Assembly (NCBI GenBank): GCA_965261595.1
Contig: CBDHDG010000005.1
Location: 288,001-352,000 of the forward strand
DNA length: 64,000 nt
Direction of reading: 5' to 3'
Source: a bacterium
GTDB lineage: Bacteria > UBA8248 > JACPRG01 > G963555815
The position numbers and the translations under genes were made by a program. A model generated the notes under the pieces. The model ran no database searches. It was not told the DNA's origin and saw nothing but the letters and a program-made list of their open reading frames with translations. Below, piece after piece: positions 1 through 64,000 of the stretch; the stretch's first letter is position 1, and every line of letters begins with the position of its first letter.

Positions 1-1104
1 GTGAAGACCCGGCGCGGGAAACCCGCTCGGCCCGGCGAGATCCCGTTCGCGATCGCGGCCGAACCCGGGACGGTCTTCCTCTCCCTTCTGGGGGCCTGTG
101 AGAACAACCTGAAGAATGTTGATTTCCACCTCCCCCTCGGGACGTTCACGTGCGTGACGGGGGTCTCCGGATCGGGAAAGAGCACCCTGGTGCACGATAC
201 GCTTTATCAGGCCCTCCACCGGGTCTTCCACGGCGGCTCGACGCCGATGGGCCGGTTCCGGGAGGTCCGGGGGGTGGAGGCGCTCGGAGGGATCGTCCTG
301 TTGGATCAGGCCCCCATCGGCCGCACCCCGAGGTCGAACCCGGTGACCTACATCAAGGCCTACGACGCCATCCGGCGGCTCTTTGCCGAGACCCCCGCCG
401 CCCGCCTCCTGCGCTACGGCCCCGGGCATTTCTCCTTCAACGTCGCCGGCGGGCGGTGCGAGCGGTGCAAGGGAGACGGCCACGAGAAGATCGAGATGCA
501 CTTCATGGCCGACCTGTTCGTGCGCTGCCCGGAGTGCGAGGGGAAGCGGTTCCGGCCCTCGACGCTGGAGGTGAAGCGCCGGGGCAAGAACATCCACGAC
601 GTTCTCTCCCTGACGGTGGACGGCGCCTTGCGGTTTTTCGCCGGCGAGCCGTCCCTGGTGCGGCGGCTGGAGGCCCTCTCCCGCGTGGGGTTGGGATACA
701 TCCGTCTGGGACAGCCGGCGACGACCCTCTCGGGCGGAGAGGCGCAGCGGTTGAAGATCGCCGTCCATCTCTCCGGGAAAGACCCGTCGCGCATGCTCTA
801 CATCCTGGATGAGCCGACGACGGGCCTTCATTTTCACGACGTGGAGGTCCTGTTGCGCGCCTTGCACCGGCTGGTGGCTCTCGGCAACACGGTCCTCGTC
901 ATCGAGCACAACCTGGATGTGGTCAAGACGGCCGATCACATCGTGGACCTGGGTCCCGGCGGGGGCGACGCGGGCGGGCGGATCGTCGCGCGGGGGACGC
1001 CCGAAGAAATCGCCGATTGTCCCGAGTCCCTCACGGGCCGATACCTCCGCCCGCTCCTCGAAGTCCGCCCGCGCGATGAGGCCGTGATGGGGTCAGGGGT
1101 TTAG
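1..1104 (+). CDS. uvrA: Excinuclease ABC subunit A, C-terminal part (5' truncated by window edge)
   Basis: GVSGSGKS Walker A, PIGRTPRSNP, FSFN..GGRCE.CKGDG zinc finger, TLSGGEAQR signature, LDEPTTGLH Walker B. Confidence 0.95.
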   Translation: MKTRRGKPARPGEIPFAIAAEPGTVFLSLLGACENNLKNVDFHLPLGTFTCVTGVSGSGKSTLVHDTLYQALHRVFHGGSTPMGRFREVRGVEALGGIVLLDQAPIGRTPRSNPVTYIKAYDAIRRLFAETPAARLLRYGPGHFSFNVAGGRCERCKGDGHEKIEMHFMADLFVRCPECEGKRFRPSTLEVKRRGKNIHDVLSLTVDGALRFFAGEPSLVRRLEALSRVGLGYIRLGQPATTLSGGEAQRLKIAVHLSGKDPSRMLYILDEPTTGLHFHDVEVLLRALHRLVALGNTVLVIEHNLDVVKTADHIVDLGPGGGDAGGRIVARGTPEEIADCPESLTGRYLRPLLEVRPRDEAVMGSGV

Positions 1105-1314
1105 TTTTGGTTTTTGATTTCCATGTTCTTCCGGTTGCATCCAATCAGATTCATCCGGCCTCATATCCCCCTCCCGAGCACACGAGAAAGTCACCAGTGG
1201 AAGCGATTCATCCGTGACACCCTTGTTCCGAATCCGTTCCTGGAAGAAAATGTAGACGATCCCCTTTTCCCGTTAGATTAGATTATTTTTTTGACTCTTT
1301 CCCCGACGACGGCG

Positions 1315-2481
1315 ATGCGCAAACCTCTCTTATATTTCGCTTCCGCTCTCATCCTCCTGCCCGCCCTGTGGGCGTTCGCCTCGCGCCCCGCCGTCAGCCT
1401 CCTGGCCGCCATCGACATTCTTTCCGATCAGGGAGGTCCGCTTGCCCGGATCCACCCGGAGGTGAAGAAAGAGGGCGTGCGGATCCCCGTAGGGGGAAAG
1501 ACGCTCGAAGCGGACTTCTACCGCCGGACCGGTCCGGGCGGGTCCGTCAAGCGCCCCGGCCTGTTGCTCATTCACGGTCTCGCCGAGGCGGGGAAGGACG
1601 ATCCAAAGCTCGTCCGCTTCGCAACAACGATGGCCCGGGCGGGGTTCGCCGTCCTGGTTCCGGATTTCACAGGCCTGAAGTCGTTCCGCGTCCGGCGGGA
1701 CTCGGTGGACGAGGCGGCCGCCGCGTTCGATCATCTGGCGGCGAAGGCCCCGGGCGTCCAGCCCGGAAAAAACGGCATCCTGGGAATCAGCTTCGGCGGG
1801 GGAATCGGCCTGCTGGCGGCGGTGGACGCCGGTATCCGCGAGCGAGTCGCGTATGTCGTCTCCTTCGGCGGGTACTACGACCTGTCCAATGTGATCCGGT
1901 ACTACACCACCGGGGGCTATGCCTACGGCCCCGAGCGCGGCATCGGCAATCCGGTCCCCTGGGCCAAGTGGCATCTCATCCTGAAAAACCTGGATTTCCT
2001 GGAGGACCCCGCCGACCGGACGGCGTTCGACGCCCTGGCCCGGCGGAAGCTGCGTGAGGAGACGGCCGACGTTTCCGGATGGGCGCGGAGACTCTCCCCC
2101 CGGGGCCGGGCGCTCTATGCCGTCTTGGCGGAAGAGGATTTCTCCCGCTTCCCGCCGCTCTACGCGAAGGTGTCGCCGCGCGTGCGGGATTTGCTGAGGG
2201 CGCTCTCGCTTCCGGAAAAAATCCGCGACGTGAAGGCGGACGTGATCCTCTCCCACAGCATCCCCGACCCGCTCATCCCCCACACGGAGACGCTCCGCCT
2301 GGCCGACGCCTTGAAGGAGAGCGGACGGCCGGACGTGAGCGTGACGCTCCTGAGGCTCTTCCGCCACGTGGACCCCGCCCGGCCCGCCGGGACGGAATCC
2401 CTGGGATGGCTCGAAAAGGTCCAAGAGGGCTGGAAGTTCTTCCGTCTGGTGGACCGCATCCGCGCAAAGGCGGGACTTTAG
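1315..2481 (+). CDS. Alpha/beta-hydrolase fold protein with N-terminal hydrophobic anchor
   Basis: LLLIHG, GISFGGG nucleophile elbow, downstream D and H; N-terminal hydrophobic stretch. Confidence 0.7.
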   Translation: MRKPLLYFASALILLPALWAFASRPAVSLLAAIDILSDQGGPLARIHPEVKKEGVRIPVGGKTLEADFYRRTGPGGSVKRPGLLLIHGLAEAGKDDPKLVRFATTMARAGFAVLVPDFTGLKSFRVRRDSVDEAAAAFDHLAAKAPGVQPGKNGILGISFGGGIGLLAAVDAGIRERVAYVVSFGGYYDLSNVIRYYTTGGYAYGPERGIGNPVPWAKWHLILKNLDFLEDPADRTAFDALARRKLREETADVSGWARRLSPRGRALYAVLAEEDFSRFPPLYAKVSPRVRDLLRALSLPEKIRDVKADVILSHSIPDPLIPHTETLRLADALKESGRPDVSVTLLRLFRHVDPARPAGTESLGWLEKVQEGWKFFRLVDRIRAKAGL

Positions 2482-2494
2482 GAGAGGTGAAAAC

Positions 2495-2600
2495 CTTGTG
2501 GGGGGCGCTTTTTGAAAGGCGCCCCCCCACGCCCCCCCGCAAAACTTTTGTTTCGCGACAAGGGGCGGCTCCCTTGGGGAGCCGCCCCTTGTCGCAAGTG
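2495..2600. repeat. Intergenic palindromic repeat, copy A (GGGGGCGCTTTTTGAAAGGCGCCCCCCC...CCCCCCCGCAAAACTT followed by a long GC hairpin)
   Basis: Near-identical to 49690-49795; related copies at 49903-49958 (inverted) and 63797-63870. Confidence 0.85.
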
Positions 2601-2847
2601 CTTCCTTAAAATCCATTTATCTGTCATTTCGGTTAATCTGTTATTCCGAGCACAGCGAGGAATCGCGCCTTCCCCTCCCCGTTGGATATCCACCCCCCGC
2701 TCAGCCTTCGGATCACAGCGGACTTGAAACCGGCGTAGCGACTGTCTACCTCGTCAAGGGTGAATCGCTTTGGGCTGCCATGGTTGCCCGGTTCGGACCA
2801 TTGGACCGCCCCTGGGTTATTGGACACTCGGGTGAGGGTATTCGACC

Positions 2848-3752
2848 TCATGCGGCCTCCGCAACTTGAGCGAGTTTTTCCTGCCTTGCCTGGGCCGGCG
2901 TTCGGTAGCCGTAGCCCTCGAGAATCCAATGATGGTTGTACAGGTTCTTGAACTCAAGCAGCGCCCACCGCAGTTCCTCTACGGTGGCGAAAGAGCGCAC
3001 CCACAGGAGATTCTCCTTCAAGATGCGGATAAACCACTCACAGTAGCCATTTCCCTCGGGCGCCCGCACGAAGCTGGGCGAACTGGTCATGCCCAGGTAG
3101 GCGATCTCCCGCTGAAAGTCATCGGACAGATAGGCGGGGCCGTGGTCGTGACGAACTTTAAGCCCCTCGGCGACGTCCGCCTCCAAGCCGGCGAAGCGCT
3201 CGGCGACCCCCTGCCGGATCGGCTCCAGGGCCTCGAAGCGGTTGCCGCTCTTGGCCGCATGGATCCCCACGCAGTCCACCGAGCAGTGATCCACCGCCAC
3301 GAACACCGAGGCCACCCCCTCCTCGGTGGTCACCGTCGTCGTCATGTCCGTGCCCCACATTCGGTCGGGCCGCTCGGTGCGGATGGTCCCGTTGTGGGCC
3401 TTGGGACCTCGGGGTTTGCCCACCCGGTGGGGGGCCTGAAGCCCCGCCTCCCGCATCAGGCGACGCATCCGCTCCTTGCTGGTGCGGATGCCCGCGAAGC
3501 GCAGCCTCGCCCACACCTTGCGGTAGCCCTCGCCATGGAAGGGAGAGTCCTCCAGGACCTGCCGGATGTGGCCGAGGAGTTCCGCATCGGTGCACGGGCC
3601 CACAGGGCCGCGCTTATTGGGCGTGGGGCGTTCATGAACGGGGACCGCCTCTCGCCGCCGTTGCGCGTAGACCGTGGAGCGCGCCAAGCCCCAAAGGGCG
3701 CACACCCGCTTCAGGCCGTAGGCTCTGCCCGTGGAGGTGAAGCGGGCCTGAC

Positions 3753-3756
<4 letters not shown>
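2848..3756 (-). CDS. IS3-family transposase OrfB (DDE integrase core)
   Basis: GYRKVWARLR, WGTDMT, RHDHGPAY, PEGNGYCEWFIRILKE; ATG overlaps the orfA stop (ATGA). Confidence 0.92.
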
Positions 3757-5058
<1,302 letters not shown>

Positions 5059-5094
5059 TCAATGCCGACATAGACTTCCTGGGTGTTCATGAAA

Positions 5095-5305
5095 TGGGTC
5101 TCCCTTCCTTGCGAATCCGGGCTCAAGATGGCCCTAGCGACTGTTCGGGATTCGACTTCCAAATGGATGGGGAGCCTCGCTACGAAACGGTCTCTAAGGA
5201 CCTGGGGCCGGTGCGGTCTCCCGTCCACGTTCTTCCCCTCACCCTCGGGGATAGACCTCCTCATTGTCATGCCCAAAAAAGGCCGCGACAAGGCTTTGTC
5301 CATCA
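5095..5305 (-). ncRNA. Putative IS110 bridge RNA (target-binding and donor-binding loops); ends approximate
   Basis: Guides ACCGGCCCC (5204-5212) and CGTAG (5180-5184) match the reconstituted target ACCGGCCC-CT-ACG. ACAGTCGCT (5136-5144) and CAAG (5108-5111) match the donor junction ACAGTCG-CT-TG. Each pair flanks an internal hairpin. Confidence 0.8.
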
Positions 5306-5456
5306 ATGCCAAGATTACAAGGGGCCGGTCTCCGTACCGGCCCGTCACACGCCCGCGTGGAGAACGGGGTGTTTCAGCCAGGCGACTCCCTTGCATCGGG
5401 CAATCTATTGAAAGGCAACCAGTTCACCGGCCCATCCGAATGAGGCGGAAAAAGAC

Positions 5457-5490
5457 AAAAAAAAGACCGCGCCATGACGGCGCGGCCCTT
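5457..5490 (-). terminator. Rho-independent terminator of the 5532-6101 gene
   Basis: Minus strand GGCCGCGCC-GTCAT-GGCGCGGTC followed by a T8 run. Confidence 0.75.
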
Positions 5491-5531
5491 GCGGATTCAA
5501 TACACTCGGCTCGGGAGGAAAACGCCCGGTC

Positions 5532-6101
5532 CTACGGAACGTTGCTTCCGTCGCTGATGGGCGGGACGATCCTCCCCTCGATGACGCCGAAATTCCTGGC
5601 GAATGTCAGGTTGGATTTCGGCGGCGGGAACTTCTTGGGCGCGAGGATATCCAGGGTGACGTCAAACGACCCCACCCGGCTGATCCGGCCCTCCACGTCC
5701 CGCGCCCAGATCTTGATGTAGACGTACAGGTCCTGCGTGTTCGAGAGCGTCCCGCTGTGGATGGCGTCGAACGTGCTCAACGTGAAGTGGCCGGAGACCT
5801 CCTTCTCCTCGCCCGGCTTGATCCGGTAATTGCCGAAGGAGACTTCCGCGTAGGGCGGGCTCTCGAAGCTCCAGACGATCTCCTTGAGATCGGCCGCGCC
5901 CGCCTTGACCGAGACGTAGACCGGCAGGTCGTTGGGCGGGACGATCCGCTTCGGCGCGTGCATCAGGACGAGCTTCGGGCCATCGGGCGAGATGATTCGA
6001 CCCTTCCGGATCGTCGTCTGCGCCATCGCGCCCGTTGCGGCGATGGTTATCCAGAGAAAGAAAACCCCCAGCGTAAACGCCCAAGCTTTCCGAGTCGCCA
6101 T
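5532..6101 (-). CDS. Hypothetical secreted protein (beta-rich, signal peptide ending AMA|Q)
   Basis: RBS GGAGA upstream, signal peptide, high GC3 codon usage, terminator downstream. Confidence 0.7.
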   Translation of the reverse strand: MATRKAWAFTLGVFFLWITIAATGAMAQTTIRKGRIISPDGPKLVLMHAPKRIVPPNDLPVYVSVKAGAADLKEIVWSFESPPYAEVSFGNYRIKPGEEKEVSGHFTLSTFDAIHSGTLSNTQDLYVYIKIWARDVEGRISRVGSFDVTLDILAPKKFPPPKSNLTFARNFGVIEGRIVPPISDGSNVP

Positions 6102-6261
6102 CTTTCCATCTCCCGGTGGTTCAGCACCCTAACCTGCGCGACGTTCGGCCTGTGCGGGAGGTCCCACCCCGGGGGTCCGAAGCCCACATCACAATATATT
6201 CGGATCAACGCACCCCGGTGACACATATTCCCGGACGAATCCCCCCCTCCCCCTCCCCCCC

Positions 6262-7107
6262 TCAACCGCTCACGCCGCGGAGCTCCCGCAGCTTCTCCGC
6301 CGGATCGTCCGCGCGCATCAGGGCCTCGCCGACCAGGAAGCAGTGGAAATCGCCCCGCTGAAGCCGCTCGATGTCGGCGCGGGAGTGAATCCCGCTCTCG
6401 GCCACCTTCACGCACCCCTCCGGAATCCCCGCCGCCAGCTCAAGGGACGTCCCGGTGTCCGTATGAAAGTTGGCCAGGTTTCGGTTGTTCACCCCGATGA
6501 TGTCCGCCCCGCAGGCCGCCGCCCGTTCGACCTCCTCCGCCGTGTGCGCCTCGACCAGCGCCGCCATCCCGAGATCCTGGGCGAGGGCCTGAAGGTCGCG
6601 GATCTCCTCGTCCCGAAGGCATCGGGCGATGAGGAGAATGGCGTCCGCGCCCGCGGCCCGGGCCTGATAGACCTGATAGGGGGTCACCATGAAGTCCTTG
6701 CGGAGGACGGGGATCGAAACCGACTCCCGCACCGCGGACAGGTGGTCGAGGCGGCCCTGAAAGTACCGGGGCTCGGTCAGGACGGAGAGGGCGGCCGCGC
6801 CGCCGCTTTCGTACCGGCGGCTCAGGCCGACCGGGTCGTAGGGGTTCGCGATGAGGCCGGCCGAAGGCGACGCCCGCTTGGCCTCGGCGATGATCCGGAC
6901 CTCTCCCCCGTTTCCCCCGCCGCTCCCGCCCGCCAGAGCCCCTTTGAAATCGCGCGGCGCGGGGGCGGCCCCGGCCCGCCGGCGGATCTCCGCCTCCGGA
7001 ACGCGCCGAATCTCGTCTTCCAGCGCCGCCCGGACGGATTCGACGATCTCCTCGAGGACGGTCCGCCGGGCGGAGGATCCATGGGAGGATGTTCGGTTCT
7101 CAGCCAT
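6262..7107 (-). CDS. trpC: Indole-3-glycerol phosphate synthase
   Basis: IIAEAKRASPSAG, SVLTEPRYFQG, LRKDF, GVNNRNL, AESGI, LVGEALM. Confidence 0.96.
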   Translation of the reverse strand: MAENRTSSHGSSARRTVLEEIVESVRAALEDEIRRVPEAEIRRRAGAAPAPRDFKGALAGGSGGGNGGEVRIIAEAKRASPSAGLIANPYDPVGLSRRYESGGAAALSVLTEPRYFQGRLDHLSAVRESVSIPVLRKDFMVTPYQVYQARAAGADAILLIARCLRDEEIRDLQALAQDLGMAALVEAHTAEEVERAAACGADIIGVNNRNLANFHTDTGTSLELAAGIPEGCVKVAESGIHSRADIERLQRGDFHCFLVGEALMRADDPAEKLRELRGVSG

Positions 7108-8137
7108 CGGATTTCGCGGATGGGTCTGGACGGCGGGTGAACGCCTTGACGGCTTCCAGCTTGGCCAGGGCGGCGCCGGAATCGATGGATTCGACGGCCG
7201 GGGCGACCGCGTCTTTCATCGAGTCGGTGATCCCGCCGACGTAAATCGCCGCGGCCGCGTTGAGGAGAACGATGTCCCGGGCGGGACCGGTCCGGCCGTT
7301 GAGGACCATCAGCGTTGTCCGGACGTTGTCTTCCAGGGTCGCCACCTGGCAGGCGTCGATGGGATGGGCGGTGAGTCCCAGGTCCTCCGGGGAAAGGTCG
7401 AAGGTGCGGACTTTGCCTTCCCGGACCTCGGAGACCCGGGTTTTCCCGGCCAGGGTGATCTCGTCCAGCCCGTCCGAGCCGTGGACGACCAGGGCCCGGT
7501 AAACCCCCAGGTTGTTGAGGACGCTGGCCATCAGTTCGGTCAAGGAGGCGTCGTAGACCCCGATGATCTGCCCCTGGGACCCCGCCGGGTTCGTCAGGGG
7601 ACCCATGACGTTGAAGATGCTACGCAGGCCGGTCTCCCGCCTGGGGCCGACGGCGTACTTCATCGAGGCGTGCAGGGCGGGAGCGAACAGGAACGCGAAG
7701 CCGACTTCGTCGAGACAGGCGCCGACGCGCTCGGGGGAGATCTCGATGTCGACCCCGAGCGCCCCCAGGACGTCCGCGCTTCCGCAATGGCTGGAGACGG
7801 CCCGGTTCCCGTGCTTGGCCATGGGCGCGCCCGCCCCGGCGGCCACCAGGGCGGCGGTGGTCGAAATGTTGAACGTATGCGAGCCGTCGCCTCCCGTTCC
7901 GGCGGTGTCCACCACAAGGTCGTGCCTCGTCTCGATCTTCGTGGCCTTGGCGCGCATGGTGCGCGCGCTTCCGGTGATCTCCTCGACGGTCTCCCCCTTC
8001 ATGCGGAGGGCCGTCATGTAGGCGGCGATCTGGGCCGGCGTGCACAGCCCGCTCATGATCTCGTTCATGACCTCCTCGGCCTCATCCACCGAGAGGTGGT
8101 TTCCCGCAACGATTTTTGTCAGGGCTTCTTTGATCAT
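7100..8137 (-). CDS. trpD: Anthranilate phosphoribosyltransferase
   Basis: DTAGTGGDGSHTFNIST, AKHGNRAVSS, GSADVL, GPLTNP, DGLDE. Confidence 0.97.
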   Translation of the reverse strand: MIKEALTKIVAGNHLSVDEAEEVMNEIMSGLCTPAQIAAYMTALRMKGETVEEITGSARTMRAKATKIETRHDLVVDTAGTGGDGSHTFNISTTAALVAAGAGAPMAKHGNRAVSSHCGSADVLGALGVDIEISPERVGACLDEVGFAFLFAPALHASMKYAVGPRRETGLRSIFNVMGPLTNPAGSQGQIIGVYDASLTELMASVLNNLGVYRALVVHGSDGLDEITLAGKTRVSEVREGKVRTFDLSPEDLGLTAHPIDACQVATLEDNVRTTLMVLNGRTGPARDIVLLNAAAAIYVGGITDSMKDAVAPAVESIDSGAALAKLEAVKAFTRRPDPSAKSDG

Positions 8138-8150
8138 GGGTCTCGACGCT

Positions 8151-9104
8151 TCATGAGCCTTCCGGGGAAGGCGTGACCAACGGGAGGGCCTCAACCTTTT
8201 GAATTCTGAGGGGGAGGTAATAAAGCTTCGTCCTGAACCTGAATTCTTCCCCCGCCCTCAGGCTTTCATCCCCGTAGTAGAAGCCCCTTTCATCGCTGTA
8301 CGCGCACAGGCATTCCAGTTTCAGCCTGATACTCCGCCTTTTGGGTATCGGCCAATAGTTATCGCCTATTTTCGGAATCTCTTGCCGGGACCCGGGGGGC
8401 GGCCGGAAGACACGGCTGAGCTTCAACCACAGGAATCGGCCCTCGGGAGCATTCGGGGCGGGCAACGCCCGGTCTCCCCGCCGGGGCATGTCGGCCACAG
8501 CCTCTTCAATCAAATCCGTGCGCGCCCAAATCCGCAACCTCCTCCTCACGGGTAAATACTGGATGATGAAGGTGTCATCCAGCCGGAGGGCTTCGCCCAC
8601 GAGAACGTACTCCGGTGTCACGAACGTGTAGGACTTTCCGCGGATGAACGGTTGCTGTTTGTAGTAGAAGGTTTTTCCCTCCATCCGCCCGTAGATCTTC
8701 ATCCTGACGCGAACCATCCTTTTCTCTCCCGGGACGGTGGCCAGGACCTTTCTCTTGCCCATGTTCACGACGTTGAGTTGCGGGTCGTTCCCCAGGACCT
8801 CCAGGATCTCGGCCGTTCTGTCCGGATGCGCGGTGTCCCGATTTCCGGGACGGATCCGGGCGGCCAGGGTCGGGTCCAGATCCCGAAAGACGAACTGGAC
8901 GTCCCGGATGACCACGGGCGACCCCTTCGGTCCTTTCCGGGTGTTTGTCCCGGGACCGGACGCGGCCGAGCTTGTGTCCGTCGGGATCATCGCGGGCGTC
9001 GAGAACCCGTAGTACCCGACCAGTAAGGCGGCCGCGAGGATCGCCGAGAGGTCGAACAGGTTCACCCAGCCGCCGATTCTTCCTTTTTCGTCCACCCACT
9101 TCAA
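8151..9104 (-). CDS. DUF4330-like membrane-anchored protein with two related domains
   Basis: N-terminus VDEKGRIGGWVNLFDL plus a TM segment; two halves ending FYYKQQPFIRGKSYTFVT and FYYGDESLRAGEEFRFRT. Confidence 0.6.
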   Translation of the reverse strand: MKWVDEKGRIGGWVNLFDLSAILAAALLVGYYGFSTPAMIPTDTSSAASGPGTNTRKGPKGSPVVIRDVQFVFRDLDPTLAARIRPGNRDTAHPDRTAEILEVLGNDPQLNVVNMGKRKVLATVPGEKRMVRVRMKIYGRMEGKTFYYKQQPFIRGKSYTFVTPEYVLVGEALRLDDTFIIQYLPVRRRLRIWARTDLIEEAVADMPRRGDRALPAPNAPEGRFLWLKLSRVFRPPPGSRQEIPKIGDNYWPIPKRRSIRLKLECLCAYSDERGFYYGDESLRAGEEFRFRTKLYYLPLRIQKVEALPLVTPSPEGS

Positions 9105-9305
9105 TCGCTGATCGCTCCGCCGGGTTTCCGTGGCCCGGTCGCTCCGAATGCCGCCGGAATTTCCGAATGAGGCCCATTCACTACCACACCCCCCGCCGAA
9201 TGGGCAAATCCTCTATTTTGGGCGGGTGTCGCCGCACTTCACTCTCCCCGGCCTGCCGGGACGCCGCGATCCAGCCGTTTTTTCTTTCTGGCGCCCAATT
9301 TTCCC

Positions 9306-9333
9306 TTGACAGCACATCCCGGAGGCCTATCTT
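9306..9333 (+). promoter_or_regulatory. Putative sigma70 promoter for the PxxKW gene
   Basis: TTGACA-16 nt-TATCTT in an AT-richer divergent intergenic region. Confidence 0.45.
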
Positions 9334-9478
9334 TCTTGGGATTTTCCCGCGCCGCTTGGTTGAGTATTGAGGTCCGGCATCCGATGAAACCAATTTGGCG
9401 CGGGAATTTTTTGTTTTCGTGGATTTTTTCCGGCCGCCAGCGGACATCCCGTCGCCGGCCGGTAAAGGAGATTCGAAG

Positions 9479-9763
9479 ATGATTTGCACGACGATTCGGG
9501 AAGACGTGGAGTGCGCATTTATGACGAAGGAGGGGTGCGGGTTCAACGGAGGACAGTGCCACACCATCGTCGAGCAGTGTGAAGGCTGCAAATCCGTGGT
9601 GGATTTCCCGTCCGGGAAATATTGCCGGGTCTCTCCCGATCCCGGGGGCAAGTGGGCGTTCGGCCCCTGCAACCTCGCGAGCCATCTGGATCGAAAGAAG
9701 GTCGTCGCCGACCGGAAAATCAACCCGCTCAAGGCTTCCAAACGAGCCCAAAAAGCCGGATGA
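9479..9763 (+). CDS. PxxKW-family cysteine-rich protein
   Basis: MICTT..ECAFM...GC.FNGGQC..IVEQCEGC, PGGKW..GPCNLASH, KINPLKASKR; RBS AAGGAG. Confidence 0.85.
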   Translation: MICTTIREDVECAFMTKEGCGFNGGQCHTIVEQCEGCKSVVDFPSGKYCRVSPDPGGKWAFGPCNLASHLDRKKVVADRKINPLKASKRAQKAG

Positions 9764-9794
9764 GCCCTCCCCCCCCCTCCCGGCTTCTTCGCCC

Positions 9795-9854
9795 CGGGGG
9801 GTCTCAGACCCCCCGGGTCCCAGACCCCGAGAGTCCCAGACCCCGGGGGTCTGA
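9795..9854. repeat. Short ~16-bp tandem repeat (GGTCnCAGACCCC, 3-4 units) between convergent genes
   Basis: Units GGGTCTCAGACCCC, GGGTCCCAGACCCC, GAGTCCCAGACCCC; related to 22226-22298. Confidence 0.6.
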
Positions 9855-9886
9855 TGGGCGGGAGTCGGGGCGTGATAGAGGGCCGT

Positions 9887-10456
9887 TTACCCGGCCATTC
9901 GCAGAACGTTGCCGAGCAGGTTCTTCCCCTCTTCCGTCAAGATCGATTCCGGGTGGAACTGAACCCCCTCCACCATCCCGTCTTCGCTTCGAACGCCCAT
10001 GATCTCGTCGCGGTCCGTCCGGGCGCTGACCCGCAGGTCCGGCGGAAGGCTTTCCGGGTCCAGCAGGAGGGAGTGGTACCGGGTCGCGACGACCGGGTCT
10101 GAAAGACCGGCGAAGACCCCCCGGCTGTCATGAAGCACCTCCGACGTTTTTCCGTGCATGATCCGGCCGGCGCGGACGACCTTTGCGCCGAAGGCGACGC
10201 CCACGGCCTGGTGGCCGAGGCAGACCCCGAAGATGGGGATCTCCCCCCGGAGATCCCGGACAAGCTCCACGCAGATCCCCGCCTTCTCCGGTCGGCCGGG
10301 TCCCGGCGAGATCACGATGAGCTCCGGATTCAGCGCCCGGGCCTCCTCGACCGTCAAGGTGTCGTTCCTCCGCACGTCCACTTCGCCCCCCAGCTCGGAC
10401 AGATACTGAACCAGGTTGTACGTGAACGAATCGTAGTTGTCGATCATCAGGATCAT
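9887..10456 (-). CDS. trpG: Anthranilate/aminodeoxychorismate synthase component II (glutamine amidotransferase)
   Basis: MIDNYDSFTYNL, ISPGPG, GVCLGHQ, RYHSL, GVQFHPES. Confidence 0.93.
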   Translation of the reverse strand: MILMIDNYDSFTYNLVQYLSELGGEVDVRRNDTLTVEEARALNPELIVISPGPGRPEKAGICVELVRDLRGEIPIFGVCLGHQAVGVAFGAKVVRAGRIMHGKTSEVLHDSRGVFAGLSDPVVATRYHSLLLDPESLPPDLRVSARTDRDEIMGVRSEDGMVEGVQFHPESILTEEGKNLLGNVLRMAG

Positions 10457-13167
10457 GGATGGCTCCCGTCGACTTTCCCGGGCGTCACGATCCCCAGGAC
10501 GGGGGTGTCCAGCCGGATGTACTTCCGCGCGGCGCGCAGGACATCCTCCGCGGTGAGCGCGTTGATCCGCTCCGGGAATCGCATGAACTCATCCCAGCCC
10601 AGGCCGTACCGCTCGTTGAAGGACATGTCCGCCGCCTGCGCCCCGTTCCGCTGGAGGTCGATCTCATACCCGCCGATGATGTACTTCTTGGCCCGCTCCA
10701 GCTCCTTGGAAGAGATCGGCGTGGACAGCAGATCCTGAAGCTCCCGCCGGATCCCTTCGAGCGCGGTTTCCACCTTTTCCGGCGTGGTGGCGATGTACAC
10801 GCCCAAGGCACCCGGGTCCATTCCCTCGAAATGAAAGGACGAGACCGCGTAGGCCAGACTCTGCTTGTCCCGCAGCTCCAGGAAGAGGCGGCCGCCTTGA
10901 CTCGACAGGACGGCGTTCAGGATCTCCAAGGGGTGGCGGTCCGCGTCATCCAGGGTCGCGCCCAGGAAACCGAACGTGATGTGGGCCTGCTTCTTCTCCC
11001 GGTGGACCACCTTCCGCACCGGGCTCTCCGGCGGGCGCGCGGGCGTTGGGACCGGAAGCGAGAACTTTTCCCCGCCTGTGCGGCCGAACGCCTCTTTCAT
11101 CCGGCGGACGACGGTTTCGGTCCGGATGTCTCCGACCACGGCCAGGACCAGGTTGTCGGGCGTGGTCACGCTCCGGTAGTAGGCCAGAAGGTCCTCGCGC
11201 CGTATCGACCGGACCGAGTCGGCCGTCCCGTTCACCGGCAGGGCGTACGGATGTTGCCCGTAGAGCGTGCGGAAAAAAAGCTTGAAGGCGGATTGTGACA
11301 GGTTGTCCTCCTCGCGCTTGATCTCGGCCAGGATGTCGCGGCGTGATTTCTCGACTTCCTCGGGATCGAACGCCGGATGAAGCATCGCCTCGGTGAGCAG
11401 GTCGATCAGGGGGTCGAAGAATCGGGCCAGGGATTCCGCCGCGACGCCCAGACTGTTCCGCCCGGAAAAGCCGGAGATGCCGGCCGCCAGGGAATCCACC
11501 CGCGTCGCGAACTCGGTGGCGGTGTGGCGCTCGGTCCCCCGGGTCAGGAGGTCGGCGATGAAGTTGTTGATGCCGTTGCGCTTTGCGTCCTCGAAGCGGG
11601 TCCCCCCCAGGTAAACGGCCCGGACGGCCACGGTCGGAATCGACGGGTTCTCTTTGACCAGGAGGGTGACGCCGTTGGGGAGAATCTCCCGGTGAACCCC
11701 GGTGCCGGGGCGGCCTCCGGGGGACGGGCCGGCCGGGGCGGAGACGGAATGCCCGTTGGGAGCAGGGCCCGCGCCCGATGGGGTCCGCGCCTCCGCGGCG
11801 GGGTTCGCCGCCTCCTCGGCCGCCGCGCGGATCTCGCCCTCGTCCGCGAATGCGGCTTGCGCCTTCGGCGTGAGGACCGCGACGGTCAGGTTATCATTTT
11901 TTAAATATTTCCGCGCCGCTTCCCGGATGGCCTCCGGCGTCAGGGCCCGGATGCGCTCCACGTAATCCTTCTCGAAATCCAGGTTCCCCGCCACGGTTTC
12001 GAAGTATCCCAGACCCTGCGCCTGGCCCTGGACGGTTTCCCGGCGGAAGATGAAGTCCGCCTCGATGTTGAGCTTGGCCTTCTCGAGCTCGGCGTCCGAC
12101 GGGGGGTCGTCCTTGAGCGCGTAAATCTCCCGCAGGATGGCTTGAAGGGCGGCGGCCAGCTTCTCCGGCTCCAGAACAGCCCCCGCCACCCACACGCCCG
12201 GGTCCTTCGGCGTGTACGCGGACGATGAGACGGAATGGACGAGCCCGAGCTCATCCTTCACCCGGCGGTGCAGCCGGCTGCTCTCTCCCTGCCCGGCCAC
12301 GAGCGAGAGCACGTCCAGGGCGTAGACATCCTCGTGATTCAGCGCGGGGATGTGAAAGGCCGTATCGAGGTGGGCTTCCTGGACGTTGTCCTCGAGGGTG
12401 ACGACGCGCATTCCGGTCTGTTCGGGCTCGGGGGGCCGGGGCCGCTCCGGGACCGGCCGGGAGGCCCAATCCTCGAAGGCCTCACGGATTCGGGGCAGGG
12501 CCTCATCGGCCTGAAAATCCCCCGCCACCACGAGGGCGATGTTTTCGGGGACGTACCACTTCCTGAAGAAATCGACGATGGCGGGCCGCCTGAAGGTGCG
12601 CAGAAGCCGGGTGGTTCCGATGACGGGCCGGCGGTATGAATGGACCCGGTAGGTTTCTTGAAACAGCGCTTGGGACAAGCGGCGCGAGGGGATGTCCTCG
12701 CCCCGTTTCACCTCCTCGAGGACCACCTCGAGCTCTTTCTTCAGCTCCTCCGGGTCGAAGGCCGAGTTCCGGACGACGTCGGCCACGATGTCGAGACCGG
12801 TGTCGAAAAACCGGCTGGCGAGGACGATGTGATACACCGTCTGATCGAAAGATGTGAACGCGTTGATGTCGCCGCCCGCGCTCTCCACTTCCTGGGCGAT
12901 CTGACCGACCTGCCGCCGCTGGGTCCCTTTGAACATCATGTGTTCGAGAACGTGGGCGAGGCCGGATTCCGCGTCGGTTTCGTCCCCGCTTCCCACCTTG
13001 ACCCAGACGTTGAAGGCCACCACGGGGGAAGCGTGGTTTTCCTGCAAGATCACCGTCAGGCCGTTTCGCAGGGTGTGGCGGTTCAGGCGGGGTTCGCCTT
13101 CGATGGCCCCCGGAGCGCGTCCGCCCGCAAGCGAGGCTCCCAAGGAGGTGAGATCCATGGATGACAT
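10453..13167 (-). CDS. M16 (pitrilysin/insulinase) family zinc peptidase, fused two-unit form; start approximate
   Basis: HVLEHMMFKGT (HxxEH), INAFTSFDQT; second inactive M16 half after a Pro/Ala linker. Confidence 0.92.
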   Translation of the reverse strand: MSSMDLTSLGASLAGGRAPGAIEGEPRLNRHTLRNGLTVILQENHASPVVAFNVWVKVGSGDETDAESGLAHVLEHMMFKGTQRRQVGQIAQEVESAGGDINAFTSFDQTVYHIVLASRFFDTGLDIVADVVRNSAFDPEELKKELEVVLEEVKRGEDIPSRRLSQALFQETYRVHSYRRPVIGTTRLLRTFRRPAIVDFFRKWYVPENIALVVAGDFQADEALPRIREAFEDWASRPVPERPRPPEPEQTGMRVVTLEDNVQEAHLDTAFHIPALNHEDVYALDVLSLVAGQGESSRLHRRVKDELGLVHSVSSSAYTPKDPGVWVAGAVLEPEKLAAALQAILREIYALKDDPPSDAELEKAKLNIEADFIFRRETVQGQAQGLGYFETVAGNLDFEKDYVERIRALTPEAIREAARKYLKNDNLTVAVLTPKAQAAFADEGEIRAAAEEAANPAAEARTPSGAGPAPNGHSVSAPAGPSPGGRPGTGVHREILPNGVTLLVKENPSIPTVAVRAVYLGGTRFEDAKRNGINNFIADLLTRGTERHTATEFATRVDSLAAGISGFSGRNSLGVAAESLARFFDPLIDLLTEAMLHPAFDPEEVEKSRRDILAEIKREEDNLSQSAFKLFFRTLYGQHPYALPVNGTADSVRSIRREDLLAYYRSVTTPDNLVLAVVGDIRTETVVRRMKEAFGRTGGEKFSLPVPTPARPPESPVRKVVHREKKQAHITFGFLGATLDDADRHPLEILNAVLSSQGGRLFLELRDKQSLAYAVSSFHFEGMDPGALGVYIATTPEKVETALEGIRRELQDLLSTPISSKELERAKKYIIGGYEIDLQRNGAQAADMSFNERYGLGWDEFMRFPERINALTAEDVLRAARKYIRLDTPVLGIVTPGKVDGSHP

Positions 13168-13413
13168 CCAGCCGATTCCTTTCATTGGTTTGCGCTGTTC
13201 GAGGCCCCGCCGCCTGTATCCCTCCTTGCGCTTTTGCCTCATGACTGTCAAGGGGGAGGGCGCCATGATTTCTATCCATTTTCCGCCGAGGCGCGGTATT
13301 CTTACATCCGGACATATTCGGAGAGGGTTTCCGGCTTTCCTCCCATCCCCGAATCGGAGAGGGAGGGAGAGGCGTTCCAGGCGGCGGGCGTCCTGAGCCC
13401 ATGGAGTCGGACG

Positions 13414-14189
13414 ATGCGGTATGCGCGAATCTGTTTCATTTCGGTCGCGGTGATCGCGGCCCTTTTCAGTCGGACGGTCCGGGCCGGGGGGGGGGAGCCG
13501 TTTCGGGGGAAGACGTTGAAGGAGGTCCGAAAAGGACTTCCCGTGAAGGAAATCGAGGGGGTCATCCGCGAGTATCTCCTGCGAACCCCGAGGTCGTCGA
13601 GGAAGCCTTGCGGCGTCTCCGGGAAAAGAGGCGAAGGGCCAAGGCGGCGGCGGTGAAACGGGTAATTGCCAGGCGGGCGCGGGACCTGTTCCGCGATCCG
13701 GAATCGCCCGTCGGCGGCAATCCCGATGGAGACGTCACGCTGGTCGAGTTCTTTGATTACCGGTGCGTCCATTGTCGGCGAATCGCGCCGATGATGATCA
13801 AAGCCGAGCAAGGCGACCCGAACCTCCGGATTGTCTACAAAGAGTTTCCCATACTGGGGCCCGAATCCTCTTTGGCCTCGCGGGCGGCGCTGGCTTCGCG
13901 GCGGCAGGGAAAATACCTTGTCTTCCACAAGGCGCTGATGCGGACGAAAAACCCCTTCACCGAGGAGGGCATTCTCCGGACCGCCGCCTCTGTCGGGATC
14001 GACACGGCGCGGCTTCGGAAAGACATGGAGGCCCCGGGCGCCTTCCGGGCGATTCGGCGGAACTACGCACTGGCCCGGGCGCTCGGGATCGATGGGACCC
14101 CGGCCTTCGTCGTGGGGGATGAGCTGATCCCGGGCGCCGTCGATCTGGAGGCGCTCAAGGCGCTGATCGCGCGGTCGAGGTCCAGGTAG
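13414..14189 (+). pseudogene. DsbA-family (thioredoxin-fold) periplasmic protein with a 1-nt frameshift near 13581 (possibly a sequencing error)
   Basis: Signal peptide and IREYLL in one frame; ANPEV...EFFDYRCVHC...GTPAF in the next. Confidence 0.85.
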
Positions 14190-14316
14190 CGGCCGCGCGG
14201 GAACAACCGGCCGCTGACCCGCGTCATCGCCGATTGATCGGGGGGAGGGAGAGGGGAGGGGGAAGGGGAGAGCGGGGATTGAGCTTCGGCCGGGAATCTC
14301 GCGGTTGCCGCCCGGC

Positions 14317-15312
14317 TCAGAGCCCGAGCTTCTCAAGGACCTTCGGGTTGACCACATGGAGCGGGCGCTCGCCCCGCAGAAACCGCGCCGCCTCGGCCGG
14401 CGCGCCCTCGTGCAGACCCTCCAGGGCTTCTTCGGAATACCAGGCCGAATGCGGCGTGACGATGTTCCGGGGAAAGCTCAGCAGCGGATGGTCCGGGGAC
14501 AGGGGAGATGGGTCCTCCACCACGTCCAGGCCCGCCGCCGCGATCCATCCCTCCGACAGGGCCTTCACCAGGGCCTCGTTGTCCACGATGGGGCCGCGCG
14601 CGCAGTTGATCAGGCAGGCCGTCGGTTTCATCCGCCGGAGCTGCGCTTCGCCGATCATGTGACGGGTGTCCGGAAGCAGGGGGGTGTGGACGGTCAGAAA
14701 ATCCGACTCCTCGAGCAGCTTGTCCAGCGACGCCGCCTCCAGCCCCTCCTTCTCGCCCGCCTCCGCCGGCACGTACGGGTCGTGATACAGGACCCGCATC
14801 TCGAACGCCCGCGCCCGCGCGGCCACCTTCCGGGCGATGCTCCCGAGGCCCAGGACCCCGAGGGTTTTGCCGGCGATCCGGCGCATGGGCTTGGCCGCCT
14901 CCACGTCCCAGACGCCCCGGCGGACGTCCCGGTCGTAGACGGTGATGTTCCGGGCCATGGCCAGAAGGAGCGCCAGGGTGTGCTCGGCCACCTCATCGAG
15001 GCAGTACGTGGGATTGTTCGTCACGATGATGCCGTGATCGGTGGCGGCTTCCAGGTCGATGGTGTCCACCCCGATTCCGTAGCGGGCGATCATCTTCAGC
15101 GAAGGCAGGGCCTCGAAGAGCGCCCGGTCCAGGGGGACGAAATAGGTGTTCAGCAGCACCCGGGCGCCCCGGGCCGTCTCCACCAGCTCCTCGGCGCTTT
15201 TGCACTGGATGGCGATGAACTCGACGCCCAGAGAGCCGAAGAGCGCCTCTTCCGGCTCAAGGGAATCCCACACGTAGTCGGTCAGGACGACCTTGATCGG
15301 GTCCGAAGCCAT
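14317..15312 (-). CDS. D-2-hydroxyacid dehydrogenase (SerA/CtBP-like)
   Basis: RYGIGVD, GLGSIA, INCARG, GLDV, TPHSAWYS. Confidence 0.9.
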   Translation of the reverse strand: MASDPIKVVLTDYVWDSLEPEEALFGSLGVEFIAIQCKSAEELVETARGARVLLNTYFVPLDRALFEALPSLKMIARYGIGVDTIDLEAATDHGIIVTNNPTYCLDEVAEHTLALLLAMARNITVYDRDVRRGVWDVEAAKPMRRIAGKTLGVLGLGSIARKVAARARAFEMRVLYHDPYVPAEAGEKEGLEAASLDKLLEESDFLTVHTPLLPDTRHMIGEAQLRRMKPTACLINCARGPIVDNEALVKALSEGWIAAAGLDVVEDPSPLSPDHPLLSFPRNIVTPHSAWYSEEALEGLHEGAPAEAARFLRGERPLHVVNPKVLEKLGL

Positions 15313-15542
15313 CTGGTTCCGCCTCCGTGGAATGGGTGTGGCCGAAGCGGGCCTCGGCAACGGGTTCTGAAGTGGTTTTCGCAACGAGGCTCCGATCCTA
15401 CGAAATCGGTCCCGTAGGAGTCAACCGGAGTCTTGCGGGCTTGAGAGAAAAAATCCCCTTGTGGTAAGATTCGACGTAACGCCTTGAGACTTTTGGCGTT
15501 TTGGTCCATCGAACAATCCCTCCGGAAGAGAGGAGAGCCGAA

Positions 15543-16121
15543 GTGGCGGATGGCGGGGGCGGCGGCTCACGGGTCCGGTTGGCGGCTGACAGGACGGCGC
15601 TGGTCGTGGTGGATATGCAGGAGCGCCTGATGGCCGCCATGCCCGAGGAAGCCCGCGGCCGAACCGTCCGCAACGTCGGGATCCTCCTGAGCCTGTCCGG
15701 GCGGATGGGTCTCCCCGCCGTGGCGACCGAGCAATATCCCAAGGGGTTGGGCCGCACCATCCCCGAGGTCCGGGACGCCGTCGCCGATTTTCGCCCGGTG
15801 GAGAAGATCGCCTTCAGCTCCTGCGGGGCCGCGGGGTTCATGGACCGGATCACGGCGAATCGGACCCGGGCCGTGGTGGTCGCCGGGACCGAGACCCACG
15901 TTTGCGTCTTCCAGACCGTCTGCGATCTGCTGGACTCGGGATTGAACGTTCACGTGCCTTCGGACGCCGTCTGCTCTCGGACCGCTTCCAATTGGGAGGT
16001 CGGCCTGCGGCTGATGGAAAGGGCCGGGGCGGTCATTACCTCCACGGAGACCGTCGTCTTCGATGTCCTCCGCGTCGCCGGGACGGATGATTTCAAATTC
16101 ATGGCCCCCCTCCTGAAGTAG
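15543..16121 (+). CDS. Isochorismatase-family hydrolase (YcaC-like)
   Basis: VVDMQERL, TEQYPKGLG, FSSC, GTETHVCV. Confidence 0.9.
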   Translation: MADGGGGGSRVRLAADRTALVVVDMQERLMAAMPEEARGRTVRNVGILLSLSGRMGLPAVATEQYPKGLGRTIPEVRDAVADFRPVEKIAFSSCGAAGFMDRITANRTRAVVVAGTETHVCVFQTVCDLLDSGLNVHVPSDAVCSRTASNWEVGLRLMERAGAVITSTETVVFDVLRVAGTDDFKFMAPLLK

Positions 16122-16155
16122 CGCCCGAGCGGGACGCCTGGAAAGGAAAAGAATC

Positions 16156-16926
16156 ATGGCCCATCATCGACTGAAGGCGCGCCTGAACGCGGGAGAAACG
16201 GTGTTCGGCGTATTTCTGGGCATCCCCGCTCCGCCCATGGCGGAGATCGCCGGCTGGGCCGGCTTCGACTTTGTCTTCGCGGACACCGAGCACGGGCCCG
16301 GACATTCGGAGAGCGTGGTGGGGATGGTCCGGGCCGCCGAAGCGGGCGGGACCGAGGCCCTCGTCCGGGTGACCTCCTCGGAGCGGACGAACATCCTGCG
16401 CGCCCTGGACGCCGGCGCCTCGGGGGTCCTCGTGCCCCAGGTGAACTCCAAAGAGGAGGCCGAGCGGGCCGGCGCCGCCGCCCACTATCCGCCCGACGGC
16501 GTCCGCGGGATCGCCTTCTCCATCCGCGCGGCGCGGTACGGCCTCAGAAAGCCCGCCGAATACCTGGCCGCCGCCAAGGAAGAAACCCTCGTGTGCGTTC
16601 AGGTGGAGTCCGGGCGGGCGGTGGAGCGGGTGGCGGAAATCGCCTCGGTCCCGCTGATCGATGTCCTGTTCGTCGGCCCCACCGACCTGAGCATGAACCT
16701 GGGACACCCCGGAGATCCGACCCACCCGGAGGTGGAAGAGGCCATCGACCGGATATTCGAGGCGGCCCTGGCTTCCGGCAAGGTCCCCGCCATCCTGGCC
16801 AACGATGTTCCCACGGCTGAAAAATGGATGGCCAAGGGCGCGAGGATGCTCGCGGCCAACGGGACGGGCATCCTCTCCAAGGGCATGGCCGATCTCCAGT
16901 CCGGTTTCCGAAGTCTGACAGGATGA
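16156..16926 (+). CDS. HpcH/HpaI-family aldolase
   Basis: GFDFVFADTEHG, ALDAGASGVLVP, QVES, FVGPTDLS. Confidence 0.9.
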   Translation: MAHHRLKARLNAGETVFGVFLGIPAPPMAEIAGWAGFDFVFADTEHGPGHSESVVGMVRAAEAGGTEALVRVTSSERTNILRALDAGASGVLVPQVNSKEEAERAGAAAHYPPDGVRGIAFSIRAARYGLRKPAEYLAAAKEETLVCVQVESGRAVERVAEIASVPLIDVLFVGPTDLSMNLGHPGDPTHPEVEEAIDRIFEAALASGKVPAILANDVPTAEKWMAKGARMLAANGTGILSKGMADLQSGFRSLTG

Positions 16927-18050
16927 GCCGGACTGTCCGACGGGTTGCGCTCCTGTTCGGGGGCCGGTCGGCCGAGCACCGGGTGTCGCTGGCCTCGGCG
17001 GTCTCGGTCGCCCGATCCGCCGATCCGGAAGACCTGCTGATTCTGCCCGTTTTGATCGGGACCGACGGGGCGTGGACCCTCCTGGAGTTGCCGGAGGCCC
17101 TCCCCCCCCCTTCAGCGCGGGGCGTTCGCGTCACCCTGAGGCCCGAGCCCGGCCCTCCCGCGCTGGTGGAGATCCCGGGCGGGACGGCCCATCCGTTCGA
17201 CGTGGCCTTTCCCGTCATACACGGCCCGGGCGGTGAAGACGGGTCCCTCCAGGGAATTTTGGAGTGGGCCGAGGTCCCGTTCGTCGGCGCGGGCGTGGCG
17301 GCGTCGGCGGCCGGGATGGACAAGGAATTGACCAAGATCATCTGCCGCTCGGCGGGCGTGCCGGTGGTCGATTGGGCGACGCTGCGGTGGGAGGTCCACC
17401 GGGACGATCCGAAGGCGGTGCGAAGGGCGCTCGAAGAACGGGATCTCGAGCCGCCGCTCTTCGTCAAGCCGGTCGCCCTGGGGAGCAGCGTGGGCATCAG
17501 CCGAGTGGACCGCGAAGGGGACCTGGACGAGGCGGTGGCCGCGGCGTTCCGTTTCCACAACCGCGTGGTTGTGGAAAGGGCCGTCGAGGGCCGCGAGATC
17601 GAGTGCGCCGTGTTGGGGAACACGACCGGAGGGGAGGGGGATGACGCCCCGGCGGCGTCCGTGGCGCTGGCGGAAATCCTGCCCCGGGGAGGCTGGTACG
17701 ACTACGAGCGGAAATACACCGATGGGGCGACGGAAATCGTCATCCCGGCCTCGGTCGAAGAACCTCTCGCCGATCAGATCCGGACCTTGGCCCTGCGGGC
17801 TTACACGGCCCTGGGCGTGGACGGAATGGCCCGGGTGGATTTTCTGGTCGAGGACCCCTCCGGGCGCCCCACGGCGCTCCTGAACGAGTTGAACACCATC
17901 CCCGGCTTTACGGCGACCAGCGTCTACGCGAAGCTGTGGGAGGCGGGCGGGCTCCCGTATCCGGGGTTAATCAGCCGCTTGGTTGATCTGGGTCTCGCCA
18001 GACGCCGGTTCCTGGACCGGTTCGCGGCGGCGCGCGGCATCGACGACTGA
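16923..18050 (+). CDS. ddl: D-alanine--D-alanine ligase
   Basis: FGGRSAEHRVS, HGPGGEDG, FVKP..GSSVG, YDYERKY, NELNTIPGFT. Confidence 0.95.
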   Translation: MSRTVRRVALLFGGRSAEHRVSLASAVSVARSADPEDLLILPVLIGTDGAWTLLELPEALPPPSARGVRVTLRPEPGPPALVEIPGGTAHPFDVAFPVIHGPGGEDGSLQGILEWAEVPFVGAGVAASAAGMDKELTKIICRSAGVPVVDWATLRWEVHRDDPKAVRRALEERDLEPPLFVKPVALGSSVGISRVDREGDLDEAVAAAFRFHNRVVVERAVEGREIECAVLGNTTGGEGDDAPAASVALAEILPRGGWYDYERKYTDGATEIVIPASVEEPLADQIRTLALRAYTALGVDGMARVDFLVEDPSGRPTALLNELNTIPGFTATSVYAKLWEAGGLPYPGLISRLVDLGLARRRFLDRFAAARGIDD

Positions 18051-18162
18051 CCCGGTTGGCGGGGGAGGGGGGGGGGCGTCACAGCGGAATTGCGAAGATC
18101 CGGGTTTCGGGATCAGGAGGTTCCATGAAGACTGAAGACGCGCCCAAAGGGAGCGGCCGCCG

Positions 18163-19002
18163 ATGACCCTCGCGGCTTTGATCCTCCTGGCCTATGTCGG
18201 GTTGACCTACGCCTTTCGTCTCTATGAAAAAGGGAAGGATCCCGACTTCTCGCGGCGCTTTTACCGGATCTCGTGGCGAGGGATCGGGGGCGTTCTCGTC
18301 GAGACGATGTGCACGGCCGTCCTGATTGTCCTTTGGATTGCGGATTGGGTCTGGACGCTGGCGCGCCGCCTGCTCCGGATGGAGAGGAAGGCGCGGGCTT
18401 CCTTCCGGCCCGGGGATCGGCCCGTGGTCCTGTGCCACGGATATCACATGCGGGGCCTGACGTTAGGGGTTCTGGCTTTTCGGCTGCGGAGGATGGGCCG
18501 ATCGGTGATCACCCTGCCCAACTTCGGACCCGGCACGGCGGGAATCCGGCGCTACGCCGACCAGTTGAGCGACCACATCCGCGAGGTCCTTCAGGAAACG
18601 GGGGCCGACGCCGTAGACCTCGTCGGACACAGCATGGGGGGGCTCGTCGCGAGGGCCTGCGCGGCAAACGCCCGCCGCTCGGCCTCCGACGATCTCCGTA
18701 TCGCCCATCTCGTGACGCTCGGGACTCCGCACCGGGGGAGCGGTTTCTGGGTGTTCACATGGGGCGAGTGCGGGCTGGACATGAGGCCGGGGAGCCCGTT
18801 CCTCGCGTGGCTGGAGGAAGACCCCCCGGACGTTGACGGGACGGCGGTTTATTCACCCTTCGACGCCTTTATTCCCGAGGATTCCGCCTCGGGATGGAGC
18901 GCCCCGGCCGTCCGGAAGGTTCGCGTCGACGGCGTTGGCCACATCGCGCTGAGCATGCTCGCAGAACCCGCCCGGCGGGTCATCGAGGCGCTGAAAGATT
19001 GA
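18163..19002 (+). CDS. Membrane-anchored lipase/esterase (alpha/beta hydrolase)
   Basis: VVLCHG, GHSMGG, TLGTPHRG, GVGH; two N-terminal hydrophobic segments. Confidence 0.8.
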   Translation: MTLAALILLAYVGLTYAFRLYEKGKDPDFSRRFYRISWRGIGGVLVETMCTAVLIVLWIADWVWTLARRLLRMERKARASFRPGDRPVVLCHGYHMRGLTLGVLAFRLRRMGRSVITLPNFGPGTAGIRRYADQLSDHIREVLQETGADAVDLVGHSMGGLVARACAANARRSASDDLRIAHLVTLGTPHRGSGFWVFTWGECGLDMRPGSPFLAWLEEDPPDVDGTAVYSPFDAFIPEDSASGWSAPAVRKVRVDGVGHIALSMLAEPARRVIEALKD

Positions 19003-19123
19003 ATCGTCCGGGAATCGCCCCCGGGAGATAAGGGGGCGCTCTTCCCGGCGGGGCCGAATCCGGCCCTTTCGGGTGGGTCCTTCGTGATCCACCTTCCTCC
19101 GAGCTCGCTCCCGGACAGGTGGG

Positions 19124-20069
19124 GTGATGCGCGTCTTGATCATCGGCAACCCGATCGCCGGCGTGGGCAGGGCGGGCCGGCGCGTCGGAGAGCTGGCCCG
19201 GCTTCTTCGAGACCGGGGGTGCGAGGTGACAACGCGCCTGACGCGCGGCCCGGGGGACGCGCGCGCGTTCGCCGAAGGCGTCGGCGGAGACGTGGACTGC
19301 CTGGTGATCGCGGGCGGCGACGGCACGATCCATGAGGCGATCAACGGCTTGGCCGATCCGTCCGGCGCGCCGATCGCGATCCTCGGAGTCGGAACCGCCA
19401 ACCTGTTGGCGCGCGACCTGGATCTGCCCCGCACCCCGCAAGGCGTGGCCGACTTGATCCATCACGGCCGGACGCGGATGCTCGACCTGGGGCTGATCGG
19501 CGGAGAGCGGCGATTTTTCGCGCTGGTCAGCGCCGGGTTGGACGCGATGGTCATTCGCGCCCTGCACGGGACGCGCCGGGGCGCCCTCGGGTTCGGGGGC
19601 TATCCGCTCCCGATTCTCAAGGCGATTTCCCGTTACCGGGCGCCGAGGCTCCGCGTGAGTGTGGAGGGGGGGCGGCCGATCGAGGGCGCGTGGGTTGTTG
19701 TGGCCAACACGTTCACGTACGCGGGATTCCTGAGCGTGGCCGACCGCGCCCGGTGCGATTCGGGTCACCTGGACGTGGTGGTTTTTCCGCGGGGATCGCT
19801 CCCCGCGCTGGCCCGTTACGCCTGGGCGGGCTGGCGGAGCCGGGTTTCGAGCCTGCCCGGTGTTTCCTACATCAACCGGTGCGTCCGTCCGGATTGATTC
19901 GTCCGATCCCGTGGATGTCGAAGTGGACGGCGAGCACTACGGCGTCACGCCGATCGACATCACGCTGCAAACCGCGGCGGCGCGAGTGCTGACGCCGGTT
20001 TTGCCTGGCTCGGCGGCCCGCCCCGGGTCTCTCGGCGGCGCGTTTGACAGGGCGCGGGATACGCAATAG
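19124..20069 (+). pseudogene. Diacylglycerol kinase-family lipid kinase with a 1-nt frameshift near 19874 (possibly a sequencing error)
   Basis: NPIAG, GGDGT, GTANLLA; the C-terminal VEVDGE motif lies in another frame. Confidence 0.85.
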
Positions 20070-20072
20070 ATT
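20044..20072 (+). promoter_or_regulatory. Putative sigma70 promoter for mgtE
   Basis: TTGACA-17 nt-TAGATT. Confidence 0.5.
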
Positions 20073-20129
20073 TCCATCCTGGCAATCGAGCGGGATTGCG
20101 TCGCGGCGGGCCCGCGGGGGGAGATCGGG

Positions 20130-21487
20130 ATGGTCCAGAGCCAGGAACAAAGACTCCACCTTACGCAGGATTCCTTCCGGCGGCTGATGCGGCGGGGCGC
20201 GACCGCGCACGCCCAAAACCTGCTTGAGAAGCTTCACGCGGCGGACCTGGCGGAAATCCTCCGACACATGGCCGAGGAAGAGAAGCGGTCGACCTTCGGG
20301 TTGATCGAGGATCGGGTGCGGGCGGCTCGGGTCCTCAGCGAATGCGACGAGCAGACGGCCAAAGAGCTCCTCGAGCCCATGGAGCCGAAGGACGCGGCGG
20401 CGCTCTTTCAGGAAATCGACGCCGACGACGTGACCGACCTCATCAACCTGCTGCCGGATGAGGAGGCCAAGGCGGTTCTGGACATCCTCCAGGCCCGGTG
20501 GCCGAGCCGGTGACCGACCTGCTCCAGTACGGGGAGGAGACCGCCGGCGGGATCATGACGCCCCACTGTCTGGCGCTGCACGAGGCCATGACGGCCGGCG
20601 AGGCCATCACCCGCGTCCGGAAGGAAAGTGAGGCCGAAACGGTTTTCTACATTTACGTGATGGACGAAGACAACCACCTGGAAGGCGTGATCTCCCTGCG
20701 CCAGCTCCTCCTGGCCCCCCCGGAAGCCACCCTCAAGGGCATGAGCCGGGAGGATGTCTATCGGGTGTCCACCGACACGGACCAGGAGGAGGTCGCGCGG
20801 CTCGTCGAGAGGTATGACCTGCTGGCGGTCCCGGTTGTGGACCACGAGAACCATCTGGTCGGGATCGTCACGGTGGACGACGTCATCGATGTCCTCCGGG
20901 CCGAGGCCACGGAGGACATTCTCAAGATGGCCGGCACCCACGACGAGGAGATCCTGACCCGGTCGGCCTTCCGCGTGGCGCGCTACCGTCTCCCCTGGCT
21001 TTTGGTCGGTCTGGCCGTGGGGATGGTGACCGCCCAAGTCATCGCCCGTTTCTCAGGGCTCATCTCGGACCGGGTCTACCTGGCGGCCTTTATGCCGTTG
21101 ATCCTGGGGATGGGGGGGATTGTGGGCAACCAGTCGGTGACTGTCCTGGTCCGGGGGCTCGCCACCGGGCGGCTGAATCCCGCGCAGTGGGCGCAGATCA
21201 TCTGGAAGCAGTTCCAAGTGGGGGTCCTGCTGGGGCTCGCCATCGCCATCCTCCTGGGCGGGATCACCGCCTTGCTCTACACGGAAACGCCGTGGCTCGG
21301 CCCGACGGTCGGTCTGGCCATCCTGATCGGAATCGTGGTCGCGGCGGTGTGGTCCGTCCTGGTCCCGTTGGCCTTCACCTGGCTCCGAATCGATCCGGCC
21401 GTGGCGACGCAGCCCTTCGTTTCCACGACCATCGACATCGTCAGCGCGCTGATCTACTTTACGATGGCCTCCGTCCTGCTCATCTGA
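20130..21487 (+). pseudogene. mgtE: Magnesium transporter MgtE with a 1-nt frameshift near 20495 (possibly a sequencing error)
   Basis: N-domain LHAADLAEIL; then YGEETAGGIM, CBS pair, RLPWL, GMGG.VGNQ, DPAVATQPFVSTTID. Confidence 0.92.
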
Positions 21488-21501
21488 GGGAGCCGGCCGC
21501 T

Positions 21502-21910
21502 TTGTCCCCCCACGTATCCGAGGTCGTTGGCCGAAACCGATTCAATGGGCTTGGCCCACCACGCGGTTTATTGGATTGGGTTCGAGGCGCCCCGAACGGA
21601 CCTGCTCCGGAAGCTGGGATTTTCGTACCGGAGGCTGGAGGAAGAGGGTTGCCGGATGCCGGTCGCGGAGGCGGGCTGCCGGTATCGGGCGGCCGCCCGG
21701 TGCGAGGACCGGGTTTCCATCGAGGCCCGGGTGGGCGAGGTCGGCCGGGCCCGCGTCCGGATCGACTACACGGCGCGGAACGAAGAGGGCAAGGCGCTGG
21801 CCGAGGGCTTCACGGTCCACGCCTTTCTGACCCCCGATATGCGCCCTGTGCGCTTCCCGCCGGAGTTGGCCGCGGCCATGCGCGCGGACCTGGCGGAGAC
21901 CGCCTCCTGA
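21502..21910 (+). CDS. YbgC/4HBT-family acyl-CoA thioesterase; N-terminus appears frameshifted near 21525
   Basis: AETDSMGLAHHAVY motif and hot-dog fold pattern. Confidence 0.75.
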
Positions 21911-21956
21911 CGCCGCCGCGCCGTTTTCTCGACGATTTCGAGCGCCCGGCGGAGAG

Positions 21957-22229
21957 TCACCGGGTGAAATAGAGATACAACGCAACGCCCAGGACCGCCG
22001 CGCCGCCCCAGGCCAGCCGCCCCTCGATCCGCTTCGCCCGCCTCCAATCCGCCGGATTTTCGTACCCCGCGAAGGGTTTCCCTTCCTCGGCAGCGGGGGC
22101 CTGGGACCTTTCCGACCAGTTCCGAAGGGCGAGGTACAGGGCCGCCCCGAACAGGTAGATCAAAGCCCCCGGTTTCTTCCCGATGGCCGCGCTGATGAGC
22201 AGGCCGATGAGGATGAGGCAACCGATCAT
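21957..22229 (-). CDS. Small hypothetical membrane protein
   Basis: Three hydrophobic segments; co-oriented with neighbours. Confidence 0.45.
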   Translation of the reverse strand: MIGCLILIGLLISAAIGKKPGALIYLFGAALYLALRNWSERSQAPAAEEGKPFAGYENPADWRRAKRIEGRLAWGGAAVLGVALYLYFTR

Positions 22230-22298
22230 GGGCCGAAGACCCTCATGGGCCGAAGACCCTCGGGGTCGCAGACCCTCAGGGCCGCAGACCCCGGGGCC
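22226..22298. repeat. 16-17-bp tandem repeat (TCATGGGCCGAAGACCC x2 plus 2 degenerate units)
   Basis: Direct reading of the sequence; no spacers. Confidence 0.75.
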
Positions 22299-22433
22299 GG
22301 TCTCGCCCCGGACCTGTGGCAGGCCTGGACGCCTCGCGGTTGAAAGGGAGTCGAGAGAACCGTCAAAGCTGGATGATTGCCTTTGGCGAGAAAGGGTTGC
22401 GGAGGCGCCGCCCGCCGAAAAAAGCCGCCGGGC

Positions 22434-22733
22434 CTACGCTGAATCAAGGTCTTCCGGGGGCCGGGCGGGAGAGGCCGCCTCTTTCGACGCGAACCGCGGA
22501 CGTCGCGCGCCTCCCCCCCCTCCCCTCCTCCTCCCGCCGATGACGTGGCCGTGGGCCTTGAGACCCGCCTTGATGAGGCACAGGGCAAGGAGGGCGTCTC
22601 CCAAAAGCTCGACCGGGCCGATTCCGGACGCGATGAAGGCCACGGAGAGCAATGTCAAAAGGCCCCAGACGATGTGACCGGCCTTCAGCCTCTTTCCCTG
22701 TTTGGGTCCCATTGGAAGGCTTCCGGCGCTCAC
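22434..22733 (-). CDS. Small hypothetical membrane protein (3' end uncertain)
   Basis: Two hydrophobic segments; start overlaps the upstream stop (GTGA). Confidence 0.4.
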   Translation of the reverse strand: MSAGSLPMGPKQGKRLKAGHIVWGLLTLLSVAFIASGIGPVELLGDALLALCLIKAGLKAHGHVIGGRRRGGGGGARRPRFASKEAASPARPPEDLDSA

Positions 22734-23161
22734 CGCTTAACGGGCTCGACGGGTCCGGGCGATAAGGACGGGCGGAGCGGTCTGCCCTTCTGCTTGTAAT
22801 AGAGCCGGATGAGGATCGACGCGATCTGCGTGGACAGGACAGGATAGAGCCAGACCTGGATCCAGAGCCAAAGCCCCGTGCCGGAACGAAGCCTCACGGC
22901 GTCCCAGAACCCGATCCCCTTTACAACGGCCACGTTGCGCATCCCGTAATAAATCCCCGCCCCGCACAGGAGGGTCCAGCAGATGCCGAAGACCGTGAAG
23001 AGCATCACGTAAAACCCCCCGCCCTGGAACCGCGTCCAGGGAGAGAGCGGCGCGTAGACGCTCGGCTCGCCGACGTAGGGCCACTCGCCGGTCCGATCGC
23101 CGTCGGCTCGGGTGCCCGCGTCTTCGCGCGCCGGGCGGTCGTTGGCGGGATTGGACACCAA
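22730..23161 (-). CDS. Hypothetical membrane protein (2 TM)
   Basis: Abuts the MBL gene stop; two hydrophobic helices. Confidence 0.55.
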   Translation of the reverse strand: MVSNPANDRPAREDAGTRADGDRTGEWPYVGEPSVYAPLSPWTRFQGGGFYVMLFTVFGICWTLLCGAGIYYGMRNVAVVKGIGFWDAVRLRSGTGLWLWIQVWLYPVLSTQIASILIRLYYKQKGRPLRPSLSPGPVEPVKR

Positions 23162-23803
23162 TCACTCCGACCAGAGAACGTCGCCGTAGACGGGGCTGGT
23201 GCGCTCTTTCGAGGCGAAGACGGCGTACTCTTTTTTCGAATCGCCCACGGTCGTGTTGTCGCCGTGTCCGGGATAGAGGACCGTCTCCTCAGGCAGCGTG
23301 TACACCCGCTTTTGGACGTTGTCCACGAGGACCTTGAAGTCTTCCGGGCTGTTGGTCCGCCCCGGCCCCCCGGGAAAGACCGCGTCTCCGACGATGCAGT
23401 GTCCGCCGGGCAGGAGGAAGGCCGTGCCCGCGGGGGAATGCCCCGGACCGGACAGGAAGGCCCCGACCTCGCACTCTCCGAACCGGATCGTGTCGCCGTC
23501 GTTGATGTCGAAGTCGCCCTGGATGCCGAAGTGAGCGGCCTCCACGGGGGGGATGCCCACCGGAACGCCCGTCGCCGCTTTCAGCTCATCCAGCGCCTGG
23601 ACGTGGTCGGTGTGGCAGTGCGTCATCAGGATGTAACGGACGTTCGTCCCCTCGGCGGCGGCCAGGATCTTGTCGGCCTCGAAGGAGGCGTCCACGATGA
23701 CGCTGTCGTTTGTCTTCTTGCAGACCAGGACGTAGATGTTGTTTCCGAAATCTCCGACGCGGACCTTCTTGATGAGGGCCGCGCCGGTGTCCGTCGTTTC
23801 CAT
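23162..23803 (-). CDS. MBL-fold metallo-hydrolase (glyoxalase II-like)
   Basis: THCHTDH, PGHS, GDAVF, YPGHG. Confidence 0.9.
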   Translation of the reverse strand: METTDTGAALIKKVRVGDFGNNIYVLVCKKTNDSVIVDASFEADKILAAAEGTNVRYILMTHCHTDHVQALDELKAATGVPVGIPPVEAAHFGIQGDFDINDGDTIRFGECEVGAFLSGPGHSPAGTAFLLPGGHCIVGDAVFPGGPGRTNSPEDFKVLVDNVQKRVYTLPEETVLYPGHGDNTTVGDSKKEYAVFASKERTSPVYGDVLWSE

Positions 23804-23935
23804 GAGTTTGCTTTCTCCCCGCGCGGGTTTCACAACTGATTGGATTTCAACGCTTAATCTCATGCTAACACCGGCCCGACGCGCACGCAAGAAAGGGGGT
23901 TGGGGGGGGGGCGGCCGGGACTCCCGCCGGCTGGC

Positions 23936-24583
23936 TTAATCCACCGCCGCGCGCTCCCCCTCTCCTCCCCCGCCGGTCTTTTCTTCGATGGCCACCTCGG
24001 CCAGCGTCTCGTAGACCGCCCCCTGGGGATGGAGACGGCTTTCCATCAACTCGATGCCCCGGATGGGGAAATCCGCTTCAAGCCCGCTCTCGGTTTCACG
24101 GAGGGCCTCCGCCACCCGGCCCGGTTCGACGTTTTCCCGGATGCGCCCCAGCGTGAGGTGGGGGTGAAAGGGCCGGTCCTCTTTCTCGAAACCCAGCAGG
24201 TGGAGGGCTTCCTGGACGTGAAAATGGACGGCGCGGAAATCGGCCGGAACGGCTTCCGGGTCCGATCCCCACCACAGGACGCGGGGCCGATTGGCGTTGG
24301 GGAAGACACCGAGGCGGTCCAGCCGGATTTGCGTGGGCCGGCATCCTTGCGACACGATGGAGAGTTGTTGGGCGATGTAGGAAATGTCTTCGGCCGGCAC
24401 GTCCCCGAGGAATTTCAATGTGATGTGAAAGGCGTCGGGTTTCAACCACCGGATTCCGGACAGCTCCCGGCGCCCCTGGAGCGCGGCTTGGATGTCCGCC
24501 GCTTGGCCGCGGACGGCCTGCGGGGCCGTTACGGCGACGAAGCACCGTATTGTGTTTTCCCGGCCGGGGGCGTCTCCGTCCAC
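23936..24583 (-). CDS. thpR: RNA 2',3'-cyclic phosphodiesterase (2'-5' RNA ligase family)
   Basis: Two HxT motifs: FHITLKFLG and FHPHLTLGR. Confidence 0.9.
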   Translation of the reverse strand: MDGDAPGRENTIRCFVAVTAPQAVRGQAADIQAALQGRRELSGIRWLKPDAFHITLKFLGDVPAEDISYIAQQLSIVSQGCRPTQIRLDRLGVFPNANRPRVLWWGSDPEAVPADFRAVHFHVQEALHLLGFEKEDRPFHPHLTLGRIRENVEPGRVAEALRETESGLEADFPIRGIELMESRLHPQGAVYETLAEVAIEEKTGGGGEGERAAVD

Positions 24584-24590
24584 GATCGCC

Positions 24591-25151
24591 TCATTCCTCC
24601 TTCGGCCCGGCCGCGGCGCTTTTCTCCGCCGCCGGCGCGAGACCAAGCAAATGGTCCCGCAGCAACGCCAGGGCGGCGTCCCGGCTCTGGTTTCTCACCG
24701 ATTCACGGCCGCCGGAAAACATGAAATGGCGGACGGTCTCCCCTTCGTCGGAGGAAACGCCGATGTAGACCGTCCCGACGGGTTTCTCCTCGGTCCCGCC
24801 GCCGGGGCCGGCGACGCCGGTCACGGACAGGCCGACCGAGGCCTTCCTTCCTCCCGCCACTTGTCGCGCCCCGCGGGCCATCTCCGCCGCTGTTTGCGCG
24901 CTCACCGCGCCGTGGGTCTCGAGCGTCTCCTCGGAAACCCCCAGCCGGTCCCGCTTGACGTCGTTGTGATAGGCGATGACGCCGCCCCGGTAATACGCCG
25001 AGCTTCCCGAAACCGCCGTCACCCGGGCGCCGATGCCTCCGCCGGTGCAGGATTCCGCGGTGGCCAGCATCCAGCCTCGCCGCCGGAGCAGGGGGGCGAT
25101 CTCCTCCTCCACGGGAGGAGGGGAAGGACGGGGGCGATCCGTTTCACGCAT
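24591..25151 (-). CDS. pncC: Nicotinamide-nucleotide amidohydrolase (CinA C-terminal domain)
   Basis: ATAESCTGG, GSSAYY.GG, HGAVS, TGVAGPGGG, KPVGTV. Confidence 0.9.
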   Translation of the reverse strand: MRETDRPRPSPPPVEEEIAPLLRRRGWMLATAESCTGGGIGARVTAVSGSSAYYRGGVIAYHNDVKRDRLGVSEETLETHGAVSAQTAAEMARGARQVAGGRKASVGLSVTGVAGPGGGTEEKPVGTVYIGVSSDEGETVRHFMFSGGRESVRNQSRDAALALLRDHLLGLAPAAEKSAAAGPKEE

Positions 25152-25170
25152 AGAGGGCCTCTTTTCCGGC

Positions 25171-25683
25171 TCACAGAAAAGCCCCGGCCAGCCACAGGGC
25201 GATGTGCAGGCAGATATTGGCGGCGACGCCGGCCAACAAGTCATCGAGCATGATTCCGAAGCCCCGCGAACCCGGCTCGCCGAAGGGCTTCCAGATGTCG
25301 AAGACCCGAAACAGGACAAACGCCGCCAGAATAAAAGACACATTCGGCGGCATGGCGTACAAGGCCACCCACATTCCGATCATTTCGTCCCAGACGATCC
25401 GGGGGTCGTCCCGTCTCCCCGATCGCCCTTCCGCCCAAGCGCTCAGCGGAATTCCCAGCAGGAACAGGGCGAGGACGGCCGTCAGGTAGACCGCGTCTCC
25501 CGGGCGGGGAACCGCCAGGTAAATCCCCAGGGCGAGCAGGCTCCCGGCCGTTCCGGGCGCCTTGGGGATGAAACCGGCGCCGCCCCCCGCGGCGAACGCC
25601 CAGCCGATCCCCCGTCCCAGGGCGGTCCAAGGCCCGGGCCCCCGGGGGTTCGCCGTTGCGGGCTCAGCTCCGTCCGGCGCCAT
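25171..25683 (-). CDS. pgpA: Phosphatidylglycerophosphatase A
   Basis: APGTAGS, DDPRIVWDE, FRVFDIWKP, GIMLDDLLAG. Confidence 0.93.
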   Translation of the reverse strand: MAPDGAEPATANPRGPGPWTALGRGIGWAFAAGGGAGFIPKAPGTAGSLLALGIYLAVPRPGDAVYLTAVLALFLLGIPLSAWAEGRSGRRDDPRIVWDEMIGMWVALYAMPPNVSFILAAFVLFRVFDIWKPFGEPGSRGFGIMLDDLLAGVAANICLHIALWLAGAFL

Positions 25684-26860
25684 TCCACCGCGCCAGCACC
25701 GCCGCCGCCTCCTCGCGCGCCCACCCGTCCGCACGCTGGATGGTCTCCAGATCGATGTTGCGTTCGGGCCGGTGGGCCTCCATGCTCCGCTCGATCAGCT
25801 CCGGGATCCGGATGAAGGGAATCGACCCTTGCAGAAAATACTCGACGGCCATCTCGTTGGCCGCGTTCATCACGGCGGGCATCGTCTCGCCGACCCGCAG
25901 GGCCTCCCGGGCCAGGGAGAGACTGGGGAACCGTTCCGGATCGGGGGCGGAGAAAGACAGCCGGCCGACCTCGGTCAAGTCGAGCGGGGGGAAGTGGGCC
26001 TCGATCCGCTTGGGGTGCCGCAGGGCGTAAGAGATCGGAATCCGCATGTCCGGCAGGCCCAACTGGCCGATGAAGGAGCCGTCCACGTATTCGACCAGCG
26101 AATGGACGATGCTCTCGCGGTGGATCAGGACCTCGATGTGATCGCCGGGGACGCCGAAGAGCCAGTGCGCCTCGATGATCTCGAGCCCTTTGTTCATCAT
26201 CGTGGCCGAGTCGATCGTGACCTTGGGGCCCATGTCCCAGTTGGGATGGCGAAGGGCCTCCTCCCGGGTGACGGTCCGCATCTCCTCTTTGGAGAGATCC
26301 CGGAAGGGTCCGCCCGAGGCGGTGAGGATGAGCCGGCGGACGTCTTCGGGCCGATGCCCTTTGAGGGCCTGGTAGATGGCGTTGTGCTCGCTGTCGACGG
26401 GCAGGAGCAGAGCCCCACGCTCGGCCGCCCGGGCGATCAGCAACTCGCCGGCCGCGACCAGGGGCTCCTTGTTGGCCAGGGCGACGACCTTTCCGGCCTC
26501 GACGGCGGCGAGCGTGGGGACGAGTCCGGCCACGCCCTCTACGGCGGTCAAGACCACATCCGCCTCCGCCAGCCGGCCCATCCGCTCCTGGCCTTCCGGT
26601 CCGGACCAGACCTCCACTTTCAGGTCGCCGAGCCGCTCCTGAAGCTTCCGGGCCGCGTCCCGCTCGTACACCGCGACCACCGGCGGCCGGAACTCCCGCA
26701 CCTGCGCCTCCAGACGGTCGATGTTCCGGCGCCCGGCCAGGCCCGCAATCTCCAGCTCGTCCCGGTTGTGCCGGACGATATCGAGGGCGCTGGTCCCGAT
26801 GGACCCCGTCGCCCCGAGGATGACGATCCGGTTCCGGCCGGCATGCGCCTCAACGCTCAT
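25664..26860 (-). CDS. dxr: 1-deoxy-D-xylulose-5-phosphate reductoisomerase
   Basis: LGATGSIG, LANKE, PVDSEH, TASGGPFR, NKGLE, NAANE. Confidence 0.97.
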   Translation of the reverse strand: MSVEAHAGRNRIVILGATGSIGTSALDIVRHNRDELEIAGLAGRRNIDRLEAQVREFRPPVVAVYERDAARKLQERLGDLKVEVWSGPEGQERMGRLAEADVVLTAVEGVAGLVPTLAAVEAGKVVALANKEPLVAAGELLIARAAERGALLLPVDSEHNAIYQALKGHRPEDVRRLILTASGGPFRDLSKEEMRTVTREEALRHPNWDMGPKVTIDSATMMNKGLEIIEAHWLFGVPGDHIEVLIHRESIVHSLVEYVDGSFIGQLGLPDMRIPISYALRHPKRIEAHFPPLDLTEVGRLSFSAPDPERFPSLSLAREALRVGETMPAVMNAANEMAVEYFLQGSIPFIRIPELIERSMEAHRPERNIDLETIQRADGWAREEAAAVLARWNGAGRS

Positions 26861-26931
26861 ATCGATTGATTCTCATTCAGGAGGCGAGGGACGGGCGGTG
26901 GCGACGACGCCCCCGCTTTAAGCCGCCGCCG

Positions 26932-27753
26932 CTACGGGAACCCCCGCATCCATAATATCGCATAAAGAACGGGACCCGCGAACATCAGGGCGTCCAGGCG
27001 ATCCAGCATCCCGCCGTGGCCGGGGATGAGCGCGCCGGCGTCCTTGACCCCGGCCGATCGCTTGATCGCCGACTCGGCCAGGTCCCCCGCCTGACCGGCG
27101 GCGCCCAGAAGCAGGGCCGCCGTTCCCGCCGCGATCCATCCCCATTCGGGGCGCGCGGGCAGGAACCACGCCCACGCGAGGATCCCGGCCGCCAGGCTCG
27201 CCCCCAAACCGGCCAAGGCGCCCTGGACGGTTTTCTTCGGGCTCAGCCGGGCGTGCAAAGGGCGGCTGCCCCACGCCCGGCCCCCGTAATAAGCGCCGGT
27301 GTCCCCCCCCCAGACGACGATCCACAGAAAGAAGATCCACCGCCACCCCTCGGCCCCGTCTCCTCCCTCCGGGAAGCTCCGCAACAGGGTCATGGACCCG
27401 AGAGTGAATCCCACGAACAGGGCGCCGAGGATCCCGCCGGGGATTCCCTTCGGGGCGGGCCAGACGCGCGGGGGCAGGCAGAGCGCCGAAGAGAAGAATA
27501 ACAGAAGCGCCGGCCAGACGGCCAGCACGGCGGCGGGCGGGAAATTCGGGCTCCCGAAGGCCAGCGCGGCCCCGGCGGCGGCGCCCAGCCCCAGGGCGAT
27601 CCGGTTTCCGAAAAATCCTGTCAGGCGGAGGAATTCCCACGTGCCGACGGCCGCCGCGGCCGCGACGAGGAGGGAGAAGGAGAGCGGACTGCCGTAACGG
27701 ACGAAGGGGATCAGGACCAAGAGCGCGATCCCGGCGCTGAGAACGCGGGTCAC
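26932..27753 (-). CDS. cdsA: Phosphatidate cytidylyltransferase
   Basis: DTGAY, SPKKT, GDLAESAIKR..GVKD, PGHGGMLDRLD. Confidence 0.95.
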   Translation of the reverse strand: MTRVLSAGIALLVLIPFVRYGSPLSFSLLVAAAAAVGTWEFLRLTGFFGNRIALGLGAAAGAALAFGSPNFPPAAVLAVWPALLLFFSSALCLPPRVWPAPKGIPGGILGALFVGFTLGSMTLLRSFPEGGDGAEGWRWIFFLWIVVWGGDTGAYYGGRAWGSRPLHARLSPKKTVQGALAGLGASLAAGILAWAWFLPARPEWGWIAAGTAALLLGAAGQAGDLAESAIKRSAGVKDAGALIPGHGGMLDRLDALMFAGPVLYAILWMRGFP

Positions 27754-27756
27754 GTC

Positions 27757-28575
27757 TTATCCCTTTTTTTGGGTGACTTGATCTTGGGTCCGGCCGAAGC
27801 GCCGCTCCCGGTTCTGGAACTCGAGGATCGCCCGGTAGAGCTCGGGCTTGCGGAAATCCGGCCACAGGACGTCGGTGAAGTAAAGCTCCGTGTAGGCCAG
27901 CTGCCACAGGAGAAAGTTGCTGATCCGGATCTCTCCGCTCGTGCGGATGAGCAGATCCGGGTCGGGCAGGTCGGCCGTGTACAGGTATTGGTCGAAGAGC
28001 CGCGGGATGTCCTCGGGTTTCATTTCGTCCCGTCTCACCGCCTCGGCCATCGCCTGGGCCGCCCGGATGATCTCCTGCCGGGACCCGTAACTCAGGGCCA
28101 GGGTGAGCACCATGCCGTCGTTCTCGGCCGTCCGGCTTTCGGATTCCTCGATGATCCGCTGAGCGCCCTTGGGGAGGTTTTCCACCGCGCCGATGGTCTT
28201 GAAACGGATGTTCTCGCGCATCATCCGGTCGATCTCTTTCCGGAGGAACTCCCGCAGGATCTCCCACAGGGCCCGGATTTCCAGGGAGGGGCGGCTCCAG
28301 TTTTCTTCGGAGAAGGCGTACAGCGTGAGCGCGCCGACGCCGATTTCCCGGCAGGTGGTGACGATCTCATCGACAGATCGGACGCCTTCGCGGTGTCCGG
28401 CGATTCTCGGCAGGCGGCGGCCCCGGGCCCAGCGGCCGTTGCCGTCCATGATGACGGCGATGTGGCGGGGAAGTTTCCGGAGGTCGATCTGTGCCGGAAG
28501 GTCATCGGCGGACACGGGTGGAATTCCTTCGGATGCGGTGGAAGAGAAGACGGATCGGGCGCCCCGGGCGGTCAC
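27757..28575 (-). CDS. uppS: Undecaprenyl diphosphate synthase
   Basis: HIAVIMDGNGRWA, YAFSEENW, IRTSGE.RISNFLLWQ. Confidence 0.97.
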   Translation of the reverse strand: MTARGARSVFSSTASEGIPPVSADDLPAQIDLRKLPRHIAVIMDGNGRWARGRRLPRIAGHREGVRSVDEIVTTCREIGVGALTLYAFSEENWSRPSLEIRALWEILREFLRKEIDRMMRENIRFKTIGAVENLPKGAQRIIEESESRTAENDGMVLTLALSYGSRQEIIRAAQAMAEAVRRDEMKPEDIPRLFDQYLYTADLPDPDLLIRTSGEIRISNFLLWQLAYTELYFTDVLWPDFRKPELYRAILEFQNRERRFGRTQDQVTQKKG

Positions 28576-29129
28576 TCCTCCATGACTTCTTTCTCTTTTT
28601 TCGCCGTGACCTCGTCCACTTTCCGGATGAACTCGTCCGTCAGCTTCTGGATCCGCTCCTGGGCGCGGCGGTTATCGTCTTCGCTGATCTCTTTGTCTTT
28701 TTCCATCTGCTTGAGCAGGTCGTTGCCGTCGCGCCGGACGTTCCGGACGGAGACCCGCCGGTCCTCGGCTTTTTTCTTGACGACCTTGACCAGGTCCCGC
28801 CTGCGCTCTTCGGTCAGGGGCGGGACGGGGATCCGGAGGATCTTTCCGTCGCTGACGGGGTTCAGGCCGAGGTTGGAGCGCTGGATGGCTTTCTCCACTT
28901 CGGGGACCACCGACTTGTCCCAAGGCTGGATGACGATGAGGCGGCTCTCGGGGACCGAAATGGTGGCCAACTGCTTCAACTGCGTCTGGACGCCGAAGTA
29001 GTCCACCAGGATTCCGTCGACCAGGGCGGTGGTGGCCCTTCCCGTCCGCACGCCGGCGAACTCCTTGACCAGCGAATCCAGGGTCGATTGCATGCCGTCT
29101 TTCACTTCCTGGTGGATTTCTTCGATCAT
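28572..29129 (-). CDS. frr: Ribosome recycling factor
   Basis: [26 protein letters not shown]. Confidence 0.97.
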
Positions 29130-29887
29130 TCGTCCAGGTCCTTCACCATGGATCCGATCCCCTCGCCCAGAACCAGCCGCTTGAGGTTCCCCCGTTTTCG
29201 CAGGTCGAAGACGGCGATCGGGAGATGGTTCTCCATGCACAGCGAAACGGCGGTGGCGTCCATCACCCGGAGCCCACGCTGCAAAACCTCCTTGTAGCTG
29301 AGCAGCGTCAGCTTTTTCGCATCCGGGGTGGTTTCCGGGTCGCCGGTGTAGATGCCGTCCACCTTGGTGGCCTTGATGATGACGTCCGCGCCGATCTCCA
29401 CCGCCCGGAGGGCGGCCGTTGTGTCGGTCGTGAAATAAGGGTTGCCCGTCCCCCCGACGAAGATCAGGATCCGGCCCTTCTCCAGGTGGCGCAGGGCCCG
29501 GCGCCGGATGTAGGGTTCGGTGAACTGATGAACCGAAATGGCCGACATGACCCGGGTGACGAGGCCCGAGGACTCCAGCGCGTCCTGGAGCGCCAGTCCG
29601 TTCATGATCGTGGCCAGCATCCCGATTTGGTCCGCGGTGACGCGGTCCATGCCCTTTTCCGCCCCCGCGACGCCGCGAAAGAGGTTCCCGCCTCCGATGA
29701 CGATGGCGACCTCGATCTCCAGGCGCTGGATCTCCTTGAGCTGCTCGGCGATGTCCTGGAGAACGGTGGATTCGATGCCCAACGGGCGTTTGCCCATCAG
29801 GGCCTCCCCGCTGAGCTTCAGCAGGATCCGATGGTAGGCGGACGCTGTCGACCGGATCGGCTTGACGGGTTCAACCGGCCGACTCAC
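29126..29887 (-). CDS. pyrH: Uridylate kinase
   Basis: [32 protein letters not shown]. Confidence 0.97.
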
Positions 29888-29944
29888 ATTCGTTCTCCGT
29901 GTTCGGGCATCCAGAAAAGAAACCCTGCGGCCGGGGGGGGTGGA

Positions 29945-30604
29945 TTAGGCGTTGGCAATCTGCTGTTGAACTTCTTCGGCGAGGTTCTTTTCTTCGTGCT
30001 CCAGGCCCTCTCCCACCTGAAAGCGGGAAAACCGGCGGATGGAGATGTTCTCGCCCAACTCGACGATCTTTTCCTTCAACAAGGTTTGGATGTCCTTGTC
30101 CGGGTCCTTGATGAAGGCCTGTTCCAGCATCACCACCTCGCGGTAGAACTTGTCGATTTTTCCATCGACGATCTTGTTAAGGATGTTTTCGGGCTTCCCG
30201 GTTTCCCGGGCTTGTCCGGCGTAGACCTCCCGCTCCCGCGCGATGACCTCGGGCGGCAGGTCCTCCCGCCGGACGCAAAGGGGGCTGGCGGCGGCCACCT
30301 GCATGGCCACGTCTTTGACGAATTCCTGGAACTGCGGGGTCAGGGCCACGAAGTCCGTTTCGCAATTGACCTCGAGCAGGACGCCGATCTTTCCGCCCGC
30401 GTGTATGTAGGCGTAGACCAGCCCCTCGGTGGCGGTCCTTCCGGCCTTGTTGGCCGCGTCGGCGAGCCCTTTCTGCCGGAGGTGGTCCAGGGCCTTTTCC
30501 AGATCGCCTTCCATTTCAACCAGGGCGTTCTTGCAATCCATCATGCCCGCGCCCGATTTCTCCCGGAGGGTTTTCACCAGCGAGGCGGGGATGTCCATGC
30601 TCAT
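29945..30604 (-). CDS. tsf: Elongation factor Ts (short form)
   Basis: LREKSGAGMMDCK, EVNCETDFVA. Confidence 0.97.
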   Translation of the reverse strand: MSMDIPASLVKTLREKSGAGMMDCKNALVEMEGDLEKALDHLRQKGLADAANKAGRTATEGLVYAYIHAGGKIGVLLEVNCETDFVALTPQFQEFVKDVAMQVAAASPLCVRREDLPPEVIAREREVYAGQARETGKPENILNKIVDGKIDKFYREVVMLEQAFIKDPDKDIQTLLKEKIVELGENISIRRFSRFQVGEGLEHEEKNLAEEVQQQIANA

Positions 30605-30679
30605 TCTTCCTCTTGGTTTTTCGATTCCGAAATTCCGCTCCGCGCGTGTCCGGACGGCTCAGCCGGGCCGGCCGGGGCG

Positions 30680-31588
30680 CTATGCCTTCGGCGGCTCCGC
30701 CGGCGGAGTGGGGTTTGCCGGGGCGGGGTCGGGCTTCACGGCCTCCGCGGGGGCGGGGGCCGTGGTTTTTTCAGGAGCAGCCGTTGCCGGCGCGGCCGCC
30801 TTGGTCTCGGCCGCCGCTTTTGCTTTGTCCGCTTTGTCGCGGCTTTCCTGCTCGGCCTTGAAAGCCTCGGCGAGCTCCTCCTCGTCCTTTTTCCTGGCCT
30901 TCCCCTTGATGATCGCGTCGGCCACCACGGAGGAAAACAGACGGATCGCCCGGATGGCGTCGTCGTTGCCCGGCAGGATGGTGTCCACCCCGTCCGGGTT
31001 GCAGTTGGTGTCTACGACGGCGATGATGTGGACGCCCATCTTCCGGGCTTCCCGGATGGCGATGGATTCTTTGTTGGGGTCCACGACGAAAAGGGCCCGG
31101 GGGATCTTGTCCATGTCCCGGATGCCCTGAAAGTATTTTTCCAGGCGCGTGCGCTCCCGGCTGAGCTGCAGGACTTCCTTCTTGGTTTTGCCCTGGGTGA
31201 GCTGGGCGCCGGGTCCTTCGCCGTTGTCCATCTGCTGGAGCTCTTTCAGGCGGTTCACACGGAGCTTGATGGTCGTGAAATTCGTCAACGTTCCGCCGAG
31301 CCACCGCTTTGTCACGTAGGGCATCTCGCAGCGTTGGGCCTCTTCCTCGATTGCGGTTTGGGCCTGGCGCTTCGTTCCCACAAACAGGACCTTTCCCGGG
31401 CCGGCCCCCAGCTCCTGCAGGAACTCATCGGCTTCGCTGATTTTTTCCAGGGTTTTCAGCAGGTCGATGATGTAGATGCCGTTGCGGGAGCCGAAGATGT
31501 ACGGCTTCATCTTCGGATTCCACCGTTTGGTCTGGTGGCCGAAGTGGGATCCCGCCTCCAGTAGACTTTTCAGGCTCACTTCCGCCAA
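30680..31588 (-). CDS. rpsB: 30S ribosomal protein S2 with Ala/Pro-rich C-terminal tail (TTG start)
   Basis: HFGHQTKRWNPKM, RWLGGTLTNF, PGNDDAIRAI; RBS GGAGGT. Confidence 0.97.
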   Translation of the reverse strand: MAEVSLKSLLEAGSHFGHQTKRWNPKMKPYIFGSRNGIYIIDLLKTLEKISEADEFLQELGAGPGKVLFVGTKRQAQTAIEEEAQRCEMPYVTKRWLGGTLTNFTTIKLRVNRLKELQQMDNGEGPGAQLTQGKTKKEVLQLSRERTRLEKYFQGIRDMDKIPRALFVVDPNKESIAIREARKMGVHIIAVVDTNCNPDGVDTILPGNDDAIRAIRLFSSVVADAIIKGKARKKDEEELAEAFKAEQESRDKADKAKAAAETKAAAPATAAPEKTTAPAPAEAVKPDPAPANPTPPAEPPKA

Positions 31589-31760
31589 ATTTCGGTCACC
31601 TCCGTTGAATCAAGAATCGAAAATCAGACCTCAACCCCCACCCGCTTTCGCGACTTGTCCGGCTATTCTCTGCATTATAGGCGCGGCGGATGCCTTTGGG
31701 CAACCCAAAATTGAGCGGGCGGTCCGCACAAGCCGGGCGATCCTCCCCGCGGGCCGTGTC

Positions 31761-33026
31761 TCAAGTGTGATACTCCGCGTTGATTCGGACGTATTCATAG
31801 CTGAGATCGGAGGTCCAGACCGTTGCGGTCCCGTCCGCCACCCCCAGGTCGATCTCGATCTCCACCTCCGGACCGTCCAGCGGTTTCGCCCCTTCGGGGT
31901 GGGCCCTTCCGCCGCCGAACGTCTCCGCCCCGTTGAGCTTGACCCGGAGCGTTTCGGGACGCACCTCCACGCCGCTGGCCCCCGCCGCCGAGACGATCCG
32001 GCCCCAATTGGGGTCTCGGCCGAACAGGGCGGTCTTGACCAGGTTCGAATCCGCGATGGCGAAGGCCGCCGTCCGCGCCTGCCGGTTGTCCGCCGCGCCG
32101 CTCACCCGGACGGTGACGAACTGGGTCGCCCCTTCGCCGTCCCGCACAATGGCGTGCGCCATTTTCAGACAAACCGCGCTGACGGCCTCCTGAAAGGTTT
32201 CCAGATCCGCGGGCGCGGACGCCCCGACGCCGGACGCCCCGTTGGCCAGGAGGAGGACCGTGTCGTTGGTGCTGGTCTCGCCGTCCACGGTGATGCGGTT
32301 GAACGAATCGTCCGCGGCCCGGATCAGCGTCTTCCGCAAGTCCGCCGGGGCCACCGAGGCGTCCGTCGTCACGAAGGCCAGCATCGTGGCCTGGGGGGGG
32401 GAGGGGGAGGGGGGCGCGCCTTCCGGCGCGGCGAGGCGGGGGCGGATCATCCCGGACCCCTTGGCCATCGCGCCCACGCGCACGCTCCCGCCGGAGAGCT
32501 CCACCTCGATGGCGGCGGTTTTGGGGACGAGATCGGTCGTCAGGATGGCCTGGGCGGCCGCCTCTCCCCCCTGTGTGTCCAGGGACGAGACGGCGGCGGG
32601 GATGGCGCTTTGGATCTTCGCCATGGGCAGCCGGCGGCCTACGATGCCCGTCGAAGCGACCAGGATCTGATCATCGCCGGCGAGCCCCAGGGCTTCCCCG
32701 GTCCGTCGGGCCATGGCGAGGGCGTCCTTTTCCCCCGACTCGCCCGTGCAGGCGTTGGCGTTTCCGCTGTTGATGATGACCGCCCGCGCTTTCCCCCCGT
32801 GGACGCGCTCGCGGCACAGACGGACGGGCGCGGCGGCCAGGGTGTTCCGGGTGAATACGCCGGCAACGGCCGCCTCGCGCTCGGAGAACACCAGGGCGAG
32901 GTCCAGCCCCTCTTGTTTGATCCCCGCCCTCACGCCGGACGCCGTAAAACCCCCCGGTGCCGTGACGCCTCCTTCGACCCATCGGATGGGGGGGGGGGGG
33001 GGAGGAGAGATTTCTCCGGGGTTCAT
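31761..33026 (-). CDS. argJ: Bifunctional ornithine acetyltransferase / N-acetylglutamate synthase
   Basis: NSGNANACTG, KGSGMI, ATML, DGETSTND, DGEGAT, DPNWGR, INAEY. Confidence 0.96.
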   Translation of the reverse strand: MNPGEISPPPPPPIRWVEGGVTAPGGFTASGVRAGIKQEGLDLALVFSEREAAVAGVFTRNTLAAAPVRLCRERVHGGKARAVIINSGNANACTGESGEKDALAMARRTGEALGLAGDDQILVASTGIVGRRLPMAKIQSAIPAAVSSLDTQGGEAAAQAILTTDLVPKTAAIEVELSGGSVRVGAMAKGSGMIRPRLAAPEGAPPSPSPPQATMLAFVTTDASVAPADLRKTLIRAADDSFNRITVDGETSTNDTVLLLANGASGVGASAPADLETFQEAVSAVCLKMAHAIVRDGEGATQFVTVRVSGAADNRQARTAAFAIADSNLVKTALFGRDPNWGRIVSAAGASGVEVRPETLRVKLNGAETFGGGRAHPEGAKPLDGPEVEIEIDLGVADGTATVWTSDLSYEYVRINAEYHT

Positions 33027-34063
33027 ACGGGGACTCCGGATTGGGCGAGGCCCGCGGTTTCCGGGAGCCCCGCCATCAGATTCATGTTCTGAACCGCCGC
33101 GCCGGCGGCGCCCTTGGTCAGATTGTCCAGGGCGGAGACCACCACGACCCGTCCGGTGCGGTCGTCCAGCGCGAAACCCAGGTCGGTGAAGTTCGAGCCC
33201 CGCACTTGGTCCGTGGAAGGGACCCGGCCCGAGGGCATGAGGCGCACGAAAGGCTCGCCGCCGTAGGCCCGCTCGAAGGACGCGTCCAGCTCGGCGGCGC
33301 CGACCCCCTCTTTACGCCGGGCGTAACAGGTGCTCAGGATCCCGCGGTTCATGGGGACCAGATGAGGCGCAAAGGTCAAGGTGACGTCCGACCCCGCGGC
33401 GCCGGAGAGCTCCTGCTCGATCTCCGGCGTGTGCCGATGGGCGCCGATGGAATAGGCCCGGACGCTCTCGTTGACTTCGCAGAAGGAAAACTCCACTTTG
33501 TCTTGTCTCCCGGCGCCGGAAACCCCCGATTTCGCGTCCACCACAATCGAGGCCGGCTCGATGAGGCCGTCGCGCAGAAGCGGCGCCAGGGCCAGGATGG
33601 CCCCGGTCGGATAGCACCCCGGATTGGCCACCAGGCGGGCGTCGCGAATCGCCTCCCGGTGAAGCTCGGGCAGACCGTAGACGGCCTCGTCCAGACGGGC
33701 CGCGTCGGTGTGTTTCGTCCCATACCAGGTTTCGTACACGTCCGGAAGCTTGAGGCGGTAATCGGCGCTGAAATCGACGACTTTTTTCCCGGACGCCAGG
33801 ACGGCCGGGACCGCATTCATCGCGGTTCGGTGGGGGAGGGCGGTGAAGACCAGATCGGCCCCTTCGCCGACGGTCGCCGGGTCCAGGGGCGCAAGCTTCG
33901 CTTCGATGACTCCCTGGAAGGCCGGCAGAACTTCGCCCAGCGTCCGGCCCGCAAACGTCTCCGAGGTGAGGCGGACGATCTCCACCTGAGGATGGGCGGC
34001 CAGGATACGCAACAGTTCGCCTCCCGCGTATCCGGTGGCGCCCGCAACAGCAATGCGCAGCAT
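33023..34063 (-). CDS. argC: N-acetyl-gamma-glutamyl-phosphate reductase
   Basis: GATGYAG, ANPGCYPT, SGVSGAG, HRHTPEI, DNLTKGAAG. Confidence 0.97.
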   Translation of the reverse strand: MLRIAVAGATGYAGGELLRILAAHPQVEIVRLTSETFAGRTLGEVLPAFQGVIEAKLAPLDPATVGEGADLVFTALPHRTAMNAVPAVLASGKKVVDFSADYRLKLPDVYETWYGTKHTDAARLDEAVYGLPELHREAIRDARLVANPGCYPTGAILALAPLLRDGLIEPASIVVDAKSGVSGAGRQDKVEFSFCEVNESVRAYSIGAHRHTPEIEQELSGAAGSDVTLTFAPHLVPMNRGILSTCYARRKEGVGAAELDASFERAYGGEPFVRLMPSGRVPSTDQVRGSNFTDLGFALDDRTGRVVVVSALDNLTKGAAGAAVQNMNLMAGLPETAGLAQSGVPV

Positions 34064-34123
34064 CCTTCCGCGATCCTTTACAGGGCGGGGTTCAGCCCTC
34101 CGAGCCCGGGACGGGCGCCGGTC

Positions 34124-34513
34124 TTATCGTTTGGAGAATTGGAAGCGGGCGCGCGCGCCTTTCTGACCATACTTTTTTCGTTCTTTGACGCGCGGATCGC
34201 GTGTCAAGAAACCGGCGCGCTTCAGTAAGATTCGGTGATTGGGGTCCGCTTCGACCAGGGCTTTGGCGATGCCGTGCCGAATGGCGCCGGTCTGACCTGA
34301 GAGCCCCCCGCCCTTGACGGTGATGAAGGCGTCATACTGGCCCCAGGTTTCGGTTGTGTTGAACACCGATTTCAGGGCCATCTGCGCCGTTTCCCGCGGG
34401 AAGTACTCCTCGATGGGGCGGCGGTTGACCATGATGCGGCCGGGTCCGGCGCTCAACCAGACGCGCGCGATGGCGGATTTTCGTTTTCCCGTGGCGTAGA
34501 AGCGGTCGGCCAT
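34124..34513 (-). CDS. rpsI: 30S ribosomal protein S9
   Basis: [34 protein letters not shown]. Confidence 0.98.
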
Positions 34514-34536
34514 AATGTCTCTCGCTGTCTTCTCTT

Positions 34537-34980
34537 TCAGGTCTCGAGCGGCTGCGGCTGCTGGGCCTCGTGCTCGTGGTCCGGCCCGGCGTACACTTTG
34601 AGTTTTTTCAGCATGGAGCGGCCGAGGGAATTTTTCGGCATCATCCCTTTGACGGCCATTTCGATGATCCGCTCCGGATGGGCGCCGGTGAGGATCTCTT
34701 CGGCCGTTCTGGCCTTAATCCCGCCCGGATACCCCGAGTGGCGGTAATACACCTTGTCCGTCCGTTTTTTGCCGGTCAAAACCACCTGTTCCGCGTTGAT
34801 CACGATCACGTGATCGCCCCCGTCCACGTGGGGGGTGTAGATCGGTTTGTGCTTGCCCCGCAAGATGGTCGCGATGCGGGTCGCCAGACGGCCGAGAACC
34901 TGACCCTTGGCGTCCGTCACGTACCACTTTCGCTCCTTCAGGGCGTCTTCTTTTCGCAACGAGAAAGTTTTCTGCGGCAT
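34537..34980 (-). CDS. rplM: 50S ribosomal protein L13
   Basis: [29 protein letters not shown]. Confidence 0.98.
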
Positions 34981-35023
34981 GATCCCACCGACTCCACCGA
35001 ATCAATAAGAGACAAGAGAGGCT

Positions 35024-35051
35024 AATTTACTCCAGCCCCGGTTGATGTCAA
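35024..35051 (-). promoter_or_regulatory. Putative sigma70 promoter of rplM-rpsI
   Basis: Minus strand TTGACA-16 nt-TAAATT, ~45 nt upstream of rplM. Confidence 0.55.
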
Positions 35052-35078
35052 GCGATTCAAGCCGTCCGGCTCAATTCC

Positions 35079-36026
35079 TTAGGAGAGGCTTGCGGCGCTT
35101 TGTTGGAACCATTCCACGGTTGTCCGAAGCCCGTTCGTCAGCCCCACGGCCGGTTCATAGCCCAAGATCTCACGGGCGAGGCTGATATCGGCCTGCGAGT
35201 CCCGGACGTCGCCCGGGCGGGCGGCCCCATAGTCCGCCTCGACGGAGGACCCGGTGATCTCCCGAAGCAGGGCGAGCAGATCGTTCAAAGAAGTCCGCGT
35301 TCCGCACGCCACGTTGAAGGTCCGGCCCGGGGCCTTCTCGGCCGCCGCCGCCCGCAGGTTCGCGTCCACCGCGTTGGAGACGAAGGTGAAGTCCCGGGTC
35401 TGTTCGCCGTCTCCGAAGACCATCGGGCGCTTGCCGCCGAGGTGGGCGCGAATGAAACGGGGGATGACGGCCGCATAATCGGAGCCGGGGTCCTGCCGGG
35501 GTCCGAACACGTTGAAATAGCGCAGCGCCACGGTTTCGAGGCCATGCAGGTTGTAATAGATCCGGCAGTACCACTCGCCGGATAGCTTGCTCAAGGCGTA
35601 GGGCGATAGCGGGTTCGGCGGTTGTTCTTCATGCTTGGGCAGGGTGGCGGTGTCGCCATAGACCGAAGAGGAGGACGAATAGATGACCCTTCGAACGCCT
35701 TCGGACTTAGCGGCTTCCAGGACCTGCAGGGTCCCCATCGCGTTGACCGCCTCCGACTCCAGCGGAAACTGGACTGAGCGCTGAACCGAGGGCAGGGCGG
35801 CCAGGTGAAAGACGCATTCCACGCCCCGGACCGCCCGTTTGAGGGCCGCGGGGTCCCGGATGTCCCCCTCGATGAGCTCGATCCCTTGGCCGAGATCTTT
35901 CAGGTTTTCGGAAGACCCGGTGGATTTGTTATCGAGGACGCGGACCGCGTCCCCGCGCTCGGCGAGCCGGGCGGCGAGGTGGGAGCCGATGAATCCCGCG
36001 CCCCCGGTGACCAGGTGATGTGCCAT
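35079..36026 (-). CDS. NAD-dependent UDP-sugar 4-epimerase (WbpP/TviC-like SDR)
   Basis: TGGAGFIGS, SSSSVYG, YALSK, RYFNVFGPRQ. Confidence 0.92.
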   Translation of the reverse strand: MAHHLVTGGAGFIGSHLAARLAERGDAVRVLDNKSTGSSENLKDLGQGIELIEGDIRDPAALKRAVRGVECVFHLAALPSVQRSVQFPLESEAVNAMGTLQVLEAAKSEGVRRVIYSSSSSVYGDTATLPKHEEQPPNPLSPYALSKLSGEWYCRIYYNLHGLETVALRYFNVFGPRQDPGSDYAAVIPRFIRAHLGGKRPMVFGDGEQTRDFTFVSNAVDANLRAAAAEKAPGRTFNVACGTRTSLNDLLALLREITGSSVEADYGAARPGDVRDSQADISLAREILGYEPAVGLTNGLRTTVEWFQQSAASLS

Positions 36027-36094
36027 TTGTCCTCTTTCTTCACGGCCGCGCGACGCACCGCCTCTTTCGAGTCCGCCCCGACGGGGGGGAAGGC

Positions 36095-37390
36095 TCAGAG
36101 CTTGAAAATCTTGCGGTTTTTGAATTTCTTGAACGCGTTGCGTGTGTCCACGATGATTTTTGCGTCTTTGAGGAGGTCCTTCAGCGCGAAGGCCTTGTGA
36201 TCGGTGAGGAGGACGATGCAATCGGCCGCCCGTAAGACCGCCGGCCGGGCCTCCACCCCCTTGAGCCGCTTGTCGAGTACCCGGATTTCCGACACGAAGG
36301 GGTCGGTGTAAGACAACCGGGCGCCCCGCTCGGCCAGGAGGGTGAGGACATCCAGGGCGGGGGATTCCCGGATATCGTCGGTGTCCCGCTTGTAGGTGAC
36401 GCCCAGGGCGTGGACGCGGGAGCCCCGGACGCTCTTGCTGCGTTTGTTCAGGGCCTCGGTGACCTTCTCGACCACGAAGGCGGGCATCATGGAATTGACC
36501 GTGCCCGCCAGCTCGATGAAGCGGGCTTCAAAGCCGTTCATCTTCGCCTTCCAGGAGAGGTAGAAGGGATCGACCGGGATGCAGTGGCCGCCCAAACCCG
36601 GGCCGGGATAAAAAGGCATGAATCCGAACGGCTTGGTGCTGGCCGCGTCGATGACCTCCCAGACGTCGATCTTGAGCTGATTGCACAGCAGGGCCATCTC
36701 GTTCACCATGCCGATGTTCACGCTCCGGAACGTGTTTTCCAGAAGCTTGACCAGCTCCGCCACGCGCGTGGAGGAAACGGGGACGACTTCATCGATGCAG
36801 TTGCGATAGAGCGCGGCCGCCAGCTTGCAGCACGCCGGCGTGATGCCTCCCACCACCTTGGGGATGCTCCGGGTGGAGTATTCGGGGTTGCCGGGATCCA
36901 CCCGTTCCGGGGAGAAAGCGAGATGAAAATCCCGCCCGACGCAAAGCCCGGTCTCCTCCAGAATGGGCAGGACAATTTCCTCGGTGGTTCCGGGATAGGT
37001 TGTGCTTTCCAGGATGACCAGCAAACCCCGGTGCAGATGGTCTCGGACATTCTCGGTGGCGGCGATGACATAAGACAGGTCCGGATCCTTTGTCTTTCGC
37101 AGGGGGGTCGGAACACAGACGTTCACCGAATCCATCTGCCGAATCTCGGAATAGTCAACGGTGGCGCGAAGCCCCTTCTCCCGGACAGCCCGGCGAAGCA
37201 ACGCTTCGGACACATCGGGAATGTAACTTTTCCCCTTGTTGATCCGGCGGACCTTGTCGGCGTCGATATCGATGATGGTTACGTCGTACCCGGCCATGGC
37301 AAACTCCACGGCCAAGGGAAGGCCGACGTAGCCCGCCCCGATCACGGCTGAGCGAATCTTTCGGTTCTCGATGGCTTGAATCAGATTCAT
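36095..37390 (-). CDS. UDP-N-acetylhexosamine 6-dehydrogenase (WbpA/WecC-like)
   Basis: GAGYVGLP, CVPTP, ESTTYPGTT, PERVDPG, GGHCIPVDP. Confidence 0.92.
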   Translation of the reverse strand: MNLIQAIENRKIRSAVIGAGYVGLPLAVEFAMAGYDVTIIDIDADKVRRINKGKSYIPDVSEALLRRAVREKGLRATVDYSEIRQMDSVNVCVPTPLRKTKDPDLSYVIAATENVRDHLHRGLLVILESTTYPGTTEEIVLPILEETGLCVGRDFHLAFSPERVDPGNPEYSTRSIPKVVGGITPACCKLAAALYRNCIDEVVPVSSTRVAELVKLLENTFRSVNIGMVNEMALLCNQLKIDVWEVIDAASTKPFGFMPFYPGPGLGGHCIPVDPFYLSWKAKMNGFEARFIELAGTVNSMMPAFVVEKVTEALNKRSKSVRGSRVHALGVTYKRDTDDIRESPALDVLTLLAERGARLSYTDPFVSEIRVLDKRLKGVEARPAVLRAADCIVLLTDHKAFALKDLLKDAKIIVDTRNAFKKFKNRKIFKL

Positions 37391-37724
37391 GAATGGTCCA
37401 ATGACGGTGTCCAAACGCCTCATCGCCTTGCCATCCGCCGCGACATGTCGGACCGGTGGGGCGATGAGGCACACAGTATCACAATTGGTTCGGAAAGAAA
37501 CGGACCGCGCGGCCATCCGGGCTGTCGAGGGTCAAAATACGGTCTCAGCGATATTTTCAGAAAGGCGGTTTTGGGAAGTCGAAAGGAATGAACCTTTACA
37601 TCGGAAAGCTACGGCCGGACTGAGCATTTCGCCCTGATCGGCCTGAGAATCAGAGACTGCGCCGGGGAGGGAGGAGATGGGGGGGAGGGGGATTTCCACC
37701 AGGATAGGGGAGCGCCCCGGCTGA

Positions 37725-38204
37725 CTAGCGGCGGTTTTTCAAGTCCTTCATGATCTGGTCTTTCGCCTGCGCCTTGGCTTCCTTGATTGACGTCTTGACC
37801 TGGGATTCGATGACACTTGCCATCTTGCCTTCCAAATCCATGTTCAGGATCGCGTTGAGAATGAACGCCGCGAAGCCCACGGCCACCGTGATCCCCACAA
37901 ACATCTTCATCTGCCGCCTCATACCGCGCCGAATTCGCCGCCGACCCTTCTGGCTCGATGACCTCCTCGAATGGGACGGCCTCCTCGAAAGGGACGGCCT
38001 CCTCGAATGGGACGATTTTCTCGAACGGGACGGCCGATTATCCCCGGACGAAGACCTTCCCGGACTCGGGCTTGCCGATCTTGTATTGGCGGAGGTTCGC
38101 TGTGGAGGACAGGAGCCGCGGCGGGAGGAGGAACCGCTGGCTGCCCCGCGGGCCCCGGGGGCTCCGGGAGCCTTCGGCCTTCGCCTGGGCGGTGAGGAAC
38201 TCAT
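37725..38204 (-). CDS. Hypothetical protein: Ser/Arg-rich disordered N-terminus, one TM, coiled-coil tail
   Basis: Low-complexity repeats (SRRPSH), hydrophobic MFVGITVAVGFAAFILNAIL. Confidence 0.55.
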   Translation of the reverse strand: MSSSPPRRRPKAPGAPGARGAASGSSSRRGSCPPQRTSANTRSASPSPGRSSSGDNRPSRSRKSSHSRRPSLSRRPSHSRRSSSQKGRRRIRRGMRRQMKMFVGITVAVGFAAFILNAILNMDLEGKMASVIESQVKTSIKEAKAQAKDQIMKDLKNRR

Positions 38205-38563
38205 TGTCGGCGCTTCTCCCGAGAGCGATTCATGAATCGCGGCATAGGAACCATGGATGCCTCATACGCTGAATTTGAACCTTTTTCACAAGGCTTTTCA
38301 AGGGGAAAGCCAATGTAATCACCCTGTTACGCAATTCTCCCGAAGAGGCTGGACTCCAAGCCGATTGCGTAGCGGCGAACCATTTTCTTTCAATCTTGAA
38401 GCCGCGAGACCCACATCCGGGACGCAATCCGGAGCGGCGATTCATGAATCCGAGAAAAATCAGCGCGCGTCTAGGCTGAATCCGGCGCTAATCGAGCCCA
38501 TGTCGGTCATCAAACCGTGAAAAACCGGATATTTAACTTAATCGAGAAAATGTTCAATCTTTT

Positions 38564-38596
38564 TAAATTCTTGATGTTATGGCATGAAAGTTGTGA
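38564..38596 (+). promoter_or_regulatory. IHF-site-like and sigma54-like motifs upstream of the polysaccharide export genes
   Basis: TAAATTCTTGATG (cf. YAAnnnnTTGATW) and TGGCATGAAAGTTGT (cf. TGGCAC-N5-TTGC, with the -12 C mismatched). Confidence 0.3.
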
Positions 38597-38683
38597 AATC
38601 TTCTGAAGGTCCGCGCTTGATGGGGCGGGAGTGGAAATTCTTGATGGTGGATTCCCGACTTGATGGGGAGGAGAACGAAACGT

Positions 38684-41600
38684 ATGCGGAATGCCAAAAT
38701 TTTGATGCCCGCTTTCTTGGACGCGACCGGCCGATCGGCTTGGATCCGCCTCGGGGTGTTCGGTTTGTTCATGGCATTTCTTTTGATCGGCTGCAATTCT
38801 CACTTTATGAGGCCCTTCCGGGTCAAGTCGGACCCGAATGAAGTTCTTCTAGAGCTCGGTCCTCCAAGCGCGGGGCATTTCAAGGCCGTTGTCATGGCCG
38901 ATTTCAACGGAGACCGGATTCTGGATCTCGCCGCCGGCGACGTGCGGAACGGGCGGATTCTGGTCTGGTATGGCGGTCCCCGCGTCACATGGAAGCGGCC
39001 CATCGCCATCAAGACCGATGGAGAGGTCAGAGACCTCGTCGCCATCGACTTGAACGGGGACGGCCTCTCGGACATCGCCTACAGCCTGCGCGGCACCCCC
39101 GGAGGCGTCTATACCTTAATCAGCGCGCCGACCGAAAAGGCGAAGTGGCGCGCCGGGACGCCGGCCGCCCTGGAAGGTCTCTACGAGGGACTCAGCGTGG
39201 CGGATGTCAACGGCGACGGGAAGTGGGACTTGGCCGCGGCGAACGGCACGGCGGAACGGAACGGCGGGGTTCAGGTGTTCCTCGGCGACGGCCGGGGCGG
39301 GTGGTTGGGGGAGTCCGGCCCGACGCGCGGCGGCATATTTCGCGACGTGAAGCTTGTGGACTTGAACGGCGACGGCCTCACCGATTTGGCGGCCGCCGGC
39401 TGGGGCCCCGTGTCCGGCCTCCGAGTCTGGTTGCAGCGTGAGAAGGGCGGCGGTTGGAAGGGACTTCCGCTCATCGTCCGGGGCAACTTTTGGGGCGTCT
39501 GGGCGTCGGATCTCAATCGCGACGGCCGGATCGACCTGGCCGGCGCCACTTTTCAGAACGGTGTCCGGGTTTACTGGGGAAAAGGGGACGGCCAGTTCGA
39601 GAAGGGCAAGTCGCCGGTGCGGGATGGAAGCTTCTGGAGGGTCCGCTCCGCGGACATGAACGGCGACGGCGCCCCCGACCTGCTGGCCACCAGCATCGAC
39701 GGAGGCGGCGTCCGCCTCTGGCTCAATGACGGCAGGGGCCGGTGGGAGGCGGACCCGCGGTATCTGCCGAAGTTCGGGGTTTTCTACGGCCTCGAAGTCC
39801 GGGACATCGACCGGGACGGAAAGCTGGACGTGACCGTCGCCAGCCGGCAGGACGGCGTCAAAGTCTGGCTGCGGGGGCCGACCGCGCCTTTCGCGAATTC
39901 CGGCCTGCCGAAGGGCTTGGCGCGCGCCGCCGCCGTGGCAAGGATGCGGCACGATGTGCGCAACGGGGCTGACGCCGGGGCAAGACCCGTCCGCAAGGCG
40001 GTCTCCGGCGGCGGGCCGGTCCCGGACAACAAATCCATGTCTCGGCTTCACCCCGGTTTGTTCTATCCGGCCGACGCGGTGAACGGGCCTTTATCAAAAC
40101 GGAAAAGGCTCCCTTCCGCCGCGAAGGTGATTCCTCCGGTTTCCGTTGTCAAGGTTGCGCGCGCGGATCGTCCCGGCCGCTCCGTCCGTTTTCAGGGGGG
40201 GGCGGCCCCGGTCAAGGGCGAAGGGTCCGGTTTTCCGGACGGGACCCGGGTGGCTCAAGCAACGAGGAGGCGACGTCCGATACCGGCCGAAAAAGAGGGC
40301 TGGGAGCCTCCGGGAACACCCAGACCTTACAGAATCGGCGTCGGCGACCAGTTGGCCATTAACATCTGGCGGGGGCTGAAGGCGGACGTGAACCGGGTGC
40401 TCGTGGACGAGCAGGGCAAGGTCGGGTTTACGTTCCTGGAAAACGTACAGGCGGCGGGTCTGACGGCCACCCAGTTGGACGCGTCGATCTCCCGGCTGCT
40501 GAGGAAATTCATCAAAAGGCCCCGTCTGGATCTCCGCGTGATAGAGTTCCGCAGCCAACACCATACGATGCTGGGCGAGGTCGGGCGGCAGGGCCGCTTT
40601 CCCATCATGGGTCCGATTCGAGTTTTCGACGCCGTCATCGCCGCGGGGGGCGCCAAAACCGGATCGGACATCAAGCGCACCAGGGTGCTTCGCGGCGGCA
40701 AGTCCATCCCGGTCGCATTGAACAAGATCTTCGATGGCGACCAGAGGACGAACATCCTCCTCCAGCACGGCGACCAAGTCCTGGTCCCCAAGCTGGACAT
40801 TCGTCGGGGGGCGATCCGGGTCGTCGGACAGGTTCCGAGACAGGGGAGCTACCCTGCCGGGGAGGGGCTGCGCGTTTTGGACGCGGTCCTGAGGGCCGGG
40901 TGCTGCCGCCGGGTGTCTGGGGGCGACCCGCTGCCCGATATTAGCAGGACCCGCGTGATCCGCAAGGGCAGGATCATCCCGGTGGACCTGAATACGGTCA
41001 TCCTGCGGGGAGACCAGCGGCAGAACATCGTTCTGAAGGATGGGGACCAAGTGATTGTTCCCGGGGAGCCCAGGGGCTCCCTGACGGTGGTGGGGGAGAT
41101 CCGCCAGCCGGGCCGGTACAAGATCGAGGGCCGGACCCAGCTTCTGGACGTGATCCTGCTGGCGGGCGGACACCGGGACGCCGCGGACCTGACGCAGGTG
41201 AAGATATTCCGGGGGGGGGCAGACGATCCTGGTCAATCTGGCCCAGGTCCTTTTTCAGGGCGACGCCAAGCAGAACGTTCTCATCCGGGACGGAGATCAG
41301 ATCGTGGTCCCCTCCCTGCCGGCCGAGCGGCAGCGGAAGCTGGAAAGAGACCGCCGGATCTACGCCCTGGGGGAGCTCAAGAACCCCGGTTCTTACTCCT
41401 TCAGGCCGGATGTCCAGAACCTGAGTCTGCTCGATGTCCTGACGAGGGCCGGCGGGTTCACGAAATTCGCCGTCGGCTCGAGCGCGAAAATCATCCGCGG
41501 GGACATCGAGCGTCCGGTGATCCTGTCGGCGGACATCGATCGGCTGCTTGAGAAGGGGGACATCACGCAAAACCTCCCCCTCCAGGACCGGGACATCGTG

Positions 41601-41795
41601 TTTATTCCGCGAAGTTTCATTGGAGACGCCAACGACTGGATGGATAAGATCCGGCCGTTCCTGACATTCTTCTTGTTCCCCGGCACGTACCGGGACACCT
41701 ATGCGACCAGCACCGAGTCGCTTCGGGTGGATATCGGCGGGAAGAGAACGGAGTCGACCGGGGGGGCTCAGCAGACGATCGATTTGGCTCAGTAG
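38684..41795 (+). CDS. Lipoprotein fusing FG-GAP/VCBS repeats to a Wza-like Poly_export domain and ~4 SLBB domains; frameshifted in a G9 tract (41211-41219)
   Basis: Lipobox LIGC; seven D-x-N/D-x-D-G-x-x-D repeats; YRIGVGDQL; repeated V.GE/QV..G.Y and NI.L.DGD/DRD units; G8 restores the frame. Confidence 0.85.
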
Positions 41796-41818
41796 CGTCC
41801 TCCCGCTGGAGTTGAGTG

Positions 41819-44311
41819 ATGGCGCAGTATGACATCAACATCCGGGATTACTGGAGGATCATCCGCAAGCGCCGGACGGTGATCATCTTCACAACGGTCT
41901 TGTTGGCGTTGCTCAGCTTTGTCTTCGGCAAGCTCAACGAACCGATTCCCATCTATTCCGCCGCTTCGGCGGTCAAGTTCCAGCGCAGCACGACGCTCGC
42001 CGGACTCGTGGCGGAAGCCTTCACGTTCGCCCCCACCGATGAAATGGCCACGCAGATGGTCATCGCCAGGAGCTACCCCATCATGGAGGGGGTGGCCAAA
42101 GGCCTGAAGCTGATCGATCCGGACCTTTCGTCGGAGAAGATTCGCTCCGACCGCCGCCTGGTCTCCACCGTCAACGGGCTGCGCAGGCAGGTCGCCGTCA
42201 CGCAGCAGGGCGAGACCAACATCATGACCATCCGCGTCACCTCCACCGACCCGAAACTGGCCTCCCGGATCGCCAACTTGGTGGCGCGCGTGTACCAGGC
42301 GCAGATGGCCCTCGATCGGAACAAGGAAACCCGCGAATCGCGCCTGTTCATCGAAAGCCAGCTCAAGCTGGTGGAGGGCAGACTCCGGAAGGCGGAGAAC
42401 CGGGTCAAGAAATTCCAGGAGACTCACCGGTTCTTTACCGTCCGCGGGCTGGCGAGCGCGATGACGTCGGAGCTGCAGAAACTGGAAAGAGACCTGGGGA
42501 ACCGGCGGAACAAGCTGATGGCGACGAGCCTGCTCTTGAAGCAGCTCCGGGGGATCAAGGCCTTGAAGGGCCACAGCAACGAGCGCCTGTTCATCGACGC
42601 CGGCTCGCCGGCCGCCCGGTTGAACGGCCGGCTGCTCGATTTCCAGCTCAAGCGGGACGCCCTGCTCCTCGTCTTCACCAACGATCACCCCGAGGTCATC
42701 GAGACCAACCGGCAGATCATCGACCTGCTGGATGAGATGGAGAACGAGTTGTCGGCCGAGGAGCGGATTCGAAAGCTCCGGGTGGGGGAGTTGGCAAAAC
42801 AGGTCGAATCGGCGAGGAAGCGGGCCGCGGAAGTTCCGGACATCGGCGTGCTGTACGGCCGTCTCCAGCAACAGGTGAAGGTCAACGGCGAGGTCTACAG
42901 CCTTCTGATCGGCAAGCTGCAAACGGCCCGGATCCGCGAGGCGGGGCTGACCAGTGAGGTGTCCATCGTCCGGCCCGCGTTCGAGCCGAACACCCCGATC
43001 AACAAGCCCTCCCTCATCCTCAACTCCCTCATCGGGGCCATCATCGGCATGGTGGTCGGGTTGGTCTTCGCGTTCCTGCTGGAAACGCTGGACACCTCCA
43101 TCGGCGCCATCGAGGACGTCGAGGAGTTTCTGGGCGTTCCGGTGGTGGGGATCATCCCCTACACCGATCCGGATTTCTTGTTCCGGGATTATCTCAACGA
43201 GAATCCGGGGAAGACGGAGAGTTTCGCCTCGGAAGTGTTTTACCGCCTGGCCTGCCATTTCATGCCGCGAACGCCCATGGCGGAGGCCTACCGCTCGCTG
43301 CGGACCAACATGGAGTTCCTGTCCCTGGAAAAGAGCGGCAACGCGTTCGTGGTGACGAGCTCCTCTCCCGGCGAGGGGAAGACCAATACGGTCATCAACC
43401 TGGCGTTGGCCTTTTCCCAGTCGGGCAAGCGGACCCTGCTCATCAGCGCGGACCTCAGACGCCCGACCATCTACCGGATCTTCGGCATCGAACGGGACCC
43501 CGGCCTGACCGATGTCCTCCTCGGAAACAACGAATGGCGCGAAGTGGTGCGGACCGTGACGGACATCATGATCGGAAAGTTCGACATGGAGGACATCATG
43601 TTGACCCCCGGTCTGGACAACCTGTCCATCATGACTTGCGGCCCGATCCCCCCCAACCCGGCCGAGCTGCTCAACTCCGCCACGATGAAGAACTTCCTCC
43701 AGGAGGTCTCCGAGGCTTACGACGTTGTCCTCATGGACACCCCCCCCATCCTCCCCGTCACCGACGCGGCCATCCTCGGCACGATGGTCCACGGCACCAT
43801 CCTGGTCTACCAGGTCGGTCAGGTCGCCCGGGGCGCACTACGGCGCGCCAAGGTGACGATGGACAACGTTCAGGCCCCGGTTTGGGGAGTCGTTCTCAAC
43901 TCCCTGCGAGTGGAAGATGACGAGGTGGATCCGGAGGAAGCCGGGCGGGTTGAGGACGAAGCCGATGATGATGAAGACGTGGAATACCGGACACCGCCGG
44001 GCGGAGGGAGGCGGAAGTCCTCCAAGACCCCGGCCGTCGGGTTCCTCTTGGGGGTTCTGGCCTTGGTGGGAGGGTGGCTCTGGCAGGAAGGGTATCCGAT
44101 TCCTTACGTGAAGGCCCGTCGCACCCTCATGGAACCCATCCGGAAGTCCGCCCCCGCGACGAAACCCGCCCGGCGGAAGGTGACGGGTTCCACCCTCCCG
44201 GCGCGCGACGAAGGCGCCCGTCTTTCCAACCGAAATGCGCGGTCTCCGTCCGGCGGGCCCAAGAGCCCATCCGCGACAAGGCCGATCGGGCCCGGTCCAT
44301 CCAGTCCGTGA
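41819..44311 (+). CDS. Wzc/GumC-type polysaccharide co-polymerase with fused BY-kinase domain
   Basis: DINIRDYWRII plus TM, coiled coil, second TM, AEAYRSLRTN, SSSPGEGKT, ADLRRP, PPNPAELL, MDTPP. Confidence 0.92.
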   Translation: MAQYDINIRDYWRIIRKRRTVIIFTTVLLALLSFVFGKLNEPIPIYSAASAVKFQRSTTLAGLVAEAFTFAPTDEMATQMVIARSYPIMEGVAKGLKLIDPDLSSEKIRSDRRLVSTVNGLRRQVAVTQQGETNIMTIRVTSTDPKLASRIANLVARVYQAQMALDRNKETRESRLFIESQLKLVEGRLRKAENRVKKFQETHRFFTVRGLASAMTSELQKLERDLGNRRNKLMATSLLLKQLRGIKALKGHSNERLFIDAGSPAARLNGRLLDFQLKRDALLLVFTNDHPEVIETNRQIIDLLDEMENELSAEERIRKLRVGELAKQVESARKRAAEVPDIGVLYGRLQQQVKVNGEVYSLLIGKLQTARIREAGLTSEVSIVRPAFEPNTPINKPSLILNSLIGAIIGMVVGLVFAFLLETLDTSIGAIEDVEEFLGVPVVGIIPYTDPDFLFRDYLNENPGKTESFASEVFYRLACHFMPRTPMAEAYRSLRTNMEFLSLEKSGNAFVVTSSSPGEGKTNTVINLALAFSQSGKRTLLISADLRRPTIYRIFGIERDPGLTDVLLGNNEWREVVRTVTDIMIGKFDMEDIMLTPGLDNLSIMTCGPIPPNPAELLNSATMKNFLQEVSEAYDVVLMDTPPILPVTDAAILGTMVHGTILVYQVGQVARGALRRAKVTMDNVQAPVWGVVLNSLRVEDDEVDPEEAGRVEDEADDDEDVEYRTPPGGGRRKSSKTPAVGFLLGVLALVGGWLWQEGYPIPYVKARRTLMEPIRKSAPATKPARRKVTGSTLPARDEGARLSNRNARSPSGGPKSPSATRPIGPGPSSP

Positions 44312-44606
44312 TCAGCCTCCGGTGGCCTGGACCCTTTTGATCTGGAAAGCCGAAGCCGGTCAGAGCTTTGAAAAACAATTGAGTTTGAGTCCTCTTCTGA
44401 TTTGTATAAGACTTTACACTTGGCGGATTTCACCCCTAAAATGGCATAAAATGTTTCCTGGCGGAGGGCATCGCCCGGCTGAGCCGTAAGTCTTATCGCG
44501 GACGGTGGGTGGACGGGCGCTTCCGGGGGGGGTGATTCGGTTTGGGGCATTGCTTCGAGTCGGATGACTCCGCCTCATTTCTTTTAATAGCGAGAGACCG
44601 AGCCAA

Positions 44607-45839
44607 ATGACGCACCCGACGTTCAAGGACATGATGCAGGACGTGGTGTTCTGGGGGAGTTGTTGCGAGTGCGGATCGTGCGTCCTCGTGTGCCCCCACA
44701 ACGTCATCGAGTACGTGGGCGGCAAGCCCAAGCAGACGGCCAAGGCGGCGGCCGCCCACGACTACTGCGGGATCAGCGAAGGCATCGGCTGCGACGTCTG
44801 CGCGGCCGTTTGCCCCAGGCTTTATCCGAAGGAGTGGCATCTCAAGGACCTTCTGTTCGGAAACGACCGGCCCTACGAGGGAGCCTTCGGGACGTACCGC
44901 ACCATCCAGGTGGCCCGCGCCAAAGACCCCGGGATGCTCGCGGCGGGCGAGGACGGCGGCGTCGTGACGACCATCCTGGAATGGGCCATGCGGGAGGGCG
45001 TCATCGACGGGGCCGTCACCGCCTCGTTGGACGGGAAGCTTCCCTGCCAGCCTGCGCCCACCGTGGTCACCTCTGTGGAGGAGCTCCGGAAGACCGCCAA
45101 GTCCTGGTACACCTATGTCCCCAACAACCTGGGGCTGGAGGAGGTCAAGAAAAAGGGCCTCGAAAAGGTGGCCTTCGTCGGCGTGCCCTGTCAGATCACC
45201 CCGATCCGGAAGATGGAGCTCTGCGACCCGGACTTCATCAAGACGCCGGACAAGCGGCCCAAGATCGTCGAGAAGCAGGAAGAGTTCCTGAAGGGTTTCA
45301 GCCGGCGCGTCGCCCTGAACATCGGCCTGTTCTGCACGGAGGTCTTCAACTACCAGGGCCTGATGGTGGAGAAGATCCAGGGCGAGCTCGGCGTCCCCCT
45401 GTCCGACGTGGTCAAGTTCAACGTCAAGGGAAAGGTCCTTGTGTACAAGAAGGACGGAGAGACCGTCGAGCTCAAGCTGAAGGAGTGCGCCACGAAGTAC
45501 GGCCGGCCCGAGTGCCACCATTGCGGGGACTTTTCCGCCGAATTGGCCGACATCGCCTGCGGGGGCGTCGGCGCCATGGGGTGGACCATCGTCGTCACCC
45601 GAACGCCCAGGGGGGAAGAAATCTGGAACCGCGTGGAGGCGTCCGGCCTGGTCGAGGTGAAATCCATCGAGGACTTCGAGAAGTCCCTCCGGGTCCTCAA
45701 TATCCTCGCCGAGCGGCAGACCAAGCGGGTGCCGGAGGGGACGCGGCTGCGGGGCATGCCCCGCGCGCCCCTGGAAGGCGGCGTGGTCCAGCGAACGGGC
45801 ACGGAGCCCATCGAGACCGGGACGTTGTTGGACGCCTGA
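44607..45839 (+). CDS. Coenzyme F420 hydrogenase/dehydrogenase beta-subunit family protein (FrhB/FdhB) with an N-terminal ferredoxin domain
   Basis: CCECGSCVLVCP, CDVCAAVCP, EDGGVVT, VGVPCQI, IGLFC, ECHHCGDF.AELADI.CG. Confidence 0.88.
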   Translation: MTHPTFKDMMQDVVFWGSCCECGSCVLVCPHNVIEYVGGKPKQTAKAAAAHDYCGISEGIGCDVCAAVCPRLYPKEWHLKDLLFGNDRPYEGAFGTYRTIQVARAKDPGMLAAGEDGGVVTTILEWAMREGVIDGAVTASLDGKLPCQPAPTVVTSVEELRKTAKSWYTYVPNNLGLEEVKKKGLEKVAFVGVPCQITPIRKMELCDPDFIKTPDKRPKIVEKQEEFLKGFSRRVALNIGLFCTEVFNYQGLMVEKIQGELGVPLSDVVKFNVKGKVLVYKKDGETVELKLKECATKYGRPECHHCGDFSAELADIACGGVGAMGWTIVVTRTPRGEEIWNRVEASGLVEVKSIEDFEKSLRVLNILAERQTKRVPEGTRLRGMPRAPLEGGVVQRTGTEPIETGTLLDA

Positions 45840-45969
45840 TTCGGGTGAAGCGCCGGCCCGCGGGCGTTTGAAAGGCGGTGTCGCCGGACTGCCGTGTTGA
45901 TTGCGCTCCTCGTGATCGGGCCTATGTGTGAAGCTCGGGAATTCCACTTGAACCGGGAGGGTTGATGCC

Positions 45970-46824
45970 GTGGTGAAAGAGCTATTCCGCCCCGCGACCC
46001 CGGAGGACGCCGTCGCCCTCCTCGCGGAGCACAAGGGCAAGGCCAAGGTGCTGGCCGGCGGAACGGACCTCGTCGTCCTGATTCGCGCCGGGAAAATCGC
46101 GCCGGAGGTGATCGTCAGCCTCAACGGGATCGCCGCGATGCGGTCTCTGTCGTTCAACCCGGACGACGGGTTGCGGATCGGGGCGTTGACGACGCATTCG
46201 GAGCTCCTTGAAAACGGGGACGTCCAGGCACGGTATCCGGTTCTGGCGGAGACGGCCCGGGCCCTCGCGGGTCCGCCCGTCCGCAACGCCGCTTCGGTGG
46301 CCGGGAACCTGTGCCACGCGGCTCCGTCGGCCGACTTCGGGCCCCCGCTTCTGGCCCTGGGCGCCTCGGTGGCGGTCCTCGGACCCGGGGGGGAACGGAT
46401 GGTTCCGCTCACGGACTTCTTCAAGGGGCCCAACCGGACCGACCTGGCCGAGGACGAGATCCTGACGGAGATCCGGGTTCCGACCCCGGCCGAGGGTTCC
46501 GGGGCCGGTTACCAGAAGCTGGGAGTCCGGAGCGCGATGGAGATCGCCATGGTCAGCGCGGCGGCTTCCCTGACGAAGACGAACGGCTCCTGCTCGGACG
46601 TGCGCGTCGCGCTGGGGGCGGTGGCCCCGGCGCCGTTTCTGGTGAAATTGGCCGCGGCGGCCGTCGAGGGCAAGGCCCCCTCGGCGGAGGTCTTCGCCCG
46701 GGCGGGCGCGGCGGCGGCGGCGGAAAGCCAACCCATCTCGGACATCCGGGCTTCGGCCGAGTACCGGAAGAAAATGGTCGCGGTCCTGACGCGCCGGGCG
46801 CTCGCCCGCGCGGCGGGACTGTGA
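45970..46824 (+). CDS. Xanthine dehydrogenase-family FAD-binding subunit (CoxM-like)
   Basis: LAGGTDL, VRNAASVAGNL, PSAD, PISDIRASAEYR. Confidence 0.92.
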   Translation: MVKELFRPATPEDAVALLAEHKGKAKVLAGGTDLVVLIRAGKIAPEVIVSLNGIAAMRSLSFNPDDGLRIGALTTHSELLENGDVQARYPVLAETARALAGPPVRNAASVAGNLCHAAPSADFGPPLLALGASVAVLGPGGERMVPLTDFFKGPNRTDLAEDEILTEIRVPTPAEGSGAGYQKLGVRSAMEIAMVSAAASLTKTNGSCSDVRVALGAVAPAPFLVKLAAAAVEGKAPSAEVFARAGAAAAAESQPISDIRASAEYRKKMVAVLTRRALARAAGL

Positions 46825-46838
46825 GAGGAGAGGCGGCG

Positions 46839-47303
46839 ATGGAATGCACGCTCAACATCAACGGAAGGTCGCACATCGTCTCGGTCCGGCCCGATGAGAC
46901 GCTGCTGGACGCCCTGCGCGAAAGGCTCAACCTGACCGGCTCGAAAGAGGGCTGCGGGGAGGGCGACTGCGGGGCCTGCACGATCCAGGTGGACGGCCGG
47001 GCGGTCAACGCCTGCCTCCTCCTGGCCGCGGACGCCGAGGGCCGGGCGATCCGGACCATCGAGGGCCTGGCCGAGAACGGCGAGCTGAGCCCCATTCAGC
47101 GGGCCTTCGTCGAGAACGGGGGCATCCAGTGCGGGTTCTGCATTCCGGGAATGCTCATGTCCGCCGACGCCCTGCTGCAAAAGAATCCCAATCCCTCCGA
47201 CACGGAGATCCGCGAGGCGCTGGCGGGGAACCTTTGCCGCTGCACCGGCTACATCAAGATCTTCGAGTCGGTGAAGGCCGCGACGGAAGAGACGGCGGGA
47301 TAA
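46839..47303 (+). CDS. Xanthine dehydrogenase-family [2Fe-2S] subunit (CoxS-like)
   Basis: GCGEGDCGAC, QCGFC.PG, GNLCRCTGY. Confidence 0.95.
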   Translation: MECTLNINGRSHIVSVRPDETLLDALRERLNLTGSKEGCGEGDCGACTIQVDGRAVNACLLLAADAEGRAIRTIEGLAENGELSPIQRAFVENGGIQCGFCIPGMLMSADALLQKNPNPSDTEIREALAGNLCRCTGYIKIFESVKAATEETAG

Positions 47304-47365
47304 CCAACCCCCGATGACCGGCGGGCCCCGCGCGCGGCCGCCGGTTCCACGGAAGGAGAGAGACC

Positions 47366-49681
47366 ATGGCGCAGGCTTCCATCGGGACAAGGGTTCCCCG
47401 GCTGGACGGCGGCGAGAAGGCGATGGGCAAGGCCCAGTACCTGGCGGACCTGAAGCTGACGGGGATGACGCAGGTCCGGTTCGTCAAGTCCCCCCTGGCC
47501 CACGCCCGGATCAAATCCATCGACACCTCCAAGGCCGAGGCCCTTCCGGGCGTCGTGGCCGTCGTCACGCACGAAGACGTCCCCGACACGCTCGTCGGCG
47601 AGGTCGTCATGGACCAGCGGCTCTTCGCCAAGGAGAAGGTCCGTTACGTAGGCGACATCGTGGCCGCGGTGGCGGCGGAGGATCTGGACACCGCCAACCG
47701 GGCCGTCGAGCTCGTGAAGATCGATTACGAGGAGCTGCCGGCCGTCTTCTCGGTCGAGGAAGCGTTGAAAGAAGACGCCCCCGAGCTTCACGAGGAGTAT
47801 CAGAGCTACGAGACCATCCCGCCCGCGGCGGATCCGCACAAGATGATGACCGGCCGGAACATCTGCTGGAGGGGGATGATCAAGAAGGGGGACGTCGAGA
47901 AGGGGTTCAGCGAGGCGGACAAGGTTGTGGAAGACCACTTCGACATCCCGGCCGCCCAGGGCTCTCCCATCGAGACCCACGGCGTCGTGGCGGAGCCGGC
48001 CCGGGACGGTCGGGGAGTGACGGTCTGGACCTCCACGCAGGTGCCCTTCGGCGTCCGGGAGGTGACGGCCCACGGCCTCCACCTGCCCATTTCGAGCGTG
48101 CGCGTCATCGCCCCCACCGTCGGCGGCGGCTTCGGCTCCAAGTGCCAGCCCTGGGTGGAGCCGATGGTCGCGGCCGTCGCCATCAAGGCCGGCCGGCCGG
48201 CCCGGTACGTGATGAGCCGGGAGGAGGAGTTCGAGATCACCCAGCCGCGGCACCCGATGACGGTGATCGTGAAATCCGGGGTGATGAACGACGGGAAGAT
48301 TGTGGCCCGCCACGTCCGCATCATGATGAACACCGGCCACAGCGTGATGCTGGCGCCCATCATGGTGTCTCTGGTCGCCCATGTGGGCGGAGCGCCTTAC
48401 AACATCCCCAACCTGTGGGTGCAGTGCGTCGCCGCGTTCACGAACCTGCCGAGCTTCTCCCTTGTCCGGGGGCCGGGCGGACCCCAGGCGACCTTCGCCG
48501 TCGAGCAGCACACCGACCGTCTGGCCGACGCCGTCGGCATGGACCGGGTTGATTTCCGGATGAACAACTGCGTCGGCCCGGGCGACAAAGGCCCCTCCGG
48601 ACAGGAGCTGGGCGGCGTGGGTCTCAAAGAGGCCCTCCAGAAGGTGAAGGAATCCATTGGGTGGGGGCAAGACCGGCCCGAGGGGCGCGGCGTCGGCGTC
48701 GCCATCGGCTGGTACTCGACCCTCATCGGGATGGGCTCCTCGGCCACTGTGTCCCTGAACGAGGACGGCTCGGTCAAGGTGACGACGGGATTCGTGGACC
48801 ACGGGACCGGGAATGTGTACGGCGGTCTGCCCATCTTCATCTCCAACGAGCTGGGCGTGGACATGGACAAGATCCACATCACGAGCGGCGACACCGAGAC
48901 GGGGCCCTGGGACTACGGGACCGTGGGCAGCCGCTCGACGTACAACCACGTCCGGGCGGTGGGCGCGGCCATCGAGGATATCAAGGGGCAGCTTCGCGAG
49001 CGGGCCGCCGGCATGCTCGAAGCCGATCCCAAAGAGATGGACATTCAGGACGGCAAGGTGTTCGTCCGGAGCACGCCGGACAAGGCCATTCCCGTGGGTG
49101 TGCTCTGCGCGACGGCGGGCAAGCCGGGCTTCCCCGGCCCCATTGTCGCCAACGGCTCCTACAACGGGACCCCCTGGCCGCCCGGGGAGGACGTGGAGGT
49201 CGCGTTGGCCCTCACCTCTTTCGGGGAGCCCCCCTTCGTGGCCCAGGCCGCGGAGGTCGAAGTCGACCCGGAGACCGGGAACATCAAGGTCCTGAAGATC
49301 GCCTCGGCCGTGGACGCCGGATTCGCCCTCAACCCCATCGGCCTGGAAGGGCAGGTCGAGGGCGGGACGATACAGTCTCTGGGCCAGGCCCTGACCGAGC
49401 GGATGGTCTTCGACGACAAGGGCCGCCTGCTCAACGCGAGCTTCCTGGACTATAAGCTCCCCCTGGCCCCGGACATCCCGGAGTTCGACACGATTGTTGT
49501 CGAGAGCCAGGCCGATCAGGGAGCGATGGGGACGAAGGGGGTCGGCGAGGCGCCGGTCGTGGCGACGGCGGCAGCCATCGCGGGCGCGGTGAGCGCGGCC
49601 ACGGGCGCGACGTTCGACAAGCTCCCGCTGATGCCGGAATATGTCCTGGAACGCATCGAGGCCGCATCAGCTACGGTGTAG
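47366..49681 (+). CDS. Xanthine dehydrogenase-family molybdopterin-binding subunit
   Basis: SPLAHARI, VGGGFGSK, RGPGGPQ, GSRST, GQVEGG, KGVGE. Confidence 0.93.
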   Translation: MAQASIGTRVPRLDGGEKAMGKAQYLADLKLTGMTQVRFVKSPLAHARIKSIDTSKAEALPGVVAVVTHEDVPDTLVGEVVMDQRLFAKEKVRYVGDIVAAVAAEDLDTANRAVELVKIDYEELPAVFSVEEALKEDAPELHEEYQSYETIPPAADPHKMMTGRNICWRGMIKKGDVEKGFSEADKVVEDHFDIPAAQGSPIETHGVVAEPARDGRGVTVWTSTQVPFGVREVTAHGLHLPISSVRVIAPTVGGGFGSKCQPWVEPMVAAVAIKAGRPARYVMSREEEFEITQPRHPMTVIVKSGVMNDGKIVARHVRIMMNTGHSVMLAPIMVSLVAHVGGAPYNIPNLWVQCVAAFTNLPSFSLVRGPGGPQATFAVEQHTDRLADAVGMDRVDFRMNNCVGPGDKGPSGQELGGVGLKEALQKVKESIGWGQDRPEGRGVGVAIGWYSTLIGMGSSATVSLNEDGSVKVTTGFVDHGTGNVYGGLPIFISNELGVDMDKIHITSGDTETGPWDYGTVGSRSTYNHVRAVGAAIEDIKGQLRERAAGMLEADPKEMDIQDGKVFVRSTPDKAIPVGVLCATAGKPGFPGPIVANGSYNGTPWPPGEDVEVALALTSFGEPPFVAQAAEVEVDPETGNIKVLKIASAVDAGFALNPIGLEGQVEGGTIQSLGQALTERMVFDDKGRLLNASFLDYKLPLAPDIPEFDTIVVESQADQGAMGTKGVGEAPVVATAAAIAGAVSAATGATFDKLPLMPEYVLERIEAASATV

Positions 49682-49689
49682 AGGCAAAA

Positions 49690-49958
49690 CCGCGGGGGGC
49701 GCTTTTTGAAAGGCGCCCCCCCGCACCCCCCCGCAAAACTTGCTTCTTGCGAAAGAGGGCGGCGCCATAGGCGCCGCCCTCTTTCGCAAGAAGCAAGGGG
49801 CTGGACGGCCCCAAATGCGTGCTTATGATGTAGGGGCGGGTCCCCGTCCCCGCCCGAAAGTTCCGCGCGGCAAGATGAGTCGTTAGCCGTTCCATGTGCC
49901 GCCGCAAAAAGTTTTCCGGGGGGTGTGGGGGGCCGGCTTTCAAAAAGGCCCCCCACGG
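49690..49958. repeat. Composite palindromic repeat region: copy B (49690-49795), GTAG REP (49830-49856), inverted copy C (49903-49958)
   Basis: Matches 2495-2600; GTAGGGGCGGGTCCCCGTCCCCGCCCG hairpin resembles the IS110 target REP. Confidence 0.85.
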
Positions 49959-49967
49959 TCTTGCTTT

Positions 49968-50753
49968 TTATTCTCCTCGAAACTCCGGTTTCCGCTTCTC
50001 GGCGAAGGCCGAGGTCCCTTCTTTCGCGTCTTGCGTGCCGCGCAGGAGCGTGAACAGCGTGTTCTCGAAGGCCAGACCGTCGGCGAGGTTCATCTCCGCG
50101 CCCCGGCGGATCGCCTCCTTGGCGAACCGGACGCCGAGGGGGGCCTTCCGGCAAATGTTCTCGGCCAGCTCCCGCGCCGTTTTCATCAGCTCGCCGGGCG
50201 GGACGACGCGCGTGACCAGTCCGATGCTGAGGGCGGCGCGGGCGTCGATGCGCTCTCCCGTCAGGACCAGGTCGAGCGCGCGGGCCATGCCCACGATGCG
50301 CGAGAGCCGCTGAGTCCCGCCGGCGCCCGGCATGATCCCGAGGGACACTTCGGGCAGGCCGAGGCTCGCCGTTTCCGACGCGATCCGGATGTCGCAGCAG
50401 AGCGCCAGCTCGAGGCCGCCGCCGAGGGCGTACCCGTTGACGGCGGCGAGGATCGGCTTGGTCTGGTTTTCCAGGGCGTGGCAGACGTCCCGTCCGCCGA
50501 GGTGGGACTTGCGCTGAACCCAGGCCGATTCGTCCAGGACGGAGGCGATGGTCTTCTTGATGTCGGCGCCGGCGCAGAAGGCCTTCTCTCCCGCGCCGGC
50601 GAGGATGGCCGCCCACAGGCCGTCATCCTCCCTGAAGTCGTCGAAGACCTCCCGCATCCGCGATTCGGTTTCCGGGTCGAGGGCGTTGAGCGCCTCCGGG
50701 CGGTTCATCGTCACCGTCAGGATCCGGCCGGTCTTGTCCACATCCAGGCTCAT
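49968..50753 (-). CDS. Enoyl-CoA hydratase/isomerase
   Basis: NRPEALNAL, AFCAGADI, GGGLELAL, PEVSLG.MPGAGGTQRL. Confidence 0.93.
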   Translation of the reverse strand: MSLDVDKTGRILTVTMNRPEALNALDPETESRMREVFDDFREDDGLWAAILAGAGEKAFCAGADIKKTIASVLDESAWVQRKSHLGGRDVCHALENQTKPILAAVNGYALGGGLELALCCDIRIASETASLGLPEVSLGIMPGAGGTQRLSRIVGMARALDLVLTGERIDARAALSIGLVTRVVPPGELMKTARELAENICRKAPLGVRFAKEAIRRGAEMNLADGLAFENTLFTLLRGTQDAKEGTSAFAEKRKPEFRGE

Positions 50754-51041
50754 CTTGGGGATCTCCTTTCGTCGTCGGGGTCGGGGGGGGGGGGGGAGCG
50801 CCCGATCGTTTGATCGCCGGAGAGGGTCAATGCGGATCGGCGATTGTGACAGAAGCCGGGGAGATGACACCAGAGGTTGCGGGTCTCCGTCAAGGGCTTC
50901 CACGGGAGGGGGAGAGGGAGAGAAGGGGGAGGACGGCGCGCCGGTTGACGGAAAGGGCGGCGAGGCCGGATACTCCGTACGGTTGATTCGGGGTCCGTGT
51001 CGGAATTTCGCGGACTTTCAGCGTTGGACAGGAGCGGCTTG

Positions 51042-52307
51042 ATGAAAAACCGCTGGGTCATCGTTTTCTCCGCGGCCGTCATCACGACGGTGGGCTTCGG
51101 GAGCCGGGGCGTTTTCGGCGTTTTTTACGTCGAGATGTTGAGAGAGTTCGAGTGGAACCGGGCCGACCTGGCGGGGGTGTATTCCCTGGGTCTGCTCATC
51201 ATGGGGGCCGGGGGCGCGTTGGCGGGCGCGCTCGTGCGGTTTCTCGGCCCGAAGCGGTTCTATCTCCTCGGCGGGCTCCTCGTCGGGCTGACCTTCTACC
51301 TGGCGAGCCGGGTGGAGTCCCTGCTCGACGTGTACCTCGCCTGGGGGGTGTTGGGCGGATTGACCCTGGCCGCCTTGGGGCCCGCTTCGGCCCAGGGGCT
51401 GGTGGCCCGGTGGTTCACGACGCGGAGAGGGCTGGGCATCGGCCTGGTCGGGGCGGGGACGGGGGGCGGGAGCCTCATCCTCGCGCCGTTGGCCCAGACA
51501 TTCATCGACTCGTACGGCTGGCGCGGCGGTTTGGTGGCCGTCGGCGTGATTTCGTTCATCGTGGTTGCCGTCGTAGGCGTGGTGTTCATGCGGGAGCCGC
51601 CGACTGAGATTGCCTCGCAGTCTCCGCCCAAGCCCGAGACCGGCCCGCCCGCCGGAGGGGAGGTGAGGGGGGGAAGCCCGGCCGCGGAGTCCGCCGCTGT
51701 ATGGACCCTGAGCGGCGCCCTTCGGACCGGCCCCATCTGGACGATCTCCATCGCGTGGCTCGGCCTGGCCACATCCATTCATTTCATCGGAACGCATTTT
51801 GTCGCGTTGACCGTGGGTGTGGGGCATCCGGCGCTGTTCGGGTCGACCATCCTGGCGCTCAGCGGCGTGATCTCCATTGTGAACCGTGTGGTCGGCGGGG
51901 GGCTCTCGGACCGGATCGGGCGCGTGAAGACCTTTGTGACCGGGGCGTTCGTGGCGGCCCTCGGCCTGGCCGTCCTGTTTTTCCACCAAACGCCGGATCG
52001 GGTGTGGGACCTCTATCTCTTCGCGGTTCTGTTCGGCGGGGGGATCGGCGCGATGACCGGGCAGACGACGGCCCTGGCGTCGGACATGTACCGGGGAAAG
52101 AATTTCGGGACCATCCTGGGGTTCATCACCATCGGTTTCGGCCTCGGCGGCGCGGCGGGCGCCTGGCTGGGCGGGCTTGTCTACGACCTCACGGGCGGCT
52201 ACCGCGTGGTCGTCGCGTATGAATTCTTCGCCCTGATCATCTCGGCCCTCTTCTTCATCGCCGCCGGCCGGGCTATCCGGAGGTATCAGGGGGTGTCACG
52301 GGTGTAG
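51042..52307 (+). CDS. MFS transporter (OFA/MCT-like)
   Basis: ~12 hydrophobic segments, WFTTRRGLGIG, GGLSDRIGR. Confidence 0.9.
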   Translation: MKNRWVIVFSAAVITTVGFGSRGVFGVFYVEMLREFEWNRADLAGVYSLGLLIMGAGGALAGALVRFLGPKRFYLLGGLLVGLTFYLASRVESLLDVYLAWGVLGGLTLAALGPASAQGLVARWFTTRRGLGIGLVGAGTGGGSLILAPLAQTFIDSYGWRGGLVAVGVISFIVVAVVGVVFMREPPTEIASQSPPKPETGPPAGGEVRGGSPAAESAAVWTLSGALRTGPIWTISIAWLGLATSIHFIGTHFVALTVGVGHPALFGSTILALSGVISIVNRVVGGGLSDRIGRVKTFVTGAFVAALGLAVLFFHQTPDRVWDLYLFAVLFGGGIGAMTGQTTALASDMYRGKNFGTILGFITIGFGLGGAAGAWLGGLVYDLTGGYRVVVAYEFFALIISALFFIAAGRAIRRYQGVSRV

Positions 52308-52515
52308 CCGCCGGAAGCCGAATTTCGCGGGCAGGCGATGGGGGTGGCGTGTGCAAGATTGGACAACATCTTCATGTTTGGACCAATAACAGACAAACGA
52401 GGTTTGTGGTTGTAATCGAGATGTAACCGGTTGATTTATGGTTCCTCATAAGAATCTGTGCACGAGTTTGGGTTTCGGGAGCTTGCCGAGACAGTGATAC
52501 AGGGCAGTGATGTAG

Positions 52516-52866
52516 GTGCGGGCGGTCGAGATCAGGATCCAATACATTGGCCCACTTCGGCAAATCATGACTTGCAAGGAGGAAACCCTCCAAGTCGAGC
52601 CGCCCGTGACGGTGCGAACCGTCCTGAATTGCTTGATTCAAGGTCATGGGGGGCGCCTGAAGAATGTGTTTTACAATACACAGGGCTGGCTCGATTCGAG
52701 TATCCTGTTTGTGATTGACGGTCAAAGGCCGGAGGCGCGAGAAGGGCTCGACACCCCGATTTTCGGCGACGAAGAAATCCAGATCGCCATGGGGATCCCC
52801 ATGTCCGGTGGTGGACCCGGATTCCGGGTAGTCCACCCCCTCCCCCGACATGCGCTTGCGGTGTGA
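52516..52866 (+). CDS. MoaD/ThiS (SAMP-like) sulfur carrier with an extension after the GG motif
   Basis: IRIQYIGPLRQ..TVRTVL..LFVIDG..GLDT.I.GDEEI..PMSGG pattern. Confidence 0.65.
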   Translation: MRAVEIRIQYIGPLRQIMTCKEETLQVEPPVTVRTVLNCLIQGHGGRLKNVFYNTQGWLDSSILFVIDGQRPEAREGLDTPIFGDEEIQIAMGIPMSGGGPGFRVVHPLPRHALAV

Positions 52867-52914
52867 GGGCGCTATGCTCCGATACGCACAAACCAGATAT
52901 GGAGGTCAGCACAG

Positions 52915-53664
52915 ATGAGCGGAGACGTCGTGAATGATTTTCTGAAGACCTTCGGCAGAACGCCGGATGAGCTTTTCGAGGGAGAAAAGGAGTTCATCGA
53001 AGATTGGCACAAGGACTACAACACCGACCGGCATCACGCTTTCGAGATTCAGGAGGAAGAGTGCGCCCTCATTGTGGTCGACCTCCAAAATGACTTCGTC
53101 GCCCCGAACTCGCCCATCTGGGTCCCCGAGGCCCTGCGGCAGATTCCCCGAAACAAGAGGTTGATCGAAGCCGCCCGCCGGCTTGGCGTCCCGGTCATCT
53201 ACACCGCCCACACCTTCAACGCCGACTGCTACGCCGATTTCCGAGAGTTTTCGGATGCGCACCGCGATGGCGCCCTCATTGAGGGTTCCAAGGGAACTCA
53301 AATTTATCCGGAAGTCTCCCCGGAGGAAGGGGAGCGCGTCATCGACAGCAAGCACAACTACGACGCCTTTGCCGGGACCGATCTGGATTATGTCTTGCGC
53401 GACCACGGAACGAAGACCTGCGTCGTCTGCGGAACGGTGACCAACTTCTGCTGTGAGTCAACGGCGCGCAGCGCATACTTCAAGAACTACCATGTCGTCT
53501 TCGTGGAGGACTGCGTCTCATCTGACAATCCCTACGCCCACGAGTCCACCATCCGCACCTTGCGGCGTGGTTTCGCCCGGGTCTTGAAGAGCGACGAGTT
53601 AATCAACATCTGGACGGAAGGCGATGACCTTTACGCCAAGGCCCGGAAGGCTAGGGAGACCTGA
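52915..53664 (+). CDS. Isochorismatase-family cysteine hydrolase
   Basis: IVVDLQNDF, KHNYDAF.GTDL, GTVTNFCCESTAR. Confidence 0.9.
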   Translation: MSGDVVNDFLKTFGRTPDELFEGEKEFIEDWHKDYNTDRHHAFEIQEEECALIVVDLQNDFVAPNSPIWVPEALRQIPRNKRLIEAARRLGVPVIYTAHTFNADCYADFREFSDAHRDGALIEGSKGTQIYPEVSPEEGERVIDSKHNYDAFAGTDLDYVLRDHGTKTCVVCGTVTNFCCESTARSAYFKNYHVVFVEDCVSSDNPYAHESTIRTLRRGFARVLKSDELINIWTEGDDLYAKARKARET

Positions 53665-55567
53665 TTTTTCGGCCGGGACCTTTCTGCGGATCCATGCATC
53701 CAACGCGTCTCCTCTAGGCCGGCCCTTCTTTTTCTCTAAGTCCCTTCAGGATTTTCTGAGGCGTGACAGGCAGGTCCTTCAAGCGGAGGCCGACAGCGTC
53801 GTAGACGGCGTTGGCAATCACGGCACCGCAAGCGTTCAAGGCGCATTCGGAGCAGCCTTTCGCGCCGAAGGGGCCGTTCGGGTCGTTGGACTCCACAAGG
53901 ATGGAGGTGAAATTCGGCAGCCCCTCCGCCTTTGGCACGGTGTAATCGGCCAAGTTGCCATTGACAAACTGCCCGCCATCCAGCACGGGATGCTCGAATA
54001 GGGCCAATCCGAGTCCCTGAGCGATTTCTCCGTGAATTTGGCCCTCGACAGTGAGCGGATTGATGGCTCGGCCGAGGTCGTCGGCCACGACAATGTCCAC
54101 CAGCCGGACCCCTCCCGTTTCCGTATCCACCTCGACAACGGCGGCGACGCACGCGAAGGAGGCGGCGGCCGTATTCCTGCCGTAATGAGTCTCCGAATCG
54201 GCCACCTCGGTCGGCGGATCCCAACTTGCCTGGACGGAGACGCGATCCCCCCCTGGATGAGAGCGGTCCCCCATAACGACCTCGCTGAGGAGGATCCTCT
54301 TTTCAGGAGCGCCCTTGTTGAAGATCACGCCCCCCTCGATTGCCAGGTCTGCCGGGTCGGCCTCGAGTTGCTCCGCCGCCATCCCGAGCAGACGTTCCCG
54401 GCAGGCAATGGCTGCCTTCCGGACAGCGTTTCCCGCGATCATGGTCAGACGGCTCGCGTATCCCCCAAGGCAGAAGGGTGCGTTTTCCGTATCCGCTTCC
54501 GCGACCTCTACGTCCTGAAAATCCAGGCCCAGCTCTTCGGCCGCAATTTGCGCAAGAACCGTCTTGGCCCCTTGACCCAGCTCCCCTTCGCCGCAGATGA
54601 TCTTGGCCAGGCCGTCTTCGGTGACCTCCACGATCGCCGCTGAACCGTCCCACCCCTCCTCGGCTTCCACGCTGACGTGCTGCCGGATGGAAGTCGAGTG
54701 GATGGCGCATGCCAGGCCCACGCCTGTCCGAAGCGTCCCTTTTTTTAAGGCTGACCGACGTTCCTTCCAGTTCACGGCAGTCATCGTCTTGCGAATGCAC
54801 TCGTCGATCGCGCAGCTCTCCATCTTCCAGCCGTGTATGCTGGTGTCTCCCTGCCGGATCACGTTTCGGAGGCGAATCTCTGCGGGGTCCATTCCCAGTT
54901 TTTCCGCGAGCACATCCAGGTGGGATTCCAGGGCGAAGGCCATCTGCGGGTTGCCGAATCCCCGGAAAGCCCCCGCCGGAAGGAGATTGGTATAGGCCAG
55001 ATAGGCATCGGTTCTGATGTTCTCCATCCGGTACAGGGAATCTATCCGCACGGCCATGTGCATGATGACCTCCGGCGAAAGGCCCGAACAAGCCCCGTTG
55101 TTGCCGTAGATTCGCGTCTGTTTTGCCGCGATGGTTCCGTCTTTGCGAAGCCCCATCTTGAGGTAGGTCTTGGTGGGCATCCGGGGCCGCGAGGCCCCGA
55201 AATCATCCAGCCGCGTATTGAGGAACCGCACAGGCCGGCCCGTCTTGAGCGCAATGAAGGCGGTGATCACGGCCGTCGCGTCCTCGTTCAGCTTCCCGCC
55301 GAATCCTCCTCCGATGTGGGGCTGGATTACCCGGAGCTTCGTGGGGGGGAAATTCAGGGCCTCCGAGACTCGTGCGCGCGTGAAGAAGATGGACTGGGTG
55401 GGCGCATAGAGGGTCAGGCGGCCATGGCTGTCGATATCCGCCAGGGCCCCAAGGGGCTCCATGTAGGATTGAAATCGTGATTATGCCTTTGACGCAGTAA
55501 GACACAAGATATAGGTGCGATTTTGAGACACTACATGTTGTGGTTATCCAACAGGAGGGGGTCACTT

Positions 55568-55783
55568 TTAGGGACCCGTGGAACCACATATCCTCCCATT
55601 GATGATGGCTGGTGGCCCGACGTAAGAGCCCCGAATTTCGAGTGGGATGCGTTTCTTCGGCGGTTTCTTATTCCTTATCCCCATCAAGTAGAAACCCGCA
55701 TAGAAGAGAAGATCAATAACCCTAGAGGCTGCTTCGGAGATGAACCATTCAAAAACGTCAAATCCTTCGCATTTTGCTTCCAT
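55568..55783 (-). CDS. Small hypothetical passenger protein (71 aa)
   Basis: Strong RBS AAGGAGG upstream; hydrophobic stretch followed by a Lys-rich segment. Confidence 0.4.
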   Translation of the reverse strand: MEAKCEGFDVFEWFISEAASRVIDLLFYAGFYLMGIRNKKPPKKRIPLEIRGSYVGPPAIINGRICGSTGP

Positions 55784-55876
55784 TGCCCCAGTCCTCCTTC
55801 AAGGTTGGGTGGTGATGGAACCGCAGCGCCAGGGGCGGGATCCCCTGGCGCTGCACTTGTAAATCTTATTTTCCAC

Positions 55877-56227
55877 TTATTTGCACGAGATGAACTCGCA
55901 CAACGTCTCAAAAACCTTGAATTCCCCTTCAAAACGGAAAGTCGTAGAGCCAGGGATGCTCTTCAGGTATTGGAATCCTTTTGGATGCTCACTCACCATG
56001 AAAATACGCCATTTCTCCTTTGCGTTTCGGTATCCAAGTTTATACAAAGCTACCAAATCGCGATCGTCCAACATGCGAAGTATGAGTTTTCTTCGTTCCA
56101 AATCCACATAAGCGGGGCTGTACACCGCACCTTTTCCGATAAAACAGGCCTTGTTGGATTCTCCAGCCATGACGGCGGAAGATGCGATGAGGGCAGTTGT
56201 AAGTATGCAACCGCCGATAGTACGCAT
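55877..56227 (-). CDS. Hypothetical secreted passenger protein (116 aa)
   Basis: Signal-peptide-like MRTIGGCILTTALIASSAVMA; hairpin immediately downstream (55823-55854). Confidence 0.55.
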   Translation of the reverse strand: MRTIGGCILTTALIASSAVMAGESNKACFIGKGAVYSPAYVDLERRKLILRMLDDRDLVALYKLGYRNAKEKWRIFMVSEHPKGFQYLKSIPGSTTFRFEGEFKVFETLCEFISCK

Positions 56228-57373
56228 GGGCAGACCCCCAGAAAATCGAGGTTGACACGGGCTTGGGGATTTGCTACAAGGAGGGTCTGTGAGGTCCTCT
56301 CTTGTAGCAACGCCCCGGGGTTCCCTCGGGGCTTCCACCCTTTGAAGTTCCATATACCACATGTAGTGGGTCGGATTCAATTTTCGAGGGACCACCATAT
56401 CTTGTGTCTTACTGCGTCAAGGGCATAATCACGATTGAAATTGGTGAGGCGTGGTGTAGCTGTCCTCGTGGGTGACAGCCGATTCCGCGAAGCCCCGCTC
56501 GACATCGCCCCGGCGGATTCGGACCTCCCGGGCGAGGTTCTGACTCCCTTCGTTGACCTGCGGCGCACTGGGAGCGAGGGCCTCCTCGGGGTCAAAGACG
56601 GCGGGAAGCTCCTCATAGTCAACTTCCAGCTGCTCCAGGGCCTCTCGGGCGGCTTCTTCGCTCTTGCCCGCCACCGCCGCCACTTCCTCACCCACATATC
56701 GGACCTTGCCCGACGCCAGGACCTTTTGATCCTTATGAAAGACGCCCCACCGGGTCTTCGGCGCGTCTTCTCCCGTGAGGATGGCCACCACCCCAGGGAC
56801 CCGGGCGGCCTTCTCCGTATGGATCCGCAAGATCCGCGCATGGGCGTGAGGGCTTCGAAGGACCTTGGCATGAGTCATCCGGGGAAGGGCCATGTCGCCG
56901 ACATAACCGGCATTTCCAAGAGCTTTCTCCGGTGCGTCGATTTGCGGGATAGGCCTGCCGACGACCTGTAGCCTCTGCATCCTTATGCTCCTACGCGGAA
57001 TTCCTTCTCTTTGGACATCGAATCACGCAACAGTCACGACTCTCCCCTTGGGTTCAGAGACACCGCATAACCGTCTCTGAATGCTCTTTGTTCCTTCGAA
57101 ATGCGGGATTGATGTGGCGGAATGATAGCATATTCGACGAAGGGTCTCGACTTCTTCCTTCCGTGGGTGAAGTACAAAAATTTGTGTAGAATCTTCGACA
57201 GGGTGTCATCCTATCGGGGCAAGCTCGACCCGGTCCTTCATCAAAAAAATGCCGGGATTGACGCGGCGGCCAAAACAGAGGAAGCTGAAAAATTAACGAA
57301 TGCCGCCGCTAGATTTCAAGAAGAAACGGGACATTCCCGACCCCGTTGCGGCATCGACGTTAAGGGGATTGCG

Positions 57374-58180
57374 GTGATTCGCAGAGACTACCAAGGAGAT
57401 TGGTTTCTCATCACCCAACCCGAGCACGCACGCCTCTCCGGCTTCCTGGCCGGCCATTGGGGAGGGGGAGGGGGGGACTTTGTCCGCTCCGAACCCTGGG
57501 ACGAAGTGTGTCTGGCCGCCGCCGAGCATGACAACGGTTGGCGCGAATGGGACGACCGGCCGAGCCTCAACCCCGAAGGCGCGCCGGCCTACATGTACGA
57601 GAACCCTATCGCCGAAGTCTTCAAGATCCTCCACCGCGGCGCCGGGCGGCTGATCGACCGGGGGCATCCTTACGCGGCCGCCCTGATCAGCCTGCATTAC
57701 GTCAACTGGGCCACGGACGTCCTGACGGGCGTCCGCAGCGGGCAATGGCCCGTTACCCCCCGATTGAGAGCCGAGATTGAGGCCTTCAAGGCCGAGGAAG
57801 AGGAGAGGCGGGACGCTGTTTGCCGCCGCCTCCGGGAGCGGCCGGGGTTTGAGGAGGCCGCCGCGCCGGAGGGAATCCGCCGCAACGGCCGGCTCGTCTG
57901 GACGTTCGATATGTTGTCTCTTATCGTATGCTGCCGCTGGCCCCACGTGGAAAGCCTTGAGGCCGTTCCGTCGGGGGACGGCTTCGGCGCGCTGGCCGTC
58001 GAGTTGGTGGATGACGTGACCCTCCAGGTGAATCCCTGGCCCTTTGATGGCGACGCCTTGGAGTTCGCCGTGCGGGGACGCCGCCTTCCCCCGAAGCCTT
58101 TCCGCCGGGCGTCGGATTTTTGGGACGTTCTCAACCGTGTTCCCGGGTCGGAAATCGTCTTCCGGTTCGCTCCGGCCTGA
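57374..58180 (+). CDS. DUF3891-family protein
   Basis: IRR....LITQPEHARLSG.LA.HWG, HDNGW.EWD, AALISLH, DMLSL, V.PWPF. Confidence 0.8.
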   Translation: MIRRDYQGDWFLITQPEHARLSGFLAGHWGGGGGDFVRSEPWDEVCLAAAEHDNGWREWDDRPSLNPEGAPAYMYENPIAEVFKILHRGAGRLIDRGHPYAAALISLHYVNWATDVLTGVRSGQWPVTPRLRAEIEAFKAEEEERRDAVCRRLRERPGFEEAAAPEGIRRNGRLVWTFDMLSLIVCCRWPHVESLEAVPSGDGFGALAVELVDDVTLQVNPWPFDGDALEFAVRGRRLPPKPFRRASDFWDVLNRVPGSEIVFRFAPA

Positions 58181-58371
58181 GGCCTGATGCGTGGACGTAG
58201 GCTAACGGCGGGCGCCATTTGAAAGGCGCCCGGGAATCCCCCTGGGGGCTTATTGGGAGCGCCCGTATTCCTGCGACAGCCGAGGCATCTGCCCAATGAG
58301 CCGTTGAGGGGTCAATTTGAGGCCGACGGGGAGAGGGAGTTTTGTTGTCCACAGACCTCAAAAGAAGACAC

Positions 58372-58401
58372 TTGACAGACTCGGGTTCCTTTTGTTAGCT
58401 T
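58372..58401 (+). promoter_or_regulatory. Putative sigma70 promoter for the ABC operon
   Basis: TTGACA-18 nt-TAGCTT in an AT-rich intergenic region. Confidence 0.35.
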
Positions 58402-58558
58402 TAATTCACTCCGAAATGAGAGGACTTGGAAAAGTCGCTCAGCCCGGAAAATCCGTGTGGGCGATTCTAGGCCGGGAAACATTCGAGTCGTCCGGGTCTC
58501 CAATATCGGAATTTTTGGAGAAATCCCTGGTCCATCCAGGCAACCAGCAAGGGGGTGC

Positions 58559-59629
58559 ATGATGGGACGGAAAATATTTTGGGTAATATTCGCGTCGCTT
58601 TTTGCCCTATTTCCTGTTGTTGCGGGAGTCGCGCAAGGACAAACCAAGACCGGCGGGAAATTTGTATGGGAGGGCGTAGACGACAGCGGCAAAAGGTCTC
58701 CTTATCAAGTCACCCGGCCAACACCCAAGAAGGCATACCATATCGGCGTTTCCTTTCCTCACCTGAAAGATCCGTATTGGGTGGATCAGGCGTATGGCGT
58801 TATCAAAGAGGCGAAGGAGCTCGGACTCAAGATCACAATCCTGACTGCCGGAGGCTATCCCTATCTGAGCAAACAGATCGCTCAGATGGAAAACCTCCAG
58901 CAGATGGGAGTGGACCTCATTATTGCCGGCCCTATCAGCTTTAAAGGGAACGTCGCTGTAACGGACGAAATCGTGAAGAAGGGGACGCCTGTCGTCAATC
59001 TTGGCCAGACAAGTGATACGAAGTCATGGACGACCACCGTTTTGGCTGAGGACTACAAGATGGGGGAGATTATTGGGAACTGGATTGTGAAAGATGCCGG
59101 CGGAAAACCCGCCAATGTCGTTATGCTGAGCGGACCCGCCGGTGCCACGTGGACGATGGACCGTTCCCGTGGTTCCCGCGAAGTTTTAAAACAGCATCCC
59201 AACATCAAGATCCTGGCTGAGCGCTGGGCGGATGAAGACCGCTCGGTTCAAACGAAAATCATGGAAAACCTGCTCCAGACATTTCCCAAGATCGATTATG
59301 TGATCGGAGTCGCGTTCCCCGACACGGCCGGCGCCGCGGACGCCATCCGATCGGCGGGACGCGAGGGGAAGGTCAAGATAGCCGCCTCCAGTCTTGATCA
59401 GGCCCTTGTTCCCTTTATGCGAGAGGGGCAGGTCCACTATGCCATCGCAAAGCACATGATCCTCACGGGGCAGGCGATCGTCAGGATGGCGGTCCATCTT
59501 CTGAATGGCCAGAAAAACATTCCGAGACTCATCTATTCCTCGATGGAGGGATTTACGCCGAAAACCCTGAAGGATCTGGATCTAAAGAACGAATTTCCAC
59601 CGAAGAACTGGCGAGTTCCACTTCGCTGA
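58559..59629 (+). CDS. TorT/RbsB-like periplasmic substrate-binding protein
   Basis: Signal peptide; PHLKDPYW...YGV.KEAKELG..AGGY..L.KQI.Q resembles TorT. Confidence 0.8.
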   Translation: MMGRKIFWVIFASLFALFPVVAGVAQGQTKTGGKFVWEGVDDSGKRSPYQVTRPTPKKAYHIGVSFPHLKDPYWVDQAYGVIKEAKELGLKITILTAGGYPYLSKQIAQMENLQQMGVDLIIAGPISFKGNVAVTDEIVKKGTPVVNLGQTSDTKSWTTTVLAEDYKMGEIIGNWIVKDAGGKPANVVMLSGPAGATWTMDRSRGSREVLKQHPNIKILAERWADEDRSVQTKIMENLLQTFPKIDYVIGVAFPDTAGAADAIRSAGREGKVKIAASSLDQALVPFMREGQVHYAIAKHMILTGQAIVRMAVHLLNGQKNIPRLIYSSMEGFTPKTLKDLDLKNEFPPKNWRVPLR

Positions 59630-59654
59630 AACCACGTCCTGGATTCTGCGCCGA

Positions 59655-61193
59655 ATGGTCAATTCCGAGCCTCTTCCCGCTCAGTTGAGAGCGGAGAAGA
59701 TCACGAAACGCTTTCCGGGCGTCGTTGCGCTTCGGGACGTCTCCTTCGATCTTCTCAGAGGTGAGGTGCATGTCCTTGTCGGCGAAAACGGCGCCGGCAA
59801 GTCCACGCTGATTAAGGTCTTGTCGGGTGCACACCGTCCGGATGAGGGAACGATCTTCATTGGCGGAGAGCCCGTTAAAATCAGGGAGCCCCGTCATGCC
59901 CAGAATCTCGGCATCTTCACAATCTATCAAGAGCTCCCCCTAGTCCCCCAACTTACGGTTGTGGAGAACGTCTTTCTCGGCCGGGAACGAGGGCTGTCGG
60001 CCCTTTCCATTCTGGCTGCGAAATCCGCCCAGTTGGCCCGGACCCGCGAGGTGCTGGAAAGGCTTGAGTACCCCCTCGACCCGAACGCGCAAGTGCAGGA
60101 CCTTCTCATCGGCGAGCAGCAAATGGTGGCCATCGCCAAGGCACTGGTCAACGACGTCCGGATTCTGATCTTGGATGAACCCACCTCGGCATTGACGGAC
60201 CGTGAGGTCAAGGTCCTTTTTGGAATCATTCGGCGTCTCAAAGAGAGCGGCGTTTCGGTGATCTATATCTCCCACCGCCTGGAGGAAGCGAAGGAAATAG
60301 GCGACAGGATAACGGTTCTCCGGGACGGAAAGACCATCTCGACGATGCCGATAGCCGATGTCGAGCTGACGGACGTCATTCGAATGATGGTCGGGCGGGA
60401 CATCAAAGATAAATTTCCAAAGCTCGAGGTCCCCATTGGAAGACCCTTGTTGGAGGTAAGGGATCTAAGCCGCGGAAAATTCTTTCGAGATGTCAGTTTC
60501 GATCTGCACGAAGGGGAGATCGTTTGTCTCACGGGATTGGTGGGATCGGGTACGACTGAGTTAGGGCGTTCGCTTTTCGGGATTGAACCCGTGGAAAAGG
60601 GAACGCTCAGATTGCGGGGTCAACCGGTGGAGATTCGATCCCCCCGGAGAGGGATTCGCCTGGGCTTCGGCTACATCCCACCTGACAGGAAGCGTGAGGG
60701 CGTCATCAACATTTTAAGCGTAAGGCAGAACATTTCCCTTCCAATTCTTCGCCGCCTGAGTCGGTTCTTTTGGCTCCGTGATAAGGAGGAAAAGCGAATA
60801 TCCGAGGACTTCAGACGCCGCTTGAATATCAAGGCCCCCACGGTGGACACGGTGGTTCAAAACCTGAGTGGCGGAAACCAGCAAAAGGTCGTTCTTGCCA
60901 AGATACTGGCTACACAGGCGAGTTGTTTCATTTTCGATCAGCCTACCGCCGGTATTGACGTCGGCGCGAAGGCTGACATCTACCAATTTGTTGCGGAACT
61001 TGTTCGGGAGGGGGCCGGCGTGATTCTCATCTCTTCGGAGATTCCGGAATGCCTCGCGATTGCCGACCGGATTTTGGTCTTCTATGCAGGTTGCATCGCG
61101 GGGGAATTAAATCGGGAAGAGGCCACACAGGAGCGCATCTTGAACCTGGCCTTCGGCCACGGGCCTGGCCAAATGAGGGAGGTGGCCTCGTGA
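59655..61193 (+). CDS. Sugar-type (CUT2) ABC transporter ATP-binding protein
   Basis: GENGAGKST, LDEPT, ISHRL, LSGGNQQKV. Confidence 0.95.
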   Translation: MVNSEPLPAQLRAEKITKRFPGVVALRDVSFDLLRGEVHVLVGENGAGKSTLIKVLSGAHRPDEGTIFIGGEPVKIREPRHAQNLGIFTIYQELPLVPQLTVVENVFLGRERGLSALSILAAKSAQLARTREVLERLEYPLDPNAQVQDLLIGEQQMVAIAKALVNDVRILILDEPTSALTDREVKVLFGIIRRLKESGVSVIYISHRLEEAKEIGDRITVLRDGKTISTMPIADVELTDVIRMMVGRDIKDKFPKLEVPIGRPLLEVRDLSRGKFFRDVSFDLHEGEIVCLTGLVGSGTTELGRSLFGIEPVEKGTLRLRGQPVEIRSPRRGIRLGFGYIPPDRKREGVINILSVRQNISLPILRRLSRFFWLRDKEEKRISEDFRRRLNIKAPTVDTVVQNLSGGNQQKVVLAKILATQASCFIFDQPTAGIDVGAKADIYQFVAELVREGAGVILISSEIPECLAIADRILVFYAGCIAGELNREEATQERILNLAFGHGPGQMREVAS

Positions 61194-62167
61194 CAGGCCA
61201 CCCGGAGGTCCAACGGGGTTTCTGGGCCCGGAACAAACGGTTATTCTCCTTCGGCGATGTCGGCTACCTGCCCTTATTCATCATATTCCTGTTCCTCCTT
61301 TTTGCGTTTCTTCAACCCAGGTTTGCCACGTTCGCGAATCTCCAGAATGTGAGCCGCCAAGGGGCTTTCCTGGCCATCGTGGCATGTGCCCAGATGTTCC
61401 CCCTGCTCGGCGGGGGATTTGACATCTCCGTGGGCGCGAACATTGGACTGGTCAGCGTCATTACATCCATTGCGACGTTGCAATTCGGCATGGCCATTGG
61501 TTTACTCTCCGGGATTCTCTGCGGGGCGTTTGTTGGACTGATCAACGGCACGGTCGTTTCAATCTTTCGTGTTTCCCCTTTCGTTGCAACACTTGCGATG
61601 ATGTCCGCCGCACGCGGCGCCGGCCTCTTCATCACAAATGGACAACCTATCTTCGGGCTCCCGAAATCCTTTCTTTACATCGGGACCCGGTATATCGGAC
61701 CTTTTCCCATCCCCGCCCTAATCGCCGCGTTTGCATTCCTTTTGACCTACCTAATCCTCAGGAAATTCTTTTTTGGCAGGTACTTTTATGCGATCGGCGG
61801 AAACGCGGAAGCGGCAAGGCTTTCAGGGGTCAACGTAACGGGCTATCGCCTGTTGTCCTATGTCATTTGCGGCACTTTGACGGGGATCGCAGGCGTGACG
61901 ATCACGTCGCGGATAGGCTCAGGCGAGCCCATGACGGGTGCGGGATTGGGCTTGGAATCCATCGCCGCCGTAGTGGTGGGCGGTGTTGCGCTCACGGGCG
62001 GCAAAGGCACGGTTTTGGGGGTGTGCCTTGGAGTGATCACACTGGCTCTTATATCGAACGGGCTGGATCTCATCAATGTATCATCTTATCTCCAGATGGT
62101 CGTCATCGGCGCCATCATCGTCTTCGCAGTCATTGCGGACCAGTTCAGGACCGGCAAGAAAGGGTGA
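61190..62167 (+). CDS. Sugar-type ABC transporter permease (RbsC-like)
   Basis: FDISVG, PFVATL, AIGGNAEAARLSGV, IAAVVVGG..L.GG.G. Confidence 0.93.
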   Translation: MTGHPEVQRGFWARNKRLFSFGDVGYLPLFIIFLFLLFAFLQPRFATFANLQNVSRQGAFLAIVACAQMFPLLGGGFDISVGANIGLVSVITSIATLQFGMAIGLLSGILCGAFVGLINGTVVSIFRVSPFVATLAMMSAARGAGLFITNGQPIFGLPKSFLYIGTRYIGPFPIPALIAAFAFLLTYLILRKFFFGRYFYAIGGNAEAARLSGVNVTGYRLLSYVICGTLTGIAGVTITSRIGSGEPMTGAGLGLESIAAVVVGGVALTGGKGTVLGVCLGVITLALISNGLDLINVSSYLQMVVIGAIIVFAVIADQFRTGKKG

Positions 62168-62246
62168 TTCGCTCGAATCGATCCCGTTGAGCAGATGGCT
62201 TCGCAGATTCCGGACCAAAGGGGTGAGGCCCCAAGGGCGGCCTGAC

Positions 62247-62395
62247 ATGTCGAAAGAAACCAGCATCCACGTCTCGCCTGGCCAAGGGCGGTCGTTCGAG
62301 GCGAAAGCCGGCCAGTAGGTTTCGGTGATCAACCTGCAAGGCAGGCAAGTTGGGGATTTGATCGCCTTCAACGCCGCCGACGGCAGAAAGACATG
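62247..62395 (+). pseudogene. DUF1989 / urea-carboxylase-associated family 5' remnant with an internal stop
   Basis: MSKETSIHVSPGQGRSFEAKAGQ*VSVINLQGRQVGDLIAFN, after which similarity is lost. Confidence 0.7.
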
Positions 62396-62622
62396 GGGTC
62401 AGGTTTCATATTCAAACATCTTCGAAATTGCGATTGATCCTGGGAATGCATGACCTGCCGGAAACACGTTTATCCTGCCCCTGAATCAGCGATACGTATG
62501 TTCTCGCCGAAGACCGCGGTAGCGAAGCACGATCTCGTTCTCATAGACATCGTCATGGAAGAGGGATCGTCGGAGGTAAGGCAGATACCGCTCTGCGCCG
62601 AAATCTTCGTGAGAAATGCGGG

Positions 62623-63774
62623 TCAAGCATCCCCCAAGTCATCCAGATACTCGAACCGCTCTCCGGCGAAGTTCCTGAAGACGATGTGGCCGTCCTCGGA
62701 CGCCTCCCGGTACTCGGGCAACAGCGGGACCTTCCCCCCGCCGCCCGACAGGTCCACGGCGAACTTCGGGACGGCGTACCCGGAGGTGTGGCCGATGAGG
62801 GTTTTCATGAGGTCGATGCCCTTTTGGAGCGGCGTGCGGAAGTGGGCCGTGCCCTCGATCTGGTCGCACTGGAAGAGGTAATACGGCCGCACCCGGAGCC
62901 TCAAAAGCCGGCGCATGAGGGTCCGCAGCGTCTCTTCATCGTCGTTGATCCCGGCCAGCAGCACGCTTTGGCTGCCGACGGGAATGCCCGCGTCCGCCAG
63001 CCGCGCGCAGGCCCGCTCGACCTCGGGCGCGAGCTCCTTGGGGTGGACGACGTGGAGGCTCACGAAGAGGGGATGGAGCCGCTTCAGCCCCCGGACGAGG
63101 GCGGGGGTGACACGCTGGGGCAGGGTGATGGGAACGCGCGTTCCGATGCGGAGAACCTCGACGTGGGGAATCGCCCGGAGCCTCCCCAGGAGTCCCAGGA
63201 GCCGGTTGTCCGAGAGGGTCAAGGGGTCGCCGCCCGATACCAGGACGTCCCGGATGGCCGGGTTCGAGGCGACGTAGGCCAGTCCCTCCTCCCACTGGGC
63301 CGCCGTGACGGCCCGCTCCGGGTCTCCCACCATCCGCTTGCGGTTGCAGTACCGGCAATACGAGGAGCACACGTTGGAGGCCAGGAAGAGCACCCGGTCC
63401 GGATAGCGGTGGACGACGGCGGGCGCGGGCGAGAGGTCCTCTTCCCCCAAGGGGTCCGGGAAATCGGCCGGCGAGGGCCGGGCCTCCTCCGCGCGGGGGA
63501 TGAACTGGCGCCTCAGCGGACAATCCGGGTCCTCCGGGTCCATCAGGCTCGCGAAGTAGGGCGTCAGACCGGCCCCGAAGCCCCCCCCGTTTTCCCCGCC
63601 CCCCCTCTTGCGTTCGGAGAGGGCGATCCCCTCTTCCTCCTCCGGGCAGAGGGAAAACCGGCGGCGGAAATCCTCGATCCGAACCATCCGGTTCTTCATC
63701 TGCCAGCGCCAGTCGTCCCACTCGCGCTTCGTCGCTCCGTATTCCCGCCACGGTCTCGCGATCAATTTCCTCAT
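62623..63774 (-). CDS. KamA-family radical SAM enzyme (lysine 2,3-aminomutase-like)
   Basis: DWRWQ, DPLGE, HRYPDRV, CSSYCRYC, SGGDPL, RIGTR, FQCD, GGGGKVP. Confidence 0.9.
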   Translation of the reverse strand: MRKLIARPWREYGATKREWDDWRWQMKNRMVRIEDFRRRFSLCPEEEEGIALSERKRGGGENGGGFGAGLTPYFASLMDPEDPDCPLRRQFIPRAEEARPSPADFPDPLGEEDLSPAPAVVHRYPDRVLFLASNVCSSYCRYCNRKRMVGDPERAVTAAQWEEGLAYVASNPAIRDVLVSGGDPLTLSDNRLLGLLGRLRAIPHVEVLRIGTRVPITLPQRVTPALVRGLKRLHPLFVSLHVVHPKELAPEVERACARLADAGIPVGSQSVLLAGINDDEETLRTLMRRLLRLRVRPYYLFQCDQIEGTAHFRTPLQKGIDLMKTLIGHTSGYAVPKFAVDLSGGGGKVPLLPEYREASEDGHIVFRNFAGERFEYLDDLGDA

Positions 63775-63796
63775 GTCGGTTTACCGATCCTCGCCA

Positions 63797-63870
63797 GGAG
63801 GGCTTTTTTGAAAAACCGCCCCCCTGGACCCCTCCCAGGGGTTGGGAACCCCCTGAAAAACTTTCTGCGG
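63797..63870. repeat. Diverged copy D of the intergenic palindromic repeat
   Basis: GGAGGGCTTTTTTGAAAAACCGCCCCC...CCCCCTGAAAAACTTT. Confidence 0.65.
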
Positions 63871-64000
63871 CCAAGCCGGAGGCTTGGCCTTTCTGGGGTG
63901 GGTGTGGGTTTGGCTGAGCAGTCCGTCTGTGGCCAATGGGCCAGGTTACTTGCGATAGCGTGCGACCCTGAAGAAGGCCATGCGCCGGAGAGGTTCTGAG

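Follow-up and report, generated by a model that had tools for sequence, protein, structure and literature searches.

Among the described RNA-guided insertion sequences, the closest to the locus reported here is IS621 of E. coli, whose bridge RNA and recombinase were characterized by Durrant et al. in 2024 (PMC11208160; structures 8wt6-8wt9). The IS621 RNA is reported there to be transcribed, to bind the recombinase and to be required for recombination. The same source predicts bridge RNAs for 85.7% of the IS110-group elements in ISfinder and for thousands of orthologues, and describes IS110 bridge RNAs as having a variable first loop and a conserved second loop. ISCro4/IS622 (9t56; bioRxiv 10.1101/2025.05.14.653916) belongs to the same family. 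Elements of the IS1111 group, which carry a seekRNA or bridge RNA in the right end according to PMC11208160, share the DEDD recombinase family and the RNA-guided choice of target. ISPpu9 and ISPpu10 are described as targeting REP sequences or hairpins (PMC12288879; bioRxiv 10.64898/2026.03.19.712850).

In the window (the whole stretch of 64,000 nucleotides that was analysed), an IS110-group element extends over 5319..2739 on the minus strand, with CT at both ends. In all likelihood it is a decayed copy whose left end encodes an IS621-type bridge RNA, and that RNA is now most likely a silent relic. The first-pass annotation had taken the left end for an IS621-type bridge RNA that carries guides of its own, and this reading holds: the transposase pieces match PF01548 and PF02371, a structure with two internal loops covaries among relatives, and the guide rules are followed. 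All strings quoted in that annotation are present in the sequence where it had placed them.

The organization closely parallels that of IS621. The two transposases are homologous and contain the same two protein domains, the RNA lies in the left end, and the core is CT. Of the two loops, the target-binding one comes first and is variable, and the donor-binding one comes second and is conserved. The 5' strands of the loops are identical to the left target or the left donor plus the core, the 3' strands are complementary to the core plus the right target or the right donor, the predicted promoter is split over the circle junction, and the handshake positions are found 3' of the core-pairing AG. 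In contrast, the transposase of the window is distantly related to that of IS621 (phmmer bit scores 82 and 27), its guides and target are of other sequence, and the local copy is dead. Moreover, function was shown by experiment for IS621, whereas the lineage of the window is known from sequence alone. The boundaries of the element comprise four features:

5329..5322 (-), left target half-site ACCGGCCC, with the core CT at 5321..5320; it adjoins the left end on the outside and shares a run of 9 bases with the 5' strand of loop 1
5091..5319 (-), non-coding left end, which starts TGTAAT at 5319 (full start TGTAATCTT)
2745..2739 (-), right end terminus ACAGTCG, with the core CT at 2738..2737, as read from the sequence
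2732..2736 (-), right target half-site ACGCC (the longer flank reads ACGCCGG)

The left flank has the minus-strand sequence ...GACCGGCCC-CT, and the core dinucleotide is the same at both boundaries (5321..5320 and 2738..2737). CT is also found directly 3' of the right end in every relative listed. The left ends of the relatives start TGTATCTT; that of the window starts TGTAATCTT. The right end measures 15 nt from the stop codon to CT. This short right end, together with the location of the RNA in the left end, assigns the element to the IS110 group and not to IS1111; membership of the latter, characterized by a long RNA-bearing right end, was rejected.

The insertion site is intergenic and lies at the 3' foot of a hairpin, GGGCCGGT-acggag-ACCGGCCC (5343..5322). 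Insertion at the foot of an intergenic hairpin is reminiscent of ISPpu9 and ISPpu10 as described in the sources cited above, but the target motif is not repeated in the window beyond chance. Matches with up to 3 mismatches number 46 in the 64-kb window, against 41 expected, and the notion of the target as a local repeat was rejected on this count. ARAGORN found no tRNA or tmRNA gene in the rejoined flanks, and an empty site consisting of a split tRNA or tmRNA gene was likewise rejected. No second copy of the element was found in the 64-kb window by blastn.

The transposase gene is broken into pieces by several lesions, one of which is a nested element:

4762..5090 (-), N-terminal piece of the transposase, DEDD/RuvC-like domain, with ATG at 5090; PF01548 (DEDD_Tnp_IS110), E 1.7e-15
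4207..4758 (-), C-terminal piece of the transposase, in another frame; PF02371 (Transposase_20), E 3.3e-18, on 4758..4198
2802..4206 (-), nested IS3-family element, with two ORFs and inverted repeats near both ends
4166..3753 (-), orfA of the IS3 element, HTH_Tnp_1
3765..2848 (-), orfB of the IS3 element, HTH_21
2754..2798 (-), last 14 codons and stop (2756..2754) of the IS110 transposase, VRTGQPWQPKAIHP followed by the stop codon, severed from the rest by the IS3 element

The lesions were read from an alignment with five full-length relatives. The N-terminal piece is without 2 residues after the EAT motif. The frame changes near 4760, between FAEAV and PDA, where about 7 codons are lost. Further downstream, the gene is cut after LNAM by the 1.4-kb IS3-family element. 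The gain of a base at the frameshift was considered and rejected: a four-letter codon step (TCCC=S) shifted the frame the wrong way, and bases were therefore lost. Because of the frameshifting deletion near 4760 and the nested IS3-family element, the local transposase is dead, as the first-pass annotation had stated, and the local copy can no longer move by itself.

The nested element has the two overlapping frames (3765..3753) and the terminal inverted repeats that are characteristic of the IS3 family. The repeats, at 2817-2835 and 4170-4188, are 84% complementary; the exact termini of the element, and a 3-bp ATG duplication on either side of it, were read by eye. The orfB product scores just under the Pfam curated cut-offs for rve (31.5 bits, cut-off 32.6) and rve_3 (26.4, cut-off 26.5).

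Comparison with proteins of known structure places the C-terminal piece at similar distances from IS621 (8wt6, E 6e-22) and ISCro4 (9t56, E 1e-21). The N-terminal piece compares slightly better with ISCro4 (E 2.7e-7) than with IS621 (E 3.9e-5), although the relationship of ISCro4/IS622 to the lineage of the window is distant.

Relatives of the element are numerous and widely dispersed. The C-terminal piece matches 2,694 proteins at E<=0.001 (8,000 candidates scored). The best full-length protein relatives are 57-65% identical, and none exceeding 65% identity was found in the protein search. A scan of genome contigs, in which an alignment of 32 protein relatives and the window piece served as the query, yielded 505 confirmed places. 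The best 80 of these 505 loci come from Dehalococcoidia, Nitrospirota, Gemmatimonadota, Rokubacteria and others, and are 52-63% identical, with none above 63%. As no locus is near 100% identical, the genome from which the window derives is not among the best 80 of 505. In the plasmid collection, nothing covers 80% of the query, and the matches listed are remote, lie within the transposase gene and do not exceed 71% identity over 33% of the query.

Of the 80 loci, 68 have a recognisable in-frame N-terminal GIDV motif; 64 relatives also showed the conserved donor-loop motif, which was not found in L001, L073, L075 and L076. The set used for alignment consists of 59 left ends, after removal of 3 exact duplicates and of L023, in which a long insertion runs past the extracted piece. 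The transposases of these 59 relatives are 53-63% identical to that of the window.

The bridge RNA encoded by the left end is organized as follows:

5099..5231 (-), bridge RNA core, target-binding then donor-binding loop, full-length match to the covariance model
5163..5228 (-), target-binding stem-loop (outer stem, internal loop, inner hairpin), according to the family model
5202..5189 (-), inner hairpin of loop 1, GGUC/GACC, family structure
5101..5150 (-), donor-binding stem-loop, outer stem UCCC/GGGA, according to the family model
5134..5119 (-), inner hairpin of loop 2, GGGC/GCCC, family structure

RNAalifold was run on the 59 relatives, with the window excluded. In the resulting consensus, a long outer stem, an internal loop and a 4-bp inner hairpin are succeeded by a short outer stem that encloses another internal loop with its inner hairpin. 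Of the 27 pairs predicted by RNAalifold, 19 show compensatory changes. Two predicted pairs located inside the donor guides were removed, which leaves 25 family pairs, and 19 of the 25 feature changes on both sides. The 25 pairs are formed in 97.6% of cells, compared with 81.8% in shuffles, none of which (0/500) reached the observed value, and with 36-49% for slid partners.

A covariance model (R1; its E-values are rough) was built from the 59-relative alignment, again without the window. On both strands of the 64 kb, the model has a single match, at 5231..5099 (-), which is full length (87.6 bits, E 7.4e-17), with 9 nt separating its end from the ATG at 5090. Searched over all 81 sources, R1 yields 77 hits. 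The window forms 23 of the 25 family pairs, the exceptions being a C-C and a C-A in the outer stem of loop 1. A covariance-model check had been suggested in the first-pass annotation; the model made without the window hits the leader and places the guide strands in internal loops, as that annotation anticipated. The model starts about 90 nt from the element terminus in the window, compared with about 45 nt in most relatives, and the leader upstream of loop 1 is also longer than that of IS621. In Rfam 15, which may hold no family of this type, no family was found at E<=10 over 5099-5231 or at the gathering score in the window.

Folding of the leader, also put forward as a check, failed to single out the structure: the thermodynamic z-score of 5321..5091 is 0.24, no better than that of shuffles. 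For the 133 nt of the core, the family structure has an energy of -28.9 kcal/mol and the minimum free energy fold -40.7 kcal/mol, a gap of 11.8 kcal/mol; the latter fold retains the helices of loop 1 and refolds loop 2. Single-sequence folding cannot decide the structure, since large internal loops are penalised.

The donor side is represented by two strands of loop 2:

5144..5135 (-), left donor guide ACAGUCGCUA, reproducing the right end ACAGTCG and the CT that follows
5115..5108 (-), right donor guide strand UUCGCAAG, whose CAAG forms the complement of CT and TG at the circle junction

Both strands match the circle junction in the manner described in the first-pass annotation, ACAGTCG-CT over 9 of 9 positions and CAAG opposite CTTG. 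There are just two copies of the 9-mer ACAGTCGCT in the 64 kb, both on the minus strand, one in the donor loop (5144..5136) and one at the right end (2745..2737).

In the relatives, the 5' strand of loop 2 reads GA-ACAGTTG-NNN, and the 3' strand ends GCAAG. The contig reaches the right end in 61 relatives (3 contigs end too early). For 56 of these 61 elements, the last 7 nt before CT repeat the 7-nt left donor guide exactly, and this 7-mer sits at the expected distance 3' of the transposase gene, with CT directly after it; the other 5 match at 6/7. A non-consensus 7-mer is carried by 14 relatives, namely ACAGTCG (4 relatives), ACGGTTG (4), ACAGCTG (2), and ACAGGTG, ACGGTCG, ACAATGG and ACAGTTA (1 each), and the same variant is found at the right end in 11 of the 14. 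The right donor guide behaves similarly. For instance, relatives with the variant CTAG (L024, L048 and L057) have left ends that start AGTAT after CT (CTAG with CTAG), and in L031 the variant TAAG co-varies with a left end that starts TATAT (TAAG with CTTA). By inspection, the nucleotides that follow the 7-mer (CC, CG, TG, AT and others) show no relation to the core or the flanks. The core stays CT though these nucleotides vary; those of the window happen to be CT.

On the target side, the strands of loop 1 are the following:

5212..5203 (-), left target guide strand ACCGGCCCCA; it matches the left target at 7/7 in the +1 register and continues with the core C and an A opposite the core T
5187..5180 (-), right target guide UUUCGUAG, its AG pairing to the core CT and its CGU to ACG in the right flank

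For the comparison with relatives, the loop strands of every hit were taken from the alignment to the covariance model, the left end was located by its terminal motif, and the right flank was taken after the right end (in five loci via a right end with one mismatch). Removal of duplicates and of hits without a located left end leaves 74 entries. The left comparison includes 71 relative sites, one of which, a partial hit with empty guides, was scored 0; the right comparison includes 67. In the usual register, which corresponds to the description of IS621 in PMC11208160, the 5' side consists of G, 7 nt, CT and 1 nt before the inner hairpin, and the 3' side of 5 nt and AG.

Guides and flanks vary together across the relatives, as the first-pass annotation would predict. 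The right flank matches the right target guide at 5/5 in 55 of the 67 relative sites, with a mean of 4.73, compared with 1.37 for 4,740 mismatched pairings, 0.6% of which reach 5/5. On the left, the mean is 4.15 of 7 against 2.21 for mismatched pairings, and 4.85 against 3.10 when the best of three registers is taken.

In the window itself, the match of the target guides to the flanks claimed in the first-pass annotation stands on the left, in a shifted register, and is partial on the right. The left flank matches at 4/7 in the usual register and at 7/7 one base nearer the inner hairpin, with nine bases running that include the first core base. A left match of 7/7, in the best of three registers, is reached by 0.06% of 5,094 mismatched guide/flank pairings of the relatives. 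On the right, ACG is matched and the next two bases are missed (3/5), a level that about 14% of the mismatched pairings attain. With 12 nt, the 5' strand of loop 1 in the window is longer than in 65 of 67 distinct relatives, where it has 11 nt; this length and the match shifted by one base also distinguish the window from IS621. The target rule of the window rests on a single insertion, as no sibling copy was found.

Three readings of loop 1 are compatible with these data: a regular variant, insertion into a near-cognate site, or a change of the C-run by one base after insertion. The last two, which share the programmed target ACCGGCC-CT-ACGAA, are together quite possible, though somewhat short of probable. 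The guide in the usual register reads ACCGGCC + CC + A, the flank has one extra C, and one C fewer would give 7/7 in that register; the right target guide, moreover, predicts ACGAA, whereas the actual flank is ACGCC. Against this explanation, the +1 register also fits best in L068 (7/7), L040 and L044 (6/7) and L048 (5/7), and the guides of all four end CCA. The guides of L006 and L019 also end CCA, yet fit the usual register. Since four relative sites with guides ending CCA share it, the shifted register may instead be a regular variant, in which the guide ends CCA at the inner hairpin, the target lies one base closer, and A stands opposite the core T. We consider it unlikely that the window, L068, L040, L044 and L048 follow such a variant left-guide rule, or, more boldly, that the RNA of the dead copy has been kept for a recombinase located elsewhere.

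The two loops differ in conservation. Among 67 distinct relatives, the guides of loop 1 contain 0.32 and 0.09 bits per position, versus 1.76 and 1.60 for those of loop 2. A further feature of the target loop is found at the handshake guide position, as defined in PMC11208158:

5179..5178 (-), CG at the target-loop handshake guide position, forming the complement of CG at donor positions 6-7

At the first position of each handshake guide, pairing with the non-cognate DNA after strand exchange is possible in the window (G with C at target position 7, and C with G at donor position 7), and likewise in 62 of 67 relatives for either guide. On the target side, only 19 of 67 relatives allow pairing at the second position.

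Motifs resembling the two halves of a promoter are located at opposite ends of the element:

2757..2752 (-), TTGACG, located in the right end and resembling the -35 half of the junction promoter
5317..5312 (-), TAATCT, -10-like half of the junction promoter, predicted to be functional only with the ends joined

A promoter of the type described for the junction of IS110 elements in PMC11208160 may thus be reconstituted across the joined right and left ends, judging from the motifs. In a circle, TTGACG and TAATCT would be separated by a 17-nt spacer, made up of 13 more bases, CT, and TG of the left end. With the -35 in the right end and the -10 in the left end, the putative sigma-70-type promoter would exist only in the circle. 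Both ends were located in 57 distinct relatives. In 39 of these, TTGAC plus A, T or C occupies the corresponding position, and in 55 the left-end hexamer begins with TAT (12 most frequent hexamers listed), the commonest being TATCTT (n=26); the distance from TTGAC to such hexamers in the relatives is likewise 17 nt.

All working steps of the element are proposed by homology with IS621, and transcription of the RNA, its binding by the protein and catalysis are extrapolated from the published work on that system. An active element would excise as a circle, in which a promoter (TTGACG, 17 nt, TAATCT) would arise where the right end meets the left and would drive transcription of about 200 nt of the left end. 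The RNA would fold into two stem-loops with internal loops. Loop 2 would hold the circle junction ACAGTCG-CT-TG and loop 1 a chromosomal site of the form ACCGGCC(C)-CT-ACG(AA), and the DEDD/Tnp recombinase would exchange strands next to the CT core.

The suggestion in the first-pass annotation that the RNA could still act in trans, although possible in principle, is supported by nothing found here. The bridge RNA of the dead copy would have to be still made and to work with the intact recombinase of a sibling or related IS110 element elsewhere in the genome, which we regard as very improbable. It is true that the RNA retains all four guide strands and still forms 23 of the 25 family pairs, that bridge RNA supplied in trans supports recombination in IS621 (PMC11208160), and that the IS621 bridge RNA is reported to be weakly expressed from integrated loci (PMC13626964). 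However, no sigma-70-like promoter was found in 4900-5600 in the integrated state, and the gene upstream is closed by a strong intrinsic terminator on the same strand (5490..5462), about 140 nt short of the left end. As for the family promoter, its -35 half is found in the opposite end of the element, at a present distance of 2.6 kb. The 64 kb contain no second copy, and the identity of relatives stays at or below 65% for the best full-length proteins and at or below 63% among the best 80 of 505 loci. A silent relic is the most likely reading.

The conserved left end could also be a DNA element or a plain 5' leader, such as a transposase site or a translational control region, with loops that resemble the flanks without guiding anything; the region does lie directly upstream of the transposase start, and its single-sequence folding is unexceptional, but this explanation has next to no probability, because 19/25 pairs feature compensatory changes, because neither a leader nor a protein site would need loop strands that co-vary with flanks and ends, as these do over dozens of unrelated insertion sites, and because the same arrangement was shown experimentally to guide recombination in IS621 (PMC11208160).

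The decayed element is a further example of a known RNA-guided recombination system, and its lineage may be listed in the supplementary tables of PMC11208160. It is of little practical use. What it contributes is a single natural guide set, together with about 70 related left ends found in Chloroflexota, Nitrospirota, Gemmatimonadota and other phyla. The relatives form a clean natural data set for guide rules, which in these elements consist of a right target of 5 nt plus AG, a left donor of 7 nt, and a left target guide with a variable 3' end. If the variant left-guide rule were true, the programmable register of natural bridge RNAs would not be fixed.

The sequences that flank the IS110-group element, together with the insertion within it, include four features, all on the minus strand, listed in the order in which that strand is read.

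5462-5490, minus strand: intrinsic terminator, a 13-bp stem followed by a T run
5322-5343, minus strand: hairpin GGGCCGGT-acggag-ACCGGCCC, with the IS110 insertion at its 3' foot
2802-4206, minus strand: IS3-family element inside the IS110 transposase gene, in its 3' end
about 2555-2595, minus strand: near-perfect palindrome of ~41 nt, GCGACAAGGGGCGGCTCCCC / GGGAGCCGCCCCTTGTCGC

The terminator, which lies ~140 nt upstream of the IS110 left end on the same strand, terminates the gene at 6101..5532. The 3' arm of the hairpin is the left target half-site of the IS110 element. The nested IS3-family element features overlapping orfA and orfB genes and inverted repeats close to each end, and ATG is found at both of its edges (4209-4207 and 2801-2799). 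The palindrome is located ~140 nt downstream of the IS110 right end. No Rfam family, including tRNA, riboswitch and leader families, reached its gathering score in window 1-64000.

The leader that separates the left-end terminus from the target-binding loop of the bridge RNA (5232-5319, minus strand) is ~90 nt long. The same leader spans ~45 nt in most of the related IS110 loci; a few of them (L003, L006, L019, L024 and L048) have one of 12-14 nt. In relatives, the 2-3 nt that follow the 7-nt left donor guide in the 5' strand of the donor-binding loop are freely variable (CC, CG, TG, AT, AC and others), as revealed by A4, the alignment of matches to R1, a covariance model built from the left ends of 59 relatives. 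No partner for these nucleotides was found among the relatives in this alignment, and the core is a constant CT despite their variation.

In the related loci L073 (1289-1395 and 2542-2623) and L001 (1281-1386), R1 matches have an intact target loop and a donor loop that stops after GAACAGT; in L073, the remainder of the donor loop is found ~1.15 kb farther along. In both loci, the left donor guide is interrupted by some insertion. L006 carries a weak second R1 match (5243-5385, 36.7 bits), 2.6 kb downstream of the first, with its own right end, which matches except at one position (ACGGATA versus ACAGATA). This second match is a more distant IS110 element adjoining the first.
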